Part shown: piece by piece, positions 1 through 64,000 of the stretch | Position numbering within the stretch: the first letter of the stretch is position 1 | Layout: each line of letters begins with the position of its first letter | NCBI RefSeq assembly: GCF_988243305.1 | Contig: NZ_OZ547136.1 | Length of the DNA stretch: 64,000 nucleotides | Strand: one strand, 5' to 3' | Made by a program: the position numbers and the translations under genes | Notes under the pieces: model-generated | What the model was told of the DNA's origin: nothing | The model's input: only the letters and a program-made list of their open reading frames with translations | Databases searched by the model: none

Positions 1-49
1 CCGGTAACGATAGTTTGTGTCAGTACATTGTTGCTCATCACTAACCCCC

Positions 50-3000
50 TTAATACAACGTATCCGGTAAACGGAATTGGCTGAACAGACCACCGGTGAA
101 CGGGTTATCTTCGGTATCCACATGCACCCGATAAACCATCGCGCCGCCGTCCACGTTAAAGCGCACGTTAAAGGTGTCACTGGTCACGTTGGTCAACTGG
201 CCCGCGCCGAACAGGCGGAACTGCGCCCACGGTCCACTGAAAGCGATACTGCGCGGTGCTCCACCGCTGGTGCCAACCAGCGTCAGCTTGCTTTCATTGC
301 CTTCACGCATGTTGTTTGGCCAGACCAGATGGGCGGTATAGTTGCGTCCCTGGCTGTAGTCCACTAACTGGCCGTCCAGGTTAAGTACGCTGCGCCGTTT
401 ATTGCCGGAAAGCGACACCGTTTCCACGGCAAATTGTGTGCCCAGCCCGTTCTGCTGGCTGAAGAAGATGTCGCGGATTTTTTGCGCGGTATCCAGTTGT
501 TGTCGGATATCTTCACGGATCAGCACTCTGCCGTCGTCGCCAAAGGTCAGATCGTTTTCAAGGAACAGTCGCAGGTTGTCCTTATAGAAATTGTCCAGAA
601 TGCCATCCGGTTTAAAGAAACGTTCAAACGCATCCAGTGAGGCATCCTGTGAGGCGCGTGGATTAAACGGATAGTTACCGGCAAGCTGTTCGTTGAAGGG
701 TTTCACTACATTGTCGCGCCAGTCCACTTCCATGTAATGAACAGCTTCCACCATCACCACGTGCCAGGCCTGATCCGCCAGCTTGCCCACCCAGCGGTTA
801 AGCGGTGCAGGCAGGGTTTTTGCCATCTGGCGGGTGGCGAAGATTGGATCGCTGCTGTTTTGATCCAGGCGTAGCTGCACTGCTTTCAGCGCCGATTTTC
901 CCGGCACTGGCGAGTTCTGGATCGCCAGCAGGTAACGGTGCAGCTCGGTCAGTTGCTGGTACACGGCCTGTAGCGTACTCGCCTTGTCCTTTTGCTCCTC
1001 CAGTGCGCTGTTTTCCGGTGCGAACTCATGCCCCAGCCGGGACAACAGGCGGTAATCCATCTCATTTATCACCGCTTCCCGCGCCTTATCGTCCAGTTTG
1101 CCGGAGAGCGTCAGCGCGTGTGTATTATCGCGCAGCGCCGTCAGCGCACGCTGGAATGGCTGATCGCCGCTGATAATCTGCTCCAGCGCGTCGGTCAGCG
1201 CCGGCATGGCCTCATAGTCACGGACGTTGAGATTATCCATTCCGGCACGCCATGTAGCGGTATAGTCACTGAGGTACTGTTCAGTGATATGGCGCTGGAT
1301 CTCTTCACGGTCGGCCTCGCTGTAGGCGACGCTTTGCGTCAGGTTCAGCACCCACGAATCCAGCGCGGTCAACTCAACGAGACCGTCGTGTTGTTTGATA
1401 AAATAGCTTTGCAGGCCATAGCGGGTGAGAAACTGCGGGATCACCAGTTTTTCATCATTACCGGCGACGAACACGTTGTCGAAGGTGGGACCAACCTGGT
1501 CGCGCAAATTCAAATCGGCGGGCAACACGCTTAATGCTTTGGTGCGTAGGGTCTGGTAGACACGCTGGTATATCGGCAGTTTGCTCAGTTCATGTTGCGC
1601 ATTAATGACCGGTTTATCATAGGGTGTCCAGCGGCTGATGGCGTCGCTGTCGCCGCTCTGGCGCTGCGCGTGCCAGTCGGTGTGTTCCAGCGCATAGTCC
1701 AGATGTGCCATCAGTTGCGCCTGAATATCACGCTGGCCGTGAAATTCATTGCTCCAGCGCCGCGCCATGTACTGTTTTACCGCCTCGTTGTTGCGCCCAC
1801 TTTTGTCTTCCATCATGCGCACTACGCGCAGCACGGCGAGTTTTTCTTCACTCTCAGGCGGGGCATTGTTCAGATCCCGGATCAGGCCGTTCATTAACGA
1901 GGGGAGATAACGCTGCTCAAGAAGCTGAATGTAGGTTTGTTCCACATATGGCCCTACGCGGACGCCCTGGTACAATCCCATATCCGCCAGAAAACCGTGA
2001 TCGCGGTAATCGCCGTAGGCGAGGGTGGCATCGCGTACCGGGTTGAGTAACGGCAGTTGCAGATTGCCGAATTCATCCTTTCCCTGCGGTGGTGGTACGT
2101 CCATAAAGGCTTTAGCCTGTGCCAGTACGTTAACGCCGGACTGCCAGTTCTGGTTGTAATAATGGTGCCAGCTTCCGACCAGCAATGCCGCCAGTGCCGC
2201 GCCACAGGCGGAAAAGGCGGTCAGCCTGCGCCGGGAGCTGTTCAGCCAGACGCTGTTTTCACCTGCAAGGTTTGGCTCGGCTAGCAGGACTTCCGGGAAG
2301 AGGCGGCGGGTGAAATACGGCGTTGTTTCCACCAGGGGCCAGGTCGCCAGCGAGCTGTTGCCCAGCCCGTACTGGCGGGCGGCGGACTGCGTGAAAATAT
2401 CATCCACCTGGCCGCGCTGTAGCGAGGATGTGAGCCAGACGCCGCGCAGCATCACATCCATATTCTCGCCGTCCAGCAATGCGGCGAGCAGTGAAGTGAC
2501 GATTTCTCCCGTTCCCTGCATCTGACGGGAGAAGCTGAACACGGCGCTGCGTAGCGCAGCACCGGTCTGCACGAGCATCAGGTCTGACAGGGCCAGGTTC
2601 ATCTGTTGTCCCCAGGTCTGCCAGAAGGTGCTCAGCTCGCTGCGCCAGTCATCGTTTTCATGAGCGCGGCGGGTAAACGTGACGCCGAGGATCGCGTCGC
2701 GGTCTTTTTTATCCAGTGAATGGAACAGCGCGGCAAAGCCGGTCAGTAGATCCAGCCGGGTCAGCACCACATAAACGGGCAACCGGCAGTGCAGGCACTG
2801 GCGAATTTCCTGAAGTTGCTGACGCAGATTTTGTACCAGTGCTTCGCGACGGAGTTTATCCGCCGTCAGCAGTTCGGGAAGATCGAGCGTCAGGATCAGA
2901 CCATTGAGCGGCTGGCGTGCGCGCGTTTCCATCAGCCAGCCCAGCCAGTGTTCGCGCAGGCGGCGGTGGAGCAGATCATCCCCGCCGGGGGAGGTCAGTA

Positions 3001-3577
3001 CGCCGTCAACATCGAAAATTACTGCCTGGTTGCCCACTCGCGGTGTGATCAGCGGATGATATTCCACACCCCGGATGCTTTCCGGCATGTAAATAATGTC
3101 AGACGGAAAGCCCTCGCGCAGCAGCGTGCTTTTGCCGCTACCCGCAGGACCAATGACCATATACCACGGCAACTGCCACAGATAACTGCGGTTATCCAGA
3201 TGGCGGCGCAGGCGCAGCAGCCAGTGATCCAAATATTGCTGCTGGTGGTGGAGTTCCACGGTCAACGGATCTTTTTCTTCCTCCCGCTGCTGTTTCTGCT
3301 GTTTTTCCAGCTTTTGCAGACGCTTCATTACCCGCCAGGTGAGCCAGACCAGAGCGATAAGCCCCCAGACGGCGGTCGCCAGCCAGCGGTTTGCCAGCGG
3401 AGCCAGCCAGTGCTGCTCATAGAGCGTCCATTTTGGACCCTGCCACCAGATCCACACCAGCAGAAAAATCCATGCCAGCGCCAGCAGCCAGGCGGCGGAT
3501 ACCTTGAATCGCGGCATCGCTGGCCTGAGCGCAGATCTCAACGAGCTGAACAGTCGGGATGTGGGAAATTTGAACAC
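50..3577 (-). CDS. tssM: Type VI secretion membrane subunit TssM (IcmF family)
   Basis: 1175-aa ORF; N-terminal hydrophobic helices (AWLLALAWIFLLVWIWW); Walker A-like GPAGSGKST; size and position typical of TssM; last gene of the minus-strand T6SS operon. Confidence 0.9.
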   Translation of the reverse strand: MFKFPTSRLFSSLRSALRPAMPRFKVSAAWLLALAWIFLLVWIWWQGPKWTLYEQHWLAPLANRWLATAVWGLIALVWLTWRVMKRLQKLEKQQKQQREEEKDPLTVELHHQQQYLDHWLLRLRRHLDNRSYLWQLPWYMVIGPAGSGKSTLLREGFPSDIIYMPESIRGVEYHPLITPRVGNQAVIFDVDGVLTSPGGDDLLHRRLREHWLGWLMETRARQPLNGLILTLDLPELLTADKLRREALVQNLRQQLQEIRQCLHCRLPVYVVLTRLDLLTGFAALFHSLDKKDRDAILGVTFTRRAHENDDWRSELSTFWQTWGQQMNLALSDLMLVQTGAALRSAVFSFSRQMQGTGEIVTSLLAALLDGENMDVMLRGVWLTSSLQRGQVDDIFTQSAARQYGLGNSSLATWPLVETTPYFTRRLFPEVLLAEPNLAGENSVWLNSSRRRLTAFSACGAALAALLVGSWHHYYNQNWQSGVNVLAQAKAFMDVPPPQGKDEFGNLQLPLLNPVRDATLAYGDYRDHGFLADMGLYQGVRVGPYVEQTYIQLLEQRYLPSLMNGLIRDLNNAPPESEEKLAVLRVVRMMEDKSGRNNEAVKQYMARRWSNEFHGQRDIQAQLMAHLDYALEHTDWHAQRQSGDSDAISRWTPYDKPVINAQHELSKLPIYQRVYQTLRTKALSVLPADLNLRDQVGPTFDNVFVAGNDEKLVIPQFLTRYGLQSYFIKQHDGLVELTALDSWVLNLTQSVAYSEADREEIQRHITEQYLSDYTATWRAGMDNLNVRDYEAMPALTDALEQIISGDQPFQRALTALRDNTHALTLSGKLDDKAREAVINEMDYRLLSRLGHEFAPENSALEEQKDKASTLQAVYQQLTELHRYLLAIQNSPVPGKSALKAVQLRLDQNSSDPIFATRQMAKTLPAPLNRWVGKLADQAWHVVMVEAVHYMEVDWRDNVVKPFNEQLAGNYPFNPRASQDASLDAFERFFKPDGILDNFYKDNLRLFLENDLTFGDDGRVLIREDIRQQLDTAQKIRDIFFSQQNGLGTQFAVETVSLSGNKRRSVLNLDGQLVDYSQGRNYTAHLVWPNNMREGNESKLTLVGTSGGAPRSIAFSGPWAQFRLFGAGQLTNVTSDTFNVRFNVDGGAMVYRVHVDTEDNPFTGGLFSQFRLPDTLY

Positions 3578-3596
3578 AGTAACTCCTTGTTATCTT

Positions 3597-5039
3597 TTAC
3601 TGTTCTGCCGTGAATTTTTGTTCCAGTGCTTTCAGCAGGGAAGGCTCCCATTCGGGTAGCATCATGTGTAAGCCTGTTTTGAAGAGCATCCGGTACTGCT
3701 GTTGTGCAAGCTGAACCATACCGGCTTCTTCCAGTAACTGCGCGCCGAAAAATTGGCGATGAAACTGGTTACGGGGATCACCTTCGGGCAGGTTTTCCAG
3801 ATACCGCAGCGCGGTTTCCAGCCCGTTCTCATCGAAGCACGCCCTGGCCGCCTGTAATTCTTCATCGGTCTGTACAGCTGCTGCGGTTTGGTTGCCTGAG
3901 CCCGATGGTGCCAGCCACTGTTTCGTCTGTTCGGACACAAACGGAGTGCGGTCGTTAAACAACAGGTTGATCAGTGCGGGCAGGCGAGCAAGAAAACTGG
4001 TAACTTCATCACGGATAGCATCCGCCACCTGTATATAACCAAGGCGCAACGCGGTCTGTGCTGAGAGGTAATGGCCGTCCAGCCAGTACGGGGCCAGCAG
4101 CAGGCTTTTTTCCACCTGCTGCCAAAGCGCCATGTCGGCATTGTTCAGTCGCGCCAGATAGTCATCCATCATATCTACAGGGAAAGCAGCCAGAGGGGTC
4201 CGGCCATCGCTTTCTGCCTGCGGGGTACTGGTGATGGTCTGCCACAGCGCATGGCGGCGCAGGCGGTAACCCAGCGGTGACTCCGGCTGACGTTCACAGA
4301 GAATGGCGGCTACCTTCAACAGGGTGTCGCGCCATGCTTTATCATCGTGGCTGTCCACGGTGACCTGCGGGATTGGAGTGGCTGCAACAGGAGGCTGAGC
4401 GGAAACTGTGTGCGGTAACATATCCGGTGCAGATCCGGTCGTGGCCTGCGGCGCAATGGCGGCGGTTCGTGCAGATGATGGCATTTCAGGCGCTACATCA
4501 CGAAACGCGCGCTGAAACAGAGTAAATAAATCGTCTGTCGCCTTAGCCAGCTCAGGCGCGTTGTGCGCCTGCCAGCACAGTGCCAGTTTTGCCAGCTCTC
4601 CCAGCAAAGCATCGCGCTGTGTTGTCACAGCATTCCCGGCAAAGTCATGAATGGCCGACTCAAAGCGTTTTATCACTTGGGTGGCGAAGCGTTTTTTGTG
4701 GGCCATGTTCTGCGGCGCGGCGCATGTCCAGTAGTGCTCTGTATATTGTGTCAGTATCCTGGAGGCCAGCAGAATATCACCGGCATGTTGCAGGGTACGC
4801 AGCAGGTGGGCCAGCAGGCGAAAATCTTTGGTTTCTGAGGCCAGAAGCATCAGGCCCCGGCGCTGAAGTTCGGGGATATCAAGCTGGCTGTGCGCCAGTG
4901 AACCGAGCTTGACGATTTCGCTGTCGATAAACTCCCAGTCTGCATTGCCATCATCAAGCGCGGCGGACAGCTTATCTTCCGGCAGGTTTTCCAGCAGGTG
5001 TGCAAGCCATATATCAGGATTACGTAAGTCCATTGCCAT
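3597..5039 (-). CDS. tssA: Type VI secretion protein TssA (ImpA family)
   Basis: ORF track gives 3597..5105; preferred start is the ATG at 5039 (MAMDLRNPDIW...), which has an AGGAGA Shine-Dalgarno 8 nt upstream on the minus strand and avoids overlap with the upstream gene; about 480 aa. Confidence 0.8.
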   Translation of the reverse strand: MAMDLRNPDIWLAHLLENLPEDKLSAALDDGNADWEFIDSEIVKLGSLAHSQLDIPELQRRGLMLLASETKDFRLLAHLLRTLQHAGDILLASRILTQYTEHYWTCAAPQNMAHKKRFATQVIKRFESAIHDFAGNAVTTQRDALLGELAKLALCWQAHNAPELAKATDDLFTLFQRAFRDVAPEMPSSARTAAIAPQATTGSAPDMLPHTVSAQPPVAATPIPQVTVDSHDDKAWRDTLLKVAAILCERQPESPLGYRLRRHALWQTITSTPQAESDGRTPLAAFPVDMMDDYLARLNNADMALWQQVEKSLLLAPYWLDGHYLSAQTALRLGYIQVADAIRDEVTSFLARLPALINLLFNDRTPFVSEQTKQWLAPSGSGNQTAAAVQTDEELQAARACFDENGLETALRYLENLPEGDPRNQFHRQFFGAQLLEEAGMVQLAQQQYRMLFKTGLHMMLPEWEPSLLKALEQKFTAEQ

Positions 5040-5043
5040 ATTT

Positions 5044-5787
5044 TTATTCTCCTGCCCAGTGGCAGGCGTCGCGTAGCGGCGCAATAACCCGCGCCAGCCC
5101 GTCAATGTTAAAGGTCAGCTTTCCGGCAGCATTGTCTGTGCCGGTATCAACCGTCAGTGTTTTAGCAGCGAATAGTTGCTTAATTTCATCAATACCGGAT
5201 AACCCCCGGCTGGACTCCAGCAGGGTGCCGTTCTCGCGCACAAACCAGTGGCTGCGCAATGCCCGGCTGTCGGCATTCAGGGTGACGGCGATATCATGGA
5301 CATCCAGAGGATGCATCAGCGCCACCTGCATCCGGGTGATATTGTCCACGCAACTGAACATCAGCACCGGGCGCGGCGGAACATGACCGATAGCCGGGGT
5401 GGTTATCACTACCGTCGGGCGTTCACCCGGCACCTGCGTCACCAGCAGCTCTGTGGTGCTGCCCTGGCGGCGTTTTTCCTGCTCTGTGGCGCGGGTCCAG
5501 GCTTCGCCCACAAAGCTGGCTTTGACCAGTGCGGCGTTGCCGAAGCCGGGCTGTTCCGGTGCAAGAATGCGGTCATAACAGTCAAGCCGCTCCAGCGCCG
5601 CAGATTCCCGCCGACAGGACTGCATGGCCTGTAACGTGGCTGTCGCATCCGGCGGGGGCGTGGTGGCGACGGCGACCGCCGCACCGGCCATTGACGATGT
5701 TTCTGCGGGCGCGGCACTGGCGGGTAAGCCCGCCATCAGGCCCGCGATAAACCATCCTGCCTGCCGGAAAACGCGCAACCTGCTCAT
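5044..5787 (-). CDS. T6SS-associated exported protein (VasI/TagO-like); family assignment tentative
   Basis: 247-aa ORF embedded between clpV and tssA; N-terminal signal-peptide-like segment (FIAGLMAGLPASAAPA); 4-nt overlap with the clpV stop suggests translational coupling. Confidence 0.5.
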   Translation of the reverse strand: MSRLRVFRQAGWFIAGLMAGLPASAAPAETSSMAGAAVAVATTPPPDATATLQAMQSCRRESAALERLDCYDRILAPEQPGFGNAALVKASFVGEAWTRATEQEKRRQGSTTELLVTQVPGERPTVVITTPAIGHVPPRPVLMFSCVDNITRMQVALMHPLDVHDIAVTLNADSRALRSHWFVRENGTLLESSRGLSGIDEIKQLFAAKTLTVDTGTDNAAGKLTFNIDGLARVIAPLRDACHWAGE

Positions 5788-8516
5788 AAAACCGTTTCAT
5801 CCTTTGTGACAAACTCGTCGTCCTGAGCATCTTCCACGTCTGCCGTGAACGCGCCGTCTGCCGCCGACAGGCGGATACGGGCAATCGCCGTGTTGGCTGC
5901 CATTTTCTGCAACAGCAGCAGCGAGAGCGGCGGCAGCATGTCGCCATCGATGACCGATTCCAGCATCCTCGCGCCGTTTTCCGCGCGGGTGACGCGGCTC
6001 ATGATTTCGTCCGTCACTTCCGGCTCAATAATCACGTCCGCGCCAAAGCGGCTGCGCAGCACGTTATCCAGACGGGCCAGTTTCCCGGCAATAATGGTGG
6101 CGAGCGTCTCTTTCGACAGCGGCAGGTATGGCACCACTTCCATACGCGCCAGCAGCGCCGGTTTAAAGAAGTCCGCCAGCACCGGATAGAGCACTTCCTG
6201 CATGGTTTCCGGGTCATCGGCGTGTTCGACAATCACCTGATAACCAAGGTTGGAGGTGAGGAAGAAAACGATGTTTTTACAGTCAATCAGGCGGCCTTCG
6301 CCGTCTGCCATCTCGCCCTTGTCGAACGCCTGGTAGAACAGGTTGAGGACATCCGGGTGCGCTTTTTCCACTTCATCGAGCAGCACCACCGAGTAGGGTT
6401 TCTGGCGGATCGCTTCGGTCAGTACGCCGCCTTCGCCATAGCCGACATAGCCCGGAGGGGAGCCAATCAGCCGCGAGACGGTGTGTTTCTCCTGGAACTC
6501 GGACATATTGATGGTGGTCAGGTACTGGCGACCGCCGTAGAGCAGCTCTGCCAGTTGCAGGACGGTTTCGGTTTTACCCACGCCGCTGGGGCCAGCCAGC
6601 AGGAACGCGCCGAGCGGGCGTCCCGGACGGCGCAGGTCGGCGCGTGCGGTCAGCAGGTGTTTATGCAGGCTGGCAATTGCCAGGTCCTGGCCTTTGATGG
6701 TGTCACCAAGCCACTTCGGCAGGTCGGTGATGACCGACATTTCATTCTGCGACAGGCGGTTAAGCGGTACGCCGGTCCATTCGGCAATCACCGCCGCAAT
6801 CTGTTTTTTATCGACGTGCGGGGAAACCAGCAACCGGTCGTTATGCAGGGCGTCCAGTTCGGCAGTGAGTTGTACTAGCTGCTGCACCGGGGAAACTGTT
6901 TCAGCGGTCTCTTCCGGCTGTGTACTGCCCGCATCATCAGCCGGTGCGGTACCGGTATTATCCTGTTCTGACTCTGGCGGCGTATCCACTACGGCATCTG
7001 TGTCCTCTGTCACACCCAGCAATAGCTGGCGCAGCGCGATAATTTCCCGTACCAGCTTCTGCTGCTGGTGCCAGGCCGCTTCCAGTTCATCCAGCGCCGT
7101 CAGCGTTTCATCGTACTGCACCAGCACCTCAGTCATCCGTGAAGTGTCGGTACGCAGCCCGATGCGAAGCTCGCGCTCAAGCTGGCGAATTTCCGCCTCC
7201 TGCTGGTGGCTCAGGGTGGTCAGCGCCGAGATTTGCTTCGGTGGCGATGACAGGTTGATGGCCACACGGGCGCAGGCGGTATCCAGCACATCAATGGCTT
7301 TGTCCGGCAACTGACGCCCGGAGAGATAACGCTCGCTCAGCGTTGCTGCGGCCTGCAAGGCGTCATCATCAATCAGCACGCCGTGAGACTGTTCATAGAC
7401 CGCCGACAAACCGCGCAGAATAATGGTGGCTTCGGTGGCGTTGGGTTCGCTGATCTTCACTAACTGGAAGCGGCGCGACAAAGCTGCATCTTTCTCGAAG
7501 TATTTTTTGTATTCGCTCCAGGTTGTGGCGGCGATGGTTTTCAGTTCGCCACGCGCCAGCGCCGGTTTGAGCAGGTTGGAGATATCCAGCCCGCCCTGCT
7601 GGTTGCCCGCGCCAATCAGAGTATGTGCTTCGTCGATAAACAGAATGACTGGCACCGGAGAGGAAATGACCTCCGCCATCAGCCCCTTGAAGCGTTTTTC
7701 AAACTCACCTTTCACCGACGCACCGGCCTGTAATGCGCCCAGGTCAAGGGTCATAATATCGGTGTTTTTCAGCTTGTCCGGCACCTGGCCTGAGACAATA
7801 CGCAGCGCCAGCCCTTCGATTAAGGCACTTTTACCCACACCCGCTTCACCCACCACCACCGGATTGTTTTTACGACGGCGGCAGAGAATGTCGATCATCA
7901 GGTCGATTTCATGGTCACGGCACAGTACAGGGTCAAGTTTGCCGTTACGGGCATCTTCGGTCATGTTTTTGGCGTAGCGGGCAAGCCCGCTGTCGCCGGT
8001 TTCAGGCGTGCCGGGTGCCTGTCCGCCAACCTGGTTCACGGATTCGGCGGACTCTTTAGTCCATGACGCGAAATCCTGCTGTAACTGGTCGCGGTTTATG
8101 GCCGTCAGCAGACGGGCAGCAGCGGGTGGAATATAGCGCAGCGGTGAATGCAGCAGAGCCAGCAGCAGCACGCCGCCGCGTAGTTCGCTGTGCTGCATCT
8201 GGGCCGAGGCCAGCAGCCATGACTCCTTGAGCCATTCGACCAGCATCGGGGAGAAGCTGGGATAGCCTTCGGCGGAACGTCCGCTGGGATAACTCTCCAC
8301 GGTCAGCGCCTGGCGTAGCTCCTCCGCACTGATGCCTGTGCGTTCGGTAATTACCCTTACGTCGTTGCGCGGGATAGACAGCATCTGCAACAGCACATGG
8401 GCAACGGTGATCTCACTGGCCTGCTGGCTCATACACTCCGAGGCAGCCATTTCCAGCGCCTGTTTTGCAAAGGGGTTAAGCCGCTTTACCAGCGTGGCTA
8501 AATCAATCTGGATCAT
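5784..8516 (-). CDS. clpV: T6SS AAA+ ATPase ClpV (TssH)
   Basis: 910-aa ORF with two AAA+ modules: Walker A GEAGVGKS and GPSGVGKT; Clp N-domain-like N-terminus. Confidence 0.9.
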   Translation of the reverse strand: MIQIDLATLVKRLNPFAKQALEMAASECMSQQASEITVAHVLLQMLSIPRNDVRVITERTGISAEELRQALTVESYPSGRSAEGYPSFSPMLVEWLKESWLLASAQMQHSELRGGVLLLALLHSPLRYIPPAAARLLTAINRDQLQQDFASWTKESAESVNQVGGQAPGTPETGDSGLARYAKNMTEDARNGKLDPVLCRDHEIDLMIDILCRRRKNNPVVVGEAGVGKSALIEGLALRIVSGQVPDKLKNTDIMTLDLGALQAGASVKGEFEKRFKGLMAEVISSPVPVILFIDEAHTLIGAGNQQGGLDISNLLKPALARGELKTIAATTWSEYKKYFEKDAALSRRFQLVKISEPNATEATIILRGLSAVYEQSHGVLIDDDALQAAATLSERYLSGRQLPDKAIDVLDTACARVAINLSSPPKQISALTTLSHQQEAEIRQLERELRIGLRTDTSRMTEVLVQYDETLTALDELEAAWHQQQKLVREIIALRQLLLGVTEDTDAVVDTPPESEQDNTGTAPADDAGSTQPEETAETVSPVQQLVQLTAELDALHNDRLLVSPHVDKKQIAAVIAEWTGVPLNRLSQNEMSVITDLPKWLGDTIKGQDLAIASLHKHLLTARADLRRPGRPLGAFLLAGPSGVGKTETVLQLAELLYGGRQYLTTINMSEFQEKHTVSRLIGSPPGYVGYGEGGVLTEAIRQKPYSVVLLDEVEKAHPDVLNLFYQAFDKGEMADGEGRLIDCKNIVFFLTSNLGYQVIVEHADDPETMQEVLYPVLADFFKPALLARMEVVPYLPLSKETLATIIAGKLARLDNVLRSRFGADVIIEPEVTDEIMSRVTRAENGARMLESVIDGDMLPPLSLLLLQKMAANTAIARIRLSAADGAFTADVEDAQDDEFVTKDETVL

Positions 8517-8525
8517 AAGATGTCC

Positions 8526-9299
8526 TTATCGGAGTAATTTATTGAGCTGATGCAGAATATCCTGTGTCTGGCTGTCCAGACGCAGCAGATAAAACAGATA
8601 AAATACGGCCAGCACAACAAGACCGCCGCACATTACATGCCTGATGGTCAGCCGCCGGATTAACTGATAACGCCCGCCCTGTATGTTGTTCTTCTGGTGA
8701 AGCAGCGGAAATGGCGCGTCACCGCGCAGTTTGTGCAGGGCATGGTGCAGGCGCTGGTAGATCCGCTCAAATTCATCCTGTTGCTGAATGGCAACCTTGT
8801 AGCGCCCGCGAAAGCCGAGCGAAAAACAGAGATATAAAAATTCCAGCAGATCCTGGTAACGTACCGGCTCCCGGATCAGGCGTTCGAGCAGGATAAACAC
8901 TTTCTCGCCGCCCCAGGCTTCGTTATGAAAATGAACCAGCAGCGACTGTTTGATCCATTCGTTTTTGTTGGACCAGCCGTTGCCCAGCGCCGCTTCGTCA
9001 ATAAACGTGCAGAGAATGTAGCGGAACGAAACAATGACGCCCGGCTCGTAACCCTGCTCCTGGAGTAGTTGTTCCACAGCCTGGACATCGGTTACCACCT
9101 GGGCAAACAGATGTTCCGGCATGGCCTGGCTGTTCATGGTGGACAGACGCATCACCATGCCGAGCAACGGCGTGGCGGCGTCAATCATTGGGTTCAGGCT
9201 GTTGCCGCGAAGGGCGAGACGATACTGACGTCCTGATGTTCCGCTCTCCGGCTCCATGGGAAAAACCGACGGTTCACCCATATCGCTGATATCGCTCAT
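8526..9299 (-). CDS. tssL: T6SS membrane protein TssL (DotU family)
   Basis: 257 aa; C-terminal transmembrane helix (GGLVVLAVFYLFYLL); position between tssK and clpV. Confidence 0.85.
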   Translation of the reverse strand: MSDISDMGEPSVFPMEPESGTSGRQYRLALRGNSLNPMIDAATPLLGMVMRLSTMNSQAMPEHLFAQVVTDVQAVEQLLQEQGYEPGVIVSFRYILCTFIDEAALGNGWSNKNEWIKQSLLVHFHNEAWGGEKVFILLERLIREPVRYQDLLEFLYLCFSLGFRGRYKVAIQQQDEFERIYQRLHHALHKLRGDAPFPLLHQKNNIQGGRYQLIRRLTIRHVMCGGLVVLAVFYLFYLLRLDSQTQDILHQLNKLLR

Positions 9300-9303
9300 T
9301 CAC

Positions 9304-10650
9304 TTATCCCCTTATCGCCCAGAGCTGAAGGTTCAGATCGGGGAAGGTGCCGGAGATATGCAGCGCCAGCGCGCCCGCTTTTATCACGTCCTGCCAGGCT
9401 GGGGTGCCTTTTTCCAGTTCGAAGTAAACATAACCTTCATGCCAGGGCAACTGACGCGGCGCAGCGGTAAGCGTGTGCAGCGGAATACCCGGCACCTGCA
9501 CGCTGACCACGCTGCGGATTTTGTCGGTAGCGGCCACTTTCGACTGCTGGATGAACTGGCGCTGCACCTGGTCGTAGGGCATCCTGGCGCGCACTGCCAG
9601 TACCAGCTTGCAGGACTGCAACAGTGTGGGATCGCTGATGGTGGCGATCCAGGTCCCCTCTGAAAAGAACAGCGGCAGATTCTGCGCACGCGGTACCAGC
9701 ACGGTATTGAGTGCGCGCCGCAGTTCCGGAATTACTGTTCTGGTGAAGGTCGCGGTAAGATCCCGGTGATTATACGGCTCCACGGTGCAGGGCAGGCGAT
9801 TACCTTCGGTGAAGGTCATCAGTTCTCCCAGCAGCCCCACCAGATCCCGGTAGAAGGCTTCCGGATGCAGCGTGTGCAGTTGGGAACGATGCGTGAACTG
9901 CATTTGATGGCGGTTAAGCATCTGCAACATCATAAATTCGGCCACATCGGCGATCCCGCTCTGTTCAGGCGAACCGATGCGCCCGGCCAGGTCGGCGGCG
10001 CGGGTGGCAAGTAGCCCCTGCACCTCGCCGGAGAATGCCCCGAGCAACCCGCTGACACGGACGGCCTGAATGGTGGGAATAAAGGTGTTGTCCAGCACCA
10101 GTGCGCCGGTAGCATTTTTATTGAGGATACGGCACAGGGGGAGGGTCACCATCGCGCTGAGATCATCTGCGCCGCTGACTATCCTGGGGATCAACTGCCC
10201 CAGACCGACCGGCTGTTCGTCGCCTTCGTCAGTGTGAAAATCACGGACGCGGGTATGGGTGAGGCGGTAACGTTCCGTGCCCTGACCGGCGCTGTGCAAC
10301 CCCTGGATTTCATTGATCACGTCGCTGATTACAGGCAGTGCCAGATAAATATTGTGGCTCTCTTTCGATGAAAGGGTTCCCGGCTGGAAAGGTTCCGGCA
10401 GCAGATCCTGGTCGGGAATGCTGAATACGGTGCCGTCAGGCATACAGCCCGCCGCACGGTCAATCATGATTTTGCCCTGGGCAAGCAGTTCGGTATTGAT
10501 GGAGAGTTCTGTAAAGCCCCAGAAAAAATCACCCTGAGCATCCAGACGACGGGTCAGCAGGTACTCGCAGTGACGCTGCTGTTGCTGAAAATGCTGCGGC
10601 AGGGCAAACAGCCCTTCCTGCCAGATCACCTTGTTTTTCATTGTTGCCAT
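9304..10650 (-). CDS. tssK: T6SS baseplate protein TssK
   Basis: 448 aa; N-terminus VIWQEGLFALPQHFQQQ typical of TssK; start could instead be the ATG 9 nt downstream (MKNKV...). Confidence 0.85.
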   Translation of the reverse strand: MATMKNKVIWQEGLFALPQHFQQQQRHCEYLLTRRLDAQGDFFWGFTELSINTELLAQGKIMIDRAAGCMPDGTVFSIPDQDLLPEPFQPGTLSSKESHNIYLALPVISDVINEIQGLHSAGQGTERYRLTHTRVRDFHTDEGDEQPVGLGQLIPRIVSGADDLSAMVTLPLCRILNKNATGALVLDNTFIPTIQAVRVSGLLGAFSGEVQGLLATRAADLAGRIGSPEQSGIADVAEFMMLQMLNRHQMQFTHRSQLHTLHPEAFYRDLVGLLGELMTFTEGNRLPCTVEPYNHRDLTATFTRTVIPELRRALNTVLVPRAQNLPLFFSEGTWIATISDPTLLQSCKLVLAVRARMPYDQVQRQFIQQSKVAATDKIRSVVSVQVPGIPLHTLTAAPRQLPWHEGYVYFELEKGTPAWQDVIKAGALALHISGTFPDLNLQLWAIRG

Positions 10651-10652
10651 CG

Positions 10653-11177
10653 TCAGTTTTCCTCTTTTTTCATCTCAATCGCACTGGCGCGGATATGCAC
10701 CAGCAGGCGATAGTGGTGGCCGATACTTTCTACCGGCTCAATTTGTTTCCATTCTGTGGCCTGATCGTCTGAAAAATAGGCAATGACACCGATATAACCG
10801 GTTTTCTCATCCAGCTTGATCGGCGGCAGTGTTTTTACGGTGTCCGGCAACAGGTTGAAGTCCTGGTGATCGATATAGTTCTTCCCCAGCACGTCGGGCA
10901 GCGCGGTGGTGGCAATCTGATCGTAATCGGCGGCCTGGAATTTGGAGTCGTCGCTCAGATACACCAACTGGACATCCACCGGCGCGGCTTCGCCGTCCGC
11001 CGTCAGGTTGCTGTCCGGCTCGGTCAGCAGCGTGACGGTCAGTTCGGTTGACTGCTCCATCAGCTTTCCGACCTGAATATCCGGATTGCGGATCACTTGG
11101 CTGATTTTTTTCGCTGTTTCACAGCCAGTTAACACAACGCTCATCAGAACGCAGGCCAGAAACGCTTTGCCGTTCAT
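10653..11177 (-). CDS. tssJ: T6SS outer-membrane lipoprotein TssJ
   Basis: 174 aa; signal peptide with lipobox LTGC. Confidence 0.85.
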   Translation of the reverse strand: MNGKAFLACVLMSVVLTGCETAKKISQVIRNPDIQVGKLMEQSTELTVTLLTEPDSNLTADGEAAPVDVQLVYLSDDSKFQAADYDQIATTALPDVLGKNYIDHQDFNLLPDTVKTLPPIKLDEKTGYIGVIAYFSDDQATEWKQIEPVESIGHHYRLLVHIRASAIEMKKEEN

Positions 11178-12466
11178 GCTTCCGGCTCCCGCTGTTTTTC
11201 GCGCAGCACTCGGTCATAGACCTGGGCATAAACTTCATTGAACAGCATTTCAAATCCCTGCTGTCGGCTGGAGGCCAGTTCATCGTAATAGTTGCTGTAC
11301 ATCTGCCATGCCCAGGCGTTGTCCATTTTCTGGCGCAGCTCATGGCTGCGGCGGTATTGCGCAAAGCGGCGCATCAGGTTGCCCGGCGAGAAGGCGTCCA
11401 GCATGACACGCAACGCTTCCACAATCGCCGCCCGGTTGGCCTCTTCATGATGCCGGATGTTGCGCAGGCTTTCGGCGATGGCCGCAGGTGCTGCGAGATG
11501 TACCGGGCTTTTACCCTCGGCGAACATGACGTTCAGCGCGGTGGCATAGTCCATATCAAGGCGCAACGGGTTGTCTTCCAGTGGACGCAGGTGTTTATCC
11601 GACAGGCTGTTCTGTTGTTGTTGCAGACTCAGCAATCCCTTAATGGCGGCCTGCAACGCCCGTCCGGCCTCTTCGAGAAACTCATCCGCATCCTGAGAAT
11701 TGTGCAGCGTCAGCGGACACTCCATACCGCGCAGCAGCGGGGTTACGGCCAGGTGGTACTGCGCCATGGCAGAAAATTCATCGCCGTCCTCATGACGGGC
11801 ATTGCCGGGTGGCAGATCCATAAACGGCGTGTTGATCCCGTTTGCACCTGTCAGATCGGAGGCGGTGGCAACGGGCCGGGAAACGCGTGGGGCGATCGGA
11901 TCATCTGCCACCATCAGGCTTTCCGTCTGGAGTGCCTGGAGCGGATCGCTGGAAAAACCGTGCGCCACCGTGGGGGCAAGCTGATGCTGGAACGGCATTC
12001 CCGGATACGCCGGTTGTCCCTCGGTGGTCAACAGGGTGTCCGCCAGACTGTCGCGGTTCATTACAATCGTTTCCGGGGTCGCCATCCGCTCGTCATAGGT
12101 AACAGCTGCACCGTCATGCAGAAACACTTTCAGCGCCAGTGCGCCGAGCTGGATCTCATCCCCCTGGCGCAGGCGGATGAGCGCATCGGAAGAGACCGGG
12201 GCCAGATTAATCATCAGTCCCGGCGTCAGGCACCGCAGGCAATAGGCTCCGTCGTGCCGGATAACGGTACAGGCACGCGCAGCAATGCTTCCCGCCCGGT
12301 CCTGTACCTGCCAGTGACATTCCGGCGTATGGCCAATATCACCGCCGTTTTCGCTGAACAGGCATTTTGCGGCGCGTCCGCTTTCCAGTTCGTTGCCATT
12401 CATCACCTGTAAAGTCAGTGAGGCCTGGCGGGATTGCTGTTTTTCCTCAGCCATAAGTGGTTCCAT
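11174..12466 (-). CDS. tagH: T6SS-associated FHA-domain protein TagH (Fha)
   Basis: N-terminal FHA-like domain (...IGHTPECHWQVQD...CTVIRHDGAYCLRCL...GDEIQLGALALKV); ORF track start 12616 is probably too far upstream; preferred ATG at 12466 (MEPLMAEEKQQ) lies 5 nt from the tssG stop. Confidence 0.8.
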   Translation of the reverse strand: MEPLMAEEKQQSRQASLTLQVMNGNELESGRAAKCLFSENGGDIGHTPECHWQVQDRAGSIAARACTVIRHDGAYCLRCLTPGLMINLAPVSSDALIRLRQGDEIQLGALALKVFLHDGAAVTYDERMATPETIVMNRDSLADTLLTTEGQPAYPGMPFQHQLAPTVAHGFSSDPLQALQTESLMVADDPIAPRVSRPVATASDLTGANGINTPFMDLPPGNARHEDGDEFSAMAQYHLAVTPLLRGMECPLTLHNSQDADEFLEEAGRALQAAIKGLLSLQQQQNSLSDKHLRPLEDNPLRLDMDYATALNVMFAEGKSPVHLAAPAAIAESLRNIRHHEEANRAAIVEALRVMLDAFSPGNLMRRFAQYRRSHELRQKMDNAWAWQMYSNYYDELASSRQQGFEMLFNEVYAQVYDRVLREKQREPEA

Positions 12467-12470
12467 AGAA

Positions 12471-13520
12471 TTATTCCCTGATTCGGATTGTGATGGCGGG
12501 CGGTACTTTCGGCTGACCAATAAAGCTGGTTCTGCCGAGGCGGGAGCTGGCCGGATCGCCAAGGTGCATCCCTTTAGCCTGCTGTGGTGCCAGGCACAGC
12601 CGTAAATCCCAGGCAAACTGGTCGCGCAGAATAAAGGAAAGGAACATGGTCAGCGGCAGGTGATTTTCGCCATCGGGTAAAAATGAGAGATAACGCTCCC
12701 GCGACAGGCCGCCAATCTGCAACAGGAATTTTCCGCTGCGATCCGGCACCCGTGCGCCGAGGGTAAAATTAACGCCGAGTATGGAGCGTCCCGGAATATG
12801 TCCAGCCGTTTTTCCTTTCGGATTACGTACACCCAGCCGGTTCTGGTGTGCCGGATCAATGGCGACTTTACGCAGTTGCCAGCGTTCAATGGTGACATCC
12901 GGCAAATCAAAACAGTGCGACACAAGATTACAGATGACCTCCGGCGCGCGGCCTGGTGTTGCCAGAATTCCGGCGTAGGCCAGCATTTTGCTGTGGTTAA
13001 TGGCAAGCCTGTCACGCACGCTCTGATTACCCAGCCCGACCAGTGCGTACATGCGCTGTGAAAAGGTGTCAGTACCGCCGTTACGAAAGCAGATGTAGTA
13101 GCGGTATTTGCGCCAGGCATGATAGGCAAACTGTGTCCAGCGGTGGCTGAATAGATCGAGAAATTCTTTCAGGCCGTCTTCGTTCTGTGCGGACTCCTGC
13201 GCCATCTGATCCAGATAATAGCCCGGTAGCGGCGACTGGCTGCCGGAAAAACCCAGGAACCGGGTTTGCAGTACATACTGTCCGTTCTGGCTACGGGAAA
13301 GCGCACTCAGGTCCGTACCCGGAAAACCGATACTGGCGTCAGAGCTGAAACGCACGATCTCCCGGGCAGGCTCGGTACGCAGGGAAATGTCCTGGCCCGG
13401 CGTGCCATACCGACGGTACAGCGCCTCCATTAGCACATAGAAATTGCAGTTGCGCACATCCGCCGGTAACGGCGGTTTTGCCGCTATATCAGGGCGTGCT
13501 GGCCCATTTTCTCCTGCCAT
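12471..13520 (-). CDS. tssG: T6SS baseplate protein TssG
   Basis: 349 aa; operon position between tssF and tagH; the 37-nt overlap with tssF means the true start could be the internal ATG at 13430. Confidence 0.8.
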   Translation of the reverse strand: MAGENGPARPDIAAKPPLPADVRNCNFYVLMEALYRRYGTPGQDISLRTEPAREIVRFSSDASIGFPGTDLSALSRSQNGQYVLQTRFLGFSGSQSPLPGYYLDQMAQESAQNEDGLKEFLDLFSHRWTQFAYHAWRKYRYYICFRNGGTDTFSQRMYALVGLGNQSVRDRLAINHSKMLAYAGILATPGRAPEVICNLVSHCFDLPDVTIERWQLRKVAIDPAHQNRLGVRNPKGKTAGHIPGRSILGVNFTLGARVPDRSGKFLLQIGGLSRERYLSFLPDGENHLPLTMFLSFILRDQFAWDLRLCLAPQQAKGMHLGDPASSRLGRTSFIGQPKVPPAITIRIRE

Positions 13521-15343
13521 TCCCAGGACTCCTGACTTTCCGTGTTAATGATTTTCAGACAGTGATACGAATTGATGCTGGCGTAGAGGGCAAAAAAGTG
13601 CGAGAGCACGGTACCCAGAAGATAAATTTCACCTTCGCAGATAAACGGATCGGGACGTATCCACAGCGTGGTCGCCAGCCCGCGAACCGGTACGCCTTTA
13701 AACAACCTGTCAACAGGTTTGGTTTCGAGTTTTTCTATGGCATCCAGTTTCTGGCGTGACAGTCTGGCCCGCTGCGGATGGTGAGCACCCGGCAGGTCGA
13801 AGGTCCGCAGGATCTGGATCAGTGTCTCCCTGTCCAGCAGGGAGAGGTAGTTCAGGTTCATCGCGGAAATCAGCGACCAGTGCATGTCGCCGTCCGTGAC
13901 CGGCCAGAGCGGTTGTGTCGGGCGCGTAACATTATGAAATGAGGCCACCGCCGGGTTTTTGTTGACGGCCACGCAGATATCGCCGGTATGCAGCCGGGCA
14001 GGGATCATACGGTTGGTACAGATTAATGACGTGGTGATCACATCATCATTAAACCGTGAGCTGTCCGGAATGCTGCCGTCCGCATGGACAAAGGCGATGG
14101 AATGTTCAAGCCCATGGTGAAGCAGGGACGTTTTAGTCCGGTGATGCCAGTAGACGACTTCCCGCTGGCGGCTGTACTCCATCTGGTGCTGGAAACTTTC
14201 AAATTCGGGCCAGACACGCACCTGGCTGCCGGGGCTGGAATCAGTCCCTGAAACTTTGATTTTACTGGTGACTGTGCTGACCTGAAAAATGTCATAGGCG
14301 TCCGGATGCTTATGGCTGGCGCGCAGCGGGTATTCCGCCATCCGCCCATCCGGCCTGACGGGTTCCGCATAATGCGTAAACAGGTTAATGGCTGGCGTAC
14401 AGTGCAGACGCAGCGAATCCTGGCGCAGCTTGATGTCGGCAGGTAATGGGCGGTTAAAGTGCAGGCGCAGCGTAAACGCACTCACCGGGAAATCGTCTGG
14501 TAGCGGCGCAACATCGCGCAGATGGAAAAAGAAGAAGGCTTCGGGATAGCAGAAATACTCCTGAAGCACGCGGTAGCCGTTGTGGACATTTTTCGGCCAC
14601 GGCAGCAGGGCATCCTGGTTGTCAAAACCCGCAGCATCCAGCCACAGATCCGGCAGCGGCAGGCTGTGCTCTCCGGCAATCAGTTCCGCATCCATCAGGC
14701 ATTCGCAAAACCACAGATAAAGCTGGTGTCGGGTATAATCGTCTTCATTACCCAGCCAGAACGTGATTTTGTTCAGGTCAAGCATGGCGGGGGAGACATT
14801 GTTATCTGCGGTAAAACTGATATCTATGATGCCTTCTTTCAGACTGCTGGCGTTGCGGGTGTCGAGAATGCGCAGCGGTTGCAGCCAGATATCGCGCGCC
14901 AGCGTGAAATGGCAGGCTACGGAAGAAACGATTTTATCATGATTGTCAGCCAGCACCTTCTGAGCAGCCGGGGAGGACTTTTCTGATCGGCTTCTGATCA
15001 GTTCATTACGGCAGACCTGAACAGGGACTTTTAACTGATCGGTTTTGGGTTCATAGGCAATAACCGTCATGGCCGGAACCGGGCGTAAATAGTTTGCCCA
15101 CAGCATACGGATCAGCCCATGGGTGAATTCGGGAAATTCGTCTTCAAGTTTCTGGCGCAGGCTACCGGACATAAAGGCAAAGGCTTCCATCAGTCGCTCC
15201 ACATCCGGATCACCCTCTTTCTCGGCCAGAAAATGGGCCAGATGCGGTTTTTCCTGCGCCAACAGTTTGCCAAGCTGGCGCAGATAATCCAGTTCTTCGC
15301 GGTAGTAACGTTCTTCAAAAGCCACAGAGATCACTCCACACAA
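13484..15343 (-). CDS. tssF: T6SS baseplate protein TssF
   Basis: 619 aa; N-terminal EERYYREELDYLRQLG motif typical of TssF. Confidence 0.85.
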   Translation of the reverse strand: MCGVISVAFEERYYREELDYLRQLGKLLAQEKPHLAHFLAEKEGDPDVERLMEAFAFMSGSLRQKLEDEFPEFTHGLIRMLWANYLRPVPAMTVIAYEPKTDQLKVPVQVCRNELIRSRSEKSSPAAQKVLADNHDKIVSSVACHFTLARDIWLQPLRILDTRNASSLKEGIIDISFTADNNVSPAMLDLNKITFWLGNEDDYTRHQLYLWFCECLMDAELIAGEHSLPLPDLWLDAAGFDNQDALLPWPKNVHNGYRVLQEYFCYPEAFFFFHLRDVAPLPDDFPVSAFTLRLHFNRPLPADIKLRQDSLRLHCTPAINLFTHYAEPVRPDGRMAEYPLRASHKHPDAYDIFQVSTVTSKIKVSGTDSSPGSQVRVWPEFESFQHQMEYSRQREVVYWHHRTKTSLLHHGLEHSIAFVHADGSIPDSSRFNDDVITTSLICTNRMIPARLHTGDICVAVNKNPAVASFHNVTRPTQPLWPVTDGDMHWSLISAMNLNYLSLLDRETLIQILRTFDLPGAHHPQRARLSRQKLDAIEKLETKPVDRLFKGVPVRGLATTLWIRPDPFICEGEIYLLGTVLSHFFALYASINSYHCLKIINTESQESWEWQEKMGQHALI

Positions 15344-15756
15344 TAGCGTTGATGGTTGTCCAGCAAAATGTCAAATTCAAACACTCCCCTGGTCTCGCTG
15401 ACATCGATCGTAGCCACAATATGAAAACGCAGTTCCACAGGGGCGTATTCATCCGGTGCCGCAGCCGTAACAACAACATCGGTAATACGAGGTTCGTAAT
15501 GTAAAATGCACTGGCTAATGGACTTACGGATTTCTCGTCTGAAATCGCTGGAGGCCAGCGATTCATCATTTAAATCAGTAATCCCCAGCTCCGGTGAGCC
15601 ATAACAACTGCCGGAGCGGGTATTCAGGACCTGTCGCAGGTTACGTCTGATGGAACGTATCAGTGCTTCTTTTGGATTCTGATATGAAGGCGGATTTGCC
15701 GCCTCACGGATACGTTCAAAAAGACTGCCGGTTGGTCCTGAATCCCGTCTTTGCAC
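15331..15756 (-). CDS. tssE: T6SS baseplate protein TssE (gp25-like)
   Basis: 141 aa; gp25/GPW-like small baseplate protein downstream of tssC. Confidence 0.85.
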   Translation of the reverse strand: MQRRDSGPTGSLFERIREAANPPSYQNPKEALIRSIRRNLRQVLNTRSGSCYGSPELGITDLNDESLASSDFRREIRKSISQCILHYEPRITDVVVTAAAPDEYAPVELRFHIVATIDVSETRGVFEFDILLDNHQRYCVE

Positions 15757-15760
15757 CGGA

Positions 15761-17245
15761 TTATTCCTTATCCAGTCGTCCGACCAGGCTCAGGTCGAAA
15801 CTGGCACCCATGTATTTAAAATGCGGTCTGACAGAAATCGCGACCTGGTACCAGCCCGGCTCACCATCCACATCCAGTACCTCGATCTTAGCCTGACGCA
15901 AAGGCCGGTGGCTGCGGACTTCGGCAGGCGGATTTTCCTGGTCAGCAACATACTGGCGAATCCAGGTGTTCAGCTCACGCTCCAGGTCACTACGTTCTTT
16001 CCATGAGCCAAGCTGTTCGCGCTGAATTACCTTGATGTAATGCGCTAACCTGCTGATAACAAACAAGTATGGCAGCTGGGTGCCGAGTTTATAGTTGGTC
16101 TCCGCAGCCTTGCCTTCGGGGGTTTTGGGGAATGTTTTGGGTTTCTGCACCGAGTTGGCCGAGAAAAAGCACGCATTATCAGACCCTTTACGCATGGTCA
16201 GTGTGATAAAGCCCTCTTCCGCCAGCTCATACTCTCTCCGGTCAGTGATCAACACTTCAGTCGGAATTTTTGCCTGCATTTGCCCCATGGATTCATACAG
16301 ATGCACCGGGAGGTCTTTGACTGCGCCGCCGCTGGAAGGGCCAATAATATTTGGGCACCAGCGATACTTAGCAAAACTTTCCGCCAGGTTGGCGGCCAGT
16401 AAAAACGAGGTATTCCCCCACAGATAAGACTCATGACTCTGGCTGACATCTTCATGGTAACGGAAGGTTTTGACAGGGTTTTCATCCGGTGAGTAAGGGT
16501 GGCGCAGCAGGAACCGGGGGGCGGTCAGGCCCAGGTAACGGGAATCTTCCGATTCACGCAGGGCGCGCCAGCGGGAGTAGGCCGGGCCTTCAAAGATGGC
16601 ACCCGGTTCTTTGATCCCCGGTAACTCTGTCCATGAATCCAGACCGAAAAATTCGGATGATACTGACGACAGGAACGGGCTGTGCGCCATCGCGCTGACC
16701 TGGCTGATATATTTCAGCAACTTCATATCCGGCGTGGTGTTCTTAAAGGCAAAGTTGCCGATTACCGCCGCCACTGGCTCACCGCCAAATTGTCCGTAAC
16801 CGCTTGAATATACATGCTTGTAATACGCAGACTGCGTGATTTCAGGTGCAAATTCGAAATCATCCAGCAGTTCTTCCTGAGTGACATTCAGGAAATGGAC
16901 TTTGATGTTTTCCCGTGTATCCGCGCGTTCAACCAGCAGCTTCAGCGAGCGCAGCAGGGATTCCAGTTCCTGAAACTCCGGGGCATGAATAATGGCATCC
17001 ATCTGCCTGCTGGTTCGGGCATCAATATCAGCAATCATGGCGTCAACGGCCAGGATATTGATAGGTTCAGCGCTACTGTCGCCCTGTAACATGGCGGCAA
17101 TAAAGGCGCTCACGCCCTGGCGGGTGATATCGTAGCTTTCTGATTTAGGCTGGACGCGGGTTTGCGCCATGATTTCATCAAGCAGAGATGGGGGCGCGGC
17201 GGTTTGAGACGCGCTGACGGGAGCAATTTCTTCCTTTACTGACAT
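15761..17245 (-). CDS. tssC: T6SS contractile sheath large subunit TssC (VipB)
   Basis: 494 aa; size and sequence character of TssC; follows tssB. Confidence 0.9.
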   Translation of the reverse strand: MSVKEEIAPVSASQTAAPPSLLDEIMAQTRVQPKSESYDITRQGVSAFIAAMLQGDSSAEPINILAVDAMIADIDARTSRQMDAIIHAPEFQELESLLRSLKLLVERADTRENIKVHFLNVTQEELLDDFEFAPEITQSAYYKHVYSSGYGQFGGEPVAAVIGNFAFKNTTPDMKLLKYISQVSAMAHSPFLSSVSSEFFGLDSWTELPGIKEPGAIFEGPAYSRWRALRESEDSRYLGLTAPRFLLRHPYSPDENPVKTFRYHEDVSQSHESYLWGNTSFLLAANLAESFAKYRWCPNIIGPSSGGAVKDLPVHLYESMGQMQAKIPTEVLITDRREYELAEEGFITLTMRKGSDNACFFSANSVQKPKTFPKTPEGKAAETNYKLGTQLPYLFVISRLAHYIKVIQREQLGSWKERSDLERELNTWIRQYVADQENPPAEVRSHRPLRQAKIEVLDVDGEPGWYQVAISVRPHFKYMGASFDLSLVGRLDKE

Positions 17246-17267
17246 ACTGAAAATCCTTCTGTGAAAA

Positions 17268-17771
17268 TTATTTCTGAACGGCGATACCCAGTTCCTGGAT
17301 CAGCTGCTCGCGGCTGTCTTCGTTTTCCAGTAGCGCCTGAAGTTGTGCGCGGAAGGCCGGAATATTGCCTAGTGGAGACTTAAGTGCGACCAGTGCCTCA
17401 CGCAGCTCCAGCAGGCGCTTTATTTCCGGCACCTGACTGGCAATATGGTCAGGAGAAAGGTCATCCATAGATTTGACTTTCAGGTTGACGTACATTTGCT
17501 CATTGGGAGCGTCACTGAGTTCAGCCGGAACAACAAACTCCCGTTCAATGTCAGCTTCTGAAATGACTGCGTTGAGGTTATAGCGGTTGATAGCAATGGC
17601 AGTTCGCTCATCCAACGGCGTGTTATCTGGTTTCCCTTTCAGATTGCCGGTGATCAATAAATTCAGCGGCAATTCGATATCAGCAGCCACCCCATCAACT
17701 TTTGGTGTATACCGAACGCTGATTCTTTCTTTCGGCGCGACACTGCCGCCATTGTTGTTCATTTTGCTCAT
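17268..17771 (-). CDS. tssB: T6SS contractile sheath small subunit TssB (VipA)
   Basis: ORF track 17268..17822 starts at a TTG; preferred start is the ATG at 17771 (MSKMNNNGGSVAPKERISVRY...), giving about 167 aa; first gene of the operon. Confidence 0.85.
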   Translation of the reverse strand: MSKMNNNGGSVAPKERISVRYTPKVDGVAADIELPLNLLITGNLKGKPDNTPLDERTAIAINRYNLNAVISEADIEREFVVPAELSDAPNEQMYVNLKVKSMDDLSPDHIASQVPEIKRLLELREALVALKSPLGNIPAFRAQLQALLENEDSREQLIQELGIAVQK

Positions 17772-18474
17772 AAAAATGTTCCCGTTCAGGCCATGAGCAC
17801 AGCATTTTCGTACTGCATACAAATACCGACAATACCGTTTCAGTGGCAGTTAGATAATGTAACCTTCTTTCTGTTGTGATCGGTATTCTACTCATGAAAT
17901 AAAATATTAAAAGAACTATTTATATTTTTGAAAGAGATGTATCCTTCATTATTAATACATGATAGTGAAATCAATTTTGGTATTTATAGACTTGGTGAAT
18001 ATAATTTTACGGCCAATAAAGTGCAATAACACATTGATTTATATGTGTTTATTAAATTGATTAATAAGTTTTGTGTATGGTTTTATAAATTAGTTAATTG
18101 CTAGCAATACATCATAAGAAATTCCTTTAAGGAATATCTTAATTGCGTGCAGGAACGATGGTGAAGTAAGTGTTGTAATAATTTATTTTTGACGAAACTG
18201 TAGGTTTTTATGGGGATAAGGATACGTTATGGATAATTCTACTGTTGATGTTGATATATTTTTAGCTTATGTGACCGTGTTCTGAAATTGACTAAAAATA
18301 TATTTAAACACCATAAAAGAGTTTTTCGGTAGGTGCTAATTACGTGTGCCTGTAACTCGAATAAAGAAAAGGGTGTGGTTCCTGATGTGAGCCGCATCAC
18401 ACTCTAACCTGTCGGGGATTAACGACGGGTTGTTCGTAAAAACAGCAGTTGATAATTTCACAAGGAGTTCACAA
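17772..18474. promoter_or_regulatory. AT-rich divergent control region between tssB (minus) and hcp (plus)
   Basis: About 700 bp of non-coding, strongly AT-rich DNA between divergent operon starts; contains two short perfect or near-perfect palindromes at 18097-18108 and 18121-18135. Confidence 0.5.
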
Positions 18475-18993
18475 ATGCCAACCCCATGTTACATTTCTAT
18501 TACGGGCCAGACCCAGGGGAACATCACTGCCGGTGCTTTCACCGCGGATTCTGTCGGCAATATCTACGTGCAGGGGCACGAAGATGAAATGCTGGTGCAG
18601 GAGTTTTTGCACAACGTTACTGTTCCAACCGATCCGCAGTCTGGCCAGCCTTCCGGCCAGCGCGCGCACAAACCGTTCATTTTCACCGTGGCGCTGAACA
18701 AAGCCGTTCCGCTGCTGTACAACGCGCTGGCCTCCGGTGAAATGCTGCCGAAAGTGGAGCTGCACTGGTGGCGTACTTCAGTTGAAGGCAAGCAGGAGCA
18801 CTACTTCACCACACGTCTTACTGACGCGACGATTGTGGACATGAACCTGCACATGCCGCACTGCCAGGACCCTGCACAGCGTGAGTTTACGCAATTGCTC
18901 GCAGTATCACTGGCATACCGTAAGGTTGAGTGGGAGCACATCAAATCCGGTACTTCTGGTGCCGATGACTGGCGTGCACCGCTGGAAGCATAA
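18475..18993 (+). CDS. hcp: T6SS inner tube protein Hcp (TssD)
   Basis: ATG at 18475 (MPTPCYISITGQTQGNITAGAF...) preceded by AAGGAG 7 nt upstream; 172 aa; ORF track start 18430 is an upstream TTG. Confidence 0.9.
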   Translation: MPTPCYISITGQTQGNITAGAFTADSVGNIYVQGHEDEMLVQEFLHNVTVPTDPQSGQPSGQRAHKPFIFTVALNKAVPLLYNALASGEMLPKVELHWWRTSVEGKQEHYFTTRLTDATIVDMNLHMPHCQDPAQREFTQLLAVSLAYRKVEWEHIKSGTSGADDWRAPLEA

Positions 18994-19004
18994 ATCTGAG
19001 TCAA

Positions 19005-19038
19005 CAACATCCTGCCTTCGTGCAGGATGTTGTTTTTG
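19005..19038 (+). terminator. Rho-independent terminator/attenuator between hcp and vgrG
   Basis: 11-bp perfect stem (CAACATCCTGC / GCAGGATGTTG) with a 6-nt loop, followed by TTTTT, 12 nt after the hcp stop. Confidence 0.6.
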
Positions 19039-19213
19039 TACGTGTAAAAAATGAGTGTCAGTAAGGAGTTACGCTTTCATGAGGGAGATGGCGGATGCCG
19101 GAAACCCGGGCGGTAGCGTACCTGAAAATGTAAAGATGAGTGTAACGCTGCACTGGCACCCTTTGCTGCATGGTGAGAATCATTTGGTCCGTGAATAAAT
19201 CAGGGGGGTCATT

Positions 19214-21196
19214 ATGTCCTTAAAAGGTCTGCGCTTTACGCTGGAGGTTGACGGCCAGGAGCCGGACACCTTTGCAGTGGTGAATTTCAGGTTAATCCAG
19301 AACCAGTCATATCCGTTTGTGATGAGTGTGGATGTTGCCAGCGACTCTTTTATGCAGACGGCGGAGATGCTGCTGGAGAAGAAGGCGACACTGACCATCT
19401 GGCAGGGCGCAGTGGCGCAGCGTTATGTCACCGGCGTGGTGGCGGGTTTTGGCATGCAGGAGAATAACGGCTGGCAGATGCGTTATCACCTGCGTATTGA
19501 GCCGCCGTTATGGCGGTGCGGGCTGCGGCAGAACTTCCGTATCTTCCAGCAGCAGGATATCCGGACGATATCGGCCACGTTACTGAACGAGAACGGCGTC
19601 ACGGAGTGGACGCCGCTGTTTTATGAGGACCATCCGGCGCGGGAGTTCTGTGTCCAGTACGGGGAGTCGGACCTGGCGTTTCTGTCCCGGCTGTGGGCGG
19701 AGGAGGGAATTTTCTTCTTTGAGCGGTTTGCGGCGGACAGTCCGGAGCAGAAGCTGACGCTGTGCGACGATGTGGCGGGGCTGTCACAGGCGGGAGAGCT
19801 TCCGTTTAACCCGGACACATCGACAGGAGCGGAGACGGAGTGTGTCAGTATGTTCCGTTATGAGGCGCATGTCCGCCCGTCGTCGGTGCAGAGCCAGGAT
19901 TACACGTTTAAGGTGCCGGACTGGCCGGGGATGTATGAGCAGCAGGGTGAGAACCTGAACGGACAGCTGGCGCAGTATGAGATATTTGATTATCCGGGAA
20001 GGTTCAAGGACGAGCAGCACGGCAAGGATTTCACGCTGTACCAGATGGGCAGCCTGCGCAGTGATGCGGAAAAGGCCACAGGGCAGAGTAATTCACCGAA
20101 GCTGTGGCCGGGAACGCAGTTTACGCTGACGGGGCATCCGCAGAAGATGCTGAACCGTGAATGGCAGGTGGTACAGAGCATACTGTCAGGAAGCCAGCCG
20201 CAGGCGCTGCACGGCAGCCAGGGGAGAGGAACCACGCTGGGAAATCAGTTAGAGGTGATACCGGCAGACCGGACGTGGCGTCCACGGCTGCAAAGCAAAC
20301 CGAAGGTGGACGGGCCACAGAGCGCCATTGTCACCGGGCCTGCGGGAGAGGAAATCTTCTGCGACGAACATGGCCGGGTACGGGTGAAGTTCCACTGGGA
20401 CCGTTATCACGGGATGACGGAGGCGAGTTCATGCTGGGTGCGGGTATCGCAGGCGTGGGCGGGGCCGGGTTTCGGCAATCTGGCGATACCGCGGGTGGGT
20501 CAGGAGGTGATTGTTGATTTCCTGAACGGCGACCCGGACCAGCCGATAATCATGGGACGGACATACCATGAGGACAACCGTTCGCCGGGGAGTCTGCCGG
20601 GGACGAAGACGCAGATGACGATACGGTCGAAGACCTATAAAGGAAGCGGATTTAACGAACTGCGCTTTGAGGACGCCACAGATAAGGAACAGGTCTATAT
20701 TCACGCGCAGAAGAACATGGATACGGAAGTGCTGAATGACCGGACGACGGACGTGAAGCATGACCACACGGAAACCATTGGTAACGACCAGAAGATAACG
20801 GTGGGGTTGGGCCAGACGGTGAATGTGGGGAGCAAAAAGGAAGGTGGTCATGACCAGAAAGTGACGGTAGCGAACGATCAGCATCTCACGATAAAAAATG
20901 ACCGGCACAAGGTTGTAAATAACAACCAGACAAGCAAGGTGACGGGAACTGATACCGAAGAAGTCGTCAAAAAACAGAGTATTAAAATAGGTGATAATTA
21001 CGAACTGAAAGTTGAGCATGGTACAAAAATCATATCTGGGGACAGTATTGAGCTAATTTGTGGGCAGGGAGAGAGCGGGACTTGTTCCATAAAACTGGAG
21101 AAAACAGGAAAGATAATAATACGGGGGACGGAGTTTCTATTTGAGGCTACCGGTCCTGTAGATATTAAAGGAAAAGATATTCATCTGAACGGATAG
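19214..21196 (+). CDS. vgrG: T6SS spike protein VgrG (TssI), no C-terminal effector extension
   Basis: 660 aa; gp27/gp5-like organisation ending in beta-helix repeats; GGGGGG-type ribosome-binding site upstream. Confidence 0.9.
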   Translation: MSLKGLRFTLEVDGQEPDTFAVVNFRLIQNQSYPFVMSVDVASDSFMQTAEMLLEKKATLTIWQGAVAQRYVTGVVAGFGMQENNGWQMRYHLRIEPPLWRCGLRQNFRIFQQQDIRTISATLLNENGVTEWTPLFYEDHPAREFCVQYGESDLAFLSRLWAEEGIFFFERFAADSPEQKLTLCDDVAGLSQAGELPFNPDTSTGAETECVSMFRYEAHVRPSSVQSQDYTFKVPDWPGMYEQQGENLNGQLAQYEIFDYPGRFKDEQHGKDFTLYQMGSLRSDAEKATGQSNSPKLWPGTQFTLTGHPQKMLNREWQVVQSILSGSQPQALHGSQGRGTTLGNQLEVIPADRTWRPRLQSKPKVDGPQSAIVTGPAGEEIFCDEHGRVRVKFHWDRYHGMTEASSCWVRVSQAWAGPGFGNLAIPRVGQEVIVDFLNGDPDQPIIMGRTYHEDNRSPGSLPGTKTQMTIRSKTYKGSGFNELRFEDATDKEQVYIHAQKNMDTEVLNDRTTDVKHDHTETIGNDQKITVGLGQTVNVGSKKEGGHDQKVTVANDQHLTIKNDRHKVVNNNQTSKVTGTDTEEVVKKQSIKIGDNYELKVEHGTKIISGDSIELICGQGESGTCSIKLEKTGKIIIRGTEFLFEATGPVDIKGKDIHLNG

Positions 21197-21302
21197 TGCA
21201 GGATATAAAACATGGTGATTGTATTTGCTTTATACGCCTGTGAATCACCATTTGTGATTGTTTAAATTAATCATAGCATGACTTATTCAGGAATCAATAA
21301 GC

Positions 21303-22349
21303 ATGATAGAAATGAAAAATAACACACCATTTCCTTTGTTGTCATTTGAAAAATATGGTCGTTATGGTCTTTTGTTTGATGTTATTGCTATTAAAATGTC
21401 ATTGCGAATTAAAAATGGATTTTATGCTGATCTTGCTGAGTTTCAAAAAGAATTGTCCATGTCTGATGAATACTATGGGGAGTCTGAAACAAGTAGTCTA
21501 AAATCTGAAACAGACTTAGTTCTTTGTAAAAGAAATACAGATATTCACGTGACAGGTAGTGCTCATGCCCCTCCAGGGGATAAGTCTAAGTGGAAGGCTT
21601 GTGTGAGGGTTAATAGTTTTTCTAAAGAACTGAGTTTATCTGGTGTCCGCTACTTACAATATGAGCGAAATCGTTGGCAGATGAGCTTACCAGATAAAAT
21701 TATTAATGTTCCTCTACGCTATGAGCTTGCTTACGGTGGTATTTGGCAACCAGATGGTATGGAGAAATTGGTTTTTTCAGCAAACCCTGTAGGTTGTGGA
21801 TATTATCCTGATATTTCTCAACTTAATACAAGTTGTCAATATAAACTCCCACAAATAACCAGCTCTGCTTTGTCAGAAAACGCTACCATTTTTAATGGGG
21901 AATCTGACTTTTTTCAAGGTGTTGGCCCTGTATCTCGATGGTGGAAAAGTCGCCTCCAGTATGCAGGAACCTACAATGAAGTATGGCGTGAAAAGCGCTA
22001 TCCCTATTTGCCGGATGATTTTGATGAGCGGTTCTACAATAGTGCTCATCCGGATATGATATACACGGGGTTTCTCTCTGGCGATGAAAACATCTCTCTT
22101 GAAGGTTTTTTTAAATTTGAACAGGTTGTTAAGACAAAATTGCCAGGTATACGACCTGTACTTATATTAAAAACCAAGCATAATACATCACATATGTTCT
22201 TACCTGTTGCGGATACAATGGTTATCGATTTAAGTCGACAGGAAATATACCTTACCTGGAGATTAACAATACCTGATTTTTTTGGAATGAAAGAAGGAGT
22301 GCTGAGTTGTATTATTCCTGAATGTATAGGGAAAAAATATTATGGGTAA
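21303..22349 (+). CDS. T6SS adaptor-like protein (DUF2169-type suspected from context and size)
   Basis: 348-aa AT-rich ORF immediately downstream of vgrG; 8-nt overlap with the following PAAR-like gene; the family call rests on genomic context, not on a motif I can verify. Confidence 0.45.
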   Translation: MIEMKNNTPFPLLSFEKYGRYGLLFDVIAIKMSLRIKNGFYADLAEFQKELSMSDEYYGESETSSLKSETDLVLCKRNTDIHVTGSAHAPPGDKSKWKACVRVNSFSKELSLSGVRYLQYERNRWQMSLPDKIINVPLRYELAYGGIWQPDGMEKLVFSANPVGCGYYPDISQLNTSCQYKLPQITSSALSENATIFNGESDFFQGVGPVSRWWKSRLQYAGTYNEVWREKRYPYLPDDFDERFYNSAHPDMIYTGFLSGDENISLEGFFKFEQVVKTKLPGIRPVLILKTKHNTSHMFLPVADTMVIDLSRQEIYLTWRLTIPDFFGMKEGVLSCIIPECIGKKYYG

Positions 22350-23382
22350 CTATCATATCGGGGATGGTGAATGTAGATTTAGAGTCGTGTGTTCTTCACC
22401 AGATGTATGTGAAGTAGGAGGTTACAAGGTTCCTTTTGACAGTTACCAGACTTTAGATAGTGAAAGACAGTACAGTTCAACGGTATGGGCGCGTGGATGC
22501 AGAGCTTTAAATGTTGGTTCAGTGATTGCTGGAACTCAAAGTAATGCCGGTAAAGGTGTCATATCCGGTACATCTCAAGGAACGGGTGACTGTGTTATTT
22601 TAACGGGAAGTCCGACTGTAACAATAGAAGGGAAACCTGTTGCTTATCATGGTTCAGTTGTTGGGATTAATAACCATAACTGCCTTGGTAAATTGTATAC
22701 CAAAATAAAATCACCAATGATTTCTGTCATTGATAAAACTTTTAGTTATGAAAGGACTGCTGAAGTAATACACGATTTACTGCTTCTGAAGGATCTCCTT
22801 TCTGTTGGGAATATTTTGGGCGGAGATATTTCACCTGAGGTTAAAAATGATTTATTTCAAATAAAAGATCCTGACCAATCATGGGGGGAGTTTTTTTCAA
22901 TAAAGAATATCAGAGAATCTCTCAGGAATGGTATTGAAGGAGATAAATCTCAGATCAGAGAATGGTTTGGAGAGAACACACTTACTCAAATGGGCAATGG
23001 AGCAATCACCACTTTACATGGTGTGGCGGATTTAGCCTTAGTTACATTCGATGCTCTGTTAGATACGGCAACGGCAACGGTTGCTTGCCCGATAGGCGAA
23101 GATGGGTTATGTGAACAGGCAAATATAAATTTAAATGAAAAAGAACAGGCTTTATTTAATATTAGTAATTCATTGATAAATGGGCAAGCATGGGATGCAC
23201 TTAAAAAAATGATAATGGATACAAATAATGGTGATCAGATTGCTCTGGAGCATTTTGCCAGCTTTTTATGGGGCTTTATGATACCCGCAAAAATACCAGA
23301 AGAAAATATCTCTGGGAAAGTATTTGTAGAGCCAGTAGTTTTAGAAGGTGGTGCTGGTGGCAATTGGACAGTATTTGATTAG
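22342..23382 (+). CDS. PAAR-like (DUF4150-type) T6SS spike-tip protein with C-terminal extension
   Basis: N-terminus CRFRVVCSSPDVCEVGGYKVPFDSY...GDCVILTGSPTVTIEGKPVAYHGSVV resembles PAAR-like DUF4150 domains; 346 aa; ends at a TAG that is in frame with the next ORF. Confidence 0.65.
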   Translation: MGNYHIGDGECRFRVVCSSPDVCEVGGYKVPFDSYQTLDSERQYSSTVWARGCRALNVGSVIAGTQSNAGKGVISGTSQGTGDCVILTGSPTVTIEGKPVAYHGSVVGINNHNCLGKLYTKIKSPMISVIDKTFSYERTAEVIHDLLLLKDLLSVGNILGGDISPEVKNDLFQIKDPDQSWGEFFSIKNIRESLRNGIEGDKSQIREWFGENTLTQMGNGAITTLHGVADLALVTFDALLDTATATVACPIGEDGLCEQANINLNEKEQALFNISNSLINGQAWDALKKMIMDTNNGDQIALEHFASFLWGFMIPAKIPEENISGKVFVEPVVLEGGAGGNWTVFD

Positions 23383-23409
23383 GTTTTAGATTCAAATGTA
23401 ATAAAGCAA

Positions 23410-23781
23410 TTGACTTTAACAGGCTGTGGAGCGGCCTGTGGGGAAATGTTGCTTAGGGATAGGTATATTTTTGTCACGCAAAATGTAATTGGAACAGAAT
23501 TAACATCTATGACGTCGCTGGCAAACAAGCTTAATAAATTTGATGTCGGCTGGGAAGGGAATGAAGTGAGCGAATCTAGTTTATATGCCCTCAGTAATAC
23601 TGGTTCATGGGGAGCAATGATGTGGGATTCTGGAAGTAAAGTAGGGCATTGGGTACTTGTTAAGGGTGTTGATGATGCTGGGAATGTGATAATATATGAT
23701 CCATATCAAGGGAGTCGATATCTGATGACTGAACAGGAATTTAAGGAGGTATGGAATGGGCATAGTGTTTACAAACCATAA
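23410..23781 (+). CDS. Papain-fold (C39-like) cysteine peptidase domain, candidate toxin domain; possibly the 3' part of a disrupted PAAR-toxin fusion
   Basis: Candidate catalytic motifs CGAACGEM (Cys), GHWVLVKG (His), IIYDPYQG (Asp); same reading frame as 22342..23382 with only one TAG between them; ORF-track start is a TTG. Confidence 0.5.
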   Translation: MTLTGCGAACGEMLLRDRYIFVTQNVIGTELTSMTSLANKLNKFDVGWEGNEVSESSLYALSNTGSWGAMMWDSGSKVGHWVLVKGVDDAGNVIIYDPYQGSRYLMTEQEFKEVWNGHSVYKP

Positions 23782-24046
23782 TATTGATTTGTTATCGGTT
23801 GAATTTGATGAGATTACAAAAAATTGTAATTACACTTTTAGTGTAGATGGAGAGACGGCTATCTTTACTGCTAGAATATCAATAATAAGAAATATAAAGG
23901 GAATTAAATATAGCGAAGAACTTGATAAATTTATAATGTCAATAATGCCATTGCAGCCTAAAGTATCAAAAATTTTGGGAGGTGTTACTTGGGATTGTAT
24001 TTGTGGTAAGGAAGTTGGATTTCCTGTGAGATTAATTGGTAAGTGA
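23756..24046 (+). CDS. Small protein, candidate cognate immunity protein
   Basis: 96-aa ORF whose ATG overlaps the last 26 nt of the peptidase-domain ORF; no signal peptide; AT-rich. Confidence 0.35.
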   Translation: MGIVFTNHNIDLLSVEFDEITKNCNYTFSVDGETAIFTARISIIRNIKGIKYSEELDKFIMSIMPLQPKVSKILGGVTWDCICGKEVGFPVRLIGK

Positions 24047-24303
24047 AGGGTGGTGAGGTATTTCTATATTTTTTTTCGTGAAAGTCTTTAAAACTAAAAT
24101 TATCTTGTTGGGAGCCCAAGGTGAGATCATAAAACGTATTATTTTATAAATATTGTTATGCAGGGAAAGGTCAAGTAATGCTGCTTTTTTGTACTAAATA
24201 ATTCGCATTTTATGTTCAATAATTGAGGTGTTCCTTATTACCTAAAGCTGTTTTTCATTGCTTATACATGATCAAATACTCATTGCATAATTAAGGGGGC
24301 AAA

Positions 24304-25250
24304 ATGGAACTTAAAAAATTGATGGAACATATTTCTGTTATCCCCGATTACAGGCAAGCCTGGAAAGTGGAACATAAATTGCCAGATATTCTATCTGTTA
24401 ACTATTTGCGCCGTTATTTCTGGTGCATAAGGCTGGGAAGATATAGAGGATTTGGGGAAACACATCTCGATTTTTTGAAGTGATATGGTGATTTTGAAAA
24501 TGGTATTCCTGTTCACGATATCATTGCCAGAGTTGTATCCTGTATCAGTCCTGCAAAATTTTACGAGTGCTTTATTAACTGGATGCGTGACTGTCATTCT
24601 TCAGATGATAAAGACATCATCGCAATTGATGGAAAAACGCTCCGGCACTCTTATGATAAAAGTCGTCAAAAGGGAGCAATTTATGTCATTAAAATCCGTC
24701 TTCATATTGTTTGCATGTCTCTGATGAATTTATTGATTTTACGTTTGAATGGAAAGGGCTGAAGAAATTATGCATGGCAGTCTCATTTCGCTCAATAATA
24801 GCAGAACAAAAGAAAAATCCCGAAATGACGGTCAGATATTATAGCATTTCTGCTGATTTAACCGCAGAGAAGTTCGCCACAGCGAACCGAAATCACTGGC
24901 AAGTGGAGAATAAATTGCACTGGCATCTGGACGTGGTAATGAATAAAGACGACTTCAAAATAAGAAGAGGAAATGCAGCAGAATTATTTTCAGGGATACG
25001 GAAGATCGCTATTAATATTTTAACGAAAGATAAGATAATCAAGGCAGGGGCAAGATGTAAGATGTGAAAAGCAGCTGCGGACAGAGACTACCTCGCGTCA
25101 GTCCTTGCGGGGGCGGGCTTTCGTAATCTTGTTCTGCAAGGGATGATAAAAAGTGCAACTTTATTCCACGCAGCTATTTAGACAGCGTACAGTAAACAAA
25201 CGAAAGTTGTTATTTCAATGGTCAGGGCAAGAGCATGAAGTGTTTACTAC
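24304..25250 (+). mobile_element. Degenerate ISAs1-family (H-repeat) element with disrupted transposase
   Basis: N-terminus [26 protein letters not shown]... and C-terminal fragment ...[27 protein letters not shown]...[17 protein letters not shown]... match the ISAs1/H-repeat transposase from memory; frameshifts and an internal deletion are evident; right boundary approximate. Confidence 0.7.
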
Positions 25251-25295
25251 ACACTATGCTCTTGTCCTGGAGTCAGGTCTTGTCTGGAGGGATAA

Positions 25296-25799
25296 ATGGT
25301 AGATATTGTCGAGGCCGATAAAACGGATATTTATTTCATTCAGGAGAGTGTTTATGGCAAAATCGGGTTGCCAGCTTTGGGTAATACAATAGGACCATCC
25401 GCACAGCAAGTTGTTAAAAAGGTATTCGCTGTCGTTAAAGAACGAGATAAGACACATGCAAAACAGAGATTATTGTTGGAATATAATGGTAACAAACTCT
25501 GGATGAATGCTATTGATGGCAGTGAAGCTATCCTACCAACAGAATTTTCTAAGCGGTACGAACTTTCATTATTCAATACTACTAATTTTGGAGAAGATCC
25601 TTTTCCTGATGTTAATTTATATAATAATATGAAATCAAGTTTTTTTGTAAGGTTTGGTGGAACATCCCATCCCGAGGCTTGGGCTATTTATAATGCAAGT
25701 ACGAAAGAGGTTAAATATATAGAAACTGCAAGAGAAATTGATAAAATATTCAGTGATTTTAACTTGAGTGGTACATTGCCAATTCACATTGGTCAATGA
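25296..25799 (+). CDS. Hypothetical protein (cassette gene 1, unknown function)
   Basis: 167-aa ORF with GGAGGG ribosome-binding site 5-6 nt upstream of the ATG; no signal peptide; AT-rich; flanked by ISAs1 remnants. Confidence 0.4.
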   Translation: MVDIVEADKTDIYFIQESVYGKIGLPALGNTIGPSAQQVVKKVFAVVKERDKTHAKQRLLLEYNGNKLWMNAIDGSEAILPTEFSKRYELSLFNTTNFGEDPFPDVNLYNNMKSSFFVRFGGTSHPEAWAIYNASTKEVKYIETAREIDKIFSDFNLSGTLPIHIGQ

Positions 25800-25864
25800 T
25801 TTTTAAATTGTGTGATTAAATAATTGAACATTAATGATGATTTATAGCATCATTATTCTATAAC

Positions 25865-26377
25865 ATGAATAAACGGATTGAATGTGTTATGTTAAAAATG
25901 AGTTTATACGTAATAATATTGTTATTTTCCTTTCAGATTAGTGCAGCCATTACTAGCAAGGAAAGTGAGGTTGTTTCACCATTATTAATGGATGTTAATT
26001 CTTCACTAACAATGGAAAATATATCTGAATTATCCACATCATCGGAACCATCGCAACAGGGGGTATTTCCTGTAATATGTACTCGACTTCATCCTGGCTC
26101 CGTAATGAAACGCCAGTTATTAACCGGCTGGGGGCCTGTTTTTATAATTGGTGATGATCCTTTTTCTCTGCGCTGGATGAGTGAACATCTGGAGATCCTT
26201 AAATCGCTAAATGCCCTTGGTTTGGTTGTTAATGTTGAATCAGTAGAACGAATGGAGGTATTACAGCAGCGGGCTGATGGGTTATTGTTATTGCCAGTTA
26301 TCTGCGATAATTTCGTGCAAACTCTGCAATTAAATGCTTATCCGGTATTAATCACAGAGATGGAAATATCACAATGA
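25865..26377 (+). CDS. Hypothetical exported protein (cassette gene 2, unknown function)
   Basis: 170-aa ORF; signal-peptide-like segment MSLYVIILLFSFQISAAI; true start may be an internal ATG at 25889 or 25898. Confidence 0.4.
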   Translation: MNKRIECVMLKMSLYVIILLFSFQISAAITSKESEVVSPLLMDVNSSLTMENISELSTSSEPSQQGVFPVICTRLHPGSVMKRQLLTGWGPVFIIGDDPFSLRWMSEHLEILKSLNALGLVVNVESVERMEVLQQRADGLLLLPVICDNFVQTLQLNAYPVLITEMEISQ

Positions 26378-26409
26378 TTAATAACATAATTACTGCAAAT
26401 AATATCGTA

Positions 26410-26612
26410 ATTTTGAAAATGGTAATCCTGTTCACGACACCATAATTAGAGTTATGTCTTGTATCCGTTCAGTATAATTTCACGAATGCTTTATTAACTG
26501 GATGCGAGATTGCCATTCATCAAATGATAAAGACGTCATCGCAATTGATGGAAAAGCGCTTCCACACTCCTATGATAAAAGTGGTCGCAGGAGAGCGGGC
26601 TTTCGTAGTCAT
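26410..26612 (+). mobile_element. Second, shorter ISAs1 (H-repeat) transposase remnant
   Basis: About 180 bp at roughly 85% identity to 24491-24672 (encodes ...FENGNPVHDT...[29 protein letters not shown]...), joined directly to H-repeat 3'-end-like sequence (GGGCTTTCGTA). Confidence 0.6.
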
Positions 26613-26648
26613 ACCCCGACTCTCCCCAGCCCTAAACACAACCCCCAC

Positions 26649-27419
26649 TCACCACAACCTAAACTCATCCGCATCCCGCCATGCCGGAAACTTTTCTCTA
26701 TACTCCCGCAACGCCATCATCGACAGCTCCGCATCAATGCGCGTTGCCTGATGCGCGTCGGCAGTAGCGATAATCTCGCCTTGCGGATTAATCACCCGGC
26801 TGTCACCACGATAATGGCAGCCGTTGCCATCGCTGCCGACGCGATTGCATCCCGCCACATACGCCTGATTCTCAATCGCGCGGGCTGTCAGCAATGCCTG
26901 CCAGTGCAGAGAGCGCGGAGCAGGCCAGTTGGCGACGTACAGGGCGAGGTCATAATCGTTGAGATTGCGCGACCACACCGGAAAACGTAAGTCGTAGCAC
27001 ACCAGCGGCAAAATACGCCAGCCGCGCCATTCCACAATCACTCGCGCATTGCCCGCTTTATAATGTAGATGCTCATCTGCCATGCGGAACAGATGACGCT
27101 TATCATAAAAATGTACCGTGCCGCCCGGCTCAACCAGCAAAAAGCGGTTAACCGAACCAGACTCCGTTTGTAATGCAACACTGCCTGCAATCAGCGCATT
27201 GCACTGCTGCGCTTTGGCTGTCATCCAGTTCACTACGTCATCTTGTGCTAGCGACGAAGCTGCCGCTTCCATGGCAAAGCCGCTGGTAAACATCTCCGGT
27301 AGAACGATCACATCGCGTCCGGTAATACCTTCCAGTTGACGATCAAAATGACGCAGGTTGGCAGGACCATCCATCCACACCAGTGGTTGCTGCAAAAGCG
27401 TAATCTTCAAACCAGGCAC
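26649..27419 (-). CDS. yafV: Omega-amidase (nitrilase-family C-N hydrolase) YafV
   Basis: Protein matches E. coli YafV as recalled; ORF track start 27428; probable start 9 nt downstream. Confidence 0.85.
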
Positions 27420-27572
27420 GGTGTACAACTCCTTTATGCGAAGGGTTTTATAACTTTAACACCTTATCAGGCAGTTGCCTTAGCGCAGAATAAATTGATA
27501 ACAAATGCTGATATTGGAAATATCTGATTTGCAAATTATCGTGTTATCGCCAGGCTTTAGGAGGTTAATAAC

Positions 27573-28046
27573 ATGGGCAGGATAAGCTCGGGAGGAATGA
27601 TGTTTAAGGCAATAACGACAGTCGCCGCTCTGGTCATCGCCACCAGTGCAATGGCGCAGGATGATTTAACCATTAGCAGCCTTGCAAAGGGCGAAACCAC
27701 CAAAGCTGCGTTTAATCAGATGGTGCAAGGGCATAAGCTACCTGCATGGGTGATGAAAGGCGGTACTTATACTCCCGCACAAACCGTAACGTTGGGAGAT
27801 GAGACGTATCAGGTGATGAGCGCGTGCAAACCGCATGACTGTGGCTCGCAACGTATCGCTGTGATGTGGTCCGAGAAATCTAATCAGATGACGGGGCTGT
27901 TCTCGACTATTGATGAGAAAACGTCGCAAGAGAAACTCACCTGGTTGAATGTGAACGATGCGCTTTCGATTGATGGTAAAACGGTGCTGTTCGCGGCGTT
28001 GACCGGCAGCCTGGAAAACCATCCGGATGGCTTTAATTTTAAATAA
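27573..28046 (+). CDS. ivy: Inhibitor of vertebrate lysozyme Ivy
   Basis: 157 aa with signal peptide; matches Ivy (YkfE) as recalled. Confidence 0.85.
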   Translation: MGRISSGGMMFKAITTVAALVIATSAMAQDDLTISSLAKGETTKAAFNQMVQGHKLPAWVMKGGTYTPAQTVTLGDETYQVMSACKPHDCGSQRIAVMWSEKSNQMTGLFSTIDEKTSQEKLTWLNVNDALSIDGKTVLFAALTGSLENHPDGFNFK

Positions 28047-28060
28047 TTAGCGGATAAAGA

Positions 28061-28082
28061 AACGGAGCCTTTCGGCTCCGTT
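28061..28082. terminator. Bidirectional hairpin terminator between convergent ivy and fadE
   Basis: 9-bp perfect stem AACGGAGCC / GGCTCCGTT with TTTC loop between the two stop codons. Confidence 0.55.
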
Positions 28083-28088
28083 ATTCAA

Positions 28089-30533
28089 TTACGCGGCTTC
28101 AACTTTCCGCACTTTCTCCGGCAACTTTACCGGCTTCGTCGCCAGCTCTTCCGGATCAAAGTCATCAACGTTAATACTGCGCAGACGGCTTTCTTCAGCT
28201 TTCACCAGAATAGCGGCTTCATCTTTATCAATCAGCCCCTTCGCCAGCGCGTTATGCGCCAGTTCATCCAGACGGGTAAACGGCAGGTTTTTACCCAGCT
28301 CTTTACAGATCCGCTGATGAATTGGGTCGGCGGCAATCACATCCACCAGCGCCTCTTCCAGTAAGCCAACCGGGTTATGCTCGCTCGGCGTCAGGTACTG
28401 ACCGCGACCAATACGTGAACGGGTGGCGTTCGGCACTTGTAAAATCTTCGCCACCTTATGATCCAGCTTGTCAGAAGGTGCCAGATAATGACGTCCGGTC
28501 GGGAAGATCACCACATTCAGCAGCCCGGCAACCACGCGGTTCGGGAAGTTTTGCAGTAAATCATCCATCGCCTGTTCAGCCTGATACAGCGCATCCTGTA
28601 CGCCCCAGTGCACCAGCGGCAGGTCGGCTTCATTACGGCCTTCGTCGTCATAACGCTTCAGAACGGCAGAGGCGAGGTAAAGCTGGCTTAAAATATCCCC
28701 CAGACGTGCCGAGATACGCTCACGACGTTTCAGGCTGCCGCCCAGCACAGCCATCGAGACATCAGAAAGCAGGGCGAGGTTGGCGCTCAGGCGGTTCAGG
28801 TGCTGATAGTAGCGTTTAGTGGCATCGCCGGTTGGCGTGCTGCTGGTTAAACCGCGCGTCAGGCCCAGCCAGAAGCTGCGAACTTTGTTGCTACCGACGT
28901 GACCGATATGTTTAAACAGGAGTTTATCGAACGCGTTGACGTCATTGTTCTTCGCCGCTTCCATCTCTTCCAGCACGTACGGATGGCAACGAATCGCTCC
29001 TTGTCCGAAGATCATCATGCTGCGGGTCAGAATGTTAGCCCCTTCAACGGTGATGGCAATCGGCGCGCCCTGGTAAGCACGCGCCAGGAAGTTGCTCTGC
29101 CCGAGCATAATGCCTTTGCCACCAGTGATATCCATCGCATCAATAATCGACTGCTGCCCGCGGTGGGTACAGTGATACTTAACGATAGCCGACAGCACGG
29201 CAGGTTTTTCACCGAGCATAATGCCGTAGGTAATCAGCGATGCCGCAGCATCCATTACATAAGCGTTTCCGGCAATACGCGCCAGCGGCTCTTCAATCCC
29301 TTCCATCTTACCAATAGAGATTTTGAACTGACGGCGGATGTGCGCATACGCACCCGTTGCCAGCGCTACCGATTTCACGCCGCCGGTTGAGTTGGAAGGC
29401 AGGGTGATACCGCGGCCTACCGAGAGGCACTCCACCAGCATCCGCCAGCCTTGCCCGGCCATTTTTGGTCCGCCGATAATGTAATCGATCGGTACGAAGA
29501 CATCTTTACCGCGCGTCGGTCCGTTCTGGAACGGCACGTTCAGCGGGAAGTGGCGACGACCAATTTCCACGCCCGGCGTGGTAGTCGGGATCAGCGCACA
29601 GGTAATACCTAAATCTTCTGCACCGCCGAGTAATTTCTCCGGGTCGGAGAGTTTAAACGCCAGCCCAAGCACGGTCGCAATCGGTGCGAGCGTAATGTAA
29701 CGTTTGTTCCAGGTCAGACGCATCCCCAGCACCTGCTGGCCCTGCCATTCCCCCATGCAGACAATCCCGGTGTCCGGAATCGCGCCCGCATCGGAACCCG
29801 CTTCCGGGCTGGTCAGTGCAAAGCAAGGGATTTCCTGACCACGCGCCAGACGCGGCAGATAGTGATCTTTCTGCTCGTCAGTGCCGTAATGTTGCAGTAG
29901 CTCACCCGGGCCTAATGAGTTTGGCACGCCGACGGTAATCGCCAGGATCCCGCTCACGCCGGAGAGTTTTTGCAGCACGCGAGACTGGGCATAAGCCGAG
30001 AACTCCAGCCCGCCGTACTCTTTTTTGATGATCATCGCGAAGAAACGATGCTCTTTAAGGTACGCCCACAACTCCGGCGGCAAATCAGCCAGCTCATGAG
30101 TAATCTGGAAATCATTCGCCATCCGGCAGGCTTCTTCTACCGGGCCGTCGAGAAACGCTTGCTCTTCTGCGGTCAGGCGCGGCTGCGGATAGTTATGCAG
30201 CTTTTTCCAGTCCGGCTTGCCCTGGAACAAGTCGCCCTCCCACCATGTGGTGCCTGCGTCGATCGCTTCTTTCTCAGTGCGCGACATCGGCGGCATCACC
30301 TTACGGAAGCCGCGAAATACCGGCGCGGAAATCATCGACTTACGCATAGGCGCAAAGTTAAATGGCACGAGGATAATGGCCAGAGGCACCAGTACCCACG
30401 CCGACCACAGACCAGCAACGCCGAGGGCGGCTGTCCAGGCGAGCAAAATCAGACTGCTGATAAATAAGCTCACGCGGTGATAGAACAACGCGCCGAGCAG
30501 GACAACCGTAGCGAGAATACTCAAAATCATCAT
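28089..30533 (-). CDS. fadE: Acyl-CoA dehydrogenase FadE
   Basis: ORF track 28089..30611 (840 aa); start at internal ATG 30533 ([11 protein letters not shown]...) gives the 814 aa expected for FadE. Confidence 0.9.
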
Positions 30534-30772
30534 AACGAAAAGCCCCTTACTTGTAGGAGGTCTGACCACTTGTGATGATATGGTTGTAGTGGATGTAAAA
30601 ACATTTAGCAATGTGTTTACAATATAATTACAACAAAGCTCACATTGTTGCTGTTTTTATCCGCACTTCAGGTCAAAAAGTCCTGGTCATAGCACCTGCC
30701 CGTACTTCTCGCTTTTGGCGGTATCCGGTACACTGCATTTTGTCTATTACATTTATGCTGAAGGATATCCTC

Positions 30773-31351
30773 ATGTACCAGGATCTTATTCGTAACGAAC
30801 TGAACGAAGCGGCGGAAACGCTGGCTAACTTTTTAAAAGATGACGCCAATATTCACGCCATTCAGCGCGCGGCGGTCCTGTTAGCAGACAGCTTTAAAGC
30901 CGGTGGCAAAGTGCTTTCCTGCGGCAACGGCGGCTCCCATTGCGACGCTATGCACTTTGCCGAAGAGTTGACCGGTCGCTACCGTGAAAACCGTCCGGGC
31001 TACCCGGCGATTGCCATTTCTGACGTTAGTCATATTTCCTGCGTCGGTAACGATTTTGGTTTCAATGATATTTTCTCCCGTTACGTTGAAGCGGTAGGTC
31101 GCGAAGGCGATGTACTGCTGGGGATCTCCACCTCCGGTAACTCTGCAAACGTGATCAAAGCGATCGCGGCGGCGCGTGAGAAGGGGATGAAAGTGATCAC
31201 CCTGACCGGTAAAGACGGCGGTAAAATGGCTGGCACAGCGGATATCGAAATTCGCGTACCGCACTTTGGTTATGCCGACCGCATTCAGGAGATCCACATT
31301 AAAGTTATCCATATCCTGATCCAGTTAATTGAAAAAGAGATGGTTAAGTAA
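30773..31351 (+). CDS. gmhA: Sedoheptulose-7-phosphate isomerase GmhA (LpcA)
   Basis: ATG at 30773 ([17 protein letters not shown]...) with AAGGA ribosome-binding site; 192 aa; SIS domain. Confidence 0.9.
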
Positions 31352-31455
31352 GTCTGGCGTAGGCCGAATAATGCGTTTACGCCGCATCCGACCTGAAAAT
31401 ACTTAAATCAATCTTCGCCGGGGGCCATGCGCTCCCGCTGTTGTGGAGGTTACCC

Positions 31456-32223
31456 ATGTGCGAATTGCTCGGGATGAGCGCCAACGTCCCTACCGATATC
31501 TGCTTTAGTTTCACCGGTCTGGTGCAGCGTGGTGGTGGAACCGGGCCACATAAAGATGGCTGGGGCATTACCTTTTACGAAGGTAAAGGCTGTCGCACAT
31601 TTAAAGATCCGCAACCCAGCTTTAATTCCCCCATCGCCAAACTTGTCCAGGACTACCCGATAAAATCCTGTTCGGTGGTGGCTCATATTCGCCAGGCGAA
31701 TCGGGGCGAGGTGGCGCTGGAAAATACTCACCCGTTTACCCGCGAGTTATGGGGGCGTAACTGGACTTATGCCCATAACGGACAACTGACGGGGTACAAA
31801 TCACTGGAAACCGGCAACTTCCGCCCGGTCGGTGAAACCGACAGCGAAAAAGCCTTCTGCTGGCTCCTGCATAAATTAACGCAGCGTTACCCGCGCACAC
31901 CGGGCAACATGGCGGCAGTGTTTAAATATATCGCCTCACTGGCGGATGAACTGCGGCAGAAGGGCGTTTTCAACATGCTGCTTTCTGACGGGCGCTATGT
32001 AATGGCGTATTGCTCGACTAATTTACACTGGATCACCCGCCGCGCGCCGTTTGGCGTGGCAACGTTGCTGGATCAGGATGTGGAAATCGACTTCAGCTCG
32101 CAGACCACACCGAATGATGTGGTCACGGTGATTGCGACACAGCCCCTGACGGGCAATGAAACCTGGCAAAAGATTATACCAGGCGAATGGCGCTTATTTT
32201 GCCTCGGGGAGCGTGTAGTTTGA
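31456..32223 (+). CDS. yafJ: Class II glutamine amidotransferase YafJ
   Basis: [15 protein letters not shown]... with Cys2 nucleophile; GGAGG ribosome-binding site upstream; 255 aa. Confidence 0.85.
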
Positions 32224-32934
32224 TGCCAGCTGTGGTTGCACAACTTCGTGGCTTAACGGCTTGCTGACCACGTAACGGCCATTGACCACAGAAACGGTCG
32301 GTGGCTTACGGGTTTGCTCAAAGTAGTCGTAGCCCGGTTTCAGTTGCTCCCAGAAGTCCTTAAAGTTGGAATACTTATGGCGCTTCATATTGGCGTCGGT
32401 CATGCGGAACGGGTAAATACTCACTTGCACGCTCGGCTGACCAAACACCAGCGCACCAGTAACGAACTGGAAGATCTCATCAATACCCTGATTGGTCATC
32501 GCGTAGCAGCCGATGGAAACACAATCGCCGTGGATCATCAGGTATTTCCCTTCATAACCATGCGCACGGTCATAGGCATTGGGGAATCCAATATTAATCG
32601 CTTTGTAGTAACGGCTGTCTGGTTTTAACTGATTACGCTGGACGCTATAAAACCCTTCCGGGCTTTTGAAATCGCCCTGACGCTGTTTTGGCCCTAAACC
32701 GCCGGAATATTTACAGATTTTATAACTGTCGAGCAGCTGATATTGCTCGCCCATTTTGACGTAGAGATCGAGCGTACGTTCTTCCTTGAAGATCTGGATG
32801 TAGACAGGGGATCCCATCAACTGCTGCTTATACTCTTTGCTCACTGGCGTGGTTGAGCTACTGCTGCCCAGCAAACCGGCAAACGAAACGCACGGGATCA
32901 ACAACATCGCAAGAATTAATGCGATTTTACGCAT
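32194..32934 (-). CDS. yafK: L,D-transpeptidase family protein YafK
   Basis: 246 aa; signal peptide; catalytic [12 protein letters not shown] motif of the YkuD family. Confidence 0.85.
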
Positions 32935-33225
32935 ACTGCTTATTCCTTGATAAAACGGTTACACACGCCAGGACGGCAAAATGGATCCCAAATCGGAATA
33001 GTCTGGATTTGGAAGGCTCACATTATCACCAAAAGAGTTTTACGCAAGCCTGTCGGCGCAGGGTTTACAAATTTAGCACAGGGGCAGTTTTCAATAGTCC
33101 GAAAAGCGCATGTATCATTTATTTCCTAAGATTATGAAACCTCAATAGTAATATGCAAATAAGCAATTAATAATTCCGTTTACTCCTCCGGTCTTTTAAA
33201 ATTCTCACCTTCATTCAGCCGGTTT

Positions 33226-33984
33226 ATGTCCTTCATGTCTTCGTTCTTGCTCGGCAGATTTCTGCATCCAGGCGTGTTTTCGTTATGCGTTTTGCTCCCT
33301 TTACTCGCCAGCGCCACCACATCACATATCTCATTCAGCTACGCCGCCCGCCAGCGGATGCAAAACCGTGCGCGTTTATTAAAACAGTACCAAACCCATC
33401 TGAAAAAACAGGCCAGCTATATTGTGGAAGGCAATGCCGAAAGCAGAAAGGCGCTGCGCCAGCACAACCGCGAACAGATAAAACAGCATCCAGAATGGTT
33501 TCCTGCGCCGCTCAAGGCGAGTGACAGACGCTGGCAGGCGCTGGCGGAAAACAACCACTTTTTAAGCAGCGACCATCTGCATAACATCACCGAAGTGGCG
33601 ATCCACCGCCTGGAGCAGCAGCTTGGCAAGCCTTACATCTGGGGCGGCACGCGGCCTGATAAAGGCTTTGACTGTAGCGGGTTGGTTTTTTATGCCTACA
33701 ACAAGATCCTCGAGGCGAAACTCCCACGCACGGCTAATGAGATGTATCACTATCGCCGGGCAACCATTGTGGCGAATAACGACCTGCGCCGGGGAGATTT
33801 GCTGTTTTTTCATATCCACAGCCGCGAGATTGCCGACCATATGGGCGTGTATCTGGGCGATGGACAGTTTATTGAGTCGCCGCGCACCGGGGAAACCATA
33901 CGGGTAAGTCGGTTAGCTGAACCTTTCTGGCAGGATCATTTTTTAGGCGCGCGCAGGATTTTGACGGAAGAGACGATTTTGTAG
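33226..33984 (+). CDS. yafL: NlpC/P60-family lipoprotein YafL
   Basis: 252 aa; NlpC/P60 motif GFDCSGLVFYAY plus downstream His; matches YafL as recalled. Confidence 0.8.
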   Translation: MSFMSSFLLGRFLHPGVFSLCVLLPLLASATTSHISFSYAARQRMQNRARLLKQYQTHLKKQASYIVEGNAESRKALRQHNREQIKQHPEWFPAPLKASDRRWQALAENNHFLSSDHLHNITEVAIHRLEQQLGKPYIWGGTRPDKGFDCSGLVFYAYNKILEAKLPRTANEMYHYRRATIVANNDLRRGDLLFFHIHSREIADHMGVYLGDGQFIESPRTGETIRVSRLAEPFWQDHFLGARRILTEETIL

Positions 33985-34081
33985 GACGGCAATACTGCGA
34001 AAAAGTTAAAGTCGTACACGTTTTTCTCCCTCTCCCCAAAGGGGCGAGGGGACAGTCCGAGACCTTATATAGTCTCCCCCA

Positions 34082-35821
34082 TCAACTCAACGCCCCCATA
34101 ATCTTCAACTCCAGCTCGTCCGGCACTTCGTTATACGACAGCACATGCAGCCCCGGCGCAAACAACCTTGCATAACGCGCCAGCAAAGGACGCAACTGCG
34201 GCGGCACCAGCAGCACCGGGTCTTTCCCCGCCGCTTTCATCTGCTCTTTTACCTGCGGCATCGTACTCTGGAACTGGTTGAGCATATTCGGATCGACCGG
34301 CACGCTGTCGAGCATCACTTTCCCGCCCTGTTGCGCCTGATTCACCACGTTGGTCAGCAGATTTTCCAGTTCATTATTCAGCGTATACACCGCCAGCTCC
34401 TGCTTGCGAACGAACGGATGGGTAATGCTGCGCCGCAATGCCAGGCGCACATCGGCCGCCAGCAGGATATGATCTTTGGTCACTGTGCTACTGGCGACCA
34501 GCACGGTGGCGATGGTGACGATATCGCGCAGGGAAACGCCTTCGGTCAGCAGCGCCCGGTACACTTTCAACAACTGGCTGTAATTGAGTGCCGCGCTCAA
34601 ATCTTCCGCCAGCCGTGGTGCCATCGATGACAGGCGATTGTGTAACTGCGTGATGTCGTCATAGTTAAACAAATCAGGAATATAGCTGCGCACAATCTTG
34701 TTCACATGGGTGGCAATCACGCTGGCGCTGTCGATCACCTGATACCCCATATTCAGCGCCTTCGCCTTCTGCGCGGGCTGGATCCAGGTGACCGGCATCC
34801 CGTACGCCGGGTCGTTCCCCAGCACGCCGTCTATCTCGCCGTAGGTTTCGCTGGAGGGCAGCGCCATCAGTTTATCCGCCGGAATATCCGCTTCATCGGC
34901 CTTAATGCCGTTGATGAATATGGCGTACTGGCTGGGCTTGAGGCGGAAGTTTTCCCGAATGCGGATCTCCGGCAGCAGCACGCCGTTGCCGTCAGAAATC
35001 ACCTGCCGCACGCCGCGAATTCGCTGGGTGAGCGGGTTGCCCTGTGCTTTGTCCACCAACGCCACCAGCTTGTAGCCGAGACTTAAACTGATAGGCTCGA
35101 TCAGCGGAATGGTTTCCCAACTGACCTGTTGCTCGCTGGTTTCGGTGATAGTCCGGGTCAGCGTTTCGAGGCTTTTCTCTTCTGCCTCCGCCGCCTGCGG
35201 GCGTTTGCTCATCCGCCAGCCGGTAAAACCCAACAGGGCGCTGAACAGCAAAAACGGCAGATGCGGCATCCCCGGCACCACCGCCAGCACAAACATGATC
35301 CCGGTGGCGGTGTAGAGCACCGACGGGCTTGCCAGCAGCTGGTGGCGCACGTCATGGGCGATATCGCCGTTGTCGCTGACGCGGGTGACGATAATTGCCG
35401 CCGCGGTGGAGAGCAGCAGGGACGGGATCTGCGCCACCAGGCCGTCGCCGATGGTCATCAGCACATATTGCTGGAAGGCGGCATCGGCGCTCAGGTTGTA
35501 TTTGAAGATCCCGATACAGACGCCGCCGATCAGGTTGATCGCCAGAATCATCATCCCGGCGATGGCGTCCCCGCGCACAAACTTCGATGCCCCGTCCATT
35601 GCGCCGTAGAAATCAGCCTCGCTGGCAACATCTTTACGCCGGGTTTGCGCCTGCGCCTGGTTGATCAACCCGGCGTTAAGATCGGCGTCAATCGCCATCT
35701 GTTTGCCGGGCATCGCGTCCAGGGTAAAGCGGGCAGAAACCTCGGAAATACGCTCGGCCCCTTTGGTGACGACAATAAAGTTGATTGTCAACAGCGTCAG
35801 TAAATCCGAGCGTGAAAGCAT
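34082..35821 (-). pseudogene. lfhA: lfhA: 5'-truncated Flag-2 flhA homologue (promoterless fragment)
   Basis: 579-aa ORF homologous to FlhA from about residue 110 onward (...FIVVTKGAERISEVSARFTLDAMPGKQMAIDADLNAG...); lacks the FlhA N-terminal transmembrane region. Confidence 0.75.
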
Positions 35822-35825
35822 TATC

Positions 35826-36551
35826 GCCGCGCTGCACGGGCAGTCGATTTTTAACGGTGGCGGGCTGTCGCCGTTAAATAAAATCAGCCCGTCTCATCCG
35901 CCAAAACCTGCCACCGTGGCGGTGCCGGAAGAGACGGAGAAAAAAGCGCGTGACGTCAACGAGAAAACGGCGCTGCTGAAGAAGAAATCCGCTACTGAGC
36001 TTGGCGAGCTGGCGACCAGTATCAACACCATCGCCCGTGATGCACATATGGAAGCGAATCTGGAGATGGAGATTGTTCCCCAGGGACTGCGCGTGCTGAT
36101 TAAAGATGACCAGAACCGCAATATGTTTGAACGCGGCAGCGCGCAGATTATGCCGTTCTTTAAAACTTTGCTGGTGGAGTTAGCACTGGTTTTTGATTCG
36201 CTCGACAATAAGATCATCATCACCGGGCATACCGATGCGATGGCCTACAAAAACAATATTTACAACAACTGGAACCTTTCGGGCGATCGCGCGCTTTCGG
36301 CCCGTCGGGTGCTGGAAGAGGCCGGAATGCCGGAAGATAAAGTGATGCAGGTAAGCGCAATGGCGGACCAGATGCTGCTGGATGCCAAAAATCCGCAAAG
36401 CGCGGGCAACCGGCGCATTGAGATTATGGTGCTGACCAAAAGTGCGTCCGATACGCTGTATCAATACTTTGGTCAGCATGGGGATAAAGTGGTGCAGCCG
36501 CTGGTGCAAAAGCTGGATAAGCAGCAGGTGCTTTCGCAGCGAACGCGTTAA
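35826..36551 (+). pseudogene. lafU: lafU: 5'-truncated Flag-2 MotB-like gene (C-terminal OmpA-like domain only)
   Basis: C-terminal MotB/OmpA-like region (...NWNLSGDRALSARRVLEEAGMPEDKV...GNRRIEIMVL); N-terminal membrane anchor absent; 5' boundary approximate (ORF track 35661..36551 overlaps lfhA). Confidence 0.6.
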
Positions 36552-36621
36552 ATGCTGAATCTTTACGCATTTCTCAAACTCTGAAATCACTGTATACTTT
36601 ACCAGTGTTGAGAGGTGAGCA

Positions 36622-37677
36622 ATGCGTAAAATCATTCATGTGGATATGGACTGCTTTTTCGCCGCAGTGGAGATGCGCGACAATCCCGCCCTGCGCGATA
36701 TCCCTATTGCTATTGGCGGCAGCCGCGAACGTCGGGGGGTGATCAGCACCGCCAATTATCCCGCGCGTAAATTTGGCGTACGTAGCGCTATGCCTACTGG
36801 GATGGCGCTCAAATTATGCCCACATCTCACCTTGCTTCCGGGGCGCTTTGACGCTTACAAAGAAGCCTCAAATCATATCCGTGAAATCTTCTCGCGCTAC
36901 ACCTCGCGCATTGAACCGTTGTCACTGGATGAGGCCTATCTCGATGTCACTGATAGCGTCCATTGCCACGGTTCTGCGACCCTCATCGCCCAGGAAATCC
37001 GCCAGACAATCTTCAACGAGCTGCAACTGACGGCGTCTGCGGGCGTGGCACCAGTAAAGTTTCTCGCTAAAATCGCCTCCGACATGAATAAACCCAACGG
37101 CCAGTTTGTGATTACGCCGGCAGAAGTTCCGGCATTTCTGCAAACCTTACCGCTGGCAAAAATTCCCGGCGTCGGCAAAGTCTCGGCGGCAAAACTGGAA
37201 GCGATGGGGCTGCGGACCTGCGGTGATGTGCAAAAGTGTGATCTGGTGACTCTGCTCAAACGTTTTGGCAAATTTGGCCGCATTTTGTGGGAGCGTAGTC
37301 AGGGGATTGACGAGCGCGACGTTAACAGCGAACGGTTACGAAAATCCGTCGGCGTGGAACGCACGATGGCGGAAGATATTCATCACTGGTCTGAATGTGA
37401 AGCGATTATCGAGCGGCTGTATCCGGAACTTGAACGCCGTCTGGCAAAGGTGAAACCTGATTTACTGATTGCTCGCCAGGGGGTGAAATTAAAGTTCGAC
37501 GATTTTCAGCAAACCACTCAGGAGCACGTCTGGCCGCGGCTGAATAAAGCTGACTTAATTGCCACCGCGCGTAAAACCTGGGATGAACGTCGCGGCGGGC
37601 GCGGTGTGCGGCTGGTGGGGCTGCATGTGACGTTGCTTGACCCGCAAATGGAAAGACAACTGGTGCTGGGATTATGA
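36622..37677 (+). CDS. dinB: DNA polymerase IV DinB
   Basis: 351 aa; [26 protein letters not shown]... Y-family polymerase. Confidence 0.9.
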
Positions 37678-37728
37678 TGTATACTATTATGTCTATTCTG
37701 GTGTGCATTATTATGAGGGGATCACTGT

Positions 37729-38022
37729 ATGCATCGAATTCTCGCTGAAAAATCGGTCAATATCACTGAGTTACGTAAAAACCCAGCTAAATACTTTATT
37801 GATCAACCGGTTGCGGTTCTTTCTAATAATCGCCCCGCAGGATATCTCTTAAGTGCCAGCGCATTCGAAGCGTTAATGGACATGCTTGCAGAACAAGAGG
37901 AGAAAAAACTGGTGAAGGCGCGCTTCCGTCCGAGTGCCGCAAGATTAGAGGAAATTACACGCCGCGCTGAACAATATCTTAATGATATGACGGATGATGA
38001 TTTCAATGACTTTAAGGAATAA
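37729..38022 (+). CDS. yafN: Antitoxin YafN
   Basis: 97 aa; matches YafN as recalled; immediately upstream of yafO. Confidence 0.85.
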   Translation: MHRILAEKSVNITELRKNPAKYFIDQPVAVLSNNRPAGYLLSASAFEALMDMLAEQEEKKLVKARFRPSAARLEEITRRAEQYLNDMTDDDFNDFKE

Positions 38023-38024
38023 GG

Positions 38025-38423
38025 ATGCGGGTATTCAAAACAAAACTTATTCGCCTGCAACTTACAGCAGAGGAACTTGATGCGTTAACGGCGGATTTTA
38101 TTTCCTATAAGCGTGACGGTATTTTGCCAGATATATTTGGTCGCGATGCACTCTACGACGACTCGTTTACCTGGCCATTAATCAAATTTGAGCGAGTTGC
38201 TCATATTCATCTGGCAAATGTGAATAATCCATTTCCGCCACAGTTGCGCCAATTCAGCAGAACGAATGACGAAGCGCATTTGGTATATTGTCAGGGGGCG
38301 TTTGATGAGCAAGCATGGTTGCTCATTGCCATTCTGAAGCCTGAACCTCATAAACTGGCTCGAGATAACAACCAAATGCATAAAATTGGAAAAATGGCAG
38401 AAGCGTTTCGCATGCGTTTTTGA
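38025..38423 (+). CDS. yafO: Toxin YafO
   Basis: 132 aa; matches YafO as recalled; starts 3 nt after the yafN stop. Confidence 0.85.
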   Translation: MRVFKTKLIRLQLTAEELDALTADFISYKRDGILPDIFGRDALYDDSFTWPLIKFERVAHIHLANVNNPFPPQLRQFSRTNDEAHLVYCQGAFDEQAWLLIAILKPEPHKLARDNNQMHKIGKMAEAFRMRF

Positions 38424-38432
38424 ATTTATATT

Positions 38433-38846
38433 ATGAATAACATACAAATAAGAGATTATCAGCCTGGCGATTTTCAGCAACTATGCGCTATTTTCATTAG
38501 AGCGGTTACGATGACCGCCAGTCAGCATTATTCACCACAACAAATTGCCGCCTGGGCGCAGATTGACGAATCTCGCTGGAAGGAGAAACTCGCGAAATCA
38601 CAAGTGCGGGTTGCAGTCATTAATGCAAAACTGGTCGGCTTTATTACCTGCGTTGAACACTATATCGATATGTTATTTGTTGACCCTGAATACACCCGCC
38701 GTGGGGTTGCCAGCGCTTTGTTAAAACCTTTGATTAAGTCTGAATCCGAACTTACAGTGGACGCCAGCATAACCGCAAAACCCTTTTTTGAACGTTATGG
38801 TTTTCAGACAGTTAAGCAGCAGCGCGTTGAATGCAGGGGAGCGTGA
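38433..38846 (+). CDS. yafP: GNAT-family acetyltransferase YafP, apparently truncated by 13 codons
   Basis: 137-aa ORF ends at TGA (38844-38846); the next 12 in-frame sense codons (FTNFYMRYKPQH) then TAA would restore a 150-aa protein. Confidence 0.8.
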   Translation: MNNIQIRDYQPGDFQQLCAIFIRAVTMTASQHYSPQQIAAWAQIDESRWKEKLAKSQVRVAVINAKLVGFITCVEHYIDMLFVDPEYTRRGVASALLKPLIKSESELTVDASITAKPFFERYGFQTVKQQRVECRGA

Positions 38847-39129
38847 TTTACTAATTTTTATATGCGATATAAACCGCAACATTAAATTCAGCTTGCAATG
38901 AAAATAACACCCGCCTGGTATGTGCGCGTTTTCTTATTCCACAAACTGCAAGGAGGTAAATCATGACAAATCCTTTATCAATGACTCTTTGCAGACCTTT
39001 CCAGGATTAATTCTTTTTTCTTGCCCTGGATTCGTCTGCCATTTCCTGATTTTTATATTTATATACTCTAAATAATTCGAGTCGCAGTACATGCAACTTG
39101 AAGTATGACGAGTATAAATGGAATGATAC

Positions 39130-39684
39130 ATGGGCAAATATATTCGTCCCTTATCCGATGCGGTATTTACCATCGCATCTGATGACCTGTGGATCGAGAG
39201 TTTAGCGATTCAACAATTACACACCACGGCAAATTTACCCAACATGCAGCGCGTAGTAGGGATGCCAGATTTACACCCCGGACGCGGCTACCCGATTGGC
39301 GCAGCGTTATTCTCTGTTGGTCGTTTTTACCCGGCAAGACGTCGCGGTAACGGTGCTGGAAACAGAAACGGGCCGCTACTCTGACACGCTGCGTTCGGCG
39401 CTGATTTCTCTGGATGGCGATAACGCATGGGCATTAAGCGAAAGTTGGTGCGGCACTATTCAGTGGATTTGTCCGAGTCCGTATCGGCCTCATCATGGGC
39501 GCAAAAACTTGTTTCTGGGCATGCTAACAAGCGGCTGGCGCGATTGCTGATTGCCTGGAAGCTGGAACAACAGCAACAGGAAAATAGCGCGGTGCTGAAA
39601 TCGCGGCGGCGAATGTTCCATCACCAGATTGAACGTGGCAACCCGAGACGGACATTTACAGGGATGGCTTTTATCGAAGGATAA
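39130..39684 (+). pseudogene. ykfJ'/prfH' remnant: RtcB N-terminal fragment followed by fragmented release-factor-H homologue
   Basis: Three short overlapping ORFs in different frames: RtcB-like N-terminus (...[25 protein letters not shown]) and PrfH-like pieces (...[48 protein letters not shown]). Confidence 0.5.
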
Positions 39685-39740
39685 TGAAGGATGAAACTGC
39701 CGGAAGGCGATTAAACGCCATCCGGCAGCAAATCAAATAA

Positions 39741-41198
39741 TTACTTCGCCGGAATTTCTTTCAGCAGCTCAGTCAGCAGTGTCCAGTAATGACCTACGCT
39801 TTCGATGTGAACTTGCTCATCCGGAGAGTGTGGACCGGTGATTGTTGGCCCGATAGAAACCATGTCCATTTCCGGATACGGTTTTTTGAACAGACCACAT
39901 TCCAGGCCCGCGTGGATAATCTGGATGTTCGGCGTCTTGTTGAACAGACGCTGATAAGTTTCACGTACCAGATGCATCACCGGAGAATTAGCGTCCGGCT
40001 GCCAGCCAGGATATGCGCCTTTCGCTTCGGTTTTCGCGCCAGCCAGTTTACCCAGCGAATCCAGCATGCTCACCACGTAGTCTTTACCGCTGTCGATCAG
40101 AGAACGGATCAGGCAGTGAATTTCTACGTTATTGTCAGTCATGGTCACCACACCGACGTTCAGGGAGGTTTCGACCACACCTTTTGCCACGTCGGAGTTG
40201 CGGATCACACCGTTCGGGGTGGCGTTCAGCAGACGAATAAAGGTATCGCGAGATTTCGCAATCAGAGCTGCTTTATCGTTCGCTACAGAGTCCAGCAACA
40301 AGGCCAGATTCTTCTCTTTCTCTGCCAGCTCGTTTTTCAGGATCTCCTGATAGGTATTCACCAGAGATTTCAGGGCGTCGACTTTATCAGCTGCGACAGC
40401 AATGGTCGCAAAGGCTTCACGCGGGATGGCGTTACGCAGTGTGCCGCCGTTGAAATCAATAAGACGCAGGTCCAGTTCTTCTGCATGACCCGCCAGGAAG
40501 CGCACCAGCAGTTTGTTCGCGTTACCCAGGCCAACGTGGATTTCACCGCCGGAGTGACCGCCTTTCAGACCTTTTAAGGTTAACTTGAAGGTTTCAAAAC
40601 CAGCTGGAACTGCTTCACGATCTAAATGCAGGTTGGAGGTGAAGTCGATACCCCCCGCGCAACCCATGTAGATTTCACCTTCTTCTTCGGAGTCGGTGTT
40701 AATCAGAATATCAGCCTGCAACCAGTTGCTTTGTAAGCCAAAAGCACCGTCCATACCGGCTTCTTCGGTCATGGTCAGCAGCACTTCCAGCGGGCCGTGA
40801 ACCACGTTTTCGTCAGCCAGAACCGCCAGTGCAGAGGCCATACCAATGCCGTTATCCGCACCCAGCGTGGTGCCGCGCGCTTTAACCCATTCGCCATCAA
40901 TATAAGGCTGGATAGGATCTTTCGTGAAGTCATGCACGGTGTCGTTATTTTTCTGCGGCACCATATCGAGGTGGGCCTGCAAGACGACCGGTTTACGATT
41001 TTCCATACCTGCGGTAGCAGGTTTACGAATCAGGATATTACCTACCTGATCGCGTTCGACATGGAAACCTTTCTCTTTTGCCCAACCAACAATGTATTCA
41101 GCGAGTTGCTCTTCATGATAGGACGGGTGAGGAATAGAACAGATTTTGGCAAAAATATCCCACAGCGGCTGTGGAGATAATTGAGACAGTTCAGACAC
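39741..41198 (-). CDS. pepD: Cytosol non-specific dipeptidase PepD
   Basis: 485 aa; M20-family dipeptidase matching PepD. Confidence 0.9.
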   Translation of the reverse strand: MSELSQLSPQPLWDIFAKICSIPHPSYHEEQLAEYIVGWAKEKGFHVERDQVGNILIRKPATAGMENRKPVVLQAHLDMVPQKNNDTVHDFTKDPIQPYIDGEWVKARGTTLGADNGIGMASALAVLADENVVHGPLEVLLTMTEEAGMDGAFGLQSNWLQADILINTDSEEEGEIYMGCAGGIDFTSNLHLDREAVPAGFETFKLTLKGLKGGHSGGEIHVGLGNANKLLVRFLAGHAEELDLRLIDFNGGTLRNAIPREAFATIAVAADKVDALKSLVNTYQEILKNELAEKEKNLALLLDSVANDKAALIAKSRDTFIRLLNATPNGVIRNSDVAKGVVETSLNVGVVTMTDNNVEIHCLIRSLIDSGKDYVVSMLDSLGKLAGAKTEAKGAYPGWQPDANSPVMHLVRETYQRLFNKTPNIQIIHAGLECGLFKKPYPEMDMVSIGPTITGPHSPDEQVHIESVGHYWTLLTELLKEIPAK

Positions 41199-41458
41199 GT
41201 TAAGTCTCCTTGTCGATCACCCGCAAAACAGTATTGCAGGTCACAGGGTTAGCAGAAAATGTTGTCAACACAAGATAGGCTTGCGAGATATGTTTGAGAA
41301 TACCACTTTATCCCGCGTCAGGGAGAGGCAGTGCGTAAAAAGACGCGGACTCATGTGAAATACTGGTTTTTAGTGCGCCAGATCTCTATAATCTCGCGCA
41401 ACCTATTTTCCCCTCGAACACTTTTTAAGCCGTAGATAAACAGGCTGGGACACTTCAC

Positions 41459-41917
41459 ATGAGCGAAAAATACATCGTCACCTGGGACATGTTGCAGATC
41501 CATGCACGTAAACTCGCAAGCCGACTGATGCCTTCTGAACAATGGAAAGGCATTATTGCCGTAAGCCGTGGCGGTCTGGTACCGGGTGCGTTACTGGCGC
41601 GTGAACTGGGTATTCGTCATGTCGATACCGTTTGTATTTCCAGCTATGATCACGACAACCAGCGCGAGCTTAAAGTGCTGAAACGCGCAGAAGGCGATGG
41701 CGAAGGCTTCATCGTTATTGATGACCTGGTGGATACCGGTGGCACTGCGGTTGCGATTCGTGAAATGTATCCAAAAGCGCACTTTGTCACCATCTTCGCA
41801 AAACCGGCTGGTCGTCCGCTGGTTGATGATTATGTTGTTGATATCCCGCAAGATACCTGGATCGAACAACCGTGGGATATGGGCGTCGTATTCGTCCCGC
41901 CAATCTCCGGTCGCTAA
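41459..41917 (+). CDS. gpt: Xanthine-guanine phosphoribosyltransferase Gpt
   Basis: 152 aa; PRTase motif [11 protein letters not shown]. Confidence 0.9.
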
Positions 41918-42008
41918 TCTTTTCAACGCCTGGCACTGCCGGGCGTTGTTCTTTTTAACTTCAGGCGGGTTACAATAGTTTCCAGTAAGTATTCTGGAGG
42001 CTGCATCC

Positions 42009-43253
42009 ATGACACAGGCAAACCTGAGCGAAACCCTGTTCAAACCCCGCTTTAAACATCCTGAAACCTCGACGCTAGTCCGCCGCTTTAATCACGGCGC
42101 ACAACCGCCTGTGCAGTCGGCCCTTGATGGTAAAACCATCCCTCACTGGTATCGCATGATTAACCGTCTGATGTGGATCTGGCGCGGCATTGACCCACGT
42201 GAAATCCTCGACGTCCAGGCACGTATTGTGATGAGCGATGCCGAACGTACCGACGATGATTTATACGATACGGTGATTGGCTACCGTGGTGGCAACTGGA
42301 TTTATGAGTGGGCCACCCAGGCGATGGTGTGGCAACAAAAAGCCTGTGCGGAAGAAGATCCGCAACTCAGTGGTCGTCACTGGCTGCATGCGGCTACGTT
42401 GTACAACATTGCCGCCTATCCTCATCTGAAAGGAGATGACCTGGCCGAGCAAGCGCAGGCTTTGTCAAACCGCGCCTATGAAGAGGCCGCTCAGCGTCTG
42501 CCGGGCACCATGCGGCAGATGGAGTTTACCGTACCCGGCGGTGCGCCCATCACCGGCTTTTTGCATATGCCGAAAGGCGATGGCCCGTTCCCGACAGTAT
42601 TAATGTGTGGTGGTCTGGATGCGATGCAGACGGACTATTACAGCCTGTATGAACGTTATTTTGCGCCGCGCGGCATTGCGATGCTGACTATTGATATGCC
42701 GTCGGTGGGCTTTTCTTCAAAATGGAAGCTCACCCAGGACTCCAGCCTGTTGCATCAGCACGTCTTAAAGGCGCTGCCTAACGTACCGTGGGTAGATCAC
42801 ACTCGCGTCGCGGCCTTTGGTTTCCGTTTCGGCGCTAACGTTGCCGTACGTCTGGCATACCTTGAATCGCCGCGTCTGAAAGCGGTTGCCTGTCTTGGTC
42901 CGGTAGTTCATACCCTGTTGAGTGATTTTAAGTGCCAGCAACAGGTGCCGGAAATGTATCTTGACGTTCTGGCGAGTCGTTTGGGGATGCATGATGCTTC
43001 CGACGAAGCGTTACGCGTGGAGTTGAATCGCTATTCATTAAAAGTGCAAGGATTGCTGGGACGTCGTTGCCCAACGCCAATGTTATCAGGCTACTGGAAG
43101 AACGATCCGTTCAGCCCGGAAGAGGACTCACGCTTAATCACCTCATCATCTGCTGACGGTAAATTGTTAGAGATCCCATTTAACCCGGTGTATCGGAATT
43201 TTGACAAAGGTCTTCAGGAAATCACCGACTGGATCGAAAAACGATTGTGTTAA
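42009..43253 (+). CDS. frsA: Esterase FrsA (fermentation/respiration switch protein)
   Basis: 414 aa; alpha/beta hydrolase matching FrsA. Confidence 0.85.
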
Positions 43254-43712
<459 letters not shown>

Positions 43713-43721
43713 GTGAAATGT

Positions 43722-43742
43722 GCCGGATGCATCACATCCGGC
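43722..43742. terminator. Bidirectional hairpin between convergent crl and phoE
   Basis: 8-bp perfect stem GCCGGATG / CATCCGGC with 5-nt loop, between the two stop codons. Confidence 0.5.
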
Positions 43743-43750
43743 AATATCCA

Positions 43751-44806
43751 TTAAAACTGATAGGTCATGCCAACCGCGACAATATCATCATTATTGATGT
43801 TCAGCTTATTATCGCTATCCAGTTGGTTTATTTTATAATCAACAAATGCCGACATATTTTTGTTGAAATAATACGTAGCACCAACATCGATATAATTGAC
43901 CAGATCTTCATCACCGATGCCTTCAATATCTTTCCCTTTCGATAAGACATAACCCAGCGACGGACGCAGACCAAAGTCAAACTGGTATTGGGCGACCGCT
44001 TCAAAGTTCTGTGTCTTATTGGCAAAGCCGCCAGTTATTGGCGTCATTTTGCGTGTTTCAGAATAGAAAGTTGCCAGATAAATATTATTGGCATCGTATT
44101 TCAGACCTGTTGCCCATGCTTCTGCACGCTTGCCTGTGCCACGGCTTTGCAGGTTCTGCTCGTTAGTGCGATCGGAGTTGGTATAGGCCCCACTGATGGC
44201 GAAATCGCTGCCACCAAAGTCATATGTCAATGACGTACCGAAGCCATCGCCGTTTTGCTTTTTAACGTCGCGGTTTTCGTTTTTCCCTTGATATTGCAGG
44301 GTTAAGTTCAGGCCATCGATAACGCCGAAGAAGTCAGTGTTACGGTAAGTGGCCAGACCGCTGGCGCGTTTGGTCATAAAGTTGTCGGTCTGCGCCGAGG
44401 AGTCGCCACCAAATTCCGGGAACATATCGGTCCAGGCTTCCACGTCATACAGCGCGCCCAGGTTACGACCATAATCGAAAGAACCCAAATCTTTATATTT
44501 CAACCCGGCAAAAGCGAGACGCGTTTTTTGCTGTGCAGTATCACTCTCCGCTTTATTATCGGCAAACTCCGCTTCCCACCGACCATAACCCGTCAGTTGA
44601 TCGTTAATTTGTGTTTCGCCTTTAAAACCAAAACGGATATAACTCTGGTCGCCATCTTTACTGTCGTTATCACTCATATAATGCATGGCTTTAACTTTGC
44701 CATAGACATCCAGTTTATTACCGTCTTTGTTATATATTTCTGCGGCCTGTACGGATGCAGATGCCACAATGCCCATCACCACTAATGCCAGAGTGCTCTT
44801 TTTCAT
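43751..44806 (-). CDS. phoE: Outer membrane phosphoporin PhoE
   Basis: ORF track 43751..44812; start at [21 protein letters not shown] gives 351 aa; porin C-terminal F. Confidence 0.9.
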
Positions 44807-45093
44807 TTTCATTCCTGATTTTAATTAACGCGCGAATATTCAGCGGGAGAGTCCCGTTGAAAACAGGAAAGTTTTTAACCTGAGATTGTTAAAGATATAT
44901 TACAGATTAATAATATTCTTAAAATGTGGTAATTTATTAAATCTGTAATAAAAGCGTAAACAACTGCCGCTACGCTTGCTGATCCCGCGCAACAAAACAC
45001 CATGCTTTGCTCGCAGATGGTTGGCAACCGACGACAGTCCTGCTAAAACGTTCGTTTGATATCATTTTTCCTAAAATTGAATGGCAGAGAATC

Positions 45094-46197
45094 ATGAGTG
45101 ACAGCCAGACGCTGGTGGTAAAACTCGGCACCAGTGTGCTAACAGGCGGATCGCGCCGCCTGAACCGTGCCCATATCGTTGAACTTGTTCGCCAGTGCGC
45201 GCAGTTACATGCCGCCGGGCATCGGATTGTTATTGTGACGTCGGGCGCGATCGCCGCCGGACGTGAGCACCTGGGTTACCCGGAACTGCCAGCGACTATC
45301 GCCTCGAAACAACTGCTGGCGGCGGTAGGGCAGAGTCGACTGATTCAACTGTGGGAACAGCTGTTTTCGATTTATGGCATTCACGTCGGGCAGATGCTGC
45401 TGACCCGTGCTGATATGGAAGACCGTGAACGCTTCCTGAACGCCCGCGACACCCTGCGTGCGTTGCTCGATAACAATATCGTTCCGGTAATCAATGAGAA
45501 CGATGCTGTCGCTACTGCAGAGATTAAGGTCGGCGATAACGATAACCTTTCTGCGCTGGCGGCGATTCTGGCGGGTGCCGATAAACTGTTGCTGCTGACC
45601 GATCAAAAAGGTTTGTACACCGCTGACCCGCGCAGCAATCCGCAGGCAGAACTGATTAAAGATGTTTACGGCATTGATGACGCACTGCGCGCGATTGCTG
45701 GCGACAGCGTTTCAGGCCTCGGAACTGGCGGCATGAGTACCAAATTGCAGGCCGCAGACGTGGCTTGCCGTGCGGGTATCGACACCATTATTGCCGCGGG
45801 CAGCAAGCCGGGCGTTATTGGTGATGTGATGGAAGGCATTTCCGTCGGTACGCTGTTCCATGCCCAGGCGACTCCGCTTGAAAACCGTAAACGCTGGATT
45901 TTCGGTGCGCCACCGGCGGGTGAAATCACGGTAGATGAAGGGGCAACCGCCGCCATTCTTGAACGCGGTAGCTCCCTGTTGCCGAAAGGCATTAAGAGCG
46001 TAACTGGCAACTTCTCGCGTGGTGAAGTCATCCGCATTTGTAACCTCGAAGGTCGCGATATCGCCCACGGCGTCAGTCGTTATAACAGCGATGCATTACG
46101 CCGTATTGCCGGACACCACTCGCAAGAAATTGATGCAATACTGGGATATGAATACGGCCCGGTTGCCGTTCACCGTGATGACATGATTACCCGTTAA
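45094..46197 (+). CDS. proB: Glutamate 5-kinase ProB
   Basis: Start at ATG 45094 ([16 protein letters not shown]...) gives 367 aa; ORF track start 45007 is upstream. Confidence 0.9.
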
Positions 46198-46208
46198 GGA
46201 GCTGGCCG

Positions 46209-47462
46209 ATGCTGGAACAAATGGGCATTGCCGCGAAGCAAGCCTCGTATAAATTAGCGCAACTCTCCAGCCGCGAAAAAAATCGCGTGCTGGAAAAAAT
46301 CGCCGATGAACTGGAAGCACAAAGCGAAATCATCCTCAACGCTAACGCCCAGGATGTTGCTGACGCGCGTGCCAATGGCCTTAGCGAAGCGATGCTTGAC
46401 CGTCTGGCACTGACGCCCGCACGGCTGAAAGGCATCGCCGACGATGTGCGTCAGGTGTGTAATCTCGCCGATCCGGTGGGGCAGGTAATCGATGGCGGCG
46501 TACTGGACAGTGGTCTGCGTCTGGAGCGCCGTCGCGTGCCGCTGGGGGTGATTGGCGTGATTTATGAAGCGCGCCCGAACGTGACGGTAGATGTCGCTTC
46601 GCTGTGCCTGAAAACAGGTAACGCGGTGATCCTGCGCGGCGGCAAAGAAACGTGTCGCACTAACGCTGCAACGGTGGCGGTGATTCAGGACGCCCTGAAA
46701 TCCTGCGGCTTACCGGCGGGTGCCGTGCAGGCGATTGATAATCCTGACCGTGCGCTGGTCAGTGAAATGCTGCGTATGGATAAATACATCGACATGCTGA
46801 TCCCGCGTGGTGGCGCTGGCCTGCATAAACTGTGCCGCGAACAGTCGACGATCCCGGTGATCACAGGTGGTATAGGCGTATGCCATATTTATGTTGATGA
46901 AAGTGCAGAGATCGCTGAAGCCCTGAAAGTAATCGTCAACGCGAAAACTCAGCGTCCGAGCACATGTAATACGGTAGAAACGTTGCTGGTGAATAAAAAC
47001 ATCGCCGATAGCTTCCTGCCAGCATTAAGCAAGCAAATGGCGGAAAGCGGCGTGACATTACACGCAGATATAGCTGCGCTGGCGCAGTTGCAGGCAGGCC
47101 CCGCGAAGGTGGTGGCTGTTAAAGCCGAAGAGTATGACGATGAGTTTCTGTCATTAGATTTGAACGTCAAAATCGTCAGCGATCTTGACGATGCCATCGC
47201 CCATATTCGTGAACACGGCACGCAACACTCCGATGCGATCCTGACCCGCGATATGCGCAACGCCCAGCGTTTTGTTAACGAAGTGGATTCGTCCGCTGTT
47301 TACGTTAACGCCTCTACGCGTTTTACCGACGGCGGCCAGTTTGGACTGGGTGCGGAAGTGGCGGTAAGCACACAAAAACTCCACGCGCGTGGCCCAATGG
47401 GGCTGGAAGCACTGACCACTTACAAGTGGATCGGCATTGGTGATTACACCATTCGTGCGTAA
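46209..47462 (+). CDS. proA: Gamma-glutamyl phosphate reductase ProA
   Basis: 417 aa; starts 12 nt after the proB stop. Confidence 0.9.
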
Positions 47463-47576
47463 ATAAAACCGGGTGATGCAAAAGTAGCCATTTGATTCAC
47501 AAGGCCATTGACGCATCGCCCGGTTAGTTTTAACCTTGTCCACCGTGATTCACGTTCGTGAACATGTCCTTTCAGG

Positions 47577-47652
47577 GCCGATATAGCTCAGTTGGTAGAG
47601 CAGCGCATTCGTAATGCGAAGGTCGTAGGTTCGACTCCTATTATCGGCACCA
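47577..47652 (+). tRNA. thrW: tRNA-Thr (anticodon CGU)
   Basis: 76-nt sequence GCCGATATAGCTCAGTTGGTAGAGCAGCGCATTCGTAATGCGAAGGTCGTAGGTTCGACTCCTATTATCGGCACCA with D-loop, CGT anticodon in ATTCGTAAT loop, T-loop GGTTCGACTCC and encoded CCA. Confidence 0.9.
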
Positions 47653-47665
47653 TTAAATCAATAAG

Positions 47666-47830
47666 TTACACATAATTAGTACCTTCCTTTTTTTTTGACT
47701 GGGACAAATTTGGGACCGATGGGTTCAGGACTGAGTCTATTTGCCGTGCGTGTTCGGTAAGGTGATTAGGCGCGAGGTGAGCATATCGACGAACCATTTC
47801 GATAGACTCCCAGCCTCCCATTTCTGAAAA
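47666..47830 (-). pseudogene. 3'-terminal remnant of a tyrosine-recombinase (phage/island integrase) gene
   Basis: Only about 55 C-terminal codons with integrase-like ...[28 protein letters not shown]...; stop is 14 nt from the thrW 3' end; upstream boundary approximate. Confidence 0.65.
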
Positions 47831-47836
47831 TGCAAG

Positions 47837-48388
47837 TTGGATGTCACAGACCGACAGTCCATGGCAGATTTCGTGCAAGCAGCGCTGGATAGCTGGGGGC
47901 GAGTTGATGTTCTTATCAATAATGCGGGCGTTATGCCGCTTTCACCGCTTGCAGCAGGAAAACAAGATGAATGGGAACTCACTATTGACGTGAATATCAA
48001 AGGCGTACTTTGGGGAATTGGCGCTGTACTTCCGGTGATGGAAGCACAGGGTTCCGGTCAGATAATCAATCTTGGTTCTATTGGTGCCCTTTCTGTTGTG
48101 CCCACAGGCGCAGTCTATTGTGCATCAAAATTTGCAGTACGGGCTATTTCGGATGGCTTACGGCAGGAAAGCTCGAAAATCCGTGTGACCTGCGTAAATC
48201 CTGGGGTTGTAGAAAGTGAACTGGCTTCAACCATTACCCATGTGGAAACCATGAAGTCAATGGACGCCTACCGTTCTGTTGCACTTCAACCCGCGGATAT
48301 TGCCCGTGCTGTAAGGCATATTATTGAGTCTCCCGAAAGCGTTGATACAACCGAAATTACCATCAGACCTACTGCATCTGCAAACTGA
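47837..48388 (+). pseudogene. 5'-truncated short-chain dehydrogenase/reductase (SDR) gene
   Basis: Homology starts within the SDR fold (...DVLINNAGV...; catalytic YCASK) but the N-terminal Rossmann TGxxxGIG segment is absent; overlaps the integrase remnant at a probable deletion junction. Confidence 0.6.
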
Positions 48389-48603
48389 AGAATAACTTTT
48401 ATATTCACGTTTTATTAAATAGGTCGGAAGGAAAATTTATATCCACTGTTTTGAATAGCAAGATGCATTATATTATGCATTGCTCACTCCGAAGGAGATG
48501 AAGGTTTAATTACAGTAAGATTATTTTCACAGGGAGTAAACATGACTCATATTTAATGCCTTTGTATATAAAACTCATCCTCTCAATTGTCAGGAGAATT
48601 AGC

Positions 48604-48834
48604 GTGAATACTATCTGTTCTTTAATTGTTGTTGTTACACTGTCTTTATTATCATTCAGTAGCGTCGCCAAAACGATTACTGCCGTCGGTTCAACCATCG
48701 ACAGCACTGAAAAAGAAATTTCTTTACAGGCAGCAAAACAAGGAAAATCATATAAAATTCTGGGCGCGTTTTTTAAGAACAGAGTTTATATGATAGCAAA
48801 GTTAATACCAGTCAGTAAAAATGATGCTTCGTAA
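48604..48834 (+). CDS. Small exported protein, DUF1471 (YdgH/BhsA/McbA)-like
   Basis: GTG at 48604 with AGGAGA 6 nt upstream; signal-peptide-like N-terminus followed by ...ITAVGSTIDSTEKEISLQAAKQGKSYKILGA...; about 76 aa; family call tentative. Confidence 0.45.
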   Translation: MNTICSLIVVVTLSLLSFSSVAKTITAVGSTIDSTEKEISLQAAKQGKSYKILGAFFKNRVYMIAKLIPVSKNDAS

Positions 48835-49535
48835 GGCTCATGGTCTAATTTTTAAGACATGATCAAGAAGCATGTCTATTGATTCAAAATTGTCATTATT
48901 ATGGCAATGGAATGCCCGACAAATGACGCTATACCATCCTTCTGTACCAGTCGTCCTGCTAATCCCACCGATGCTTCGGTCTGGAGTGGTAAATTAATAT
49001 TGGACACAGTTTTATTTTCTCTCTTTTTCGAGGGGGGGATATCAACAGGAAGAATACATCCCTAAGCGGTTAATGCTGGCGTAATCAATAGACCAACATT
49101 AATCACGGATGATTACCAATCAGACTGAAATGGTTAAATCGTCGAATTCATATTTAATACGTTTTCTTTCGCCGCTGAACAACTTGAAAAGGATACATAT
49201 TTTAAATATCAGTGAAGTGAACAGTTTATTGCCATTATTAATAGAGATGGAGGAATAAATACGCGTATTCGACTATTGCAACAAAAACAACGATGATGAT
49301 CAGTTTTCATAATGAAGTAACCTGACAGATATAAAAATGTTGATTGAGGCTAAATGCCCGGATGAAGGTTGTCGAGGGAGCCAGGTGGTTTTTTCTTTTG
49401 GGTGATCTCCATTGCTGGATAGTCCCCTTGTACAGATAAGCCTGCTCTTTCTCGCTCAAAGCAGACCCTGGAATTGAACGCAGAGGGACTACCTGACACA
49501 ATTTTGCACAGTGAAGAGTCGGTCGTTATTAACGT

Positions 49536-50420
49536 TCAGATTTTCAATGTATCAATGACCATCCGCAGGGCGGGGGAGACGTTGCGATGAGGGTAATAGA
49601 GAAACAATCCCTCCATTCGCAGGCTGTAACGCTGCAACACCCTGATAAGCTTACCGTGTTCTAAATCATCCGCGACCAGTTCAACAGGAACATAGGCCAA
49701 TCCGAGGCCCAGCCGGGCGGCTTCTGCTTCCATATAGCTGTCGGATAGGGCCCATTGCCCTTCAGGGCGATGAGTGATTTTTTTATCATCCTGATTGAGT
49801 TCCCACTGGTATACGCTGCCGTCGGCAAACTGATAGGCGATACAGGGATGCGCCTTTAAATCCGCCGGGGTTTGCGGAAAACCATAGCGACGAAAATGTT
49901 CCGGAGTCCCCACAATTGCCATCTCCATATCGGGCGTGATGCGTACCGCGACCATACCCTGGCCGACTTCAGGCCCCAGGCGGACACCTGCATCGAATCT
50001 TTCCTCGATGATATCGACGAACCGGCTCTCATTTATCAGTTCAAGCCGGATATCAGGATATCTCTGTTTAAATACCGCCAGCTTTGGCAGCAGGCATTTA
50101 TCAATCGCGTGCTGGCTGGCATTGATACGCACCGTGCCGGAGGGCGTCTCTCGATAGTGCGCCAGCGTGGCAAGCCCAAGATCTAACATTTCAAATCCAG
50201 ATGCCGTCTTCTGGTAGAGCTGCTCGCCTGCTTGTGTCAGCGACAGTTTACGCGTGGTGCGCACTAGCAGCTGGACGCCCAGCCTTTCTTCAAGCTCGCG
50301 AACAGAACGGCTGACTCCTGACTGAGCAAGACCCAGCCGCTGAGCCGCTGCGGTAAAGCTGCCTTCCCGCACCACCTGCATAAACAGGTACAGCTCGTTG
50401 TAGTTCTCCCTTTTCGCCAT
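49536..50420 (-). CDS. LysR-family transcriptional regulator
   Basis: 294 aa; N-terminal helix-turn-helix FTAAAQRLGLAQSGVSRSVRELEERLGVQLL; divergent from the hydrolase gene. Confidence 0.8.
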   Translation of the reverse strand: MAKRENYNELYLFMQVVREGSFTAAAQRLGLAQSGVSRSVRELEERLGVQLLVRTTRKLSLTQAGEQLYQKTASGFEMLDLGLATLAHYRETPSGTVRINASQHAIDKCLLPKLAVFKQRYPDIRLELINESRFVDIIEERFDAGVRLGPEVGQGMVAVRITPDMEMAIVGTPEHFRRYGFPQTPADLKAHPCIAYQFADGSVYQWELNQDDKKITHRPEGQWALSDSYMEAEAARLGLGLAYVPVELVADDLEHGKLIRVLQRYSLRMEGLFLYYPHRNVSPALRMVIDTLKI

Positions 50421-50606
50421 TGAAACATCCCCCCTTCATGCCGGCAATCTCCGCATTAATTTATAACAATATGGTATTAATCTTAGCATTAATCGCCCCC
50501 TAATCAGCACTAATTCTGCTCACTATAATGACCCCATCAAAGTAAAGCACCGCAGCGTTGTCCGTCGGAAACCTGTATCTCTCTGTTGTTTTTTATGGGG
50601 ATTTTT

Positions 50607-51743
50607 ATGAAAGCCTTCACCCGCACGCTAAAAACCGCGATGCCGACCATGCTGCTTTTCGCATCATTAAGTGGAGTCACGACAATGAGTTATGCTGATT
50701 CAACCAATCCTAATGCCCCTGTGTCCATGACAGATAAATGGGATAAAACGTTCGCCGAGAGCCAGAAAGTCGATCACCGTAAAGTCTCGTTCCCGAACCG
50801 ATATGGCATCACCTTAGTGGGCGATCTTTACCTGCCTAAAGACCGTGGCGATCGCAAGCTGGCGGCGATTGCGGTCAGTGGGCCATTTGGCGCGGTGAAA
50901 GAGCAATCCAGCGGCTTGTATGCGCAGACGCTGGCGGAACGAGGGTTTGTTACCCTGGCGTTCGATCCTTCTTACACCGGGGAAAGCGGCGGCTATCCGC
51001 GAAACGTCGCCTCACCGGATATCAACACTGAAGATTTCAGCGCGGCGGTGGATTTCTTAGGGCTGCAAAAAGAGGTAGATCGCAACCGTATCGGGCTGCT
51101 CGGTATTTGTGGCTGGGGCGGCATGGCGCTGAACGACGTGGCGATGGATACCCGCGTTAAAGCGGTAGCTACCAGCGTGATGTATGACATGAGCCGGGCG
51201 ATGGGTCATGGTGTGGGGGATGGCAAAGACCGTTATTCTACCGCCGACCGTCGTGCCGTTCTGCAATATCTGAATGAACAGCGCTGGCAGGATGCGCAGA
51301 GCGGAACGTTCGCTCACGGTGGTCATGATATTAATGTCGATAGCAACGGCAAGGTCAGTGCGGGCGAGCGCATTCTGCCAGAAACGCTGCCGGCAAATCC
51401 TCATCCGGTACTGAAAGAGTTCTTTGACTACTATCGCATGCCGCGCGGCTTCCACGAACGTTCCGTTAACTCTACCGGGGCGTGGACGGCAACGATGCCG
51501 CTGTCATTTATGAATATGCCGCTGTTGAGCTACGCCAGTGAAATCACCATTCCGACGCTGATTGTGACCGGTGAGAAAGCACATTCACGCTATTTTGCTG
51601 AAGATGCTTACAAGGCGGTTGGCAGTAAAGACAAAGAGTTGGTGGTGGTACCAGGGGCAAATCACGTGGACCTGTACGATAACGTGGCCGGAAAAATACC
51701 TTTCGCGAAGTTCGAACAATTTTTCCAGACCAAACTGAAATAA
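50607..51743 (+). CDS. Secreted alpha/beta hydrolase (dienelactone-hydrolase-like)
   Basis: ORF track 50586..51743; start at ATG 50607 (MKAFTRTLK...) preceded by GGGGA; signal peptide; nucleophile-elbow-like GICGWGG. Confidence 0.65.
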   Translation: MKAFTRTLKTAMPTMLLFASLSGVTTMSYADSTNPNAPVSMTDKWDKTFAESQKVDHRKVSFPNRYGITLVGDLYLPKDRGDRKLAAIAVSGPFGAVKEQSSGLYAQTLAERGFVTLAFDPSYTGESGGYPRNVASPDINTEDFSAAVDFLGLQKEVDRNRIGLLGICGWGGMALNDVAMDTRVKAVATSVMYDMSRAMGHGVGDGKDRYSTADRRAVLQYLNEQRWQDAQSGTFAHGGHDINVDSNGKVSAGERILPETLPANPHPVLKEFFDYYRMPRGFHERSVNSTGAWTATMPLSFMNMPLLSYASEITIPTLIVTGEKAHSRYFAEDAYKAVGSKDKELVVVPGANHVDLYDNVAGKIPFAKFEQFFQTKLK

Positions 51744-51818
51744 AACCTCTCCTGAATTGATGCAAAGCCACCGGCCATAGGCTGGTGGCTTTTATCCTGA
51801 TCTTTGTGAAATTTCACT

Positions 51819-53012
51819 ATGTCGACACTAAGCCAAACACTATCACCTCATCATCAGCGCGCATACTGGGGCGGTATTTTTGCCATGACCCTGTGCGTGT
51901 TTGTGCTGATTGCTTCTGAATTTATGCCCGTCAGCCTGCTCACGCCGATTACCCGCGATTTAGGCGTGACGGAGGGGCTTGCAGGGCAGGGGATTGCTAT
52001 CTCCGGCGCGCTGGCGGTTCTGACCAGCCTGACGCTTTCAACGCTAGCTGGAAAGATGAATCGTAAGTTCCTGCTGCTGGGGATGACGGTTCTGATGGCC
52101 GTATCGGGGCTTATTATTGCGCTGGCTTCCAGTTATCTGATGTATATGGTCGGTCGTGCGATGATTGGTGTGGCTATTGGCGGATTCTGGTCGATGTCAG
52201 CGGCAACGGCGATTCGTCTGGTGCCGCAGCATCAGGTCACGCGTGCGCTGGCAATTTTCAACGCCGGTAATGCGCTGGCGACGGTCGTGGCCGCACCGCT
52301 GGGAAGCTATCTGGGGGCTACGGTCGGATGGCGAGGCGCTTTCTTGTGCCTGGTGCCCATCGCGGTTGTCGCCTTTATCTGGCAGTGCATCAGCCTGCCA
52401 AGCATGGATGCGAATAAAAGCCACACTTCATGTGGCGCGGTATTCCGCTTATTTAGCCGCCGCATGGTTGTGGTCGGCATGATAGCTTGTGGCCTGTTTT
52501 TCATGGGGCAGTTTGCGCTATTCACCTATGTGCGCCCGTTTCTGGAGTCGGTGACACGGGTTAATTCCTTAGGCTTGTCGTCGATTTTGCTGATTATCGG
52601 CGTGGCCGGTTTTATTGGCACGCTGGTTGTTTCGGCATTTCTCAACAGAAAATTCTACCCCACGCTGATGGCCATACCCGGACTGATGGCCGTCATTGCC
52701 ATCGGTCTGATGCTTACCGGGCATCACGTCTGGACGGTCTCGCTGCTGTTAGGACTCTGGGGCATGCTGGCCACCGCCGCGCCAACCGGATGGTGGACAT
52801 GGATTGCGCGTACGTTGCCTGACAACGCCGAAGCTGGAGGCGGGCTCATGGTCGCGGTGATTCAGCTCGCCATCGCCCTTGGATCAACGGCAGGAGGCAT
52901 TGTGTTTGACCGCCTTGGCTGGCAGAGCACGTTTGCTATGAGTAGCGTGCTGCTCCTTTGCGCTGGCGTACTGACCTTTGTTACCGCACGCCAGAAGGCC
53001 GGTGCGCTTTAG
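51819..53012 (+). CDS. MFS-family transporter
   Basis: 397 aa; about 12 predicted hydrophobic helices. Confidence 0.75.
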   Translation: MSTLSQTLSPHHQRAYWGGIFAMTLCVFVLIASEFMPVSLLTPITRDLGVTEGLAGQGIAISGALAVLTSLTLSTLAGKMNRKFLLLGMTVLMAVSGLIIALASSYLMYMVGRAMIGVAIGGFWSMSAATAIRLVPQHQVTRALAIFNAGNALATVVAAPLGSYLGATVGWRGAFLCLVPIAVVAFIWQCISLPSMDANKSHTSCGAVFRLFSRRMVVVGMIACGLFFMGQFALFTYVRPFLESVTRVNSLGLSSILLIIGVAGFIGTLVVSAFLNRKFYPTLMAIPGLMAVIAIGLMLTGHHVWTVSLLLGLWGMLATAAPTGWWTWIARTLPDNAEAGGGLMVAVIQLAIALGSTAGGIVFDRLGWQSTFAMSSVLLLCAGVLTFVTARQKAGAL

Positions 53013-53055
53013 TCCGGCGAGGGCGCGCGTTGCTGAATAAGTTACACAAGGCGAT

Positions 53056-53088
53056 GAGCGCCCACTATGGGTTGGGCGCTCTTTTAAA
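53056..53088 (+). terminator. Rho-independent terminator after the MFS transporter gene
   Basis: 9-bp stem GAGCGCCCA / TGGGCGCTC with 8-nt loop, followed by TTTTAAA. Confidence 0.55.
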
Positions 53089-53192
53089 CGATTTAGGTGA
53101 TTTTCTAAAACGGCTACTGCAGATTTTTTCTCTTAATTTATGGGTATTTCCCCCGGAGGCGAGAAAGCGCTCTCCACGCCCGGCCGCAAGGA

Positions 53193-54149
53193 TCAGGACG
53201 ACGGGGGCAGGCATGAATCCTCATCCTGATGGAGACGTACAGAGGCGACTTCTGCCAGCACGGAGAGTGCCAGAGTATGCGCATCCCGGGCTTTGGGGAA
53301 TATCCCGACGGGTGCCCGGATTTGCGCTGTCTCCTCCCTGGACCATCCCAGCTCGTGGAGCTTTTGCAGACGTAAAGTGTGGGTTCGATAGCTGCCCAAT
53401 GCGCCGAGATAAAAGGGTTTTGCTTCTCGCGCGGCCTGCAACACTGGCAGCTCCCGGTTGAGATCATGGCACAGCAAAATGACCGCCGTATCGGTATCGA
53501 TCTGAGCGCTGGCTGAGGCCGGAAAAAGATCGAAGATATGGCTGTCATAGCCTGTGGCTGCTGCAAGACTCGCGGTTGCCTGCGCTTCAAGAGAACGTCC
53601 GTAAATCATCAGCCTGACGCATGGCCTGAACCCCACCTCAAAGCCATTGAGATTCCAGCCCGTCCGGGTTTGCGTGGGCAGGCACACCAGCGATTGAGCT
53701 TGCGGATCGTAGCGCAGACCCGCCGGTTTTCTCTGTTCCAGGCGGTTCAGCACGGCGAGCAGAGGCTGTGCCGAGCGTAGTTTATGGAGCGTCAGCGTGA
53801 TCCCACCGCCGCAGGGCAGAACGATGTCAAACCACGGCGAACCTTCGCCATAGCGAATTTCGCGATCGCGGTCTGAGCCCATCATCTCCAGCGCTTCAAA
53901 AGCGGCAGCGGCCTCCACGCAGCCGCCAGAGACAAAACCGCAATAACGACCATCTTCGCGCACCACCATCTGTGCCCCGAGCGGGCGCGCCGCGCCGCCG
54001 CGTATTTCCACCAGCGTCACCAGCACCGCTCCTTTACCGGACATTAGCGCCTCTACGGCGAAGCGCAGAATGGTCCGGTGGTCATCGGTGAGAAACGCCT
54101 GCTCTGGCTTATGCCAGTGCTCGTCTTTGTCAAAAAGCGAGTATGACAT
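53193..54149 (-). CDS. paoD: Molybdenum cofactor insertion chaperone PaoD (XdhC family)
   Basis: 318 aa; matches YagQ/PaoD as recalled. Confidence 0.85.
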   Translation of the reverse strand: MSYSLFDKDEHWHKPEQAFLTDDHRTILRFAVEALMSGKGAVLVTLVEIRGGAARPLGAQMVVREDGRYCGFVSGGCVEAAAAFEALEMMGSDRDREIRYGEGSPWFDIVLPCGGGITLTLHKLRSAQPLLAVLNRLEQRKPAGLRYDPQAQSLVCLPTQTRTGWNLNGFEVGFRPCVRLMIYGRSLEAQATASLAAATGYDSHIFDLFPASASAQIDTDTAVILLCHDLNRELPVLQAAREAKPFYLGALGSYRTHTLRLQKLHELGWSREETAQIRAPVGIFPKARDAHTLALSVLAEVASVRLHQDEDSCLPPSS

Positions 54150-54158
54150 TGTTCCTCC

Positions 54159-56357
54159 TTAAACCACATCCGGCAGTTTATCGAGCAGCTTATCCAGAGT
54201 GATGGGATAATCCCGTACCCGAATACCGGTGGCGTTATACACCGCGTTGGCGATAGCCGCGCTCACGCCGCACAGGCCCAGCTCACCGACACCTTTGGCC
54301 TTCATCGGGGAGGATATGGGGTCGGTATCATCCAGGAAAATCACCTCCTGTTTTGGGATATCCGCATGGACCGGCACCTCATACCCCGCCATATCGTGAT
54401 TAACGAAGTAGCCCAAACGGTCATCTACCGCCAGCTCCTCCATCAGTGCCGCGCCCATGCCCATAGTCATCGCGCCAATGACCTGGCTGCGTGCAGTTTT
54501 CGGATTCAGGATGCGTCCTGCAGCACACACAGCGAGCATACGCCGGACCCGAACTTCTCCCGTCGCGCTATGCACGCCGACCTCCACAAAATGCCCGGCA
54601 AAGGTCGATTGCTGGTACTCCTTGCTCAGTGTTCCGAATTCAATGCTCTCTTCCGCTGTCAGTCTGCCGCCTGCGGTGGCCTCATGTAGCATGGCGCTTC
54701 GGGTACCGTTGGTAATCTTGCCGTCGGCAAACTGCGACTGCTCAGGATCAAACCCGACTGCCGAGGCAATCATTTCGCGAAGCTTCACACAGGCGGCGTA
54801 AACGCCGGAGGTGGAGGTATTCGCGCCCCATTGTCCACCAGAACCCGCAGAAACCGGGAAACTGGAATCGCCGAGGTGAACCGCAACCTGCTCCAGCGGT
54901 ACGCCAAGCATTTCCGCTGCCGTCTGGGCCAGAATGGTGTAGCTGCCAGTGCCAATATCGGTCATGTCCGTTTCCACGGTAACGGTGCCGTTTTGTTCTA
55001 GGTGAACCCGCGCACCCGATTTTTCCAGCAGATTATTGCGAAAGCCCGCCGCAACACCGTGGCCGACTAGCCACTCCCCGTCGCGTACCTGTCCGGGTGT
55101 GGCGTTGCGCAGCTTCCAGCCAAATTTATCCGCTCCGGTGCGCAAGCACTCGATAAGCTGACGGCGAGAGAAGCGGCGCGTCGGGTCGGCGGGGTCAACC
55201 TGAGTGTCATTCAGGATGCGAAACTCGACGGGATCGATGCCCGCTTTTTCCGCCAGTTCGTCGATCGCGATTTCGAGCGCCATCAGACCGGGGGCTTCGC
55301 CGGGCGCACGCATGGCGTTCCCTTCCGGCAAATCAAGCGTGGCGAGCCGCAGGCCGGTATGACGATTCGCCCCTGCGTAAAGAAATTCGCTTTGCTGTAC
55401 CGCCGTTTCCGGCGTGCCGCCGGGCAGGTTTCCGGACCAGCTTTCATGTGAGATAGCGGTGATTTTCCCGCTCTGGTCGGCACCGATACGCAGGTGCTGA
55501 AGGGTGGCGGGGCGGTGCGTGGTGTTATTGGGAATAGTGGGGCGGGGGAGCATCACTTTAACCGGACGTTTCACCGCACGGGCGGCGAGGGCCGCCAGCA
55601 GCGCATCGCTTCTCAGGAACAGCTTGCCGCCAAACCCTCCACCGATATACGGGGAGATAATACGCACATTCTCCACGGGCACTTTCAGCGTTTTTGCCAG
55701 ATCGGTGCGGCACCAGTCAATCATCTGATTTGAGGTCCAGAGGGTAAGCTTATTTCCATCCCAGACGGCCATCGAGGCATGCGGCTCCATCGCCATATGG
55801 CTCTGGTCCGGGGTCGTGTAGGTAGCATCAATCTTCACCGCAGCGGAGGTGAAAGCCCCGTCAAAGTCACCAACATTTTTATCGGGCGTGTCTTCCGGCG
55901 GCTGACTGACGGCCTGTTTCTCGTCCGCCAGGGAGTAAGCTCCTTTATTACGGCGATAGTGCGCCTGCACCAGCGAGGCCGCCGCTCGCGCCTGTTCGAA
56001 GGTCTCGGCCACTACCAGCGCAATGGCCTGATGATAGTGCTCAATAGTGGGGCCGGCTAACAGCCTGGCGGTGTTTTTGTCGCCTTTGCCGAGTGCCCCA
56101 GCGTTACTGGCGGTAATGACAGCCAGTACGCCCGGCGCTTTTTGCGCGGCGTCCGTATCAAGGGCGGTGAGGCGTCCTTTGGCAATGGCAGAACTGACGA
56201 TATAACCATAGGCGGCGTTGGGGGCTTCTTCATGCCATTCGTAGGCGTAGCGTGCCGTGCCGGTAGTTTTCAGCGGTCCGTCGATGCGGTCATGGGGACG
56301 ACCGACAACCTTCAGCTGATCGATCGGGTTTTCCCCTGCGGGTTTATCAAATTTCAT
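54159..56357 (-). CDS. paoC: Periplasmic aldehyde oxidoreductase molybdopterin subunit PaoC
   Basis: 732 aa; xanthine-dehydrogenase-family molybdopterin subunit. Confidence 0.9.
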
Positions 56358-57310
56358 GCCTGTGCCCTCGCTTCAGCCAGTACGGAGGCAAGCGTTCGCT
56401 TCGCCAACAGGAGTTTAAAGGTGTTTTCAGCGGTGGGATGGGCGCTGGCGAACAGCGCGTCATACACGGCCTGCGCCCCCTGGGATAGCTGAGCATCCGC
56501 AGCCTCAATGCGCCAGGGCTTATGTGCTACTCCGCCCAGCGCGACGCGCCCGCTGCCGTCAGGCTGAATAATCGCCGCGACCGATACCAGGGCAAAGGCG
56601 TAGGAGGCGCGATCGCGCACCTTGCGGTAGATATGTTTTCCGCCGAGCGGCGGAGGTAACGTCACCGCAACGATAAGCTCACCGGGAAGCAGGGCGGTTT
56701 CAATGTGCGGCGTTTTTCCCGGAGGGTGATAAAAATCAGCCAGTGTGATACTGCGAGTCTTTCCCTCCGGCGTGATGGTTTCCACCACCGCATCCAGCAA
56801 CCGCATTGCGACCGCCATATCGCTCGGATGGGTGGCAATGCAGGCTTCGCTTACGCCTACCACCGCGTGCTGACGGCTAAAGCCTTCAAGTGCCGCGCAG
56901 CCGCTCCCGGGCAGGCGCTTATTGCAGGGCTGATTGGTGTCGTAAAAATAGGGGCAGCGCGTGCGCTGGAGCAGATTACCTGCGGTGGTTGCCTGATTAC
57001 GTAACTGACCAGACGCGCCAGCGAGCAGGGCGCGGGAGAGTACCGCGTAATCACGACGAACGCGCTCGTGAGCTGCCAGGTCGGTGTTCCGTACCAGTGC
57101 GCCGATGCGCAGCCCACCCGCGTCGGTCACTTCAATCTTATCGAGCCCGAGCCCGTTCACATCGATAAGGTGGGTTGGCGTTTCAATTTCCAGCTTCATC
57201 AGGTCCAGCAGATTGGTCCCGCCCGCGATAAATTTTGCGCCGGGTACGCGCTGAGCGCTAAGTGCCGCCTCGGCAGGGGTGTTCACACGTTCATAGGTAA
57301 ACGCCTTCAT
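56354..57310 (-). CDS. paoB: Aldehyde oxidoreductase FAD-binding subunit PaoB
   Basis: 318 aa; overlaps paoC start by 4 nt. Confidence 0.9.
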
Positions 57311-57996
57311 GATTTTATCTCCCCCGCAGCGTCTTCAATGGCGGCAAGGATGTTAGCGTATGCACCACAGCGACAGATGTTGCCGCTCATACGTTCACGG
57401 ATCTCATCGGCAGTTCTTTCTGGAGGGGAAACCAAATCGACCGTGACGTGACTGGGAATGCCGTCCTGAATCTCTTTTAGCACCGCTACTGATGAGCAAA
57501 TTTGCCCGGAGGTGCAGTAGCCGCACTGGAAGCCATCATGCTTGATAAAGGCCGCCTGCATGGGGTGAAGATTCTCTGGTGAACCCAGGCCTTCAATGGT
57601 GGTGATCTCGGCCCCCTGATGCATGACTGCAAGCGTCAGGCAGGCATTAAGCCTGCGACCATTGACCAGCACGGTACAGGCTCCGCACTGCCCGTGATCG
57701 CAACCTTTCTTGGTACCGATCAGATGCAGATTTTCACGCAAAGCGTCCAGTAGCGTGGTTCGGGTATCAACGTCCAACTGCTCGGTTTTGCCGTTCACCT
57801 TAAGTGTCAGGGGCATTATCTCTGGCGCGGGTGTAGCTGCCGGAACGCTTGCTGCAAGCGTAGAATGAGGATAAACCACGGCGGTCGCCGCCGTTGCGGC
57901 GCTGACTTTAATCAGATCGCGACGGGTCAAACTAAAATCGTGCGGCTCGTGCTTCCCAACCCGATTATCTTCGGGGTATTCGCCTTGGTTGCTCAT
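57307..57996 (-). CDS. paoA: Aldehyde oxidoreductase 2Fe-2S subunit PaoA (Tat-exported)
   Basis: 229 aa; twin-arginine signal ([18 protein letters not shown]); ferredoxin-type Cys clusters. Confidence 0.9.
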
Positions 57997-58402
57997 ACCA
58001 GGCCTCCGGTATTCTAAAGGGGAAAATAAGAGAGCGTTGCGAGAGTTCTGATGCTTTTTTAAACGTTAAGCATAGTCGGTGAGAGCAGGAGGATTATTCT
58101 TAAAACGCGAATGCAGCTATGAGCCCGGCTAATTAATTCATATTCGCCGATGACGGGAGCTCGTTTATTGCTTTAGTTGTGCGATGCAAAAACCGATAAG
58201 GAAACCTGTGATTGTCAGCTCAGCATCACCCTACAAATCTTTGTCACTTTTAACATAAAAATAGGGAGAAATGATGGTGCTTATATTCATTGGCGATTAG
58301 GAAACTATTTTGTTATACAAAACAATACAGTTCTTTACATTTGTCTTGTTTTATGAATACTCCTGAAGAGGTGTATAACATAATGGTACAAGCAGGGTAG
58401 AT

Positions 58403-59017
58403 ATGAATATATTTGAACAAACTCCACCGAACCGCAGACGTTATGGTCTTGCTGCATTCATTGGGCTGATTGCTGGCGTTGTTTCCGCATTTGTGAAGTG
58501 GGGGGCTGAAGTTCCATTGCCGCCACGTAGCCCGGTGGATATGTTTAATGCAGCGTGTGGCCCGGAATCATTAATCAGGGCTGCTGGGCAAATTGATTGC
58601 TCCCGTAATTTTCTCAATCCTCCGTATATTTTTCTTCGAGACTGGCTAGGGCTGACAGATCCCAATGCGGCTGTTTATACCTTTGCCGGGCATGTCTTTA
58701 ACTGGGTTGGCGTTACGCACATTATCTTTTCGATAGTGTTTGCCGTTGGTTACTGTGTGGTCGCTGAAGTATTTCCAAAAATTAAACTCTGGCAGGGCTT
58801 ACTGGCAGGTGCTTTAGCCCAACTTTTTGTTCATATGATTTCATTCCCTCTCATGGGACTGACGCCACCTCTGTTTGATCTCCCTTGGTATGAGAATGTT
58901 TCTGAAATTTTTGGACATTTAGTCTGGTTCTGGTCCATTGAAATTATTCGCAGAGATTTACGAAACAGAATTACTCATGAGCCAGACCCTGAGATCCCTT
59001 TAGGCTCAAACAGATAA
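58403..59017 (+). CDS. yagU: Inner membrane protein YagU (DUF1440)
   Basis: 204 aa; matches YagU as recalled. Confidence 0.85.
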
Positions 59018-59265
59018 TGCATTGAATAATAAAAATGGCGCAAATGCAGCGCCATTTTTATAGGTTAAAAACATTGCTTTTTACTTTCTGAAGCAGATAG
59101 CCAGTGAGTACATCACGCTACTTCAGGATGCTGTAGATCCGGAGAACACTATAGAGGAAGAGGCATTGTTGCTGGCAGATGGAAGAAGTTTCGGGTTTTG
59201 TTATCCCTGAAAAACGAAGCCCCGCGATTATAGCTGGCGGGGCAGTGCAATTAATTATTGCATAT

Positions 59266-59595
59266 TTATAACGGTGTCAGCCCGTATTTAGCTCTTGCAC
59301 GATTGCAAGCCTCATTGACGACTCCGTTCTCACCAGACATGGCGAATTCTCTGCACGTGGACGATCGATTTTTATATATCGTGCAGCAGGCATTTTTGCC
59401 CGGTGTTCCTGCAAGGGCAATACATCGGGGATTTTTCTGATTGGTACCGCTCATGCATCGGTGAAAAGGGGATATTTGTTCAGTGAGCCTGGCGGGAATG
59501 GTACCGCCAGCATCGTCGGCTTCGGCCCAGTAAAAAGAGACGCGGAAAAATGCACAACAGGCACCACACGTCATGCATGGATTCAGATTGCTCAT
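59266..59595 (-). CDS. ykgJ: Cys-rich YkgJ-family protein
   Basis: 109 aa; [11 protein letters not shown] motif. Confidence 0.8.
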
Positions 59596-59908
59596 AATTC
59601 ACCAGTACAGCTTTAAATCGTAAAGAGAACAGCGGTACATCGTATGTAAGAACGTACCGCGGTTGGCTGGTGTACTTTCGATAGTGTGAGTATTGAATGA
59701 TTTCCAGCCTTTACCGATTTTACGTACTAATTCGTGAATAAACCACTCGTTAGCAGGCTGCCTGGTACCTTTCCGTGTCTCCTGAACACTATGGTGTGCA
59801 TATGAGAAAGCCCATCGTTACAGGTGATATTGACGATCGCGTCCACATCATTTAAACGATTATTTGAGTCTCTGAGGTGGAGTTCTTCCCTCGACCGATG
59901 GATAAGTC

Positions 59909-60619
59909 TTAGTCCGCCGAAGGGGGCTTAGCCGGACAGGAATCGCTAATCTTAATGAATTTGTCGTTATAGACCAGATAATGATTCCCCGGCTGACGTA
60001 ACTCAGGCTGATGAACAACGTCTCCCGGACGTAGGTACCAGGCATCGCCTTCCTCTTCGGTCGAATCACATCCTGGCTTAATCAGTAGCTTAAACCATGT
60101 GTTGCCAGTGTTACTTACCGTTCCTGTCACCTGGTCGAAGGACCATTTAAACTGAACCTGACGTGGTCGTACTACCAGAATGGTATCCATCACCACCACC
60201 GGCTCCGTGCTGACCTCGCCGCCGGTTGGGCTGCGTCTTGTCTGGTTGCGAGTGGGGACCTCGCGAAATGAGACCCGGTAGTAGCGCTCGCGGTTATCCT
60301 GTGGACCATGATAGTAAAATTTAAAATACTCGCTCTCACCAGCCTGCAACGCCAGCTGGCGGGGGGCGAAAAGCAGTTCACCATCCACCGGTCGGGTGCG
60401 TAATTCACTGCTGCCCGGGCTATCGATAGCACTGATGGCAATACGGTATATCCGCGCGCTTTTGTTGTTATTCACTACACGTTTGCTGACAAAGTCAGTC
60501 TCGGACGGCAGCGAAAATGTCAGATTGCCGACCGAAATCGCCTGTGTCAAAGGTGCCGCCAGCATACAGACCGCTGTCAGCAGGGCCTTAGTTAATGTTA
60601 CGCCACGTCGCCTGAACAT
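59909..60619 (-). CDS. ecpE: E. coli common pilus chaperone EcpE
   Basis: ORF track 59909..60664; start at [14 protein letters not shown]... gives 236 aa with signal peptide. Confidence 0.8.
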
Positions 60620-62231
60620 GAATTTCTCCTGAAGCGCTGACTTCGCCAAACCAGCCGTTATCATCTACCGTACGCAGCGAAATGGCGTTATCCATTGGAA
60701 TCGAAAATTTGACTGTGGTCTTATCCATCTGCCCCACTTCGCCAGAGATATCAGTCCACGGTGTGGTCAGCCACAGCGCATCGGTCATATCCCGCCAGCT
60801 ATCATCGCACCCGGCATCGTAGGTTTTTGTAGCTCCGTTGCGGGTAATAAAGGAAAGTGTCGCCGGGAACGGTACTTTCGCCTTACCGTCATCGGAGCTG
60901 AAGACACAATAGGAGCGCCCGCCAATCACCTGCGCGGGTCCGGTCACCTTGATCAGCACTTCGTCGGCAGCTGTTTTACCGCTGGTGGTTACGATATAGC
61001 CGAAATCGAGTGCCGACTCGCCGCTGCCAACATATCCCTCCCGCGACGGTGTCTGAGTATATTCATCGGAGATAATACTGATGCTGAAATCACGGGGTTT
61101 GATAATCAGCGTGTTGGAGGTAGAAAATTCATACCAGCCAGACTCCGGTGATGTGGTGTTCTGAAAGCGAAAGTTGAATAGATCTTTAGTGTTGATATCG
61201 CTGATCCCGAGGTTCACCATCTGCTTAAAGAAGTTGCTCGAGAAGAAAACATAGATCGAGTCTGCGCTCTTCATCTCGTTGAAGGTGTAGTAATAGGCAG
61301 TATTGCTCACCGGTTTCCATGAACTGCCATTCAGACTGAACTGCATATCGTACGCCCCGACGGCCGAGGCTAACGACGAGTTGGCGATCGCCGGGAATAT
61401 ATGGATTGAGGTGTTGCTGAGTCCGTTTGTTTGCAGGGTATAGTTAACCATCTTACAACTTAATCCTGAACGGCTGCCGATGGTTTGCGTCCGGCAGTCG
61501 GCGTTCCCTTCGCCCAGAGTCGGTACTCCGTCGCTGTTGATAAACACCTCCGCCAGCGAGTGGGTATTTATCAACCGTAGATTTGCTGCTTTCGTATGGG
61601 TGACGTTGCGAACATACCAGTTGCCGGAGGCCTGATCCTTACAGCGTGCGCCGCTGCTGGCGTCATAGTTCACAGAGGTCTGGCAGGCATTGATGGTCAT
61701 TGTAAAGCTGCTGCCGACGGGCATTTGTTGCAGATACTGGTAAAACGCGTCTGACAACATGCCGTGCATCCACTTCGCGCCGCCGCTGGTCACCGTCGCG
61801 CCATAAAATCCACTGGCGTCGGTGGTTTGCGGCAGGATAAGACTGGTGGTCATATTACACCCAGCGTACCAGTTGATGCAGCGCAAGCCAGTTAAAGGAG
61901 ATGAAACTGGTGAATTTTCCAGCCACATATCAAACTTCCAGTTGGTATAAAGGCCGGTGTTGTAACCGTTATCAATGTAGCCGAGGCTTTGCTGATAGAT
62001 GGTTCCTGAACCATTGTATTTTAAACCGGTCCAGCGGTTGGCACCGGTCAGGCGCGGATCCAGCGCCCCGCCAGGAGTGACGAAAAAGTTGTCGTCTGAG
62101 TTGTTTTCGACAAACACAAACTCGCGTGCCGGAGCATCCGCCCAGGTTGTTTTGCTCACTGCCGCTCTGAGCGCGGTTGCAGGCCAGATTAGCGCAAAGA
62201 TTATCATCGCTATCAGTAGGTTAACTCTCAT
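60588..62231 (-). CDS. ecpD: E. coli common pilus tip adhesin EcpD
   Basis: 547 aa with signal peptide; matches EcpD/YagW. Confidence 0.8.
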
Positions 62232-64000
62232 TCTCTTCTCCTGTCTGCGTCACCGCCGCCCACGATGAGAGGCCGCTGCAGACCACATCACCGACCCAGA
62301 CGGCACCGCGCGCCTGGTTGAGTTCCAGTGCCACTTCGCAGGTTTTATTGCCACTGTAGCGAAAATCGATAGTGGGGTATTTCTTATCTACGTCCATGAC
62401 AAACTCGCCGTTTTCATCGGTTCGGGTTCGGCCGATATGGTTGTTAATCCGTGCGTTAGCCAGCAGTGTGCCGTCTTCCGCACGGATACGACCGGAGACG
62501 GTAACCATCTGCTTCACCTCTGGCTCAATGACAGCGACATTGCCTGGATAGAGAGTCAGATGGCTTTTGCGACCGCTGACGATATCGTAACTGTCGAGTG
62601 AGTTTTTGCTGTTCTGCAACTCCACCTCATATCTTCCATAGGGAGAGAGCGGGAGATAGTTACGCTTGCCGTTAAGCGTGAAAATCCGCCCGTTGATTTT
62701 GGCGCTGATCTGACCATCGTTCTCCAGGCCAGTGTCGAATATCACCCCAGCGTTGCCATCGGTCCGCCCGCTGGCAGCGATGTTTTTACCCTGCCAGCCG
62801 ACGCTGCCGTTGGCGGTCAAATTGGTATTGATGTAGCCGTCCGCCGCGCTATTAACGTTCAGCGTTCCGCTGGCGTAACGAGCGTCGAACTGTGCATACG
62901 CCCCACCGCTGAGGGTTTTGTCATCACCGGTATCGCCGGAGATGGCTCGTGACAGATTGGCACCAACAGTGCGAATGGTCCCTTCATCAAACTGCTTGCG
63001 TGCTGACAGGTTTGCCATGGTGTAGCCGTTTTGATGAGTCATCCCTGCGCTAAACCAGTTGCCCAGTGGTAGCGAGAGATCGAGAGCGATATATTTCCCT
63101 GTATTGGCGTTGCTGTCGCCGTTGTTATAGCGCTGAATACCGGCCCGCAGGCCAAGCGAACCAAAGGTACCGCTGTAGACATTTTGATAGTAATCTGCCG
63201 TGTAATAATGGCTGTTGTAACGGCGGTCATCATTGTAGCTGATGCTGAATGTGCCCAGCTTCGACCACAGTGAGTTCAGGTTGAGTGTGCCGCCGATAGC
63301 ACGGTTGTCGGCATCGCTACGTCGCAATTGATTGCCAATGCGGGTTTTTTCCTGGTTAACCCACAGCGAACTAAAGCCTCCCGGTAGAGTGGCGCTGATG
63401 CTGCCGATGCTGCTCCATGAGCTGTCACTGGCCAGCATATTTTGCAGGTTAACGTTGATCGCCCCCCCAAGCGGCAGCGTCAGACGGGTTTCACCCACCG
63501 CCTGATTATCGTATCCATATCCCGTTGCCGCCCAGCTAAACGTACTCAGTGAGCCGGAGGTCGAGGCACCTGCCAGCCAACTCTCTTTAGCTGGTCGCGT
63601 CTTTTTCCCGTTTTCCGACCAGCGATCCATATGAAAGCTACCGCCCCATATCTGCCACGCCAGTGGTGCACCGACGCCGCGCCCCCGGCTAAACAGCTTA
63701 TTGACCCGTTGAGTGCGTTTGCTGATCACGCGACCGTTAACGATGACCTCAACTTCCACATCGTAAATACCGTACGGTAGACCCCGGGTATCCACTTCAT
63801 GATTGCCCATGGTGAAGTTCTGAACGCTTAGTAGCCGCCCATCACGGGTGAGATGTACTTCGCCCGCCGCCGGTAAAAAGGCGATCACTGGCGTGGCTGA
63901 ATGGCTGCTGTCGAAGATGGTGGAGCTGGCCTGGTTTCCCCAGGAAAGGCCGTAAATCTTCCCTGCTGAAATGGCGGTCATCGGCCCTAAGGACTGCAAG
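62221..64000 (-). CDS. ecpC: E. coli common pilus usher EcpC (partial; 5' end beyond window)
   Basis: 592 codons of an open frame running to the window edge; C-terminal portion of an outer-membrane usher. Confidence 0.8.

Follow-up and report, generated by a model that had tools for sequence, protein, structure and literature searches.

Two small genes lie between defective H-repeat copies where the aspV type VI secretion island of Escherichia coli meets yafV

Results

Two H-repeat copies at a type VI secretion island boundary

The window, a 64,000-nucleotide stretch of contig NZ_OZ547136.1 (assembly GCF_988243305.1), is from E. coli, and the region described here is the edge at which the aspV type VI secretion (T6SS) island meets yafV. 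At this edge two ISAs1/ISEc1 H-repeat copies, A and B, both dead, bracket two small genes, all four lying on the plus strand. The first-pass annotation had proposed that two genes lie between two degenerate ISAs1/H-repeat copies of the same orientation, and this arrangement was borne out by BLASTN, by tblastn with YhhI (the intact ISEc1 transposase of K-12) and by the NCBIfam profile NF033564 (ISAs1 family transposase; cut-off, 70 bits), which together revealed significant similarity both between the copies and to ISAs1 transposases. RefSeq already marks copies A and B as ISAs1 pseudogenes. The ISEc1/H-repeat (H-rpt) of the ISAs1 family belongs to the Rhs elements of E. coli, its K-12 copies being yhhI, ydcC and ybfD/ybfL. 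In Rhs loci, H-repeats lie just downstream of effector/immunity genes (PMC3032704).

Upstream of copy A lie cpe1, encoding a papain-like cysteine protease T6SS effector, and its immunity gene cpi1 (23410-24046, plus strand), named after the RefSeq annotation of the matching stretch in S88 and other genomes; this effector/immunity pair has been described (PMC12136450). Together with VgrG, a DUF2169 protein and a PAAR-like protein, also found upstream of copy A by annotation and genome matches, the Cpe1/Cpi1 pair makes up a polymorphic-toxin setting. Beyond copy B, the annotation and the composition profile place the first backbone gene, yafV (2-oxoglutaramate amidase; 26649-27428, minus strand), at which G+C content changes from 30-42% to 50-57%. 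The segment enclosed between the copies is discrete and low in G+C in the same type of profile.

The spacer between copy A and gene 1 (25137-25295, plus strand), delimited by the right-end alignment, begins with a 50-bp segment (25137-25186) that is absent from HYM1-type genomes, as seen in coverage classes starting at query position 3 or 57. An inverted-repeat scan also identified a hairpin in this spacer (25223-25269), the arms of which are similar to the IS termini. A promoter and terminator scan gave nothing above chance.

Copy A is a non-autonomous element with both termini

Copy A (24161-25136) is a canonical ISEc1/H-repeat with recognisable termini. It is 90-92% identical to full-length copies, collinear with them and bounded by the same termini, and, like the H-repeats of Rhs loci, it lies just downstream of effector/immunity genes, in this case those of a T6SS. 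When aligned to the full-length element in locus configuration L002, positions 24160-24691 correspond to IS 1-534 (92%) and 24692-25130 to IS 847-1287 (91%), and a 312-bp internal deletion between 24691 and 24692 costs the transposase ~105 codons (aa ~130-242). In addition, the reading frame changes within 24395-24460 and in-frame stops occur at ~24481 and ~25065, in line with the RefSeq label 'frameshifted; internal stop'. It is because of this deletion, the frameshifts and the several stops, by which it differs from intact ISEc1, that copy A is non-autonomous. The transposase remains readily recognisable: tblastn with YhhI matched 24304-24690 (E 1e-63) and 24717-25121 (E 7e-72), and the stop-free translated pieces scored 78 and 97 bits against NF033564.

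The ends of copy A were set by aligning nine copies at different loci. The independent copies yhhI, ydcC, L002, L004 and L006-8 begin to align at the left terminal inverted repeat, which a pattern search places at 24161 in copy A (24161-24174, plus strand; CAGGGAAAGGTCAA, canonical form CAGGGAAAGATCAC), and the right-end alignment locates the right terminal inverted repeat at 25123-25136 (plus strand; GTAATCTTGTTCTG, canonical form GTAATCTTGCCCTG). Counted by hand, left and right termini pair at 12/14 positions in canonical copies and at only 8/14 in copy A. No target-site duplication flanks copy A in the end alignment, nor is one visible there at the intact yhhI and ydcC copies. Thus, the frameshifts and internal deletion proposed from the first reading of this copy stand, whereas the element runs from 24161 to 25136 and not from 24304 to 25250.

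Copy B is a fragment fixed beside yafV

Copy B (26397-26618, by BLASTN, tblastn and end alignment) adjoins yafV and is a fragment, not an element, its sole terminus being a degenerate right one. Its internal segment (26397-26597; 196 bp, IS ~326-521), delimited by alignments to canonical ISEc1 and by tblastn, is 82-83% identical to canonical ISEc1 and lacks the 5' 325 bp and the left end of the IS. This interior is fused by a 743-bp deletion, across the 8-bp microhomology GGAGAGCG (26590-26597), to the element's final 29 bp (26590-26618), which carry the degenerate right terminus CGTAGTCATACCCCG. The ~225 bp retained are only 82-85% identical to any canonical copy, the best match elsewhere in E. 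coli reaching ~85%, and the divergence is uniform, with identities of 95/115 in the left part and 69/81 in the right part. In tblastn, YhhI matched 26388-26597 (E 2e-30), a transposase fragment of 70 codons with two stops, and a 40-aa stop-free piece matched NF033564 (E 2e-9).

BLASTN of 26350-26700 against 24200-25300 returned one direct match, 26402-26586 with 24483-24667 (154/185 identical, 83%, no gaps, E 1e-53), and a repeat scan of the same pair aligned 26397-26596 with 24478-24677 (82%; spacing, 1919 bp), the latter being the direct-repeat arm inside copy A (plus strand). A 16-nt end sequence in copy B, GCGGGCTTTCGTAGTC (26595-26610), matches copy A at 25113-25128 in 15/16 positions. 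The first-pass annotation had described a shorter second copy that repeats ~180 bp at ~85% identity and is joined to an H-repeat end: the repeat is real and the end alignment identifies a genuine right end, and the copy is to be placed at ~26397-26618 in lieu of 26410-26612.

The right end of copy B and its yafV junction are common to five configurations of the locus, L002 (with the full-length IS), K-12 yafF, L004, L005 and L006-8, and the degenerate terminus together with the yafV-flank junction is identical in every configuration examined. The K-12 pseudogene yafF (b4503) accordingly represents the same insertion, with an identical degenerate right terminus and yafV junction; it retains the last ~290 bp (IS 1003 to the end), whereas copy B in the window retains IS 326-521 and the last 29 bp, and neither the T6SS island nor the cassette, both present in the window, survives in K-12. 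Copy B is the leftover of an old ISAs1-family insertion that became fixed beside yafV, and it marks the island boundary.

No recognisable toxin/immunity pair between the copies

Gene 2 (25865-26377, plus strand; 170 aa, or 162 aa from the RefSeq start at ~25889) has a signal-peptide-like N-terminus and is an integrating conjugative element family protein (PFL_4695/DUF2859): like the PFL_4695 proteins of integrating conjugative elements (ICEs), it matches the whole TIGR03765 domain well above the cut-off (120.6 bits; cut-off, 59.75), and it also matches PF11072 (E 2.4e-28). Unlike them, it stands isolated at an island edge, where the annotation over ±9 kb shows T6SS and backbone genes only and neither an integrase nor a relaxase nor type IV secretion genes, and it is at most a conjugative-element remnant. 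A word-indexed search for relatives of gene 2 outside E. coli gave only Escherichia sequences.

Gene 1 (25296-25799, plus strand; 167 aa) could not be assigned to a family by profile, structure or homologue searches. There was no significant match in Pfam (with the single sequence or a 23-sequence alignment), NCBIfam, PADLOC, PHROGs or a PDB profile search, and domain searches recognised neither a known toxin domain nor a PAAR or Rhs core sequence. An AF2 model built with the alignment reached pLDDT 84.7 (the single-sequence model, at pLDDT 37, was useless), and all Foldseek matches of this model in AFDB50 were uncharacterised relatives; likewise, every source name among the remote homologues is 'hypothetical protein'. 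Family members occur in Escherichia, Serratia, Morganella, Yersinia, Pantoea, Citrobacter and Burkholderia. Seven genomic contexts of remote homologues, which are ~23-41% identical to gene 1, were examined. An orphan Hcp precedes one of these homologues, TssB/TssC another, and a third lies beside DUF4123 and PAAR genes; the others are two-gene modules. Gene 1 is a member of a small uncharacterised family whose distant members adjoin T6SS genes (Hcp, TssB/TssC, DUF4123/PAAR). Where translated, the partner of these homologues is hydrophobic and, judged by eye, seems to be a membrane protein with several passes; its length is ~145 aa, or 92 aa in the orphan-Hcp context. The partner in the window is the DUF2859 protein and not this one; the E. 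coli version of gene 1 also has an internal deletion of ~33 residues. Between two diverged alleles, both genes of the cassette show purifying selection (dN/dS 0.28 and 0.32), which hints at a function.

The enclosed genes are thus not a recognisable toxin/immunity pair. The first reading had linked the copies to polymorphic-toxin loci and to an orphan toxin/immunity cassette; the setting fits, and the cassette itself does not, with gene 2 being a DUF2859 protein and gene 1 having no family match. Orphan Rhs-CT/immunity modules bordered by H-repeats resemble this cassette in closing a vgrG/PAAR effector array on its distal side, next to an H-repeat, and differ from it in that gene 1 has neither an Rhs core fragment nor a PAAR or known toxin domain and gene 2 is not of a known immunity family.

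The cassette occupies a single locus

In a survey of 5,426 complete E. coli genomes, the arrangement of copy A, cassette and copy B was found in 541, and the 1.26-kb cassette occupies a single chromosomal locus in ~10% of complete genomes. The cassette itself is present in 758 genomes, at a median of one place per genome, and 760 of the 763 places are chromosomal; the junction of PFL_4695, copy B and yafV occurs in 743 genomes. The arrangement is stable in 297 genomes, UTI89, S88, APEC O1 and IHE3034 among them. H-repeats as such occupy a median of 5-6 places per genome.

Two IS copies of one family around a discrete low-G+C segment could suggest a composite transposon, with the copies as its ends and the two genes as its cargo. 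The copies are direct and not inverted, however, and copy B has no left end and a degenerate right terminus, while copy A is short of ~105 transposase codons; no target-site duplication accompanies copy A (as noted above, intact yhhI and ydcC show none either), and essentially all 758 carriers have the cassette at one chromosomal locus, which lies beside yafV in the 743 junction-bearing genomes. We consider this reading extremely improbable and reject it on account of the missing left end of copy B, the defects of copy A, the single cassette locus and the lack of a target-site duplication. Since copy B lacks its left end and copy A part of its transposase, the copies are not mobile, and the cassette is not moved by them.

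Three sampled mini H-repeats beside yafV are mosaics

A synthetic hybrid query joining the left part of copy A to the right part of copy B gave an unbroken match along its entire length (100%), adjoining yafV, in many genomes. The matching 'mini H-repeat' consists of the left end and IS 1-521, followed by the last 29 bp, and stands beside yafV in 210/5,426 genomes. Three minis (L006, L007 and L008), all of which carry the 521/1265 deletion junction of copy B, were examined base by base at 22 fixed differences between canonical and B-type sequence. In L006 and L008 the sites up to and including 434 are canonical and those from 480 onwards B-type, whereas L007 is canonical to 399 (with one site unique to L007) and B-type from 410; these differing switch points imply two independent breakpoints. 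In the minis the left part is 99% canonical (114/115) and the right part 96% B-type (78/81), and none of the 16 fixed B-specific differences in the left 115 bp of copy B is present in any of the three. Given its uniform divergence from canonical ISEc1 and a best match of only ~85% elsewhere in E. coli, copy B is probably the parental type. Because the minis have the architecture predicted for a recombinant and the three examined are mosaic in sequence, we conclude that recombination in the A/B repeat is real.

The identical 521/1265 junction of minis and copy B points to one deletion event, and this, together with the lack of a parent/product pair, would also suit the converse order, in which a mini H-repeat is ancestral and an insertion of gene 1 and PFL_4695 cut off its first 325 bp to leave copy B, with no deletion by A/B recombination. 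Had copy B descended from a mini by truncation, its left part would be canonical, yet copy B is uniformly ~83-85% identical to canonical ISEc1, and the minis change from canonical to B-type sequence, left to right, at differing switch points. The 16 B-specific differences of copy B that all three minis lack argue strongly against this order, and we regard it as very unlikely.

Searches for a cassette and a mini in the same flanking background found neither combination. The window's Cpe1/Cpi1 flank joined to a mini, as a hybrid query of A-left and B-right, was not found in the 5,426 genomes, the best coverage (86%) being the cassette-bearing form, and the upstream flanks of the L008 or L006 minis were joined to the cassette in 0 genomes at a coverage of at least 80%; there is therefore no direct parent/product strain pair. 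The initial proposal that the direct repeats could mediate deletion or exchange of the cassette thus holds as regards recombination within the repeat (210 genomes with a single mini, three mosaics, two breakpoints) and does not extend to a same-background deletion product or a before/after pair of strains. As no simple deletion product occurs in the same background, exchange with imported DNA is as likely as intrachromosomal deletion.

Discussion

We consider it probable that, taken as a whole, the locus is best explained by an old, fixed copy B, a defective copy A and a non-mobile cassette, with the copies providing portable homology for recombination between the island and yafV. IS copies are established as portable homology for the deletion or replacement of genomic-island modules. 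As in such systems, direct IS repeats surround a dispensable segment and single-copy recombinants occur in related genomes; the repeat here differs in being short (~190 bp) and 17% diverged, and in having no same-background deletion product. Copies A and B would serve solely as this ~190 bp of homology. RecA-type recombination of copy B with an island-side canonical H-repeat would join the island directly to yafV, with loss of the intervening DNA, and the product of a crossover between A-type and B-type copies would be a mini H-repeat. The crossover may take place within one chromosome, as a deletion, or the right-hand crossover of imported DNA may fall inside the repeat, as a module exchange. 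Such events must be rare, because ~190 bp at 83% identity is a poor RecA substrate. The anatomy of the locus, the family of the copies, the conserved boundary, the genome counts and the mosaicism of the three minis are observed; the direction of the events and their mechanism we infer.

The mosaics could also have arisen by gene conversion, with the intervening DNA retained. On this reading, patchy conversion among the 5-6 H-repeats of a genome would have occurred without crossover, and presence or absence of the cassette would reflect unrelated island replacements. The number of H-repeats per genome is in keeping with it, as are upstream modules of minis that are unlike those of cassette genomes and a patchiness of B alleles, L005_B being canonical-like at some sites at which copy B of the window is not. 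By contrast, the canonical tract of the minis is unbroken from the switch point to an intact left terminus and island DNA, as a crossover gives, and conversion requires a B-type left half, none of which was seen anywhere. We therefore judge conversion without crossover unlikely and favour recombination through portable homology.

Edge remodelling by recombination between such copies is ordinary, already annotated genome decay, and with H-repeats at Rhs/T6SS loci, the aspV T6SS island and the yafF remnant already known, little here is new. The only lead of some value at the locus is the uncharacterised, T6SS-linked family of gene 1. It might represent an undescribed family of small T6SS cargo effectors, with the ~145-aa membrane partner possibly acting as immunity protein and the E. 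coli version having recruited a domesticated PFL_4695/DUF2859 partner, a proposal that we hold to be speculative and rather improbable. If gene 1 were a T6SS effector, the H-repeat remnants would bracket an orphan effector/immunity module, as the first-pass annotation had guessed. As for the locus itself, copy B can be read as an ancient immobile boundary marker common to all island variants, and recombination between canonical H-repeats and copy B helps to account for the swapping or trimming of the island's effector end from one lineage to another.

Two decayed H-repeats in direct orientation flank the cassette

Pairwise alignment identified a direct repeat between 24483-24667 and 26402-26586 (154/185 identical, E 1e-53), which in a repeat search extended to 200 nt at 82% with a spacing of 1919. 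Both arms are ISAs1 sequence: the K-12 protein YhhI, an intact ISEc1 transposase, aligns with 24304-24690, 24717-25121 and 26388-26597, and stop-free pieces match NCBIfam NF033564, with the upstream copy (copy A) above the cut-off. These data confirm that two degenerate ISAs1 (H-repeat) copies lie in direct orientation on either side of gene 1 and gene 2, as the first-pass annotation had proposed, with small corrections to the positions, copy A being 24161-25136.

The element termini were fixed by aligning nine H-repeat copies (yhhI, ydcC, that of L002, two in L004, those of L006-8, and the window), giving left CAGGGAAAGATCAC... and right ...GTAATCTTGCCCTG ends with inverted-repeat pairing at 12/14. 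Copy A keeps both termini. It lacks IS 535-846 (numbered on the full-length element in L002) through a 312-bp deletion between 24691 and 24692, and it carries a frame change inside 24395-24460 plus in-frame stops. No target-site duplication is visible at copy A, nor at yhhI or ydcC. The downstream copy (copy B) starts abruptly 20-25 bp past the gene 2 stop codon, at IS ~326, runs to ~521 and then passes, across the microhomology GGAGAGCG, into the final 29 bp of the IS, where its right terminus is degenerate (CGTAGTCATACCCCG). The earlier structural reading proved right; the feature, which is already annotated, represents ordinary decay of IS copies at an island edge that was known before.

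The window and S88-type genomes share a 50-bp segment directly 3' of the copy A right terminus (25137-25186) that is missing from HYM1-type genomes, whose matches begin at 25187. A group II intron (ltrA reverse transcriptase/maturase) interrupts an extra H-repeat that HYM1 itself (L004, NZ_CP141765.1) has at 2774-5948, shortly before the position of copy A. Gene 1 is closely preceded by a 47-bp hairpin (25223-25269; arms CAGGGCAAGAGCAT... and ...ATGCTCTTGTCCTG). Since its outer 10 bases agree with the H-repeat terminus CAGGGCAAGA, it may represent two back-to-back remnants of IS ends, or a mini-element.

Copy B is an old marker of the island boundary

The degenerate right terminus and its junction with the yafV flank are common to all configurations fetched. 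These comprise a full-length H-repeat following VgrG-Rhs-immunity genes in L002 (NZ_AP022482.1, 6002-7293); K-12 MG1655 (L003), where the pseudogene yafF (6100-6378) comprises the terminal ~290 bp of the resident H-repeat, from IS 1003 onwards, and where nothing of the T6SS island is kept besides the yafT, ykfM and yafU remnants; HYM1, with an intact ISEc1 at the copy A position; L005, a non-T6SS island in which IS630 truncates gene 2; and three genomes (L006, L007 and L008) with a single 'mini' H-repeat. Copy B is uniformly ~83-85% identical to canonical ISEc1, and the closest other E. coli H-repeat reaches only ~85%; copy B is therefore an old, immobile remnant and an old boundary marker. 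The yafV-adjacent 'full-length' H-repeat of Rhs-type islands (L002) looks hybrid: its body is canonical, but its right terminus is of the degenerate resident type, pointing to an earlier crossover close to that end.

On the other side, copy A is immediately preceded by two genes (23410-24046) named cpe1/cpi1 in some RefSeq genomes, and these in turn by genes for VgrG (19214-21196), a DUF2169 protein (21303-22349) and a PAAR-like protein (22342-23382). The T6SS effector Cpe1 is a papain-like cysteine protease acting on GyrB/ParE, and Cpi1 provides immunity against it (PMC12136450).

Among 5,426 complete genomes, the copy A-cassette-copy B arrangement (at least 80% of 24000-26800) was present in 541, and the junction of the gene 2 3'-end, copy B and yafV in 743, the excess being mostly L005-type truncated cassettes. 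Cpe1-Cpi1-copy A occurred in 297, including UTI89, S88, APEC O1, IHE3034 and ATCC 11775, and the mini H-repeat in 210. The median genome has one cassette place, and 760/763 places are chromosomal.

Three mini H-repeats are mosaics of canonical and copy B sequence

We modelled the product of a crossover between copies A and B by fusing 24160-24575 to 26495-26800. Used as a query, this synthetic sequence gave one-piece matches over 100% of its length in many genomes, adjoining yafV. The mini H-repeats of L006, L007 and L008 each comprise IS 1-521, with the left terminus intact, followed by a junction identical to the 521/1265 junction of copy B. Across IS 326-521, where 22 fixed differences separate canonical from copy B sequences, the first 18 sites of L006 and L008, up to 434, are canonical and the remaining 4, starting at 480, are B-type. 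L007 is canonical as far as 399, except at one private site, and B-type from 410 onwards. In the left part, the minis agree with canonical sequence at 114/115 positions and with copy B at 96/115; in the right part, the figures are 66/81 and 78/81, respectively. Even divergence along copy B, together with the mosaic minis, indicates that copy B is a parent and that the minis are recombinants, in which two or more breakpoints arose independently.

The proposal that the direct repeats mediate deletion or exchange of the cassette thereby gains comparative support. None of the 5,426 genomes searched has the Cpe1/Cpi1 flank next to a mini, and none has the flank upstream of the L008 or the L006 mini next to the cassette, so the search yielded no genomes that directly pair the state before the event with the state after it. 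A simple deletion within the chromosome and the import of DNA that replaced the entire distal island, with its right-hand crossover in the H-repeat, are equally plausible, and gene conversion may also have produced the mosaic minis.

The cassette encodes a candidate T6SS-linked protein

Gene 2 (25865/25889-26377) encodes a PFL_4695/TIGR03765/DUF2859 protein of full length whose N-terminus resembles a signal peptide; the local annotation has no further conjugative-element genes nearby. Searches of Pfam, NCBIfam, PADLOC and PHROGs gave no match for gene 1 (25296-25799), and no PDB sequence matched it significantly. A word-indexed search of 5.8 billion proteins returned relatives from E. coli only, including a 68%-identical allele at the same locus in L011 (OU349849.1), where it has a DUF2859 partner of its own that is 74.5% identical. 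At L011 7960-10903 the entire cassette is present as a diverged allele, with 76% identity at the nucleotide level, followed by a full-length canonical ISEc1. After this ISEc1, ~390 bp with an 87-aa ORF replaces the right end of copy B, and the cassette is preceded by Mn-catalase, DUF892 and KGG genes. Between the window and L011 alleles, dN/dS values of 0.28 (gene 1) and 0.32 (gene 2) indicate that both genes have evolved under constraint.

An exhaustive search identified 31 gene 1 relatives, the full-length remote ones being ~150-217 aa and roughly 23-41% identical; E. coli members are without ~33 residues found in other family members. We inspected the contexts of remote relatives at loci L012, L013, L016, L017, L018 and L019. 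One relative directly follows an orphan Hcp, one follows TssB/TssC within a T6SS cluster, one has DUF4123 and PAAR genes as neighbours, and four form two-gene modules. By eye, the translated partners are hydrophobic, apparently multi-pass membrane proteins of ~145 aa; the partner beside the orphan Hcp, on the opposite strand, is a 92-aa protein of the same appearance. The AF2 model of gene 1 built from the family alignment is confident (high pLDDT, 84.7), and its AFDB50 matches are uncharacterised proteins only, from Enterobacterales and Burkholderia. A role of gene 1 as a toxin and of the DUF2859 protein as its immunity protein is unproven, and so is the label of orphan toxin/immunity cassette. 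Gene 1 is a candidate for membership in a T6SS-linked family that has yet to be described.

Follow-up and report, generated by a model that had tools for sequence, protein, structure and literature searches.

Small effectors of the T6SS that are carried by Hcp and act in the periplasm, e.g., those of the Tse1/Tsi1, Tae4/Tai4, and Tlde1/Tldi1 types, are accompanied by periplasmic immunity proteins. Another small T6SS cargo effector, Ssp6 of Serratia marcescens, has been described to form cation-selective pores, and its cognate immunity protein, Sip6, is a small membrane protein (PMC6889166). Moreover, orphan effector–immunity pairs encoded at a distance from T6SS genes are common, with Ssp6 representing one example (PMC6889166).

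In this study, two adjacent small genes, referred to as gene 1 and gene 2, were analyzed within a DNA stretch of 64,000 nucleotides (the window). Public annotations describe gene 1 only as a 'hypothetical protein' and gene 2 only as an 'integrating conjugative element protein'. The earlier note on this DNA, which was made from the sequence alone, had considered them as a possible orphan effector/immunity pair or, equally, as containing an unrelated hitchhiker. Based on the comparisons described below, it appears probable (roughly 0.6) that gene 1 encodes an envelope-acting cargo effector of the T6SS and gene 2 an immunity protein derived from an integrating conjugative element (ICE); each of the three rival explanations discussed here was judged to be less likely.

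Layout of the cassette and its site

The cassette is located at the tail of the E. coli aspV/T6SS-1 island, between two ISAs1 remnants and adjoining yafV. Upstream of the cassette, Hcp, VgrG, DUF4123, two hypothetical proteins of 539 and 289 aa, and PAAR are encoded in this order. A second module comprises VgrG, DUF2169, a PAAR-like protein, a protein featuring a C39-like peptidase domain, and a 96-aa hypothetical protein. Beyond this module, the ISAs1 pseudogene, gene 1, gene 2, the ISAs1 fragment, yafV, ivy, and fadE follow one another. The features of the cassette region, in window positions, are listed below:

24304–25067, plus strand: upstream ISAs1-family transposase pseudogene (H-repeat remnant), as deduced from PGAP on an identical genome and from blastn against the intact ISAs1 in loci L015 (E. 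whittamii) and L003 (a variant E. coli allele)
25223–25269, no strand: imperfect 21-nt inverted repeat, loop of 5 nt, following the ISAs1 end and preceding gene 1
25286–25291, plus strand: Shine–Dalgarno sequence GGAGGG, 4 nt before the gene 1 ATG, read directly from the sequence
25296–25799, plus strand: gene 1, ATG ORF of 167 aa, candidate T6SS cargo effector
25889–26377, plus strand: gene 2, 162 aa from the ATG at 25889, candidate periplasmic immunity protein
26397–26597, plus strand: downstream ISAs1 internal fragment of 200 nt, abutting yafV
26649–27428, minus strand: yafV, beyond the downstream ISAs1 fragment

The description of gene 1 given in the earlier note, namely a 167-aa protein of cytoplasmic type preceded by a strong GGAGGG ribosome-binding site, was confirmed with respect to the ORF and the GGAGGG sequence, and no hydrophobic segment was found in the encoded protein. 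Likewise, the predicted size of gene 2 (160–170 aa) and its signal peptide agree with the 162 (or 170) aa and the single N-terminal hydrophobic segment observed here. The ORF of gene 2 opens at 25865 (alternative start, 170 aa); the ATG at 25889 (MLKMSLY...) was favored over this start, based on PGAP on a 100% identical genome and on the N-termini of homologues. Depending on the start chosen, the two genes are separated by 89 or 65 bp in the window, as compared to 27–38 bp in other alleles. The GGAGGG sequence upstream of gene 1 is kept in the L015 and L003 alleles. The 21-nt palindrome at 25223–25269 was detected only in the window and in the E. whittamii allele, and no function was assigned to it, since it is absent from L003 and from L005, a locus of another enterobacterium. 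Scans of the cassette for sigma-70 promoters and terminators yielded scores not above chance, and the Rfam search of the cassette region returned no RNA family match.

A 20-nt stretch of gene 1 (25588–25607) is 85% identical to a stretch of gene 2 (26148–26167), encoding G-E-D-P-F-P in the former and G-D-D-P-F-S in the latter. Since either motif is a conserved feature of the family to which its gene belongs, this likeness is probably due to chance.

As had been assumed in the earlier note, the cassette comprises two real genes, featuring intact ORFs, being subject to purifying selection, and being carried in many E. coli genomes. Pairwise comparison of four alleles, the proteins of which diverge by up to 42–51%, resulted in dN/dS values of 0.16–0.30 for gene 1 and 0.26–0.50 for gene 2; both genes are under purifying selection and do not represent chance ORFs. 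The antisense ORFs within gene 1 were attributed to its AT-richness, and the dN/dS values back the plus-strand frame. The cassette was found in 758 out of 5426 complete E. coli genomes (approximately one in seven); in 541 of these carriers, the match extends over 80% or more of a 1401-base query that encompasses the cassette, and in the other 217 over less than 80%. The GC content amounts to 35% for gene 1 and 38% for gene 2, compared to 52% for the window, which indicates that the cassette is foreign DNA acquired horizontally. A plasmid search for the cassette revealed no genuine plasmid copy.

Regarding the ISAs1 frame, the upstream sequence extends to about 25131 and, compared to the intact copy of E. 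whittamii, lacks about 312 bp owing to an internal deletion at 24691/24692. The downstream fragment (26397–26597) represents a direct repeat of 24478–24677 with 82% identity. In E. coli K-12, the region corresponding to window positions ~25126–26589 is missing, and the yafF pseudogene of this strain corresponds to the 3'-terminal part of the upstream ISAs1, which there directly adjoins yafV. A K-12 homologue of gene 1 or gene 2 was not found at this locus, tblastn giving chance matches only.

It had also been left open in the earlier note whether gene 2 corresponds to a small K-12 gene of this neighborhood. The synteny and sequence check against ykfM and yafU was negative: although these genes occupy the same intergenic slot between the aspV island and yafV, they are encoded on the opposite strand and specify hydrophobic polytopic membrane proteins unrelated to either cassette gene (BLASTP E above 4 for gene 2). 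Since the cassette is, in addition, missing from K-12, the identity of gene 2 with ykfM/yafU was ruled out. The K-12 region itself (L002, 2758–3585) harbors the 159-aa ykfM and the 112-aa yafU pseudogene, both small and very hydrophobic, in the slot left of window position ~24848, where other strains carry T6SS effector/immunity cargo. These K-12 genes may be orphan immunity-type remnants of the lost island.

The effector module located upstream of the cassette (22342–24046, plus strand) looks split. A 346-aa PAAR-like protein (22342–23382) is followed by a separate ORF of 123 aa (23410–23781, PGAP start at about 23445), which features a C39/papain-like peptidase domain with weak NCBIfam matches to the C39 type. 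The subsequent 96-aa ORF (23756–24046) overlaps this peptidase-domain ORF and could be its immunity gene.

The DUF2859 family of gene 2 and the alleles of the pair

In the earlier note, neither gene could be placed in a family. This holds for gene 1, which matched no Pfam or NCBIfam model, but not for gene 2. The gene 2 protein scored 120.6 bits against TIGR03765 of NCBIfam (cut-off 59.75 bits), covering model positions 1–105 of 105, and matched Pfam PF11072 (DUF2859) with an E-value of 2.4e-28. Judged by these profile matches, gene 2 is a clear PFL_4695/DUF2859 protein. Its architecture consists of a predicted Sec-type signal peptide, with the hydrophobic segment at residues 4–22 followed by a cleavage-type motif (ISA↓A), a variable Ser/Thr-rich linker, and the C-terminal DUF2859/TIGR03765 domain. 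The protein aligns end to end with ICE copies from Citrobacter and Salmonella, with identities of 45% overall and 55–60% in the domain. A search for a solved structure of the DUF2859 family found none, and the literature search retrieved no functional study of DUF2859/TIGR03765 and none treating DUF2859 as an immunity protein.

In the ICEs of Citrobacter, Salmonella, and Xenorhabdus, the DUF2859 gene is located between an SLT-like gene and the gene for the TraD coupling protein. The neighbors of gene 2 in the window are gene 1, the ISAs1 fragments, and yafV; other ICE genes were not found nearby, neither the SLT-like gene nor TraD. With no sign of an ICE, the label 'conjugative element protein' represents an annotation trap at this locus.

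The pair was also recovered from further loci. In E. whittamii, it is present at 95% identity, whereas the variant E. coli allele (L003) shares 68%/75% identity and resides at the same yafV site with different upstream genes. In the non-E. coli enterobacterium (L005/L006), the pair was found at 58%/49% identity, without ISAs1, and in the order Hcp–VgrG–DUF4123–effector–immunity–PAAR–gene 1–gene 2. This order, with the pair directly following PAAR, looks ancestral; in the window, the second VgrG module and ISAs1 were apparently inserted between PAAR and the pair. The bracketing by ISAs1, to which the earlier note had attached some meaning, thus turned out to be incidental.

The L003 (4931–7576) and L015 (658–4139) loci share a conserved block upstream of the pair. 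It encodes a protein of ~330 aa, a TIGR02270-like protein of 411–414 aa (scoring 87 bits, short of the cut-off), and a thioredoxin-like protein, cytoplasmic and 137–139 aa long, that carries a CxxC motif. An ICE origin was considered for the thioredoxin-like gene of L003 and was dismissed, as no similarity was found.

A neighbor-joining tree was calculated for 62 full-length homologues of gene 2 with 100 bootstraps. The T6SS-linked DUF2859 proteins, i.e., those of the window, of the variant E. coli allele, and of the T6SS island in the other enterobacterium, formed one clade (98/100 bootstraps) beside the enterobacterial ICE copies. This single clade points to one capture event rather than to repeated ICE decay.

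Among the matches listed, ten genomes align only from 25843 onward, i.e., with gene 2 and the ISAs1 fragment. They agree in coverage, score, identity (97.0%), and the truncated annotation of the CDS; one of them, E. coli D10 (L027), was read base by base. In D10, the locus contains neither gene 1 nor the T6SS genes, IS2 is located upstream of the remnant, and gene 2 is a pseudogene harboring a 1-bp deletion (frameshift) and two TGG-to-TAG changes. As indicated by this decay, gene 2 is retained only where gene 1 is present. The 66-aa CDS annotated by PGAP in this region (7467–9655 of L027) as 'PFL_4695 family integrating conjugative element protein' is an artefact of the pseudogene.

These observations bear on the explanation that gene 2 is debris of a decayed ICE and gene 1 an unrelated orphan ORF moved by ISAs1 rearrangements, the two having no joint function. 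Gene 2 belongs unambiguously to an ICE protein family, and the cassette is both AT-rich and bracketed by ISAs1 fragments, which speaks in favor of this explanation. However, no further ICE gene accompanies it, the two genes still occur together, at 58%/49% identity, where ISAs1 is lacking, and purifying selection acts on both of them. In addition, the T6SS-linked DUF2859 proteins constitute a well-supported clade of their own, and gene 2 decays once gene 1 has been lost, as seen in D10. This explanation was therefore regarded as very improbable. Similarly, the hitchhiker alternative of the earlier note is disfavored, since gene 1 and gene 2 have remained neighbors in three alleles of divergent sequence and context.

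The gene 1 family and its genomic contexts

The gene 1 protein possesses neither a signal peptide nor a cysteine residue, and searches against Pfam, NCBIfam, PADLOC, PHROGs, and a PDB sequence profile revealed no match. A word-indexed search retrieved Escherichia proteins only, whereas scanning 1.84 billion representatives exhaustively with HMMER yielded 36 relatives, typically about 190 aa in length; a profile scan of genome contigs using a narrower alignment recovered eight loci. Family members range from 165 to 195 aa in size and originate from Enterobacterales (Escherichia, Citrobacter, Cedecea, Pantoea, Morganella, Yersinia, and Erwinia), Burkholderiaceae, and a few other proteobacterial genera. 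They share the motifs Y-x-I-x-E, GNT(I/V)GPS, G-x-DP-x-P-x-x-x-LY, and GG-x-x-x-P-x-A, and an internal stretch of about 30 residues is missing from the members of the Escherichia clade. In gene 1, the conserved positions correspond to Y13, E17, the GNTIGPS loop (29–35), G99-x-D101-P102, L108-Y109, G121-G122, and P126, with E17 and D101 being the only conserved acidic residues.

Structure prediction by AlphaFold2 resulted in a pLDDT of 39.5 when based on three sequences; a confident model (pLDDT 87.6, pTM 0.82) was obtained only from an alignment of 23 sequences. The predicted fold is mostly beta, with three long antiparallel strands, further strands, and one C-terminal helix. Foldseek comparison of this model with AFDB50 returned only members of the same family, all labeled 'uncharacterized', from Cedecea, Citrobacter koseri, Pantoea, Morganella, Siccibacter, Enterobacter, and Yersinia as well as from Burkholderia, Trinickia, Marinobacterium, and Halopseudomonas. 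Accordingly, the fold searches provided no structural relative outside the family, and no catalytic motif was recognized by the family and fold searches. The literature search retrieved no description of the family, and the recent large T6SS effector surveys consulted mention neither it nor DUF2859. As judged from these searches, gene 1 belongs to an undescribed and unnamed protein family.

Two further assignments of gene 1 were tried and rejected. A divergent Hcp (PF05638), suggested by a relative in the slot usually occupied by hcp after tssBC, received an hhalign probability of 0.1%, and a diverged SLT-like lytic transglycosylase of ICEs, considered because such a gene normally precedes that of DUF2859, reached only a BLAST E-value of 8.2 and an hhalign probability of 0.06%.

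Linkage to T6SS genes (hcp, vgrG, PAAR, or core tss genes) was found in the window and in L005, L012, L013, and L024. The gene 1 relative lies 16 bp after an orphan hcp in L012, directly after tssB–tssC in L013, and between tssL and tssF in the Paraburkholderia locus L024; in L025, a relative was located 2.5 kb from a Tai4 immunity gene. No T6SS gene was present within about 8 kb of the relatives in Morganella (L009/L018), L014, and Erwinia (L017), and isolated two-gene cassettes occur in Morganella, Erwinia, and others.

In every gene 1 relative examined, a gene for a small protein with a predicted envelope location is tightly linked or overlapping. In L009, L013, L014, L024, and L025, this partner comprises 145–165 aa with about four (3–4) predicted transmembrane segments and is encoded co-directionally, overlapping the gene 1 relative or within 30 bp of it. 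In L012, L016, and L017, the partner is a convergently encoded membrane protein of 92–104 aa. DUF2859 was encountered as the partner in the Escherichia/L005 clade only.

In two unrelated loci (L014, 7021–7380, and L025, 8222–8632), a DUF805 membrane protein is encoded after the transmembrane partner; it may be a third conserved component of gene 1 cassettes.

In the metagenomic T6SS cluster of L013 (6001–11062), ten genes without a Pfam match, among them the gene 1 relative, occupy the space between tssC and tagJ, which is the usual hcp slot, and no Hcp was recognizable in the stretch seen. The same locus encodes a 126-aa protein that, by eye, resembles an effector of the cysteine-amidase type, followed by an exported protein of 183 aa.

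The placement of relatives inside core clusters, both after tssBC and between tssL and tssF, together with the lack of a recognizable toxin domain, would also fit a non-toxic T6SS accessory function of gene 1 (as a chaperone, adaptor, or tube/spike factor), the envelope protein then representing a separate accessory component. However, gene 1 matched neither Hcp nor the adaptor families DUF4123, DUF1795, and DUF2169, and adaptors adjoin large effectors rather than small membrane proteins. Furthermore, the partner type varies, as is the case for immunity genes, and stand-alone two-gene copies far from T6SS genes are better explained by effector–immunity pairs. An accessory role hence seems rather improbable.

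The relatives of L009/L018, L014, and L017, isolated copies among housekeeping genes without visible T6SS genes nearby, are instead in line with a T6SS-independent module of a cytoplasmic protein and a membrane or periplasmic partner, being toxin–antitoxin-like or involved in abortive infection or envelope stress. Such a module would gather in variable islands, including those of the T6SS, only because these are hotspots for accessory genes. Layouts combining a cytosolic and a membrane protein in two genes are typical of defense systems. On the other hand, no PADLOC or PHROG match was obtained, and the positions after hcp, tssC, and PAAR and inside tssL–tssF in four unrelated loci are hard to explain by chance. 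Distance from T6SS genes is, moreover, commonly observed for effector–immunity pairs such as Ssp6 (PMC6889166), and we regard the T6SS-independent explanation as unlikely.

Taken together, the repeated placement next to hcp, PAAR, and core tss genes, the constant presence of a linked envelope gene, and the variation of this partner between clades argue for an effector–immunity pair. The pairing of a soluble, signal-less protein with a neighbor located in the envelope is the standard hallmark of effectors that act on the envelope and of their immunity proteins. The comparative context (after PAAR, hcp, and tssBC and between tssL and tssF) thereby lends support to the proposal of the earlier note that an orphan effector/immunity pair resides at the tail of the T6SS effector island.

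In the effector–immunity reading, gene 1 would encode a small soluble cargo effector without a signal peptide which, at 167 aa, is small enough to travel inside the Hcp tube. Its size and the hcp-adjacent relative suggest Hcp as the likely carrier. The protein would be fired into neighboring Gram-negative cells, with the periplasm or the periplasmic side of the inner membrane as its proposed site of action. The gene 2 protein would be exported by Sec into the periplasm of the producer, where it would neutralize incoming or self-delivered gene 1 protein. The ancestors of gene 2 presumably served in the conjugation modules of ICEs; one lineage would have been captured once, the DUF2859 protein replacing the protein with approximately four transmembrane segments that partners gene 1 relatives elsewhere.

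Several observations weaken the effector reading. Three gene 1 relatives (L009/L018, L014, and L017) have no T6SS gene nearby, and the kind of partner differs by clade (polytopic or soluble periplasmic DUF2859), which is unusual for a single toxin mechanism. No catalytic motif or fold relative suggests a mechanism, and the decay of gene 2 after the loss of gene 1, as read in one genome, differs from the classic pattern of a retained orphan immunity gene. In addition, the promoter scan did not exceed chance, and the gap between gene 1 and gene 2 is longer here than in other alleles.

A more tentative extension, which is possible but less likely than not, is that gene 1 founds a new T6SS toxin family with a fold unlike any solved or annotated structure and that DUF2859 is a periplasmic neutralizer domain, one lineage of which was co-opted for immunity, taking over from an earlier immunity protein of about four transmembrane segments. 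In that case, the cassette would reveal a new toxin mechanism and, at the same time, offer the first functional handle on DUF2859. The ICE copies of DUF2859 would then shield the donor envelope from a periplasmic activity encoded by the element itself, e.g., that of the SLT-like transglycosylase, or, alternatively, would act in exclusion.

Comparison with described systems

If gene 1 is indeed a T6SS toxin, it would represent a new effector family distributed across Enterobacterales, Burkholderiaceae, and a few other proteobacterial genera, with a fold and mechanism outside every current model. The pair would, if this reading is true, constitute a clear case of an immunity function recruited from a gene of a conjugative element. 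It would also lead to a testable hypothesis on DUF2859, which is widely conserved among ICEs.

Among the described systems, Ssp6/Sip6 appears to be the nearest functional analogue of gene 1 and gene 2. Like the gene 1 family, Ssp6 homologues occur mostly in Enterobacterales, as stand-alone pairs, beside orphan hcp genes, or within T6SS clusters, with the gene for a small membrane protein directly following downstream. However, they comprise about 210–231 aa, as opposed to 167 aa for gene 1 and about 190 aa for its relatives. Ssp6 is, according to its published description, predicted to be largely alpha-helical, whereas the gene 1 model is mostly beta-strand, so that gene 1 has neither the size (about 210–230 aa) nor the mainly alpha-helical composition of Ssp6-like proteins. 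Sip6, in turn, is a protein with two transmembrane helices, whereas gene 2 is predicted to encode a soluble periplasmic DUF2859 protein.

The Tse1, Tae4, and Tlde1 types resemble the cassette in combining a small signal-less effector with an immunity protein carrying a Sec signal at the end of an hcp/vgrG/PAAR island. Unlike these effectors, gene 1 features no cysteine, no NlpC/P60, amidase, YkuD, or lysozyme signature, and no Pfam or fold match.

With the PFL_4695 proteins of ICEs, which belong to GI-type conjugation modules, gene 2 shares the signal peptide and the C-terminal domain, its score reaching twice the curated cut-off. It differs from them in following a T6SS-linked gene, in belonging to a separate clade, and in residing outside a conjugation module. 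Compared to the described systems, gene 2 hence represents a known family in a new context, and gene 1 an undescribed family.

Follow-up and report, generated by a model that had tools for sequence, protein, structure and literature searches.

Where the convergent genes yafJ and yafK meet, their coding sequences share DNA, which raises the questions of whether both proteins truly end there, what holds the arrangement in place, and what becomes of two transcripts that run into each other. We examined these questions in a window of 64,000 nt (the whole stretch of DNA analysed, from contig NZ_OZ547136.1), which carries the E. coli region fadE - gmhA (lpcA) - yafJ - yafK (dpaA) - yafL, a region 95-99% identical in 5,423 of 5,426 complete E. 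coli genomes. The features of the junction itself are as follows:

31456-32223, plus strand: yafJ coding sequence, 255 aa, class II glutamine amidotransferase-like (open reading frame, Pfam, PDB, RefSeq).
32194-32934, minus strand: coding sequence of yafK, which is dpaA (ldtF), 246 aa (open reading frame list, Pfam YkuD, PDB 8ikr).
32194-32223, both strands: dual-coding overlap of 30 nt, encoding YafJ residues 247-255 plus stop and YafK residues 238-246 plus stop.
32194-32196, minus strand: yafK stop codon TAA, read on the plus strand as the YafJ Leu247 codon TTA.
32221-32223, plus strand: yafJ stop codon TGA, read on the minus strand as the YafK Ser238 codon TCA.

The initial annotation placed a 30-nt 3' overlap of convergent yafJ and yafK at 32194-32223 and described the last ten codons of each gene as lying on opposite strands of the same DNA. 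The sequence, the open reading frame list and RefSeq all agree with these coordinates, and the ten codons comprise nine sense codons and one stop codon for each gene. The frames on the two strands are exactly aligned, codon position 1 lying opposite position 3 and position 2 opposite position 2, and the protein C-termini encoded within the overlap are ...LFCLGERVV* for YafJ and ...SNYTLPEAK* for YafK. For yafJ, we set aside the upstream TTG start at 31441 given by the mechanical open reading frame list and took the ATG at 31456, which yields a protein of 255 aa with the Met-Cys N-terminus typical of class II amidotransferases. RefSeq shows the identical layout for K-12 (yafJ 244327-245094, dpaA 245065-245805; K-12 coordinate = window coordinate + 212871), where the overlap sequence does not differ from that of the window, and the same overlap is annotated in the closest E. 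coli match (NZ_AP022087).

All three features that define a convergent overlapping protein-coding gene pair are present, each stop codon lying inside the coding sequence of its partner on opposite strands (32221-32223 on the plus strand, 32194-32196 on the minus strand). The locus is a member of this known class: as in the 75 convergent overlapping gene pairs counted in E. coli K-12, two real opposite-strand genes share their 3' ends, an arrangement that has been explained by stop-codon movement (Huvet and Stumpf, 2014, PMC4161906). As a convergent pair, yafJ/yafK has a codon-aligned antisense register in which the antisense stops correspond to sense TTA, CTA and TCA, and no categorical difference separates it from the others; it stands out only for an exact length kept across at least three Enterobacterales families and for its visibly locked rare codons.

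Conservation was evaluated at 80 Enterobacteriaceae species-representative loci, with both stop codons placed by tblastn and in-frame extension; the genera sampled included Escherichia, Citrobacter, Enterobacter, Klebsiella, Raoultella, Salmonella, Kluyvera, Leclercia, Lelliottia, Kosakonia and Yokenella, among others. The overlap measured 30 nt in all 80 representatives, as well as in K-12 and the nearest E. coli genome, and the same length was found in Cronobacter, Shimwellia, Erwinia amylovora, Pantoea and Photorhabdus (Morganellaceae), and in a metagenomic lineage (L087) whose YafK is 58% identical. Overall, the exact 30-nt overlap was present in 86 of the 87 other lineages examined, with both stops in the same place. 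The exception is a metagenomic contig (L091, positions 3306-3322), in which the two genes share 17 nt in a different phase, YafK ends in a different tail, YafJ has 11 additional residues (266 aa) and the gene context reads pepD-dinB-yafK-yafJ-gmhA. This contig shows that the 30-nt form can be replaced; its two genes nonetheless still overlap, and an earlier end of one of the genes in orthologues, the outcome that the initial annotation had named as fatal to its claim, was not found.

Since the overlap is present in Enterobacteriaceae, Erwiniaceae and Morganellaceae, it is older than the split of at least three Enterobacterales families. Closest YafK relatives outside this group (Thorsellia, L089, and a metagenomic lineage, L090) carry yafK without a neighbouring yafJ, and a non-overlapping ancestral state was not seen among the lineages sampled, a set without Yersiniaceae, Pectobacteriaceae and Hafniaceae. 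Gene order is also kept, gmhA-yafJ-yafK (30600-32934 in the window) recurring from Escherichia to Erwinia, Pantoea and Photorhabdus (L083-L088). YafJ is thus always encoded between an LPS-core heptose gene and the Lpp-detaching amidase, possibly a hint of an envelope-related role. One locus differs in gene integrity: in Citrobacter koseri NCTC10786 (L051, 3712-4488), 9 positions of yafJ are gapped in the DNA alignment with the window and 5 stops fall in frame, with yafK intact and the 3' overlap normal, so that this yafJ is either a pseudogene or affected by assembly indel errors.

At the protein level, the two tails that share these 30 nt are of different kinds. Pfam GATase_4 spans residues 1-252 of the 255 in YafJ (E = 1.8e-112), PDB 1te5 (a "conserved hypothetical protein") aligns with the same residues 1-252, and the terminal LFxLGER is kept from E. 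coli out to Photorhabdus; the YafJ tail is part of its conserved fold. YafK matches Pfam YkuD (E = 2.9e-8), and its residues 20-246 are identical to PDB 8ikr, i.e., DpaA, a periplasmic amidase that detaches Braun's lipoprotein from peptidoglycan (PMC8263019, PMC10653827). The DpaA crystal model, obtained from V8-trimmed protein, stops at residue 229 of 246 (PMC10653827), and family-wide YafK homology stops at about residue 222-229 (150 representatives at 50% identity). The last ~17 residues of YafK are a lineage-specific tail, missing from the crystal model, which varies at sites that are synonymous for YafJ. The constraint on the overlap is asymmetric, with YafJ dominating, which fits the protein data (the GATase_4 and 1te5 alignments, the end of YafK homology and the extent of the DpaA model).

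The absence of these 17 residues from the crystal model would also fit an annotation artefact, in which one of the proteins ends earlier or one of the open reading frames is not a gene. This reading is effectively refuted: each stop is simply the first one in frame for a gene that is well supported, DpaA has been expressed and purified as a full-length construct (residues 20-246; PMC10653827), and the stop positions are kept in 86 other lineages, together with locked codons in the partner frame.

This locking was quantified on 81 sequences (the 80 Enterobacteriaceae species representatives plus the window). Mean column entropy of the overlap was 0.234, the fourth lowest value among the 391 codon-aligned 30-nt windows that make up the 1.2 kb around it. 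Third-position entropy was 0.40 inside the overlap vs. 1.08 outside for yafJ, and 0.28 vs. 1.02 for yafK, so that synonymous-site variability is roughly threefold lower within the overlap; when 10 third positions were drawn at random 100,000 times, no draw reached the conservation of the overlap in either gene. Purifying selection is visible in both frames. Each stop also pins the partner gene to a rare codon. YafJ Leu247 is encoded by TTA (56 sequences) or CTA (25 sequences) and by no other Leu codon, these two being the complements of the yafK stops TAA and TAG; in other invariant Leu columns, five codons occur, mostly CTG. Similarly, YafK Ser238 is TCA in 81 of 81 sequences, whereas other invariant Ser columns use several codons. 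TTA, CTA and TCA are rare codons, and an antisense frame in this register thus stays open easily. Loss of the yafK stop would extend YafK by 56 aa in the window, and by 15-85 aa in the commonest cases among other species; loss of the yafJ stop would extend YafJ by 10 aa in the window, and by 10-157 aa in the commonest cases elsewhere.

From the anatomy, conservation and codon locking observed here, and from read-through, Rho dependence and dsRNA demonstrated for K-12 in the literature, we consider it likely (probability of about 0.8) that this is a genuine, old tail-to-tail overlap held by reciprocal purifying selection, with RNA pairing as a low-level by-product. The flexible C-terminal tail of YafK is read from the strand antisense to the last beta-strand region of the YafJ fold, and yafK ends at the first antisense stop met there, the complement of the YafJ Leu247 codon, just as yafJ ends at a TGA complementary to the YafK Ser238 codon. 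The YafJ fold would constrain LFxLGER, and both stops would be kept because their loss lengthens the partner protein by tens of residues; because the fold and the two stops are kept, the rare codons (TTA or CTA for Leu, TCA for Ser) would be frozen and synonymous change suppressed. We infer that the overlap arose by extension of the yafK tail onto the antisense strand of the yafJ 3' end. On the RNA side, as others have shown in K-12, neither transcription unit has an intergenic terminator, and transcription of both continues past the junction into the opposing gene; this read-through is halted mainly by Rho, which acts on RNA that is no longer translated, and the complementary 3' parts of the two transcripts pair and are then cut by RNase III.

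The transcript evidence comes from K-12, under few conditions and from supplementary tables whose authors do not discuss the yafJ/yafK locus. Two sets of published features can be placed on the window by homology:

32195-32219, both strands: RNase III 21-nt dsRNA duplexes, from K-12 245066-245090 (PMC7373196 Table S3).
31949-32448: p19-captured dsRNA cluster, from K-12 244820-245319 (PMC7373196 Table S1).

Huang et al. (2020) list a perfectly paired RNase III duplex at 245068-245089 (plus) and 245066-245087 (minus), with 1028 and 1027 reads, and a second one at 245069-245090/245067-245088, also inside the 30-nt overlap (PMC7373196). Duplexes across 245066-245090 have 21 paired nt, 2-nt overhangs and about 750-1650 reads per strand (PMC7373196 Table S3). 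The surrounding dsRNA cluster (id 23, "yafJ yafK") reaches 169 RPM, is classed as "3' & Full" and "Convergent" (PMC7373196 Table S1), and bears the "Convergent" operon entry of Conway (T 244972, P 246532; PMC7373196). Antisense RNA-seq reads in the same data amount to 17 for yafJ and 12 for yafK, as against at most 2.4 for neighbouring genes (PMC7373196). The initial annotation had also deduced transcriptional interference or antisense pairing between the two mRNAs from the overlap of the genes, and of these two, pairing is indeed documented by these K-12 duplexes and the dsRNA cluster (PMC7373196). The deduction itself is non-specific, because 276 of 370 convergent E. coli operons (75%) have overlapping 3' ends anyway, by a mean of 286 nt (Conway et al., 2014, PMC4161252).

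Adams et al. (2021) report a Rho termination region at 245605 on the plus strand, antisense to yafK (Rho score 6.11, p = 3e-16; PMC7815308 Supplementary file 2), and another at 244775 on the minus strand, antisense to yafJ (Rho score 6.55, p = 2.8e-17; PMC7815308). Both are bicyclomycin-sensitive and are placed only to within the 800-nt windows of the method, with few reads mapping there (about 120 per 800 nt; PMC7815308). Rho regions within the opposing genes are what one would expect after ribosomes have been released from the RNA at the two stop codons, and in this the locus resembles the Rho suppression of antisense read-through described genome-wide (PMC7815308); unlike for that system as a whole, the yafJ/yafK data are from K-12 only, at 800-nt resolution, and the C:G bias in our window is weak. 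The C:G ratio past the stops is 1.06 on the plus strand and 1.08 on the minus strand, with local 60-nt patches of up to 1.5-1.7, which is weak as rut evidence. The locus behaves like known operons with overlapping 3' ends, with Rho clean-up and RNase III dicing.

Read-through into an opposing gene and dsRNA cut by RNase III are likewise shared by overlapping 3'-end operons (PMC4161252) and by the excludon (PMC7154746, PMC12288877); at yafJ/yafK, in contrast, the coding sequences themselves overlap, and there is no 3' UTR or intergenic terminator. It is worth asking whether yafJ/yafK could be a selected module of the excludon kind, in which convergent transcription and RNase III cleavage couple yafJ and dpaA negatively, freezing the geometry and tuning Lpp detachment by DpaA against YafJ activity. 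The dsRNA cluster spanning the junction, the RNase III duplexes exactly in the overlap, antisense read fractions above those of neighbouring genes, the order-level conservation of the overlap and of gmhA-yafJ-yafK synteny, and an extra synonymous constraint adjoining the overlap (see below) are all consistent with such a module. However, the defining effect of an excludon is mutually exclusive expression, and we found no such data for yafJ/yafK, nor any expression or phenotype data linking the two genes, whose names co-occur, among the full texts searched, in a single paper, a genome announcement. No evidence for transcriptional interference or another regulatory effect of the overlap was found in the literature, and both gene names go unmentioned in the main text of PMC7373196 and in its proteomics table (file 5). 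Moreover, convergent operons as a rule produce overlapping 3' transcripts, the locus yields few reads, L091 has re-phased its overlap with different tails, and the two stop codons together with the YafJ fold suffice to explain the conservation. We therefore regard a dedicated module as quite improbable and infer that pairing is a low-level by-product, as at most convergent E. coli operons, rather than a dedicated switch. Besides protein-level locking, the exact 30-nt conservation could nonetheless reflect some selection for the overlap or the RNA duplex itself.

A further claim of the initial annotation was that the overlap leaves no room for an intergenic terminator. As far as intergenic DNA is concerned this holds, as there is none, and a consensus terminator scan gave no site downstream of either the yafJ or the yafK stop; what the claim missed is a terminator-like hairpin inside yafJ:

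32161-32184, minus strand: conserved inverted repeat within yafJ (codons T236-G243), a candidate yafK terminator or 3'-end stabiliser (RNAfold).

On the minus strand, this hairpin reads GCCUGG(U/C)A-N8-UGCCAGGU, begins 10 nt past the yafK stop and is followed by UUCAUUG; the U-rich tail is found on this strand only, the plus strand continuing with GAAUGGCGC. A single weak plus-strand terminator site at 32181-32195 was rejected, as it precedes the end of yafJ and includes codon 246, which is variable. At a permissive threshold, Rfam gave no match across 31400-33000. Folding z-scores for the overlap and its flanks were unremarkable (-0.4 on the plus strand, -1.1 on the minus strand), and those of the downstream segments were -2.9 on the minus strand and -2.3 on the plus strand.

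If functional, the hairpin would act as an intrinsic terminator of yafK, or as a stem protecting its 3' end, embedded within yafJ, so that the mature mRNAs would normally share only about 40-70 nt of sense/antisense sequence. RNAfold predicted an 8-bp stem in the window and stems of 8-10 bp in Enterobacteriaceae, Erwinia and Pantoea, with 96.4% of stem cells paired across 76 distinct sequences. The segment at 32153-32190, just outside the overlap, is also the least variable of the 1.2 kb, its synonymous sites being even more conserved than those of the overlap: among near-fixed four-fold sites, the third position of Thr ACC is invariant and Pro is encoded by the minor codon CCA in 82 of 87 sequences. 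Because constraint on the YafJ protein alone fails to explain this synonymous conservation, some function at the nucleic-acid level probably exists near 32153-32190.

Several observations nevertheless argue against an embedded terminator. The covariation test gave 0 compensatory changes and did not exceed shuffle controls, and RNAalifold predicted no pair in the hairpin region; because of these two results, we make no claim of a structured RNA. The stem is missing in Photorhabdus and L087, the consensus scan did not report it, and the U-tract that follows it is short as well as interrupted. The PMC7815308 data set lists no Term-seq 3' end for either yafJ or yafK, and the minus-strand end of Conway (244972), the dsRNA (to 244820) and the Rho region (244775) are all situated downstream of the hairpin. 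In addition, the fixed bases can be read on the minus strand as an extended -10-like motif, TGGCATAAT, which offers an alternative possible reason for the constraint at the hairpin. On balance, a terminating or protecting role for the hairpin seems unlikely.

Bidirectional intrinsic terminators have reportedly been described between convergent genes by Ju et al. in 2019. The yafJ/yafK junction resembles these in having a GC-rich inverted repeat, and differs from them in that the repeat lies within coding sequence, has a U-rich tail on the minus strand only and lacks a 3' end in the Term-seq data of PMC7815308. As there is no intergenic DNA, no scan site and a U-rich tail on one strand only, the locus does not have the GC-rich hairpin with a U-tract on both strands, between the genes, that characterizes a bidirectional intrinsic terminator.

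Taken to its furthest, the adjoining stem-loop invites the speculation that it forms, with the 30-nt overlap (32153-32223), a single selected RNA module predating the Enterobacteriaceae/Erwiniaceae/Morganellaceae split, which would set the dpaA 3' end and couple DpaA to YafJ via RNase III-cut duplexes. We consider this quite improbable; if true, it would hint at a place for YafJ, which is uncharacterised, in the envelope pathway of DpaA.

The window also carries a private variant in this region, ATG to ATA at yafJ codon 241 (32176-32178), i.e., M241I, which was not found in K-12, the closest E. coli match or any other lineage examined. On the minus strand, TGGCATAAT thereby becomes TGGTATAAT, which matches the extended -10 motif perfectly, and in the conserved hairpin one C-G pair is weakened to U-G.

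The overlap as such is already known, being annotated in RefSeq, with its overlapping transcripts and dsRNA present in published genome-wide tables. The additions made here are modest, namely that exactly 30 nt are conserved at the level of the order, that the codon locking is made explicit and that a conserved stem-loop adjoins the overlap. In practical terms, whoever edits the 3' end of yafJ or dpaA by deletion, tagging or recoding also changes the last 9 codons and the stop of the partner, along with the dsRNA region common to both, and care is needed when either gene is given a C-terminal tag, deleted without a scar or recoded synonymously; changing YafJ Leu247 to CTG, for example, would add 56 residues to DpaA in the strain of the window. 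Reciprocal codon locking is also seen here in clean textbook form, in a dual-coding segment that the order has conserved, and, if the conserved stem-loop is functional, the locus would exemplify a terminator or stabiliser hidden in coding sequence.

Beyond the overlap, the dinJ-yafQ toxin-antitoxin module, which lies between yafK/dpaA and yafL in K-12, is missing from the window, where about 224 nt (33075-33298) stand in place of about 830 nt of K-12, including the yafL start region. The closest E. coli match, NZ_AP022087, has the same layout without dinJ-yafQ and carries an intact flhA after yafL, where K-12 has the pseudogene lfhA. In the search of E. coli genomes, 15 matches to this chromosomal region sit on records labelled as plasmids.

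Follow-up and report, generated by a model that had tools for sequence, protein, structure and literature searches.

The compact yafK-yafL-lfhA interval is probably a cassette-free haplotype of a two-site polymorphism flanking yafL in Escherichia

In the 64-kb stretch of E. coli DNA analysed here (64,000 nucleotides of contig NZ_OZ547136.1, referred to as the window), the short interval between yafK and lfhA very likely represents the "empty-empty" combination at two sites, one on each side of yafL, where Escherichia genomes differ in the cassettes they carry. Judged by alignment, both differences from K-12 are segment replacements rather than clean insertions or deletions. The window presents an ordinary presence/absence polymorphism, an instance of known accessory-gene variation whose components have been published.

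The interval is anchored on the left by yafK (dpaA), a minus-strand gene for a peptidoglycan meso-DAP protein amidase (32194-32934, ORF of 246 aa), and on the right by lfhA', the truncated Flag-2 flhA homologue, also on the minus strand (34082-35821, ORF of 579 aa), with lafU' and then dinB downstream. Between them on the plus strand lies yafL (33226-33984, ORF of 252 aa), an intact NlpC/P60 (C40) peptidase gene whose product matches Pfam PF00877 (NLPC_P60) over residues 134-244 of 252 with E = 9.9e-33 and thus carries the C40 peptidase domain. The DpaA protein is 100% identical to that of K-12, and dpaA, yafL and the lfhA remnant are all unbroken, as in other strains. According to the ORF listing, the yafK-yafL gap (gap 1) covers 32935-33225 and the yafL-lfhA gap (gap 2) covers 33985-34081, that is, the 291 bp and 97 bp given for them in an earlier note on this DNA. 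Strain TUM14771 is annotated with a PGAP-style yafL start, which corresponds to 33235 here and would lengthen gap 1 to 300 bp.

The earlier note had stated that K-12 carries dinJ-yafQ in the first gap and rayT in the second, and had found no matching ORFs here. The stated order agrees with the annotation of NC_000913.3, which reads dpaA < yafQ < dinJ < yafL > rayT > lfhA', and the absence was borne out by tblastn in six frames of the 64-kb window, where none of the three genes was found in an expected or an unexpected frame. K-12 DinJ and YafQ gave best E values of 0.74 and 1.4 against the whole window, which holds no type II module pairing the RHH antitoxin DinJ with the RelE/ParE-fold toxin YafQ; RayT gave 0.25, with no RAYT (HUH Y1 transposase, ~165 aa) recognizable, and HicA and HicB queries from strain EC01 gave 1.9 and 0.18, with no HicAB pair. 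A sensitive blastn search across the window recovered none of the missing genes. Small ORFs inside both gaps, screened against Pfam for an alternative small toxin-antitoxin (TA) pair, matched no family.

Alignment with the yafK-lfhA interval of K-12 MG1655 (NC_000913.3, 245,065-250,070), the check that the earlier note had proposed, showed the same anchor genes in the same orientation, and the yafQ-dinJ and rayT segments had no counterpart in the window. The two genomes share the Flag-2 deletion, with its lfhA'/lafU' junction, and are collinear without gaps through lfhA'-lafU'-dinB (34087-38224). The window differs from K-12 in lacking yafQ, dinJ, rayT and all of the rayT-flanking REP/BIME copies; its yafL has another promoter and signal peptide, its spacer is of the boxC type, and its lfhA stop codon context appears to be the ancestral one.

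At the dpaA promoter side of gap 1, 140 bp (32935-33074) are 100% identical to the K-12 dpaA-yafQ intergenic region. Homology to K-12 detectable by megablast stops at 33074 and resumes at 33307, inside yafL at about codon 27. The allele-specific block between these points (33075-33306, plus strand) comprises the yafL upstream region and the first ~27 yafL codons, which encode the signal peptide. It has no megablast match in K-12, and global alignment against the K-12 block gives patchy similarity only. These 232 bp stand in place of ~839 bp in K-12, which contain yafQ and dinJ with their promoter, the DNA between dinJ and yafL, and another version of the yafL start. The YafL signal peptide reads MSFMSSFLLGRFLHPGVFSLCVLLPLLA in the window and MSLPSIPSFVLSGLLLICLPFSSFA in K-12; the window N-terminus resembles that of Citrobacter YafL (FMSF..FLPGLLSLCV), whereas the K-12 N-terminus does not.

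E. albertii, Escherichia sp. E1V33 and the divergent "E. coli" SCPM-O-B-8794, all of which are without dinJ-yafQ, have a homologue of the 232-bp block at the same place, with 76-81% identity to it. Beyond the genus, a YafL scan of species-representative genomes yielded 25 loci, 24 of which were annotated by tblastn. In eight Citrobacter loci that cover both gaps, and in Phytobacter, the order is yafK-yafL-lfhA and every one of the cassettes is missing; in Kluyvera and Atlantibacter the yafL-lfhA gap is likewise free of cassettes, and yafK was not detected upstream of yafL there. Citrobacter genomes such as C. braakii ATCC 51113 and C. youngae resemble the window in gene order, YafL signal peptide type and the MGALS* end of lfhA, but Flag-2 is intact in some of them and their DNA identity to the window is far lower. 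Because Citrobacter and Phytobacter are cassette-free, the block has homologues in Escherichia outgroups and the signal peptide is Citrobacter-like, we infer that the dinJ-yafQ-less state is ancestral and that the K-12 type represents a gain which arrived with a replaced yafL 5′ end.

On this reading, the first site of the window would hold the ancestral allele, in which dpaA and yafL have promoters pointing away from each other and YafL keeps its ancestral signal peptide. In K-12-type strains, a foreign or strongly diverged ~839-bp block would have brought in yafQ-dinJ, the promoter and a different yafL 5′ end. This block was probably imported by homologous recombination, with crossovers at 33074 in the dpaA-proximal intergenic region and at 33307 inside yafL. 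K-12 and Escherichia sp. MOD1-EC7003 share 98.7% identity in the yafQ-dinJ pair but 89-96% in the flanking genes, a disparity that suggests exchange of the cassette between species and fits homologous recombination. When a donor of the K-12-type block was sought among the 24 outgroup loci, only a weak 63% match to its yafL-proximal part was found, in Citrobacter amalonaticus.

The remaining body of yafL (33307-33984) is 94.4% identical in DNA between the window and K-12, as compared with ~98% for neighbouring genes, and identities among the window, K-12 and EC01 are all 93-94%. This divergence is consistent with several deep haplotypes that were kept, or imported along with flanking cassettes.

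In the opposite history, an ancestor of this strain had both cassettes and later deletions removed them, so that the gaps would be scars and the palindrome and the short motif GTAGGACGG at gap 2 would be REP/BIME remnants. At gap 1 this is contradicted by the 232-bp block, which is not a subset of the K-12 sequence and has the homology to dinJ-yafQ-less outgroups and the Citrobacter-like signal peptide described above. Gap 2 provides evidence on both sides.

In gap 2, sequence common to K-12 runs 5 nt past the yafL stop, to 33989, and resumes at 34087 in the last lfhA codons. The last common bases (33981-33989, plus strand), made up of the yafL stop codon and 5 nt, read GTAGGACGG. In K-12, where gap 2 is filled by rayT flanked by inverted REP/BIME copies, the same 9 nt open the first REP in the BIME that flanks rayT. 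The allele-specific spacer of the window (33990-34081) occupies the place of rayT and its REP/BIME arrays or of hicAB, a third allele that strain EC01 carries at this site. The 88 bp of spacer that follow the 9-mer have no similarity to K-12 rayT/REP/BIME DNA or to the EC01 hicAB segment. At the opposite edge, the lfhA' C-terminus is MGALS* in the window and in Citrobacter and MGALM* in K-12; the window apparently retains the ancestral lfhA 3′ end, and replacement at gap 2 would have changed the last lfhA codon in K-12.

As in the REPIN-RAYT system, gap 2 is where E. coli has its single RAYT gene, and the 9 nt GTAGGACGG match the start of a REP, but the window has neither a RayT gene nor a REP hairpin there. 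Of the elements that define a REP (PU), a GTAG tag and a ~35-nt palindrome of the form GCCGGATAAGGCG...CGCATCCGGC, only the 9-mer is present at gap 2. The K-12 rayT segment matches the window at a single REP (31359-31390), outside the interval. That REP is the only one in the gmhA-yafJ gap of the window (31352-31440); K-12 has ~69 bp more there, a second REP unit, which constitutes a REP copy-number polymorphism.

All four other Escherichia sampled (E. albertii, E1V33, MOD1-EC7003 and SCPM-O-B-8794) carry rayT at the gap-2 site, and in each of them the REP begins right at the yafL stop codon. This identical left junction in every rayT-bearing Escherichia sampled argues that the insertion of rayT was single and old. 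In K-12, E1V33 and E. albertii the first REP has the same non-canonical 9 nt with which the spacer begins. Both ends of the spacer have diverged homologues in the hicAB allele, and the rayT allele of E1V33 keeps the right end of the spacer together with the MGALS* stop; along with the shared 9-mer, these relics suggest an old spacer backbone. The spacer allele of E. coli could be either a retained pre-rayT allele or a secondary replacement of rayT, and the 9-mer at its start could also be read as a REP stump left by deletion.

The age of rayT in the genus, the left junction shared by four other Escherichia and the REP-like first 9 nt of the spacer would all suit loss of both cassettes from an ancestor, as would the known capacity of REP/BIME arrays to expand and contract (PMC8049555). 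Against such a loss, gap 2 shows no REP, BIME or rayT similarity beyond the 9-mer, the palindrome comes from a different repeat family, the lfhA stop region appears to be the ancestral form lost in K-12, and the spacer-end pieces in the hicAB and E1V33 rayT alleles suggest that the spacer backbone came first. We consider loss of both cassettes improbable. In the favoured two-site polymorphism, the second site holds one of three mutually exclusive inserts, namely rayT with its REP/BIME copies, hicAB, or a boxC-type palindrome spacer.

The earlier note had described an imperfect palindrome as all that remains in the second gap. A palindrome is indeed present, with arms at 34028-34037 (CCCTCTCCCC) and 34041-34050 (GGGGCGAGGG) that are 9/10 complementary around an AAA loop, but it is not a REP leftover. 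That candidate was rejected because the sequence is different and belongs to a dispersed family of its own; no GTAG tag adjoins it. The unit has one match in the window and none in shuffled sequences. Near-identical units occur in K-12 at gldA-yijF, yhfZ-trpS and, next to fabI, ycjD-fabI. A query with the 59-nt unit matched between 1 and 35 places in individual E. coli genomes, 19 being the median, which places the unit among dispersed GC-rich palindromic repeats.

The boxC family, reportedly described by Bergler in 1992 and Bachellier in 1996-99, was first named in the envM/fabI region. BoxC of E. coli is 56 bp long, with 32 copies known and 22 detected in a published survey (PMC2267715). The palindrome family is apparently boxC, an identification made by location and copy number rather than by consensus alignment: the counts (median 19, up to 35) compare with the 22-32 reported, and one member adjoins fabI/envM. 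Like boxC, the palindrome is a GC-rich imperfect one located between genes; the window holds only a truncated unit with a single hairpin (34028-34050, CCCTCTCCCC-AAA-GGGGCGAGGG).

A role for the palindrome as a canonical Rho-independent or bidirectional terminator was also rejected, as a terminator scan of 33985-34081 was empty and neither strand has a U-run after the stem; a T-run lies 5′ of the stem on the plus strand. A search of 32800-34300 against Rfam for known RNAs (E <= 1) returned one match, to Antizyme_FSE, which was rejected as chance-level (20 bits vs. a gathering score of 40).

The truncated state of the unit can be understood by comparison with longer spacers. Apart from 64 missing bp, the 97-bp spacer matches that of E. 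coli 7CC, which is 161 bp long, at every position, and it is almost identical to the 161-bp spacer of Pseudocitrobacter vendiensis outside the same 64-bp gap. This gap is bounded by a 5-bp CCCTC repeat, of which the window copy (34028-34032) constitutes the junction microhomology. The 161-bp spacer forms an almost perfect inverted repeat whose stem measures 33 bp (-82.7 kcal/mol, z = -8.7); the 97-nt spacer has modest fold z-scores of -2.2 and -1.0. The 64-bp difference is most simply explained if a long, unstable palindrome lost one of its arms by deletion. Such a deletion, between the two CCCTC repeats, would have removed one arm and the centre of the inverted repeat and left one small hairpin. 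Most Citrobacter loci differ from the window in having, between yafL and lfhA, a simple GC hairpin of 43-44 bp (AAGGCGGTGC...GCACCGCCTT) instead of a boxC-type spacer; in C. amalonaticus the yafL-lfhA gap is 131 bp.

The resemblance to P. vendiensis extends beyond the spacer. Over a tract of ~280 bp, which extends from the final 33 nt of yafL across the 161-bp spacer into the first ~85 nt of lfhA, 7CC and P. vendiensis differ at only 2 positions (2378-2656 in the 7CC locus extract; 5846-5899 and flanks in the P. vendiensis extract), and the adjoining yafL and lfhA sequences are 5-10% diverged. Near-identity of this kind suggests either that the two genera exchanged the tract recently or that it is a non-coding element under unusual constraint. 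Both P. vendiensis and P. faecalis have yafL/Flag-2 in a different genomic context, without gmhA-yafJ-yafK upstream (extract 1-5000), and Pseudocitrobacter LfhA is 98% identical in protein to that of the window. At the same junction, P. faecalis has an E. coli-like rayT (93% aa) and P. vendiensis has the spacer. The different context and the E. coli-like rayT of P. faecalis suggest that the whole yafL/Flag-2 block has moved between genera.

These observations raise the alternative that the spacer allele was recently imported from another genus, for example from a Pseudocitrobacter-like donor, with rayT or hicAB overwritten by homologous recombination over a short tract. The ~280-bp tract with diverged flanks, the foreign context of the block in both Pseudocitrobacter species and the presence of rayT in one and the spacer in the other speak for such an import. 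However, E. coli could equally have been the donor, and a single very recent import sits poorly with the occurrence of the spacer in E. coli genomes of several backgrounds, some with dinJ-yafQ and some without it, and with Flag-2 either intact or deleted. We regard import of this kind as possible but rather doubtful. A further locus came from a metagenome-assembled genome, "Clostridiales bacterium W0P5.003", in which the 3.4-kb contig SFGJ01000062.1 carries yafL-hicBA-lfhA' with 97-100% protein identity. This is plainly E. coli DNA, and the contig is likely a contaminant binned into the Clostridiales genome.

The alleles at both sites were counted in 5,426 complete E. coli genomes. At gap 1, dinJ-yafQ is present in 3,340/5,426 and the window-type block in 2,084/5,426, so that the two alleles together account for 5,424 of the 5,426. 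Gap 2 holds hicAB in 1,480/5,426 and the short spacer in 127-150/5,426; rayT is present in 3,575/5,426, never at more than 2 places per genome. Consequently, 38% of the genomes are without dinJ-yafQ and about 34% are without rayT. The earlier note had proposed strain-level gain or loss, and these frequencies uphold gain or loss as the frame. What they do not sustain is a peculiarity of one strain, as the variation lies between lineages and is population-wide.

Combined haplotypes were counted using chimeric queries that join allele-specific pieces. The haplotype of the window, with the spacer and no dinJ-yafQ, was the rarest (39/5,426, or 0.7%); 18 of these genomes have the 97-bp spacer and 21 have the 161-bp spacer. 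Absence of dinJ-yafQ together with hicAB was found in 344 genomes. These two classes, of the six, were counted directly, and the other four follow from subtraction and sampled genome matches: ~1,134 genomes have dinJ-yafQ with hicAB and about 88-111 have dinJ-yafQ with the spacer (both by subtraction), and the remaining genomes have rayT with or without dinJ-yafQ. The existence of all six combinations shows recombination between the two sites across the 0.7 kb of yafL.

Cassette-free E. coli, including TUM14771, MS 69-1, Z1323HEC0462, PCN033 and 7CC, have an architecture identical to that of the window. Their allele-specific segments are 97-99.7% identical to those of the window in 35 of the 39 genomes and ~94.5% identical in the other four, and the 97-bp spacers of TUM14771 and MS 69-1 are 100% identical to it. 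The same 1,007-bp configuration, collinear base for base, recurs in 18 independent complete genomes, with a 64-bp longer spacer in 21 more. REP/BIME arrays are prone to collapse in short-read assemblies, and the compact gaps might on that ground be ascribed to an assembly or annotation artefact such as a collapsed repeat array. Given this recurrence, and as the collapse of a repeat could not remove the unique coding sequences of rayT and dinJ-yafQ, the chance of an artefact is negligible.

No complete E. coli genome (n = 5,426) matches the window above 99%, and the lineage of the window is without a close representative in this collection. The best matches are 98.6% over 2 kb and 98.8% over 16.6 kb (Z1323HEC0462); over 24 kb (20000-44000) the best is 97.1%, in 6 joined pieces that include a variable T6SS/PAAR region. 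Z1323HEC0462, one of three tied closest cassette-free matches, has a complete Flag-2 cluster where the window has the deletion (34082-36551), so the cassette-free yafL haplotype occurs on both Flag-2 states.

This variation agrees with what has been reported for the components. Type II TA systems, dinJ-yafQ among them, are accessory, unevenly distributed among E. coli phylogroups and horizontally mobile (PMC7167474 and its references 32-33), and dinJ-yafQ appears among listed gained or lost genes (PMC6896753). RAYTs are single-copy, mostly vertically inherited genes (PMC5581495), and RAYT-free E. coli genomes, which have fewer REPINs than others, have been documented (PMC8049555). Because rayT occurs as a single copy whose locus is fixed, the source genome as a whole very probably encodes no RayT. 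The literature that we searched yielded no description of the signal-peptide swap, of the three-way alternation at the rayT site or of the boxC deletion derivative, all of which are minor details.

A more far-reaching joint reading would make the yafL flanks a hotspot of cassette exchange, in which RayT with its BIMEs, HicAB and boxC compete at GTAGGACGG, combined with the YafL swap and a functional spacer. We think this very unlikely. If it were true, a single insertion point, the REP-like GTAGGACGG at the yafL stop codon, would be contested by three inserts. Each gain of dinJ-yafQ would swap the YafL signal peptide and promoter, coupling a peptidoglycan hydrolase to an SOS-regulated TA promoter region, and the near-identity of the E. 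coli and Pseudocitrobacter spacers (2 differences in ~280 bp) would mark a functional non-coding element rather than a recent exchange.

The two-site polymorphism that we favour has little importance beyond strain typing. It does indicate that K-12 should not be taken as the ancestral template for this locus, where dinJ-yafQ would be an acquired cassette accompanied by a replaced yafL 5′ end, and that the only RAYT gene of E. coli shares its site with two alternatives. A strain with this haplotype is probably without DinJ-YafQ and RayT, which is relevant to studies of TA-linked phenotypes or of REP/REPIN dynamics. The six haplotypes found across a 0.7-kb gene provide a neat small example of how recombination shuffles accessory cassettes.

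Follow-up and report, generated by a model that had tools for sequence, protein, structure and literature searches.

Within the 64-kb stretch of DNA analysed here (the window), two truncated lateral-flagella (Flag-2) genes are found in the order yafL / lfhA' / lafU' / dinB-yafNOP, which matches the position of fhiA/mbhA in Escherichia coli K-12 (Table 1). Neither rayT nor hicAB is present between yafL and lfhA' in the window. A LexA box of dinB (CTGTATACTTTACCAG) was placed at 36590-36605 by motif position, and promoter-like sites near dinB were identified at 36571-36635 in a consensus scan.

Table 1 Features of the lfhA'/lafU' locus, in window coordinates.
Feature	Position	Strand	Description	Basis
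yafL	33226..33984	+	NlpC/P60 peptidase; left neighbour	ORF list, syntenic-locus annotation
lfhA' (fhiA)	34082..35785	-	codons 131-697 and stop of the Flag-2 FlhA homologue; 5' end deleted, last 567 codons present	
chimeric 5' extension of lafU' frame	35661..35782	+	antisense lfhA'; TTG at 35661, GTG at 35766	
deletion junction GAT	35783..35785	.	present at both intact-cluster breakpoints; crossover inside GAT	three-way alignment of window, lfhA side and lafU side
lafU' (mbhA)	35784..36551	+	codons 53-307 and stop of the Flag-2 MotB homologue (255 codons)	
chimeric 5' extension of lfhA' frame	35786..35821	-	12 codons, MLSRSDLLTLLT; antisense lafU'	ORF list, junction mapping
dinB	36622..37677	+	DNA polymerase IV; right neighbour	ORF list, syntenic-locus annotation

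The open reading frame at 34082-35821 (minus strand) matches the Pfam FHIPEP profile (E=3.8e-189) over positions 99-656 of 657. An FHIPEP/FlhA export gate has complete N-terminal membrane and cytoplasmic domains; here the first 98 profile positions are missing, and the deletion comprises codons 1-130 of 697. The earlier note on this DNA was right about the 5' truncation of lfhA but had put the loss at ~110 residues, where alignment gives 130 codons. The frame at 35661-36551 (plus strand) has a single Pfam match, OmpA (E=9.4e-15). Full-length LafU (307 aa) contains MotB_plug (PF13677) and OmpA (PF00691), whereas the 261-aa scar forms contain PF00691 only. A MotB-type stator protein consists of a transmembrane helix with a conserved Asp, a plug and an OmpA-like domain, of which the OmpA-like domain alone is left: with codons 1-52 of 307 went the cytoplasmic N-terminus, the transmembrane helix (...FADFTLAMMALFMTLW) with its conserved Asp and the plug, as the earlier note had said of the membrane anchor. 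Equivalents of lfhA' in other strains are labelled 'incomplete; missing N-terminus' by PGAP, which treats lafU' as an intact 261-aa CDS starting at the GTG at 35766 (CDS coordinates in KE55 and K-12-type strains); the proteins P0002, P0017, P0018, P0031 and P0099 begin with (M/V)TTIKL|IVNSVS. Reconsidering the start codons recovers no full-length homologue of either gene, since the ATG at 35821 and the GTG/TTG at 35766/35661 lie in the antisense of the partner gene and the resulting frames are chimeric.

In the intact cluster lfhA and lafU each close an outward-reading operon, so their own promoters were lost in the deletion, and no sigma-70-like site was found upstream of lafU' in a consensus scan, in keeping with the earlier description of the fragments as promoterless. 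Comparison of the 35.2-kb Flag-2 interior of SCU-113 with the window gave only interspersed repeat matches of 32-44 nt, and the remaining ~40 Flag-2 genes are absent from the window. No Flag-2 function can remain in the scar.

To map the junction, the window was aligned base by base with the undeleted locus of E. coli SCU-113 (L002), where the match to intact lafU begins at position 7162. Sequence derived from lfhA extends to 35785 and sequence derived from lafU starts at 35783, the trinucleotide GAT being common to both, which places the junction 15-45 nt from the interval 35800-35830 proposed earlier. The cut joins lfhA codon 130/131 to lafU codon 52/53, with 35,200 nt lost relative to the SCU-113 reference. 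On this alignment the region is evidently a Flag-2 deletion scar, as first suggested, in which a lateral-flagella cluster of ~35 kb has been removed and two outward-facing 3' halves joined back to back. The scar itself is already known as K-12 fhiA/mbhA, and this scar and the Flag-2 locus were reportedly described by Ren, Beatson, Parkhill & Pallen in 2005 (J Bacteriol 187:1430). The window has in common with K-12 both truncated genes, the yafL and dinB neighbours and the junction to the nucleotide, but its allele is 95.7% identical, has no rayT beside lfhA' and has an lfhA' closest to intact genes of pig isolates. The identification agrees with the accessible parts of PMC6993521 and PMC3032704, both of which cite Ren et al. 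2005.

Of 5426 complete E. coli genomes, 4074 (~75%) contain an uninterrupted match to a 70-nt probe spanning the junction. The identical junction is found in K-12-type strains (the locus L004 aligns gaplessly across it), KE55 and SC418. At the DNA level it is also present in E. albertii, Kluyvera, two species of Atlantibacter and Citrobacter amalonaticus, with genus-specific flanks, and at the protein level in C. gillenii, another Citrobacter sp., another Kluyvera sp. and the unclassified Enterobacteriaceae bacterium H11S18. In a motif scan of genome contigs, matches to the universal FlhA motif DAMPGKQM dominated, and only three close relatives came up: an E. albertii carrying the scar and two Citrobacter whose clusters are intact. 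Plasmid-borne copies were considered as vectors, and the matches proved to be F' episomes of laboratory origin or chromosomes wrongly labelled as plasmids. According to the accessible text of De Maayer et al. 2020 (PMC6993521), 531 of 4028 strains have lfhA/lafU pseudogene pairs, most of these strains belonging to taxa in which complete flag-2 loci occur as well, and so do all 76 flag-2-negative E. coli; that of PMC11420993 gives Flag-2 in ~25% of E. albertii genomes, the others having 'uniformly' both truncated genes. A base-exact junction on many unrelated, undecayed backgrounds in at least five genera looks like repeated loss.

The base-by-base comparison covered some 13 scar and 8 intact alleles of E. 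coli. Over the 1704 nt of lfhA', scar alleles differ from one another at 23-116 positions (up to 6.8%), while individual scars have near-identical intact twins: K-12-type and C1 differ by 1 nt, and WY517-2 and ZYB62, like E12 and E18/AVS0967, by none. In lafU' the three twin pairs show 0/769 differences, and their flanks run for 10-13 kb with at most ~3 mismatches; further scar/intact families of equal score are present. The scar alleles do not form one clade and are, judged from these sequences, polyphyletic. No scar-specific haplotype or linkage was found close to the junction. The scar haplotypes are told apart by SNPs on its left (at 11, 50 and 63 nt) and on its right (at 82 and 168 nt), and at each the scar agrees with its intact twin. 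Outside E. coli, one Kluyvera scar LafU is 1 aa from a full-length LafU, although no scar/intact twin was found in Kluyvera at the DNA level (L102 and L108 are 98.75% identical), and in Atlantibacter scar and intact LafU alleles seem interspersed by similarity, as judged by eye rather than from a tree.

The window follows the same trend. Its lfhA' differs from the intact lfhA of pig isolates, in three intact-cluster genomes including HCP5S3_I2, at 2 of 1704 nt, both synonymous, while the best scar allele reaches 97.1% and the intact SCU-113 gene, which aligns gaplessly, 95.6-95.8%. The window is a mosaic, with lfhA' like that of the intact HCP5S3_I2, lafU' like that of the scar strain LSC52 and a switch within 35775-35860. 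Haplotype switches coincide with the junction, as would be expected if the flanks were 35 kb apart until recently. The scar state is very probably young relative to the sequences that carry it, in the lineage of the window as in others, and very probably derives from an intact cluster with an lfhA resembling that of the pig isolates.

The main alternative, which we regard as rather unlikely, is a junction of one or very few origins that strains have since exchanged through homologous recombination or the annealing of short DNA. It would persist as a long-lived presence/absence polymorphism or through rare cross-genus transfer, with its flanks continually overwritten from intact alleles. Such spread would account for the uniform junction automatically and would need no new biochemistry. 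The locus is intensely mosaic at the sub-kb scale in scar and intact alleles alike, the window included, so that flanks could have been shuffled by recombination. There are also few variable sites beside the junction (2 within 50 nt on its left, 0 within 51 nt on its right), and this SNP-poor zone of ~100 nt could let a short mismatch-free patch carry the junction without trace; rejection of diverged heteroduplex by mismatch repair would favour such patches and yield 'traceless' twins. A dip in diversity at the breakpoints was considered as a sweep signature, but it is weak and also seen on the deleted sides. Against spread, imported SNPs are absent over the 10-13 kb of flank in all three clonal twin pairs although typical donors differ by 1-6%, scars of the K-12 and E12 types already differ 11 nt from the junction, and a hitch-hiking scar haplotype was not seen. 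Between genera the arms are mismatched every 5-10 nt, with identical runs of at most 11 nt, which would make cross-genus transfer hard. Finally, a well-mixed pool of flanks, 75% of them scars, predicts a dN/dS of ~0.75 and frequent disruptions, whereas the observed values are 0.02 and none.

Among E. coli scars dN/dS is 0.01-0.05 at dS up to 0.31, equal to that among intact alleles, and no stops or indels are present in any scar allele examined. The earlier word 'relics' calls for some qualification. Across five genera lfhA' keeps a length of exactly 1704 nt and an open 567-codon frame, at dS > 1 and dN/dS 0.025-0.13; the E. albertii type strain has a frameshifting 22-nt deletion in lfhA'. All within-species differences between scar alleles of lfhA' are synonymous in Kluyvera (15/15) and in A. 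hermannii (23/23), and for the latter a close intact allele was not found, the nearest intact LafU being 85% identical. Fragments without decay and with a strong synonymous bias indicate a scar state that is recent or has been renewed lineage by lineage, or one that is under selection. If neutral, 13 undecayed alleles imply a mean age below ~0.06% divergence, and at 0.5% divergence the probability of finding 13 of 13 undisrupted is < 1e-10.

These values make it hardly credible that one ancestral deletion was inherited vertically, its fragments drifting as neutral pseudogenes. That textbook view fits a junction that is uniform wherever checked and fragments for which a flagellar function is inconceivable, but it is contradicted by the polyphyly of the scars, by the low dN/dS in E. 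coli and by frames that stay open between genera at dS > 1. Selection would offer another explanation, in which an old deletion produced a pair of truncated LfhA and truncated LafU that purifying selection has kept; LfhA' would retain a conserved cytoplasmic loop, the remaining transmembrane segments and the cytoplasmic ring domain. The constant length and open frame of lfhA' across five genera, the exclusively synonymous differences, the lack of disrupted alleles among the E. coli scars examined and the annotation of lafU' as an intact CDS all speak for it. We nevertheless consider it distinctly improbable, as it fails on scars that are identical to intact alleles yet 5% apart from each other and on the haplotype switches at the junction. 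Furthermore, the periplasmic OmpA domain of LafU' has neither membrane anchor nor export signal, a promoter-like site upstream of lafU' was not found, lfhA' is frameshifted in the E. albertii type strain and every partner Flag-2 protein is absent.

The breakpoints themselves have little in common. A short direct repeat, which the earlier note had proposed to look for, does exist, but it is limited to GAT in the window, the surrounding match being weak (11/18), and overall the breakpoints have just (G/A)AT in common. Extended homology was sought with blastn-short and a gapless register scan over 1.5 kb on each side of both sites, and only GAT was found; an exact 11-mer near the breakpoints is 2 nt out of register. 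Each breakpoint is the centre of a short (quasi-)palindrome, which reads TGATGATCATCA for lfhA and CTGTGGATTGTCAACAG for lafU. These palindromes lie inside two transmembrane-coding stretches whose sense strands are identical at 21 of 28 positions. Six 10-mers and two 11-mers are exact repeats common to lfhA (antisense) and lafU that the deletion left unused. No recombinase is present among the annotated genes of five intact clusters, in which rayT, hicAB and IS1 occur in some strains only. Of the hallmarks of an excision element driven by an integrase or recombinase, an annotated recombinase, att-like repeats of several bp and a sharp phylogenetic break at the sites were not found. A signature of site-specific insertion was likewise not supported, as breaks among intact alleles lie near the sites and not exactly at them; SCU-113 and ZYB62, for example, switch haplotype ~50 nt into the deleted side. 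Comparison by eye with dif/Xer sites, integron attC, the gyrase cleavage consensus and IS1 ends gave nothing convincing.

Recurrent deletion is supported by the scar/intact twins, the undecayed scars, the genus-specific flanks and the switches at the junction. In such a process the intact ~35-kb cluster would be cut at (G/A)AT in the palindrome centres of lfhA and lafU, and the deletion would join lfhA' and lafU' back to back with loss of their promoters and membrane-anchoring N-termini. A hot spot conserved across Enterobacteriaceae could then regenerate the same junction in separate lineages. This is our preferred reading, and we give about an even chance to the identical junction having been made repeatedly by one precise hot-spot deletion across Enterobacteriaceae rather than by a single ancestral event. 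Slightly short of that, we tentatively propose that Flag-2 may have been shed repeatedly by one exact excision (lfhA 130/131, lafU 52/53) in Escherichia, Citrobacter, Kluyvera, Atlantibacter and relatives, through a conserved site-specific or extreme hot-spot deletion without a known recombinase; the scar would then arise again and again, possibly as a one-way off-switch for lateral flagella, and would not go back to an ancestral accident.

Several points weigh against recurrence. The microhomology is 2-3 nt while longer exact 10- and 11-mers went unused, the five intact clusters have no annotated recombinase, and we know of no mechanism that repeatedly cuts the same two nucleotides. Scars at a frequency of 75% that are nonetheless all 'young' require an odd source-sink demography, and the set of E. 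coli alleles compared base by base is small. The mosaicism and the SNP-poor zone described above also count on this side. In addition, published phylogenies of ST131 take the polymorphism as Flag-2 insertion (PMC5369007).

In the accessible parts of PMC6993521 and PMC11420993 the event is viewed as loss by recombination between direct repeats, and those parts do not report a base-identical junction across genera, identity of scar and intact alleles within clones or signatures of purifying selection.

Two kinds of known system bear comparison with the proposed deletion. Precise excision of Tn10/Tn5 and the deletion hot spots of lacI are recurrent and RecA-independent, with fixed ends at very short direct repeats beside palindromes. 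They involve long inverted repeats (IS ends) or a short deleted segment, whereas the Flag-2 deletion would span 35 kb, with a direct repeat of 2-3 nt and inverted similarity at 21/28 nt. The skin/sigK element of B. subtilis, the cyanobacterial nifD element and integrase islands lose a large segment at one exact pair of sites and leave a uniform 'empty site' on many backgrounds. These elements encode a recombinase of their own, and their excision restores a gene; by contrast, the five intact Flag-2 clusters have no annotated recombinase, two genes are destroyed and a phylogenetic break precisely at the sites is missing among intact alleles.

The scar as such is a textbook pseudogene pair of minor interest, but the population pattern behind it is less ordinary. 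A base-identical junction is found on unrelated, undecayed backgrounds in ~75% of E. coli and, according to the accessible literature, in a similar share of E. albertii and in many Citrobacter, to which Kluyvera and Atlantibacter are added here. If the junction forms anew each time, an unrecognised mechanism of precise deletion would act on a 35-kb cluster; if it spread by recombination, the locus would be a clean natural case of a deletion allele moving without flanking variation. Either way, the presence or absence of the Flag-2 locus is unsuitable as a stable phylogenetic marker, and 'Flag-2 insertion' events of the ST131 type merit re-examination as possible losses.

Two divergent reading frames occupy the interval between yafL and dinB, and their arrangement is, near-certainly, the footprint left by deletion of the Flag-2 lateral-flagella cluster. 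When the window is aligned with the complete cluster of strain SCU-113, the last lfhA-derived position is 35785 and the first lafU-derived position 35783; the trinucleotide GAT is shared by both breakpoints and 11 of the 18 positions around it are alike. The deleted segment measures 35,200 nt on this reference, and the losses amount to 130 codons of lfhA and 52 of lafU, the latter containing the transmembrane helix and a conserved Asp. The earlier note had correctly recognised a truncated FlhA homologue, a MotB-like gene without its membrane anchor and a Flag-2 deletion, but its junction (35800-35830) and its estimate of about 110 missing lfhA residues are both superseded by this alignment. 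A MotB_plug domain was not detected in the truncated LafU. The starts that lengthen the two frames (ATG 35821, GTG 35766 and TTG 35661) are all antisense of the partner gene, so full-length homologues are not recovered by reconsidering start codons. As lfhA and lafU are the terminal genes of outward-reading operons in the intact cluster, the promoters of both fragments are gone, as had been proposed; a consensus promoter scan returned only the dinB sites and one weak minus-strand site (35847-35820) that did not rise above shuffled sequence. No further Flag-2 DNA is present elsewhere in the window.

Reading frames of the Flag-2 scar and its neighbours
Feature	Coordinates	Strand	Remarks
yafL	33226-33984	+	left neighbour
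FlhA-type frame (lfhA')	34082-35821	-	Pfam FHIPEP, E=3.8e-189, starting only at profile position 99/657
LafU-type frame (lafU')	35661-36551	+	OmpA domain is the sole Pfam match
dinB	36622-37677	+	right neighbour

The feature is already known. The locus of K-12 type aligns to the window without gaps through the junction, 4074 of 5426 complete E. coli genomes match a 70-nt junction-spanning probe without interruption, and the scar has been described, as fhiA/mbhA of K-12 (Ren et al. 2005, as cited in PMC3032704 and PMC6993521). A locus similar to the window scar is present in 5420 of the 5426 genomes; in 4071 it forms a single contiguous alignment, annotated as a partial FlhA and 'LafU', and in strains with a split match a complete Flag-2 cluster of about 40 genes separates the two halves. 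PMC6993521 counts 531 strains with an lfhA-lafU deletion among 4028 Enterobacterales and ascribes the loss to direct-repeat recombination; PMC11420993 states that all Flag-2-negative E. albertii have the same two truncated genes. The scar itself is therefore ordinary on its own.

The spacer between yafL and lfhA' is just 97 nt in the window (33985-34081). It is a variable insertion point directly adjoining the scar, where other strains have either the REP-associated tyrosine transposase gene rayT, accompanied by REPs, or the toxin-antitoxin pair hicAB. The spacer holds one copy (34028-34061) of an interspersed, G/C-rich, hairpin-type repeat of 32-44 nt (…CTCCCTCTCCCCAAAGGGGCGAGGGGA…); another window copy lies at 31358-31402, and four are intergenic in the intact cluster of SCU-113 (interior positions 5512, 20722, 23368 and 30413, counted from L002 7163). 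Chi sites (GCTGGTGG) occur on the plus strand at 35338-35345 and 36170-36177, one per scar fragment, both facing RecBCD arriving from the right. The fadE-pepD interval (window 29000-39000 compared with loci L003, L005 and L021) is a sub-kb mosaic throughout, with patches alternating between 0% and 4-6% divergence even against the closest strains, and lfhA dS within E. coli reaches 0.31, on par with the E. coli-E. albertii distance of 0.27. Close by, at 39130-39700, is a further polymorphic deletion scar, in which an RtcB N-terminal fragment (ORF 39130-39384) precedes a prfH fragment; rtcB (1140 nt) and prfH (615 nt) are complete in SCU-113, ZYB62, E18, E12 and WY517-2, and both are truncated in KE55, SC418, K-12-type strains and HCP5S3_I2. 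The intact cluster of HCP5S3_I2, whose lfhA is nearest to that of the window, carries a DNA cytosine methyltransferase and a type II restriction endonuclease between flgA and flgM (L021 24687-27404) as cargo of the cluster's variable region.

Scar alleles everywhere are very probably recent derivatives of intact alleles. The best scar match to the window scar among the 5426 genomes is 97.1% identical, although at pepD, at a distance of 4 kb, the window and KE55 share 99.9% identity. Searched by itself, the lfhA' half has its three top matches in genomes with intact lfhA, at 2 differences in 1704 nt, both synonymous. Base-by-base comparison of 10 scar and 7 intact E. coli alleles showed 23-116 differences per 1704 nt between scars, and near-identical scar-intact twins: K-12-type and intact C1 are 1 nt apart in lfhA', and there are no differences between WY517-2 and intact ZYB62 or between E12 and intact E18 and AVS0967. 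The twins' lafU' halves are identical across 769 nt and their flanks have at most about 3 mismatches over 10-13 kb; more scar/intact families with equal search scores exist. Sites to the left of the junction (at distances of 11, 50 and 63 nt) and to its right (82 and 168 nt) tell the three twin backgrounds apart; at these sites every scar agrees with its own intact twin, and no scar-specific variant was found among the compared alleles. Haplotypes of related alleles switch at the junction between the window and LSC52, the window and HCP5S3_I2, and A. hermannii loci L104 and L105, as expected if 35 kb had separated the flanks during most of their past.

The E. coli scar alleles examined have no interrupted frames or indels, and 13 PGAP-annotated scar loci carry only the 'incomplete' flag, without frameshift or stop remarks. 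Pairs of scar alleles, with dS as high as 0.31, have dN/dS of 0.01-0.05, no different from pairs of intact alleles. Assuming a disruption rate of about 0.145 per neutral substitution (nonsense and indel rates combined), the lack of disruption in 13 alleles puts their mean neutral age under about 0.06% divergence. One ancient deletion with subsequent drift is thus excluded. The only clear decay among all scar alleles examined is in the E. albertii type strain NBRC 107761, where a 22-nt deletion shifts the frame of lfhA' at the equivalent of window 34830-34851.

The junction of that type strain is identical to that of E. coli, and 12-17% divergence from E. coli in the lafU' flank begins 22 nt beyond it. 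Used as a protein query, the chimeric LafU' recovered truncated LafU that begins (M/V)TTIKL^IVNSVS or MKL^IVNSVS (^, junction) in Citrobacter gillenii, C. amalonaticus, another Citrobacter, Kluyvera ascorbata, another Kluyvera, Atlantibacter hermannii, another Atlantibacter and Enterobacteriaceae bacterium H11S18, each matching its own genus type. In Kluyvera, Atlantibacter and C. amalonaticus the order is yafL, lfhA', lafU', the junction falls at the same nucleotides (AAGTT(G/A)AT^(T/C)GT...) and lfhA' is open and exactly 1704 nt long. Between genera lfhA' has dS > 1 and dN/dS of 0.025-0.13; scar-versus-scar differences are all synonymous in Kluyvera (15/15) and A. hermannii (23/23). One residue separates a scar LafU from a full-length LafU in Kluyvera, and in Atlantibacter the two kinds seem, by eye, to be interspersed by similarity. 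The junction stays constant, but the chromosomal context on its right varies among genera and species: in Atlantibacter (L104/L105 and L110), DHDPS and cob genes, or short-chain dehydrogenase genes, follow the scar instead of dinB. A quite improbable reading, that selection maintains the two fragments as a novel module, would account for the open frames; it is most appealing in A. hermannii, whose closest intact LafU among those recovered is just 85% identical. It leaves the twins and the junction-coincident switches unexplained, and LafU' lacks a way of reaching the periplasm.

We favour, at roughly an even chance, a hot spot at which the deletion has arisen de novo again and again; this would generate the same junction each time and explains with one assumption the twins free of imported SNPs, polyphyly in every genus, the junction switches and the identity across genera. 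Its weakness is that it has no mechanism: the direct repeat is only 2-3 nt, better repeats nearby are unused and no recombinase is annotated in the intact clusters examined. Direct inspection of the sequences showed only these local peculiarities: a perfect palindrome of 12 nt is present at the lfhA breakpoint, the lafU breakpoint is the centre of a 17-nt quasi-palindrome, and the two transmembrane-coding stretches agree at 21/28 positions on their sense strands. The main rival, a junction of one or few origins moved by short mismatch-free recombination patches, is consistent with the strong mosaicism of the locus and the SNP-poor 100 nt around the junction; we consider it rather unlikely, since all three twins are traceless, a SNP lies only 11 nt from the junction, the arms have diverged between genera and decay is lacking despite a 75% scar pool. 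The population genetics of the junction are a real puzzle.

Follow-up and report, generated by a model that had tools for sequence, protein, structure and literature searches.

The yafP gene of the window, i.e. of the whole 64,000-nt stretch of DNA analysed here, is very likely a rare W138* nonsense allele in which loss of the C-terminal tail probably inactivates YafP, and which probably represents ordinary, near-neutral decay. Its product is a GNAT-family N-acetyltransferase of 137 aa which, according to the translation of the open reading frame, has lost its last 13 residues.

A premature opal stop in yafP

The features of the locus on which the analysis is based are the following.

36590..36605, + strand: LexA (SOS) box CTGTATACTTTACCAG upstream of dinB, found by pattern match; the operon promoter region is intact
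36622..37677, + strand: dinB (DNA polymerase IV), 351 aa, intact open reading frame, 1 aa difference from both reference loci
37729..38022, + strand: yafN antitoxin, 97 aa, intact
38025..38423, + strand: yafO toxin, 132 aa, intact
38433..38846, + strand: truncated yafP coding sequence, ATG start, 137 codons plus TGA (open reading frame list and translation)
38784..38789, + strand: T6 homopolymer in yafP, intact in the window, sequence CCCTTTTTTGA
38844..38846, + strand: premature opal stop TGA at codon 138 (reference Trp, TGG), from alignment and 55-mer probes
38847..38885, + strand: orphaned yafP 3' end, 12 sense codons FTNFYMRYKPQH plus the ancestral TAA (38883-38885)

The start codon of yafP is the same as in K-12. 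Directly 3' of the TGA, the same frame continues through twelve sense codons (TTT ACT AAT TTT TAT ATG CGA TAT AAA CCG CAA CAT), reading FTNFYMRYKPQH. This stretch corresponds to YafP residues 139-150, F139, N141 and M144 among them, takes in most of the last β-strand and is now untranslated. For the ancestral frame the codons add up to 137 + 1 + 12 = 150. An initial annotation made from the sequence alone had described this arrangement of a TGA, 12 in-frame sense codons and a TAA, and its coordinates and codon count were exactly right. It had also given a length of 150 aa for YafP, which is correct according to the RefSeq annotation (453-nt CDS).

By itself, the open run does not count as evidence, since at the local base composition 12 open codons would follow a stop by chance with P ~0.45. 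The open frame past the TGA is meaningful because it is homologous to the 3' end of K-12-type yafP. Over the 39 nt after the TGA the identity is 39/39, through the ancestral TAA. Thus, it is homology that carries the case.

Ancestral state and orthology

In a three-way alignment, codon 138 is TGG both in the close relative strain 7/2 and in a K-12-type genome, and both of these carry an annotated YafP of 150 aa. The published 3' primer for CFT073 yafP reads 'cgtggtttactaa', i.e. again TGG at codon 138 (PMC3105422). With TGG in both references and in the CFT073 primer, the lesion is therefore a G to A transition at 38846, giving W138*, and the A at this position is the derived base. The initial annotation had deduced a TGG-to-TGA change that removes 13 C-terminal residues (137 aa versus 150 aa in the references) and had proposed to check it by alignment with K-12 yafP. 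The change and the loss are both confirmed by this alignment, and the reference orthologues run on to 150 aa rather than ending at the same position as the window product.

Compared with YafP of E. coli K-12/CFT073 (b0234; putative GNAT N-acetyltransferase), the window shares the locus, the operon order, the LexA box and the Pfam families, the latter as tested on the restored 150-aa sequence. It differs in having TGA instead of TGG at codon 138, 137 aa instead of 150 aa, and in missing the last β-strand. Orthology extends over the full gene, with 96% DNA identity to K-12, and yafP occupies the last position in a LexA-regulated operon. The sense codon in relatives, the stop one base away from it and the homologous, in-frame sequence downstream are what a nonsense allele should display. 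In length, the product falls short of the ~150 aa of a complete YafP, as it stops at residue 137 while orthologues have 146-159 aa. Therefore, the locus is best called a truncated, probably non-functional or pseudogenised allele.

When the 453-nt yafP stretch was searched against 5,426 complete E. coli genomes, it matched annotated yafP in 5,404 of them, with identities of 93-99.6%. The matching gene is named 'GNAT family N-acetyltransferase' (453-nt CDS, 150 aa), and in 5,363 genomes the match to annotated yafP covered at least 80% of the query. A 100% identical copy of the 453-nt stretch was found in none of the 5,426 complete genomes. In the literature yafP is described as conserved in nearly all strains (PMC3105422).

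Rarity of the TGA allele

The distribution of the stop was determined using 55-nt queries centred on position 38846, which is thereby contained in each of their 28-mer seeds. The version with the derived A gave 0 matches among the 5,426 complete E. coli genomes, while the version with G matched 3,760 of them. Given this control, the empty A search cannot be put down to low-complexity masking. At the protein level, in a collection of 15 billion proteins, the exact 137-aa YafP occurs on ~10 public contigs and its exact 150-aa parent, with W138 restored, on at least 1,000. The 137-aa protein has several separate NCBI accessions (e.g. EMV8881835.1, HAV7550263.1), and public records name it 'GNAT family N-acetyltransferase'. 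The product is already in the databases as an ordinary GNAT acetyltransferase, and there is nothing mechanistically new about it.

The TGA allele itself was found in assembly GCA_052135155.1, which matches the window at 100% identity across 6,414 nt. This assembly may be the source of the window and is therefore weak as independent confirmation of the A at 38846. The contig look-up placed five more contigs, which share its neighbouring proteins, in one group with it. A metagenome contig (ENA ERZ15184995 NODE_41024, 86-1548) was rejected as a carrier of the stop, as it simply runs out after codon 137 and its match to the 137-aa product is coincidental. Its yafP has 3 differences from the window allele in 411 nt, and it carries a two-gene operon in which dinB overlaps yafP, without yafN and yafO. 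This is the ATGA-overlap deletion form of the operon (dinB-yafP) described by Gutierrez et al. 2011 (PMC3105422). Altogether, the W138* allele is derived, rare and recent, and its carrier lineage is one under-sampled E. coli lineage.

Other truncations of yafP

Several other lesions of the same gene could be identified. In the case of GCA_038037045.1 (one locus) and GCA_043396565.1 (two loci), yafP ends in TAG at codon 138. The 137-aa product is identical to that of the window; the mutation and the haplotype are different, the locus being 98.4-98.7% identical to that of the window. The TGG to TAG change at codon 138 thus arose independently of the TGA in the window. Like the TGA, the TAG allele is absent from the 5,426 complete E. 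coli genomes. That two different stops were found at this one codon is a selection effect, because the look-up used the exact 137-aa product, and a mutational hot spot at codon 138 is not inferred. Few codons besides TGG can be turned into a stop by two different transitions.

A different lesion is found in GCA_051631045.1 (yafP at 1423-1782) and GCA_051630675.1 (637-996), where the T6 homopolymer has become T7 (CCCTTTTTTTGA in these assemblies, CCCTTTTTTGA in the window). The resulting frameshift leads from ...KPFF into a TGA directly after F119, so that 31 C-terminal residues are lost, as opposed to 13 in the window. The corresponding product, called from Met27, has 93 aa and is present on at least 24 contigs. 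An extra T in this run truncates yafP independently of any change at codon 138. It may be a genuine, recurrent frameshift, or some of the T7 alleles may be homopolymer sequencing errors. Finally, an E. coli GNAT family N-acetyltransferase record of 152 aa has normal termini on both sides and is unrelated to YafP over residues ~43-90. This suggests a pair of compensating frameshifts, i.e. another damaged yafP allele.

The lost tail in the GNAT fold

To describe the missing segment at the residue level, 29 orthologues from Escherichia, Citrobacter, Yokenella and Kluyvera were aligned (146-159 aa, down to 54% identity). Within the lost tail, F139 is conserved in at least 90% of these sequences, and N141 and M144 are invariant in all 29. 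Trp138, the residue turned into a stop, is kept in the Escherichia/Citrobacter group only.

On the restored 150-aa sequence, Pfam gave matches to Acetyltransf_10 (E = 1.6e-19), Acetyltransf_7 (E = 2.5e-10) and Acetyltransf_1 (E = 1.1e-7). The Acetyltransf_10 match reaches residue 143, while those to Acetyltransf_1 and Acetyltransf_7 end at 124-125. Precomputed matches to the same three families (Acetyltransf_1, _10, _7) are attached to the 137-aa product too. An AlphaFold2 model of the restored protein has a mean pLDDT of 93 and a pTM of 0.86, with predicted strands at residues 5-8, 57-63, 66-74, 77-83, 107-112, 124-134 and 137-146. The order of elements in this full-length model, b1-a1-a2-b2-b3-b4-a3-b5-a4-b6(-b7), is that of a canonical GNAT. 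A Foldseek search with the model returned GNAT structures as all of its top matches, 2fiw among them with a TM score of 0.94 and an rmsd of 1.5 Å.

PDB 2fiw, a GCN5-related N-acetyltransferase of Rhodopseudomonas palustris, is the closest solved structure, with 31% identity to YafP and a sequence alignment over YafP residues 5-144 (E-value 5e-16). In this alignment, 'GEWLANTTM' lies opposite 'GAWFTNFYM' of YafP, so that a C-terminal strand motif G-x-W-[FL]-x-N-x-x-M is common to 2fiw and full-length YafP. Unlike YafP, 2fiw comes from another organism, lies outside any dinB operon and is untruncated.

The strand absent from the window product is b7 (137-146), the last one of the GNAT fold. The stop spares strands b1-b6, helices a3 and a4, and the putative acetyl-CoA-binding segment R89-R90-G91-V92-A93. 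GNATs have a P-loop motif (Q/R)-x-x-G-x-(G/A) after b4 (PMC4964394). In YafP the corresponding segment reads T88-R89-R90-G91-V92-A93, with G91 and A93 invariant in the 29 orthologues and the first position being T or another residue, not Q/R. Where GNATs have a seventh strand, it sits between b5 and b6, inside the sheet, and some members of the family have six strands only (PMC4964394). By analogy, b7 of YafP would also be placed between b5 and b6, a position taken from knowledge of the family rather than from measured coordinates. Since the tail contains conserved residues as well as the final β-strand, the 137-aa YafP would probably be misfolded, unstable or inactive, making this a null or strongly hypomorphic allele.

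Operon context and expected phenotype

The gene order lafU-dinB-yafN-yafO-yafP is collinear with the annotated loci of strain 7/2 and of the K-12 derivative. DinB, YafN and YafO have their full length and differ from the references by 0-2 substitutions, and no internal stop was found in the window dinB on comparison with both reference loci. The dinB-yafN-yafO-yafP operon is SOS-regulated (PMC3105422). Since no gene of the operon follows yafP, and dinB, yafN and yafO are intact, the stop is not expected to have a polar effect. On the same grounds, the idea that the allele compensates for a dinB defect was rejected.

According to Gutierrez et al. [quoted passage not shown] Its authors infer that YafP takes part in metabolising nitroaromatic compounds. 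Overexpression of YafP inhibits growth (PMC6199490). From these published data on yafP loss, a mild phenotype is therefore predicted for the W138* allele, in which YafP would no longer act as an antimutator against nitroaromatic compounds and no general cost would arise. The allele is thus probably near-neutral.

Alternative explanations

Four other readings of the locus were weighed against this one. The stop might be a sequencing or assembly error, with the A at 38846 being wrong and the strain having TGG and a normal 150-aa YafP. The failure of the A probe in all 5,426 complete genomes would fit with this, as would the fact that the sole proven TGA record shows 100% identity to the window and may be one and the same assembly. 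However, a substitution outside any homopolymer is atypical as an error for either short- or long-read consensus sequences. Furthermore, five more contigs were grouped with that record, the 137-aa protein is deposited under several NCBI accessions, and the equivalent, independent TAG change in other assemblies shows that such alleles occur naturally, so that an error is very improbable. That the TGA is recoded, by programmed read-through or as selenocysteine, so that full-length YafP is made on purpose, has next to no probability and was rejected. The frame is open for exactly the ancestral 12 codons, and UGA is read through more readily than the other stop codons of E. coli; its misreading by the near-cognate tRNA-Trp would restore the wild-type Trp residue of YafP. 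Nevertheless, every orthologue has a sense codon at 138, never TGA, and the W138* allele is very rare. No stable hairpin was detected in the 67 nt from the TGA onward (MFE -5.9 kcal/mol, z = -0.43 versus shuffled sequences), and therefore this stretch has no SECIS-like element. That the frame is still open follows from the mutation being recent, with the tail still fully identical to K-12.

The remaining two readings accept the stop as real. The 137-aa YafP could still be a functional acetyltransferase for which the 13 C-terminal residues are dispensable. In favour of this, strands b1-b6 are kept together with helices a3 and a4 and the putative cofactor-binding loop, the part of the GNAT core that is shared most widely (Acetyltransf_1 and Acetyltransf_7) is retained, six-stranded GNATs exist (PMC4964394), and Trp138 itself is not conserved beyond Escherichia and Citrobacter. 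On the other hand, the tail is present in every full-length orthologue, with F139, N141 and M144 conserved across genera. It also forms a 10-residue strand, modelled with high confidence, which coincides with the solved homologue 2fiw on superposition. Where a GNAT possesses b7, this strand is internal, and removing an internal strand would normally destabilise the sheet; retained function is consequently regarded as unlikely. An equally unlikely reading is adaptive loss, in which YafP is costly, its SOS-induced activity being a net burden, and its inactivation has been selected repeatedly and independently in some lineages or niches. Were this true, W138* would be one case of convergent, selected inactivation of yafP and not of neutral decay. 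Three different lesions on different haplotypes (TGA at 138, TAG at 138 and the T6 to T7 frameshift), the lower fitness caused by YafP when PolIV is absent (PMC3105422) and the growth inhibition on overexpression (PMC6199490) point in this direction. However, the known cost of YafP does not apply in the window because dinB is intact here, and each of the truncating lesions is rare compared to intact yafP alleles. In addition, the pair of stops at codon 138 reflects the look-up and the two transition routes from TGG, the T7 alleles may partly be homopolymer errors, and yafP is conserved in nearly all strains (PMC3105422).

Near-neutral decay of a W138* allele thus remains the preferred explanation. 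On this reading, a single G to A transition in the last position of the Trp138 codon created the opal stop, and translation of yafP ends 13 residues early. Loss of b7 together with F139, N141 and M144 would then leave a YafP that is misfolded, unstable or inactive. A trace of full-length wild-type YafP could still be produced via natural misreading of UGA by tRNA-Trp, and the rest of the dinB operon would be unaffected. The practical value of the observation lies in correct annotation, i.e. flagging the locus as truncated and probably non-functional rather than as an intact 137-aa acetyltransferase. In addition, W138* might be used as a natural experiment on whether this small GNAT needs its C-terminal strand. 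It neither opens nor resolves any long-standing question.

Surroundings of the locus

The first part of the window (1-25000) contains a type VI secretion cluster (tssM, tssH, tssF, tssC, tssA, vgrG) and is 100.0% identical to E. coli NY1601, an isolate from chicken faeces in China. Over positions 26000-50999, the best complete genome reaches ~98% identity. The drop suggests a boundary at around 25-26 kb, due to recombination or mosaicism, in a lineage with few representatives in the set of complete genomes. NY1601 also has an intact Flag-2 lateral-flagella cluster in the interval from yafL to the dinB side, of which the window has an flhA remnant and lafU only. As a relative that could show the ancestral state of yafP, NY1601 was of no help, as its haplotype differs from ~26 kb on.

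Downstream of yafP, remnants of rtcB and prfH lie at ~39130-39700, followed by pepD. The rtcB remnant includes an open reading frame for an N-terminal fragment of 84 aa (39130..39384). In strains 7/2 and UID2309220033, both collinear with the window, rtcB and prfH are annotated as pseudogenes. Relative to the K-12-type locus, offsets in the BLAST alignments indicate that the window is without ~73 nt in the yafP-rtcB spacer and ~170 nt within prfH. Further along, a tRNA-Thr(CGT) gene is located at 47577-47652. In the close relative UID2309220033, an integrase fragment comes after this gene, together with partial genes, so that the site is probably the decayed remainder of an integration. Still further downstream, towards position 64000, the paoC and ecpC/ecpD regions are 98.8% identical to the best complete genome.
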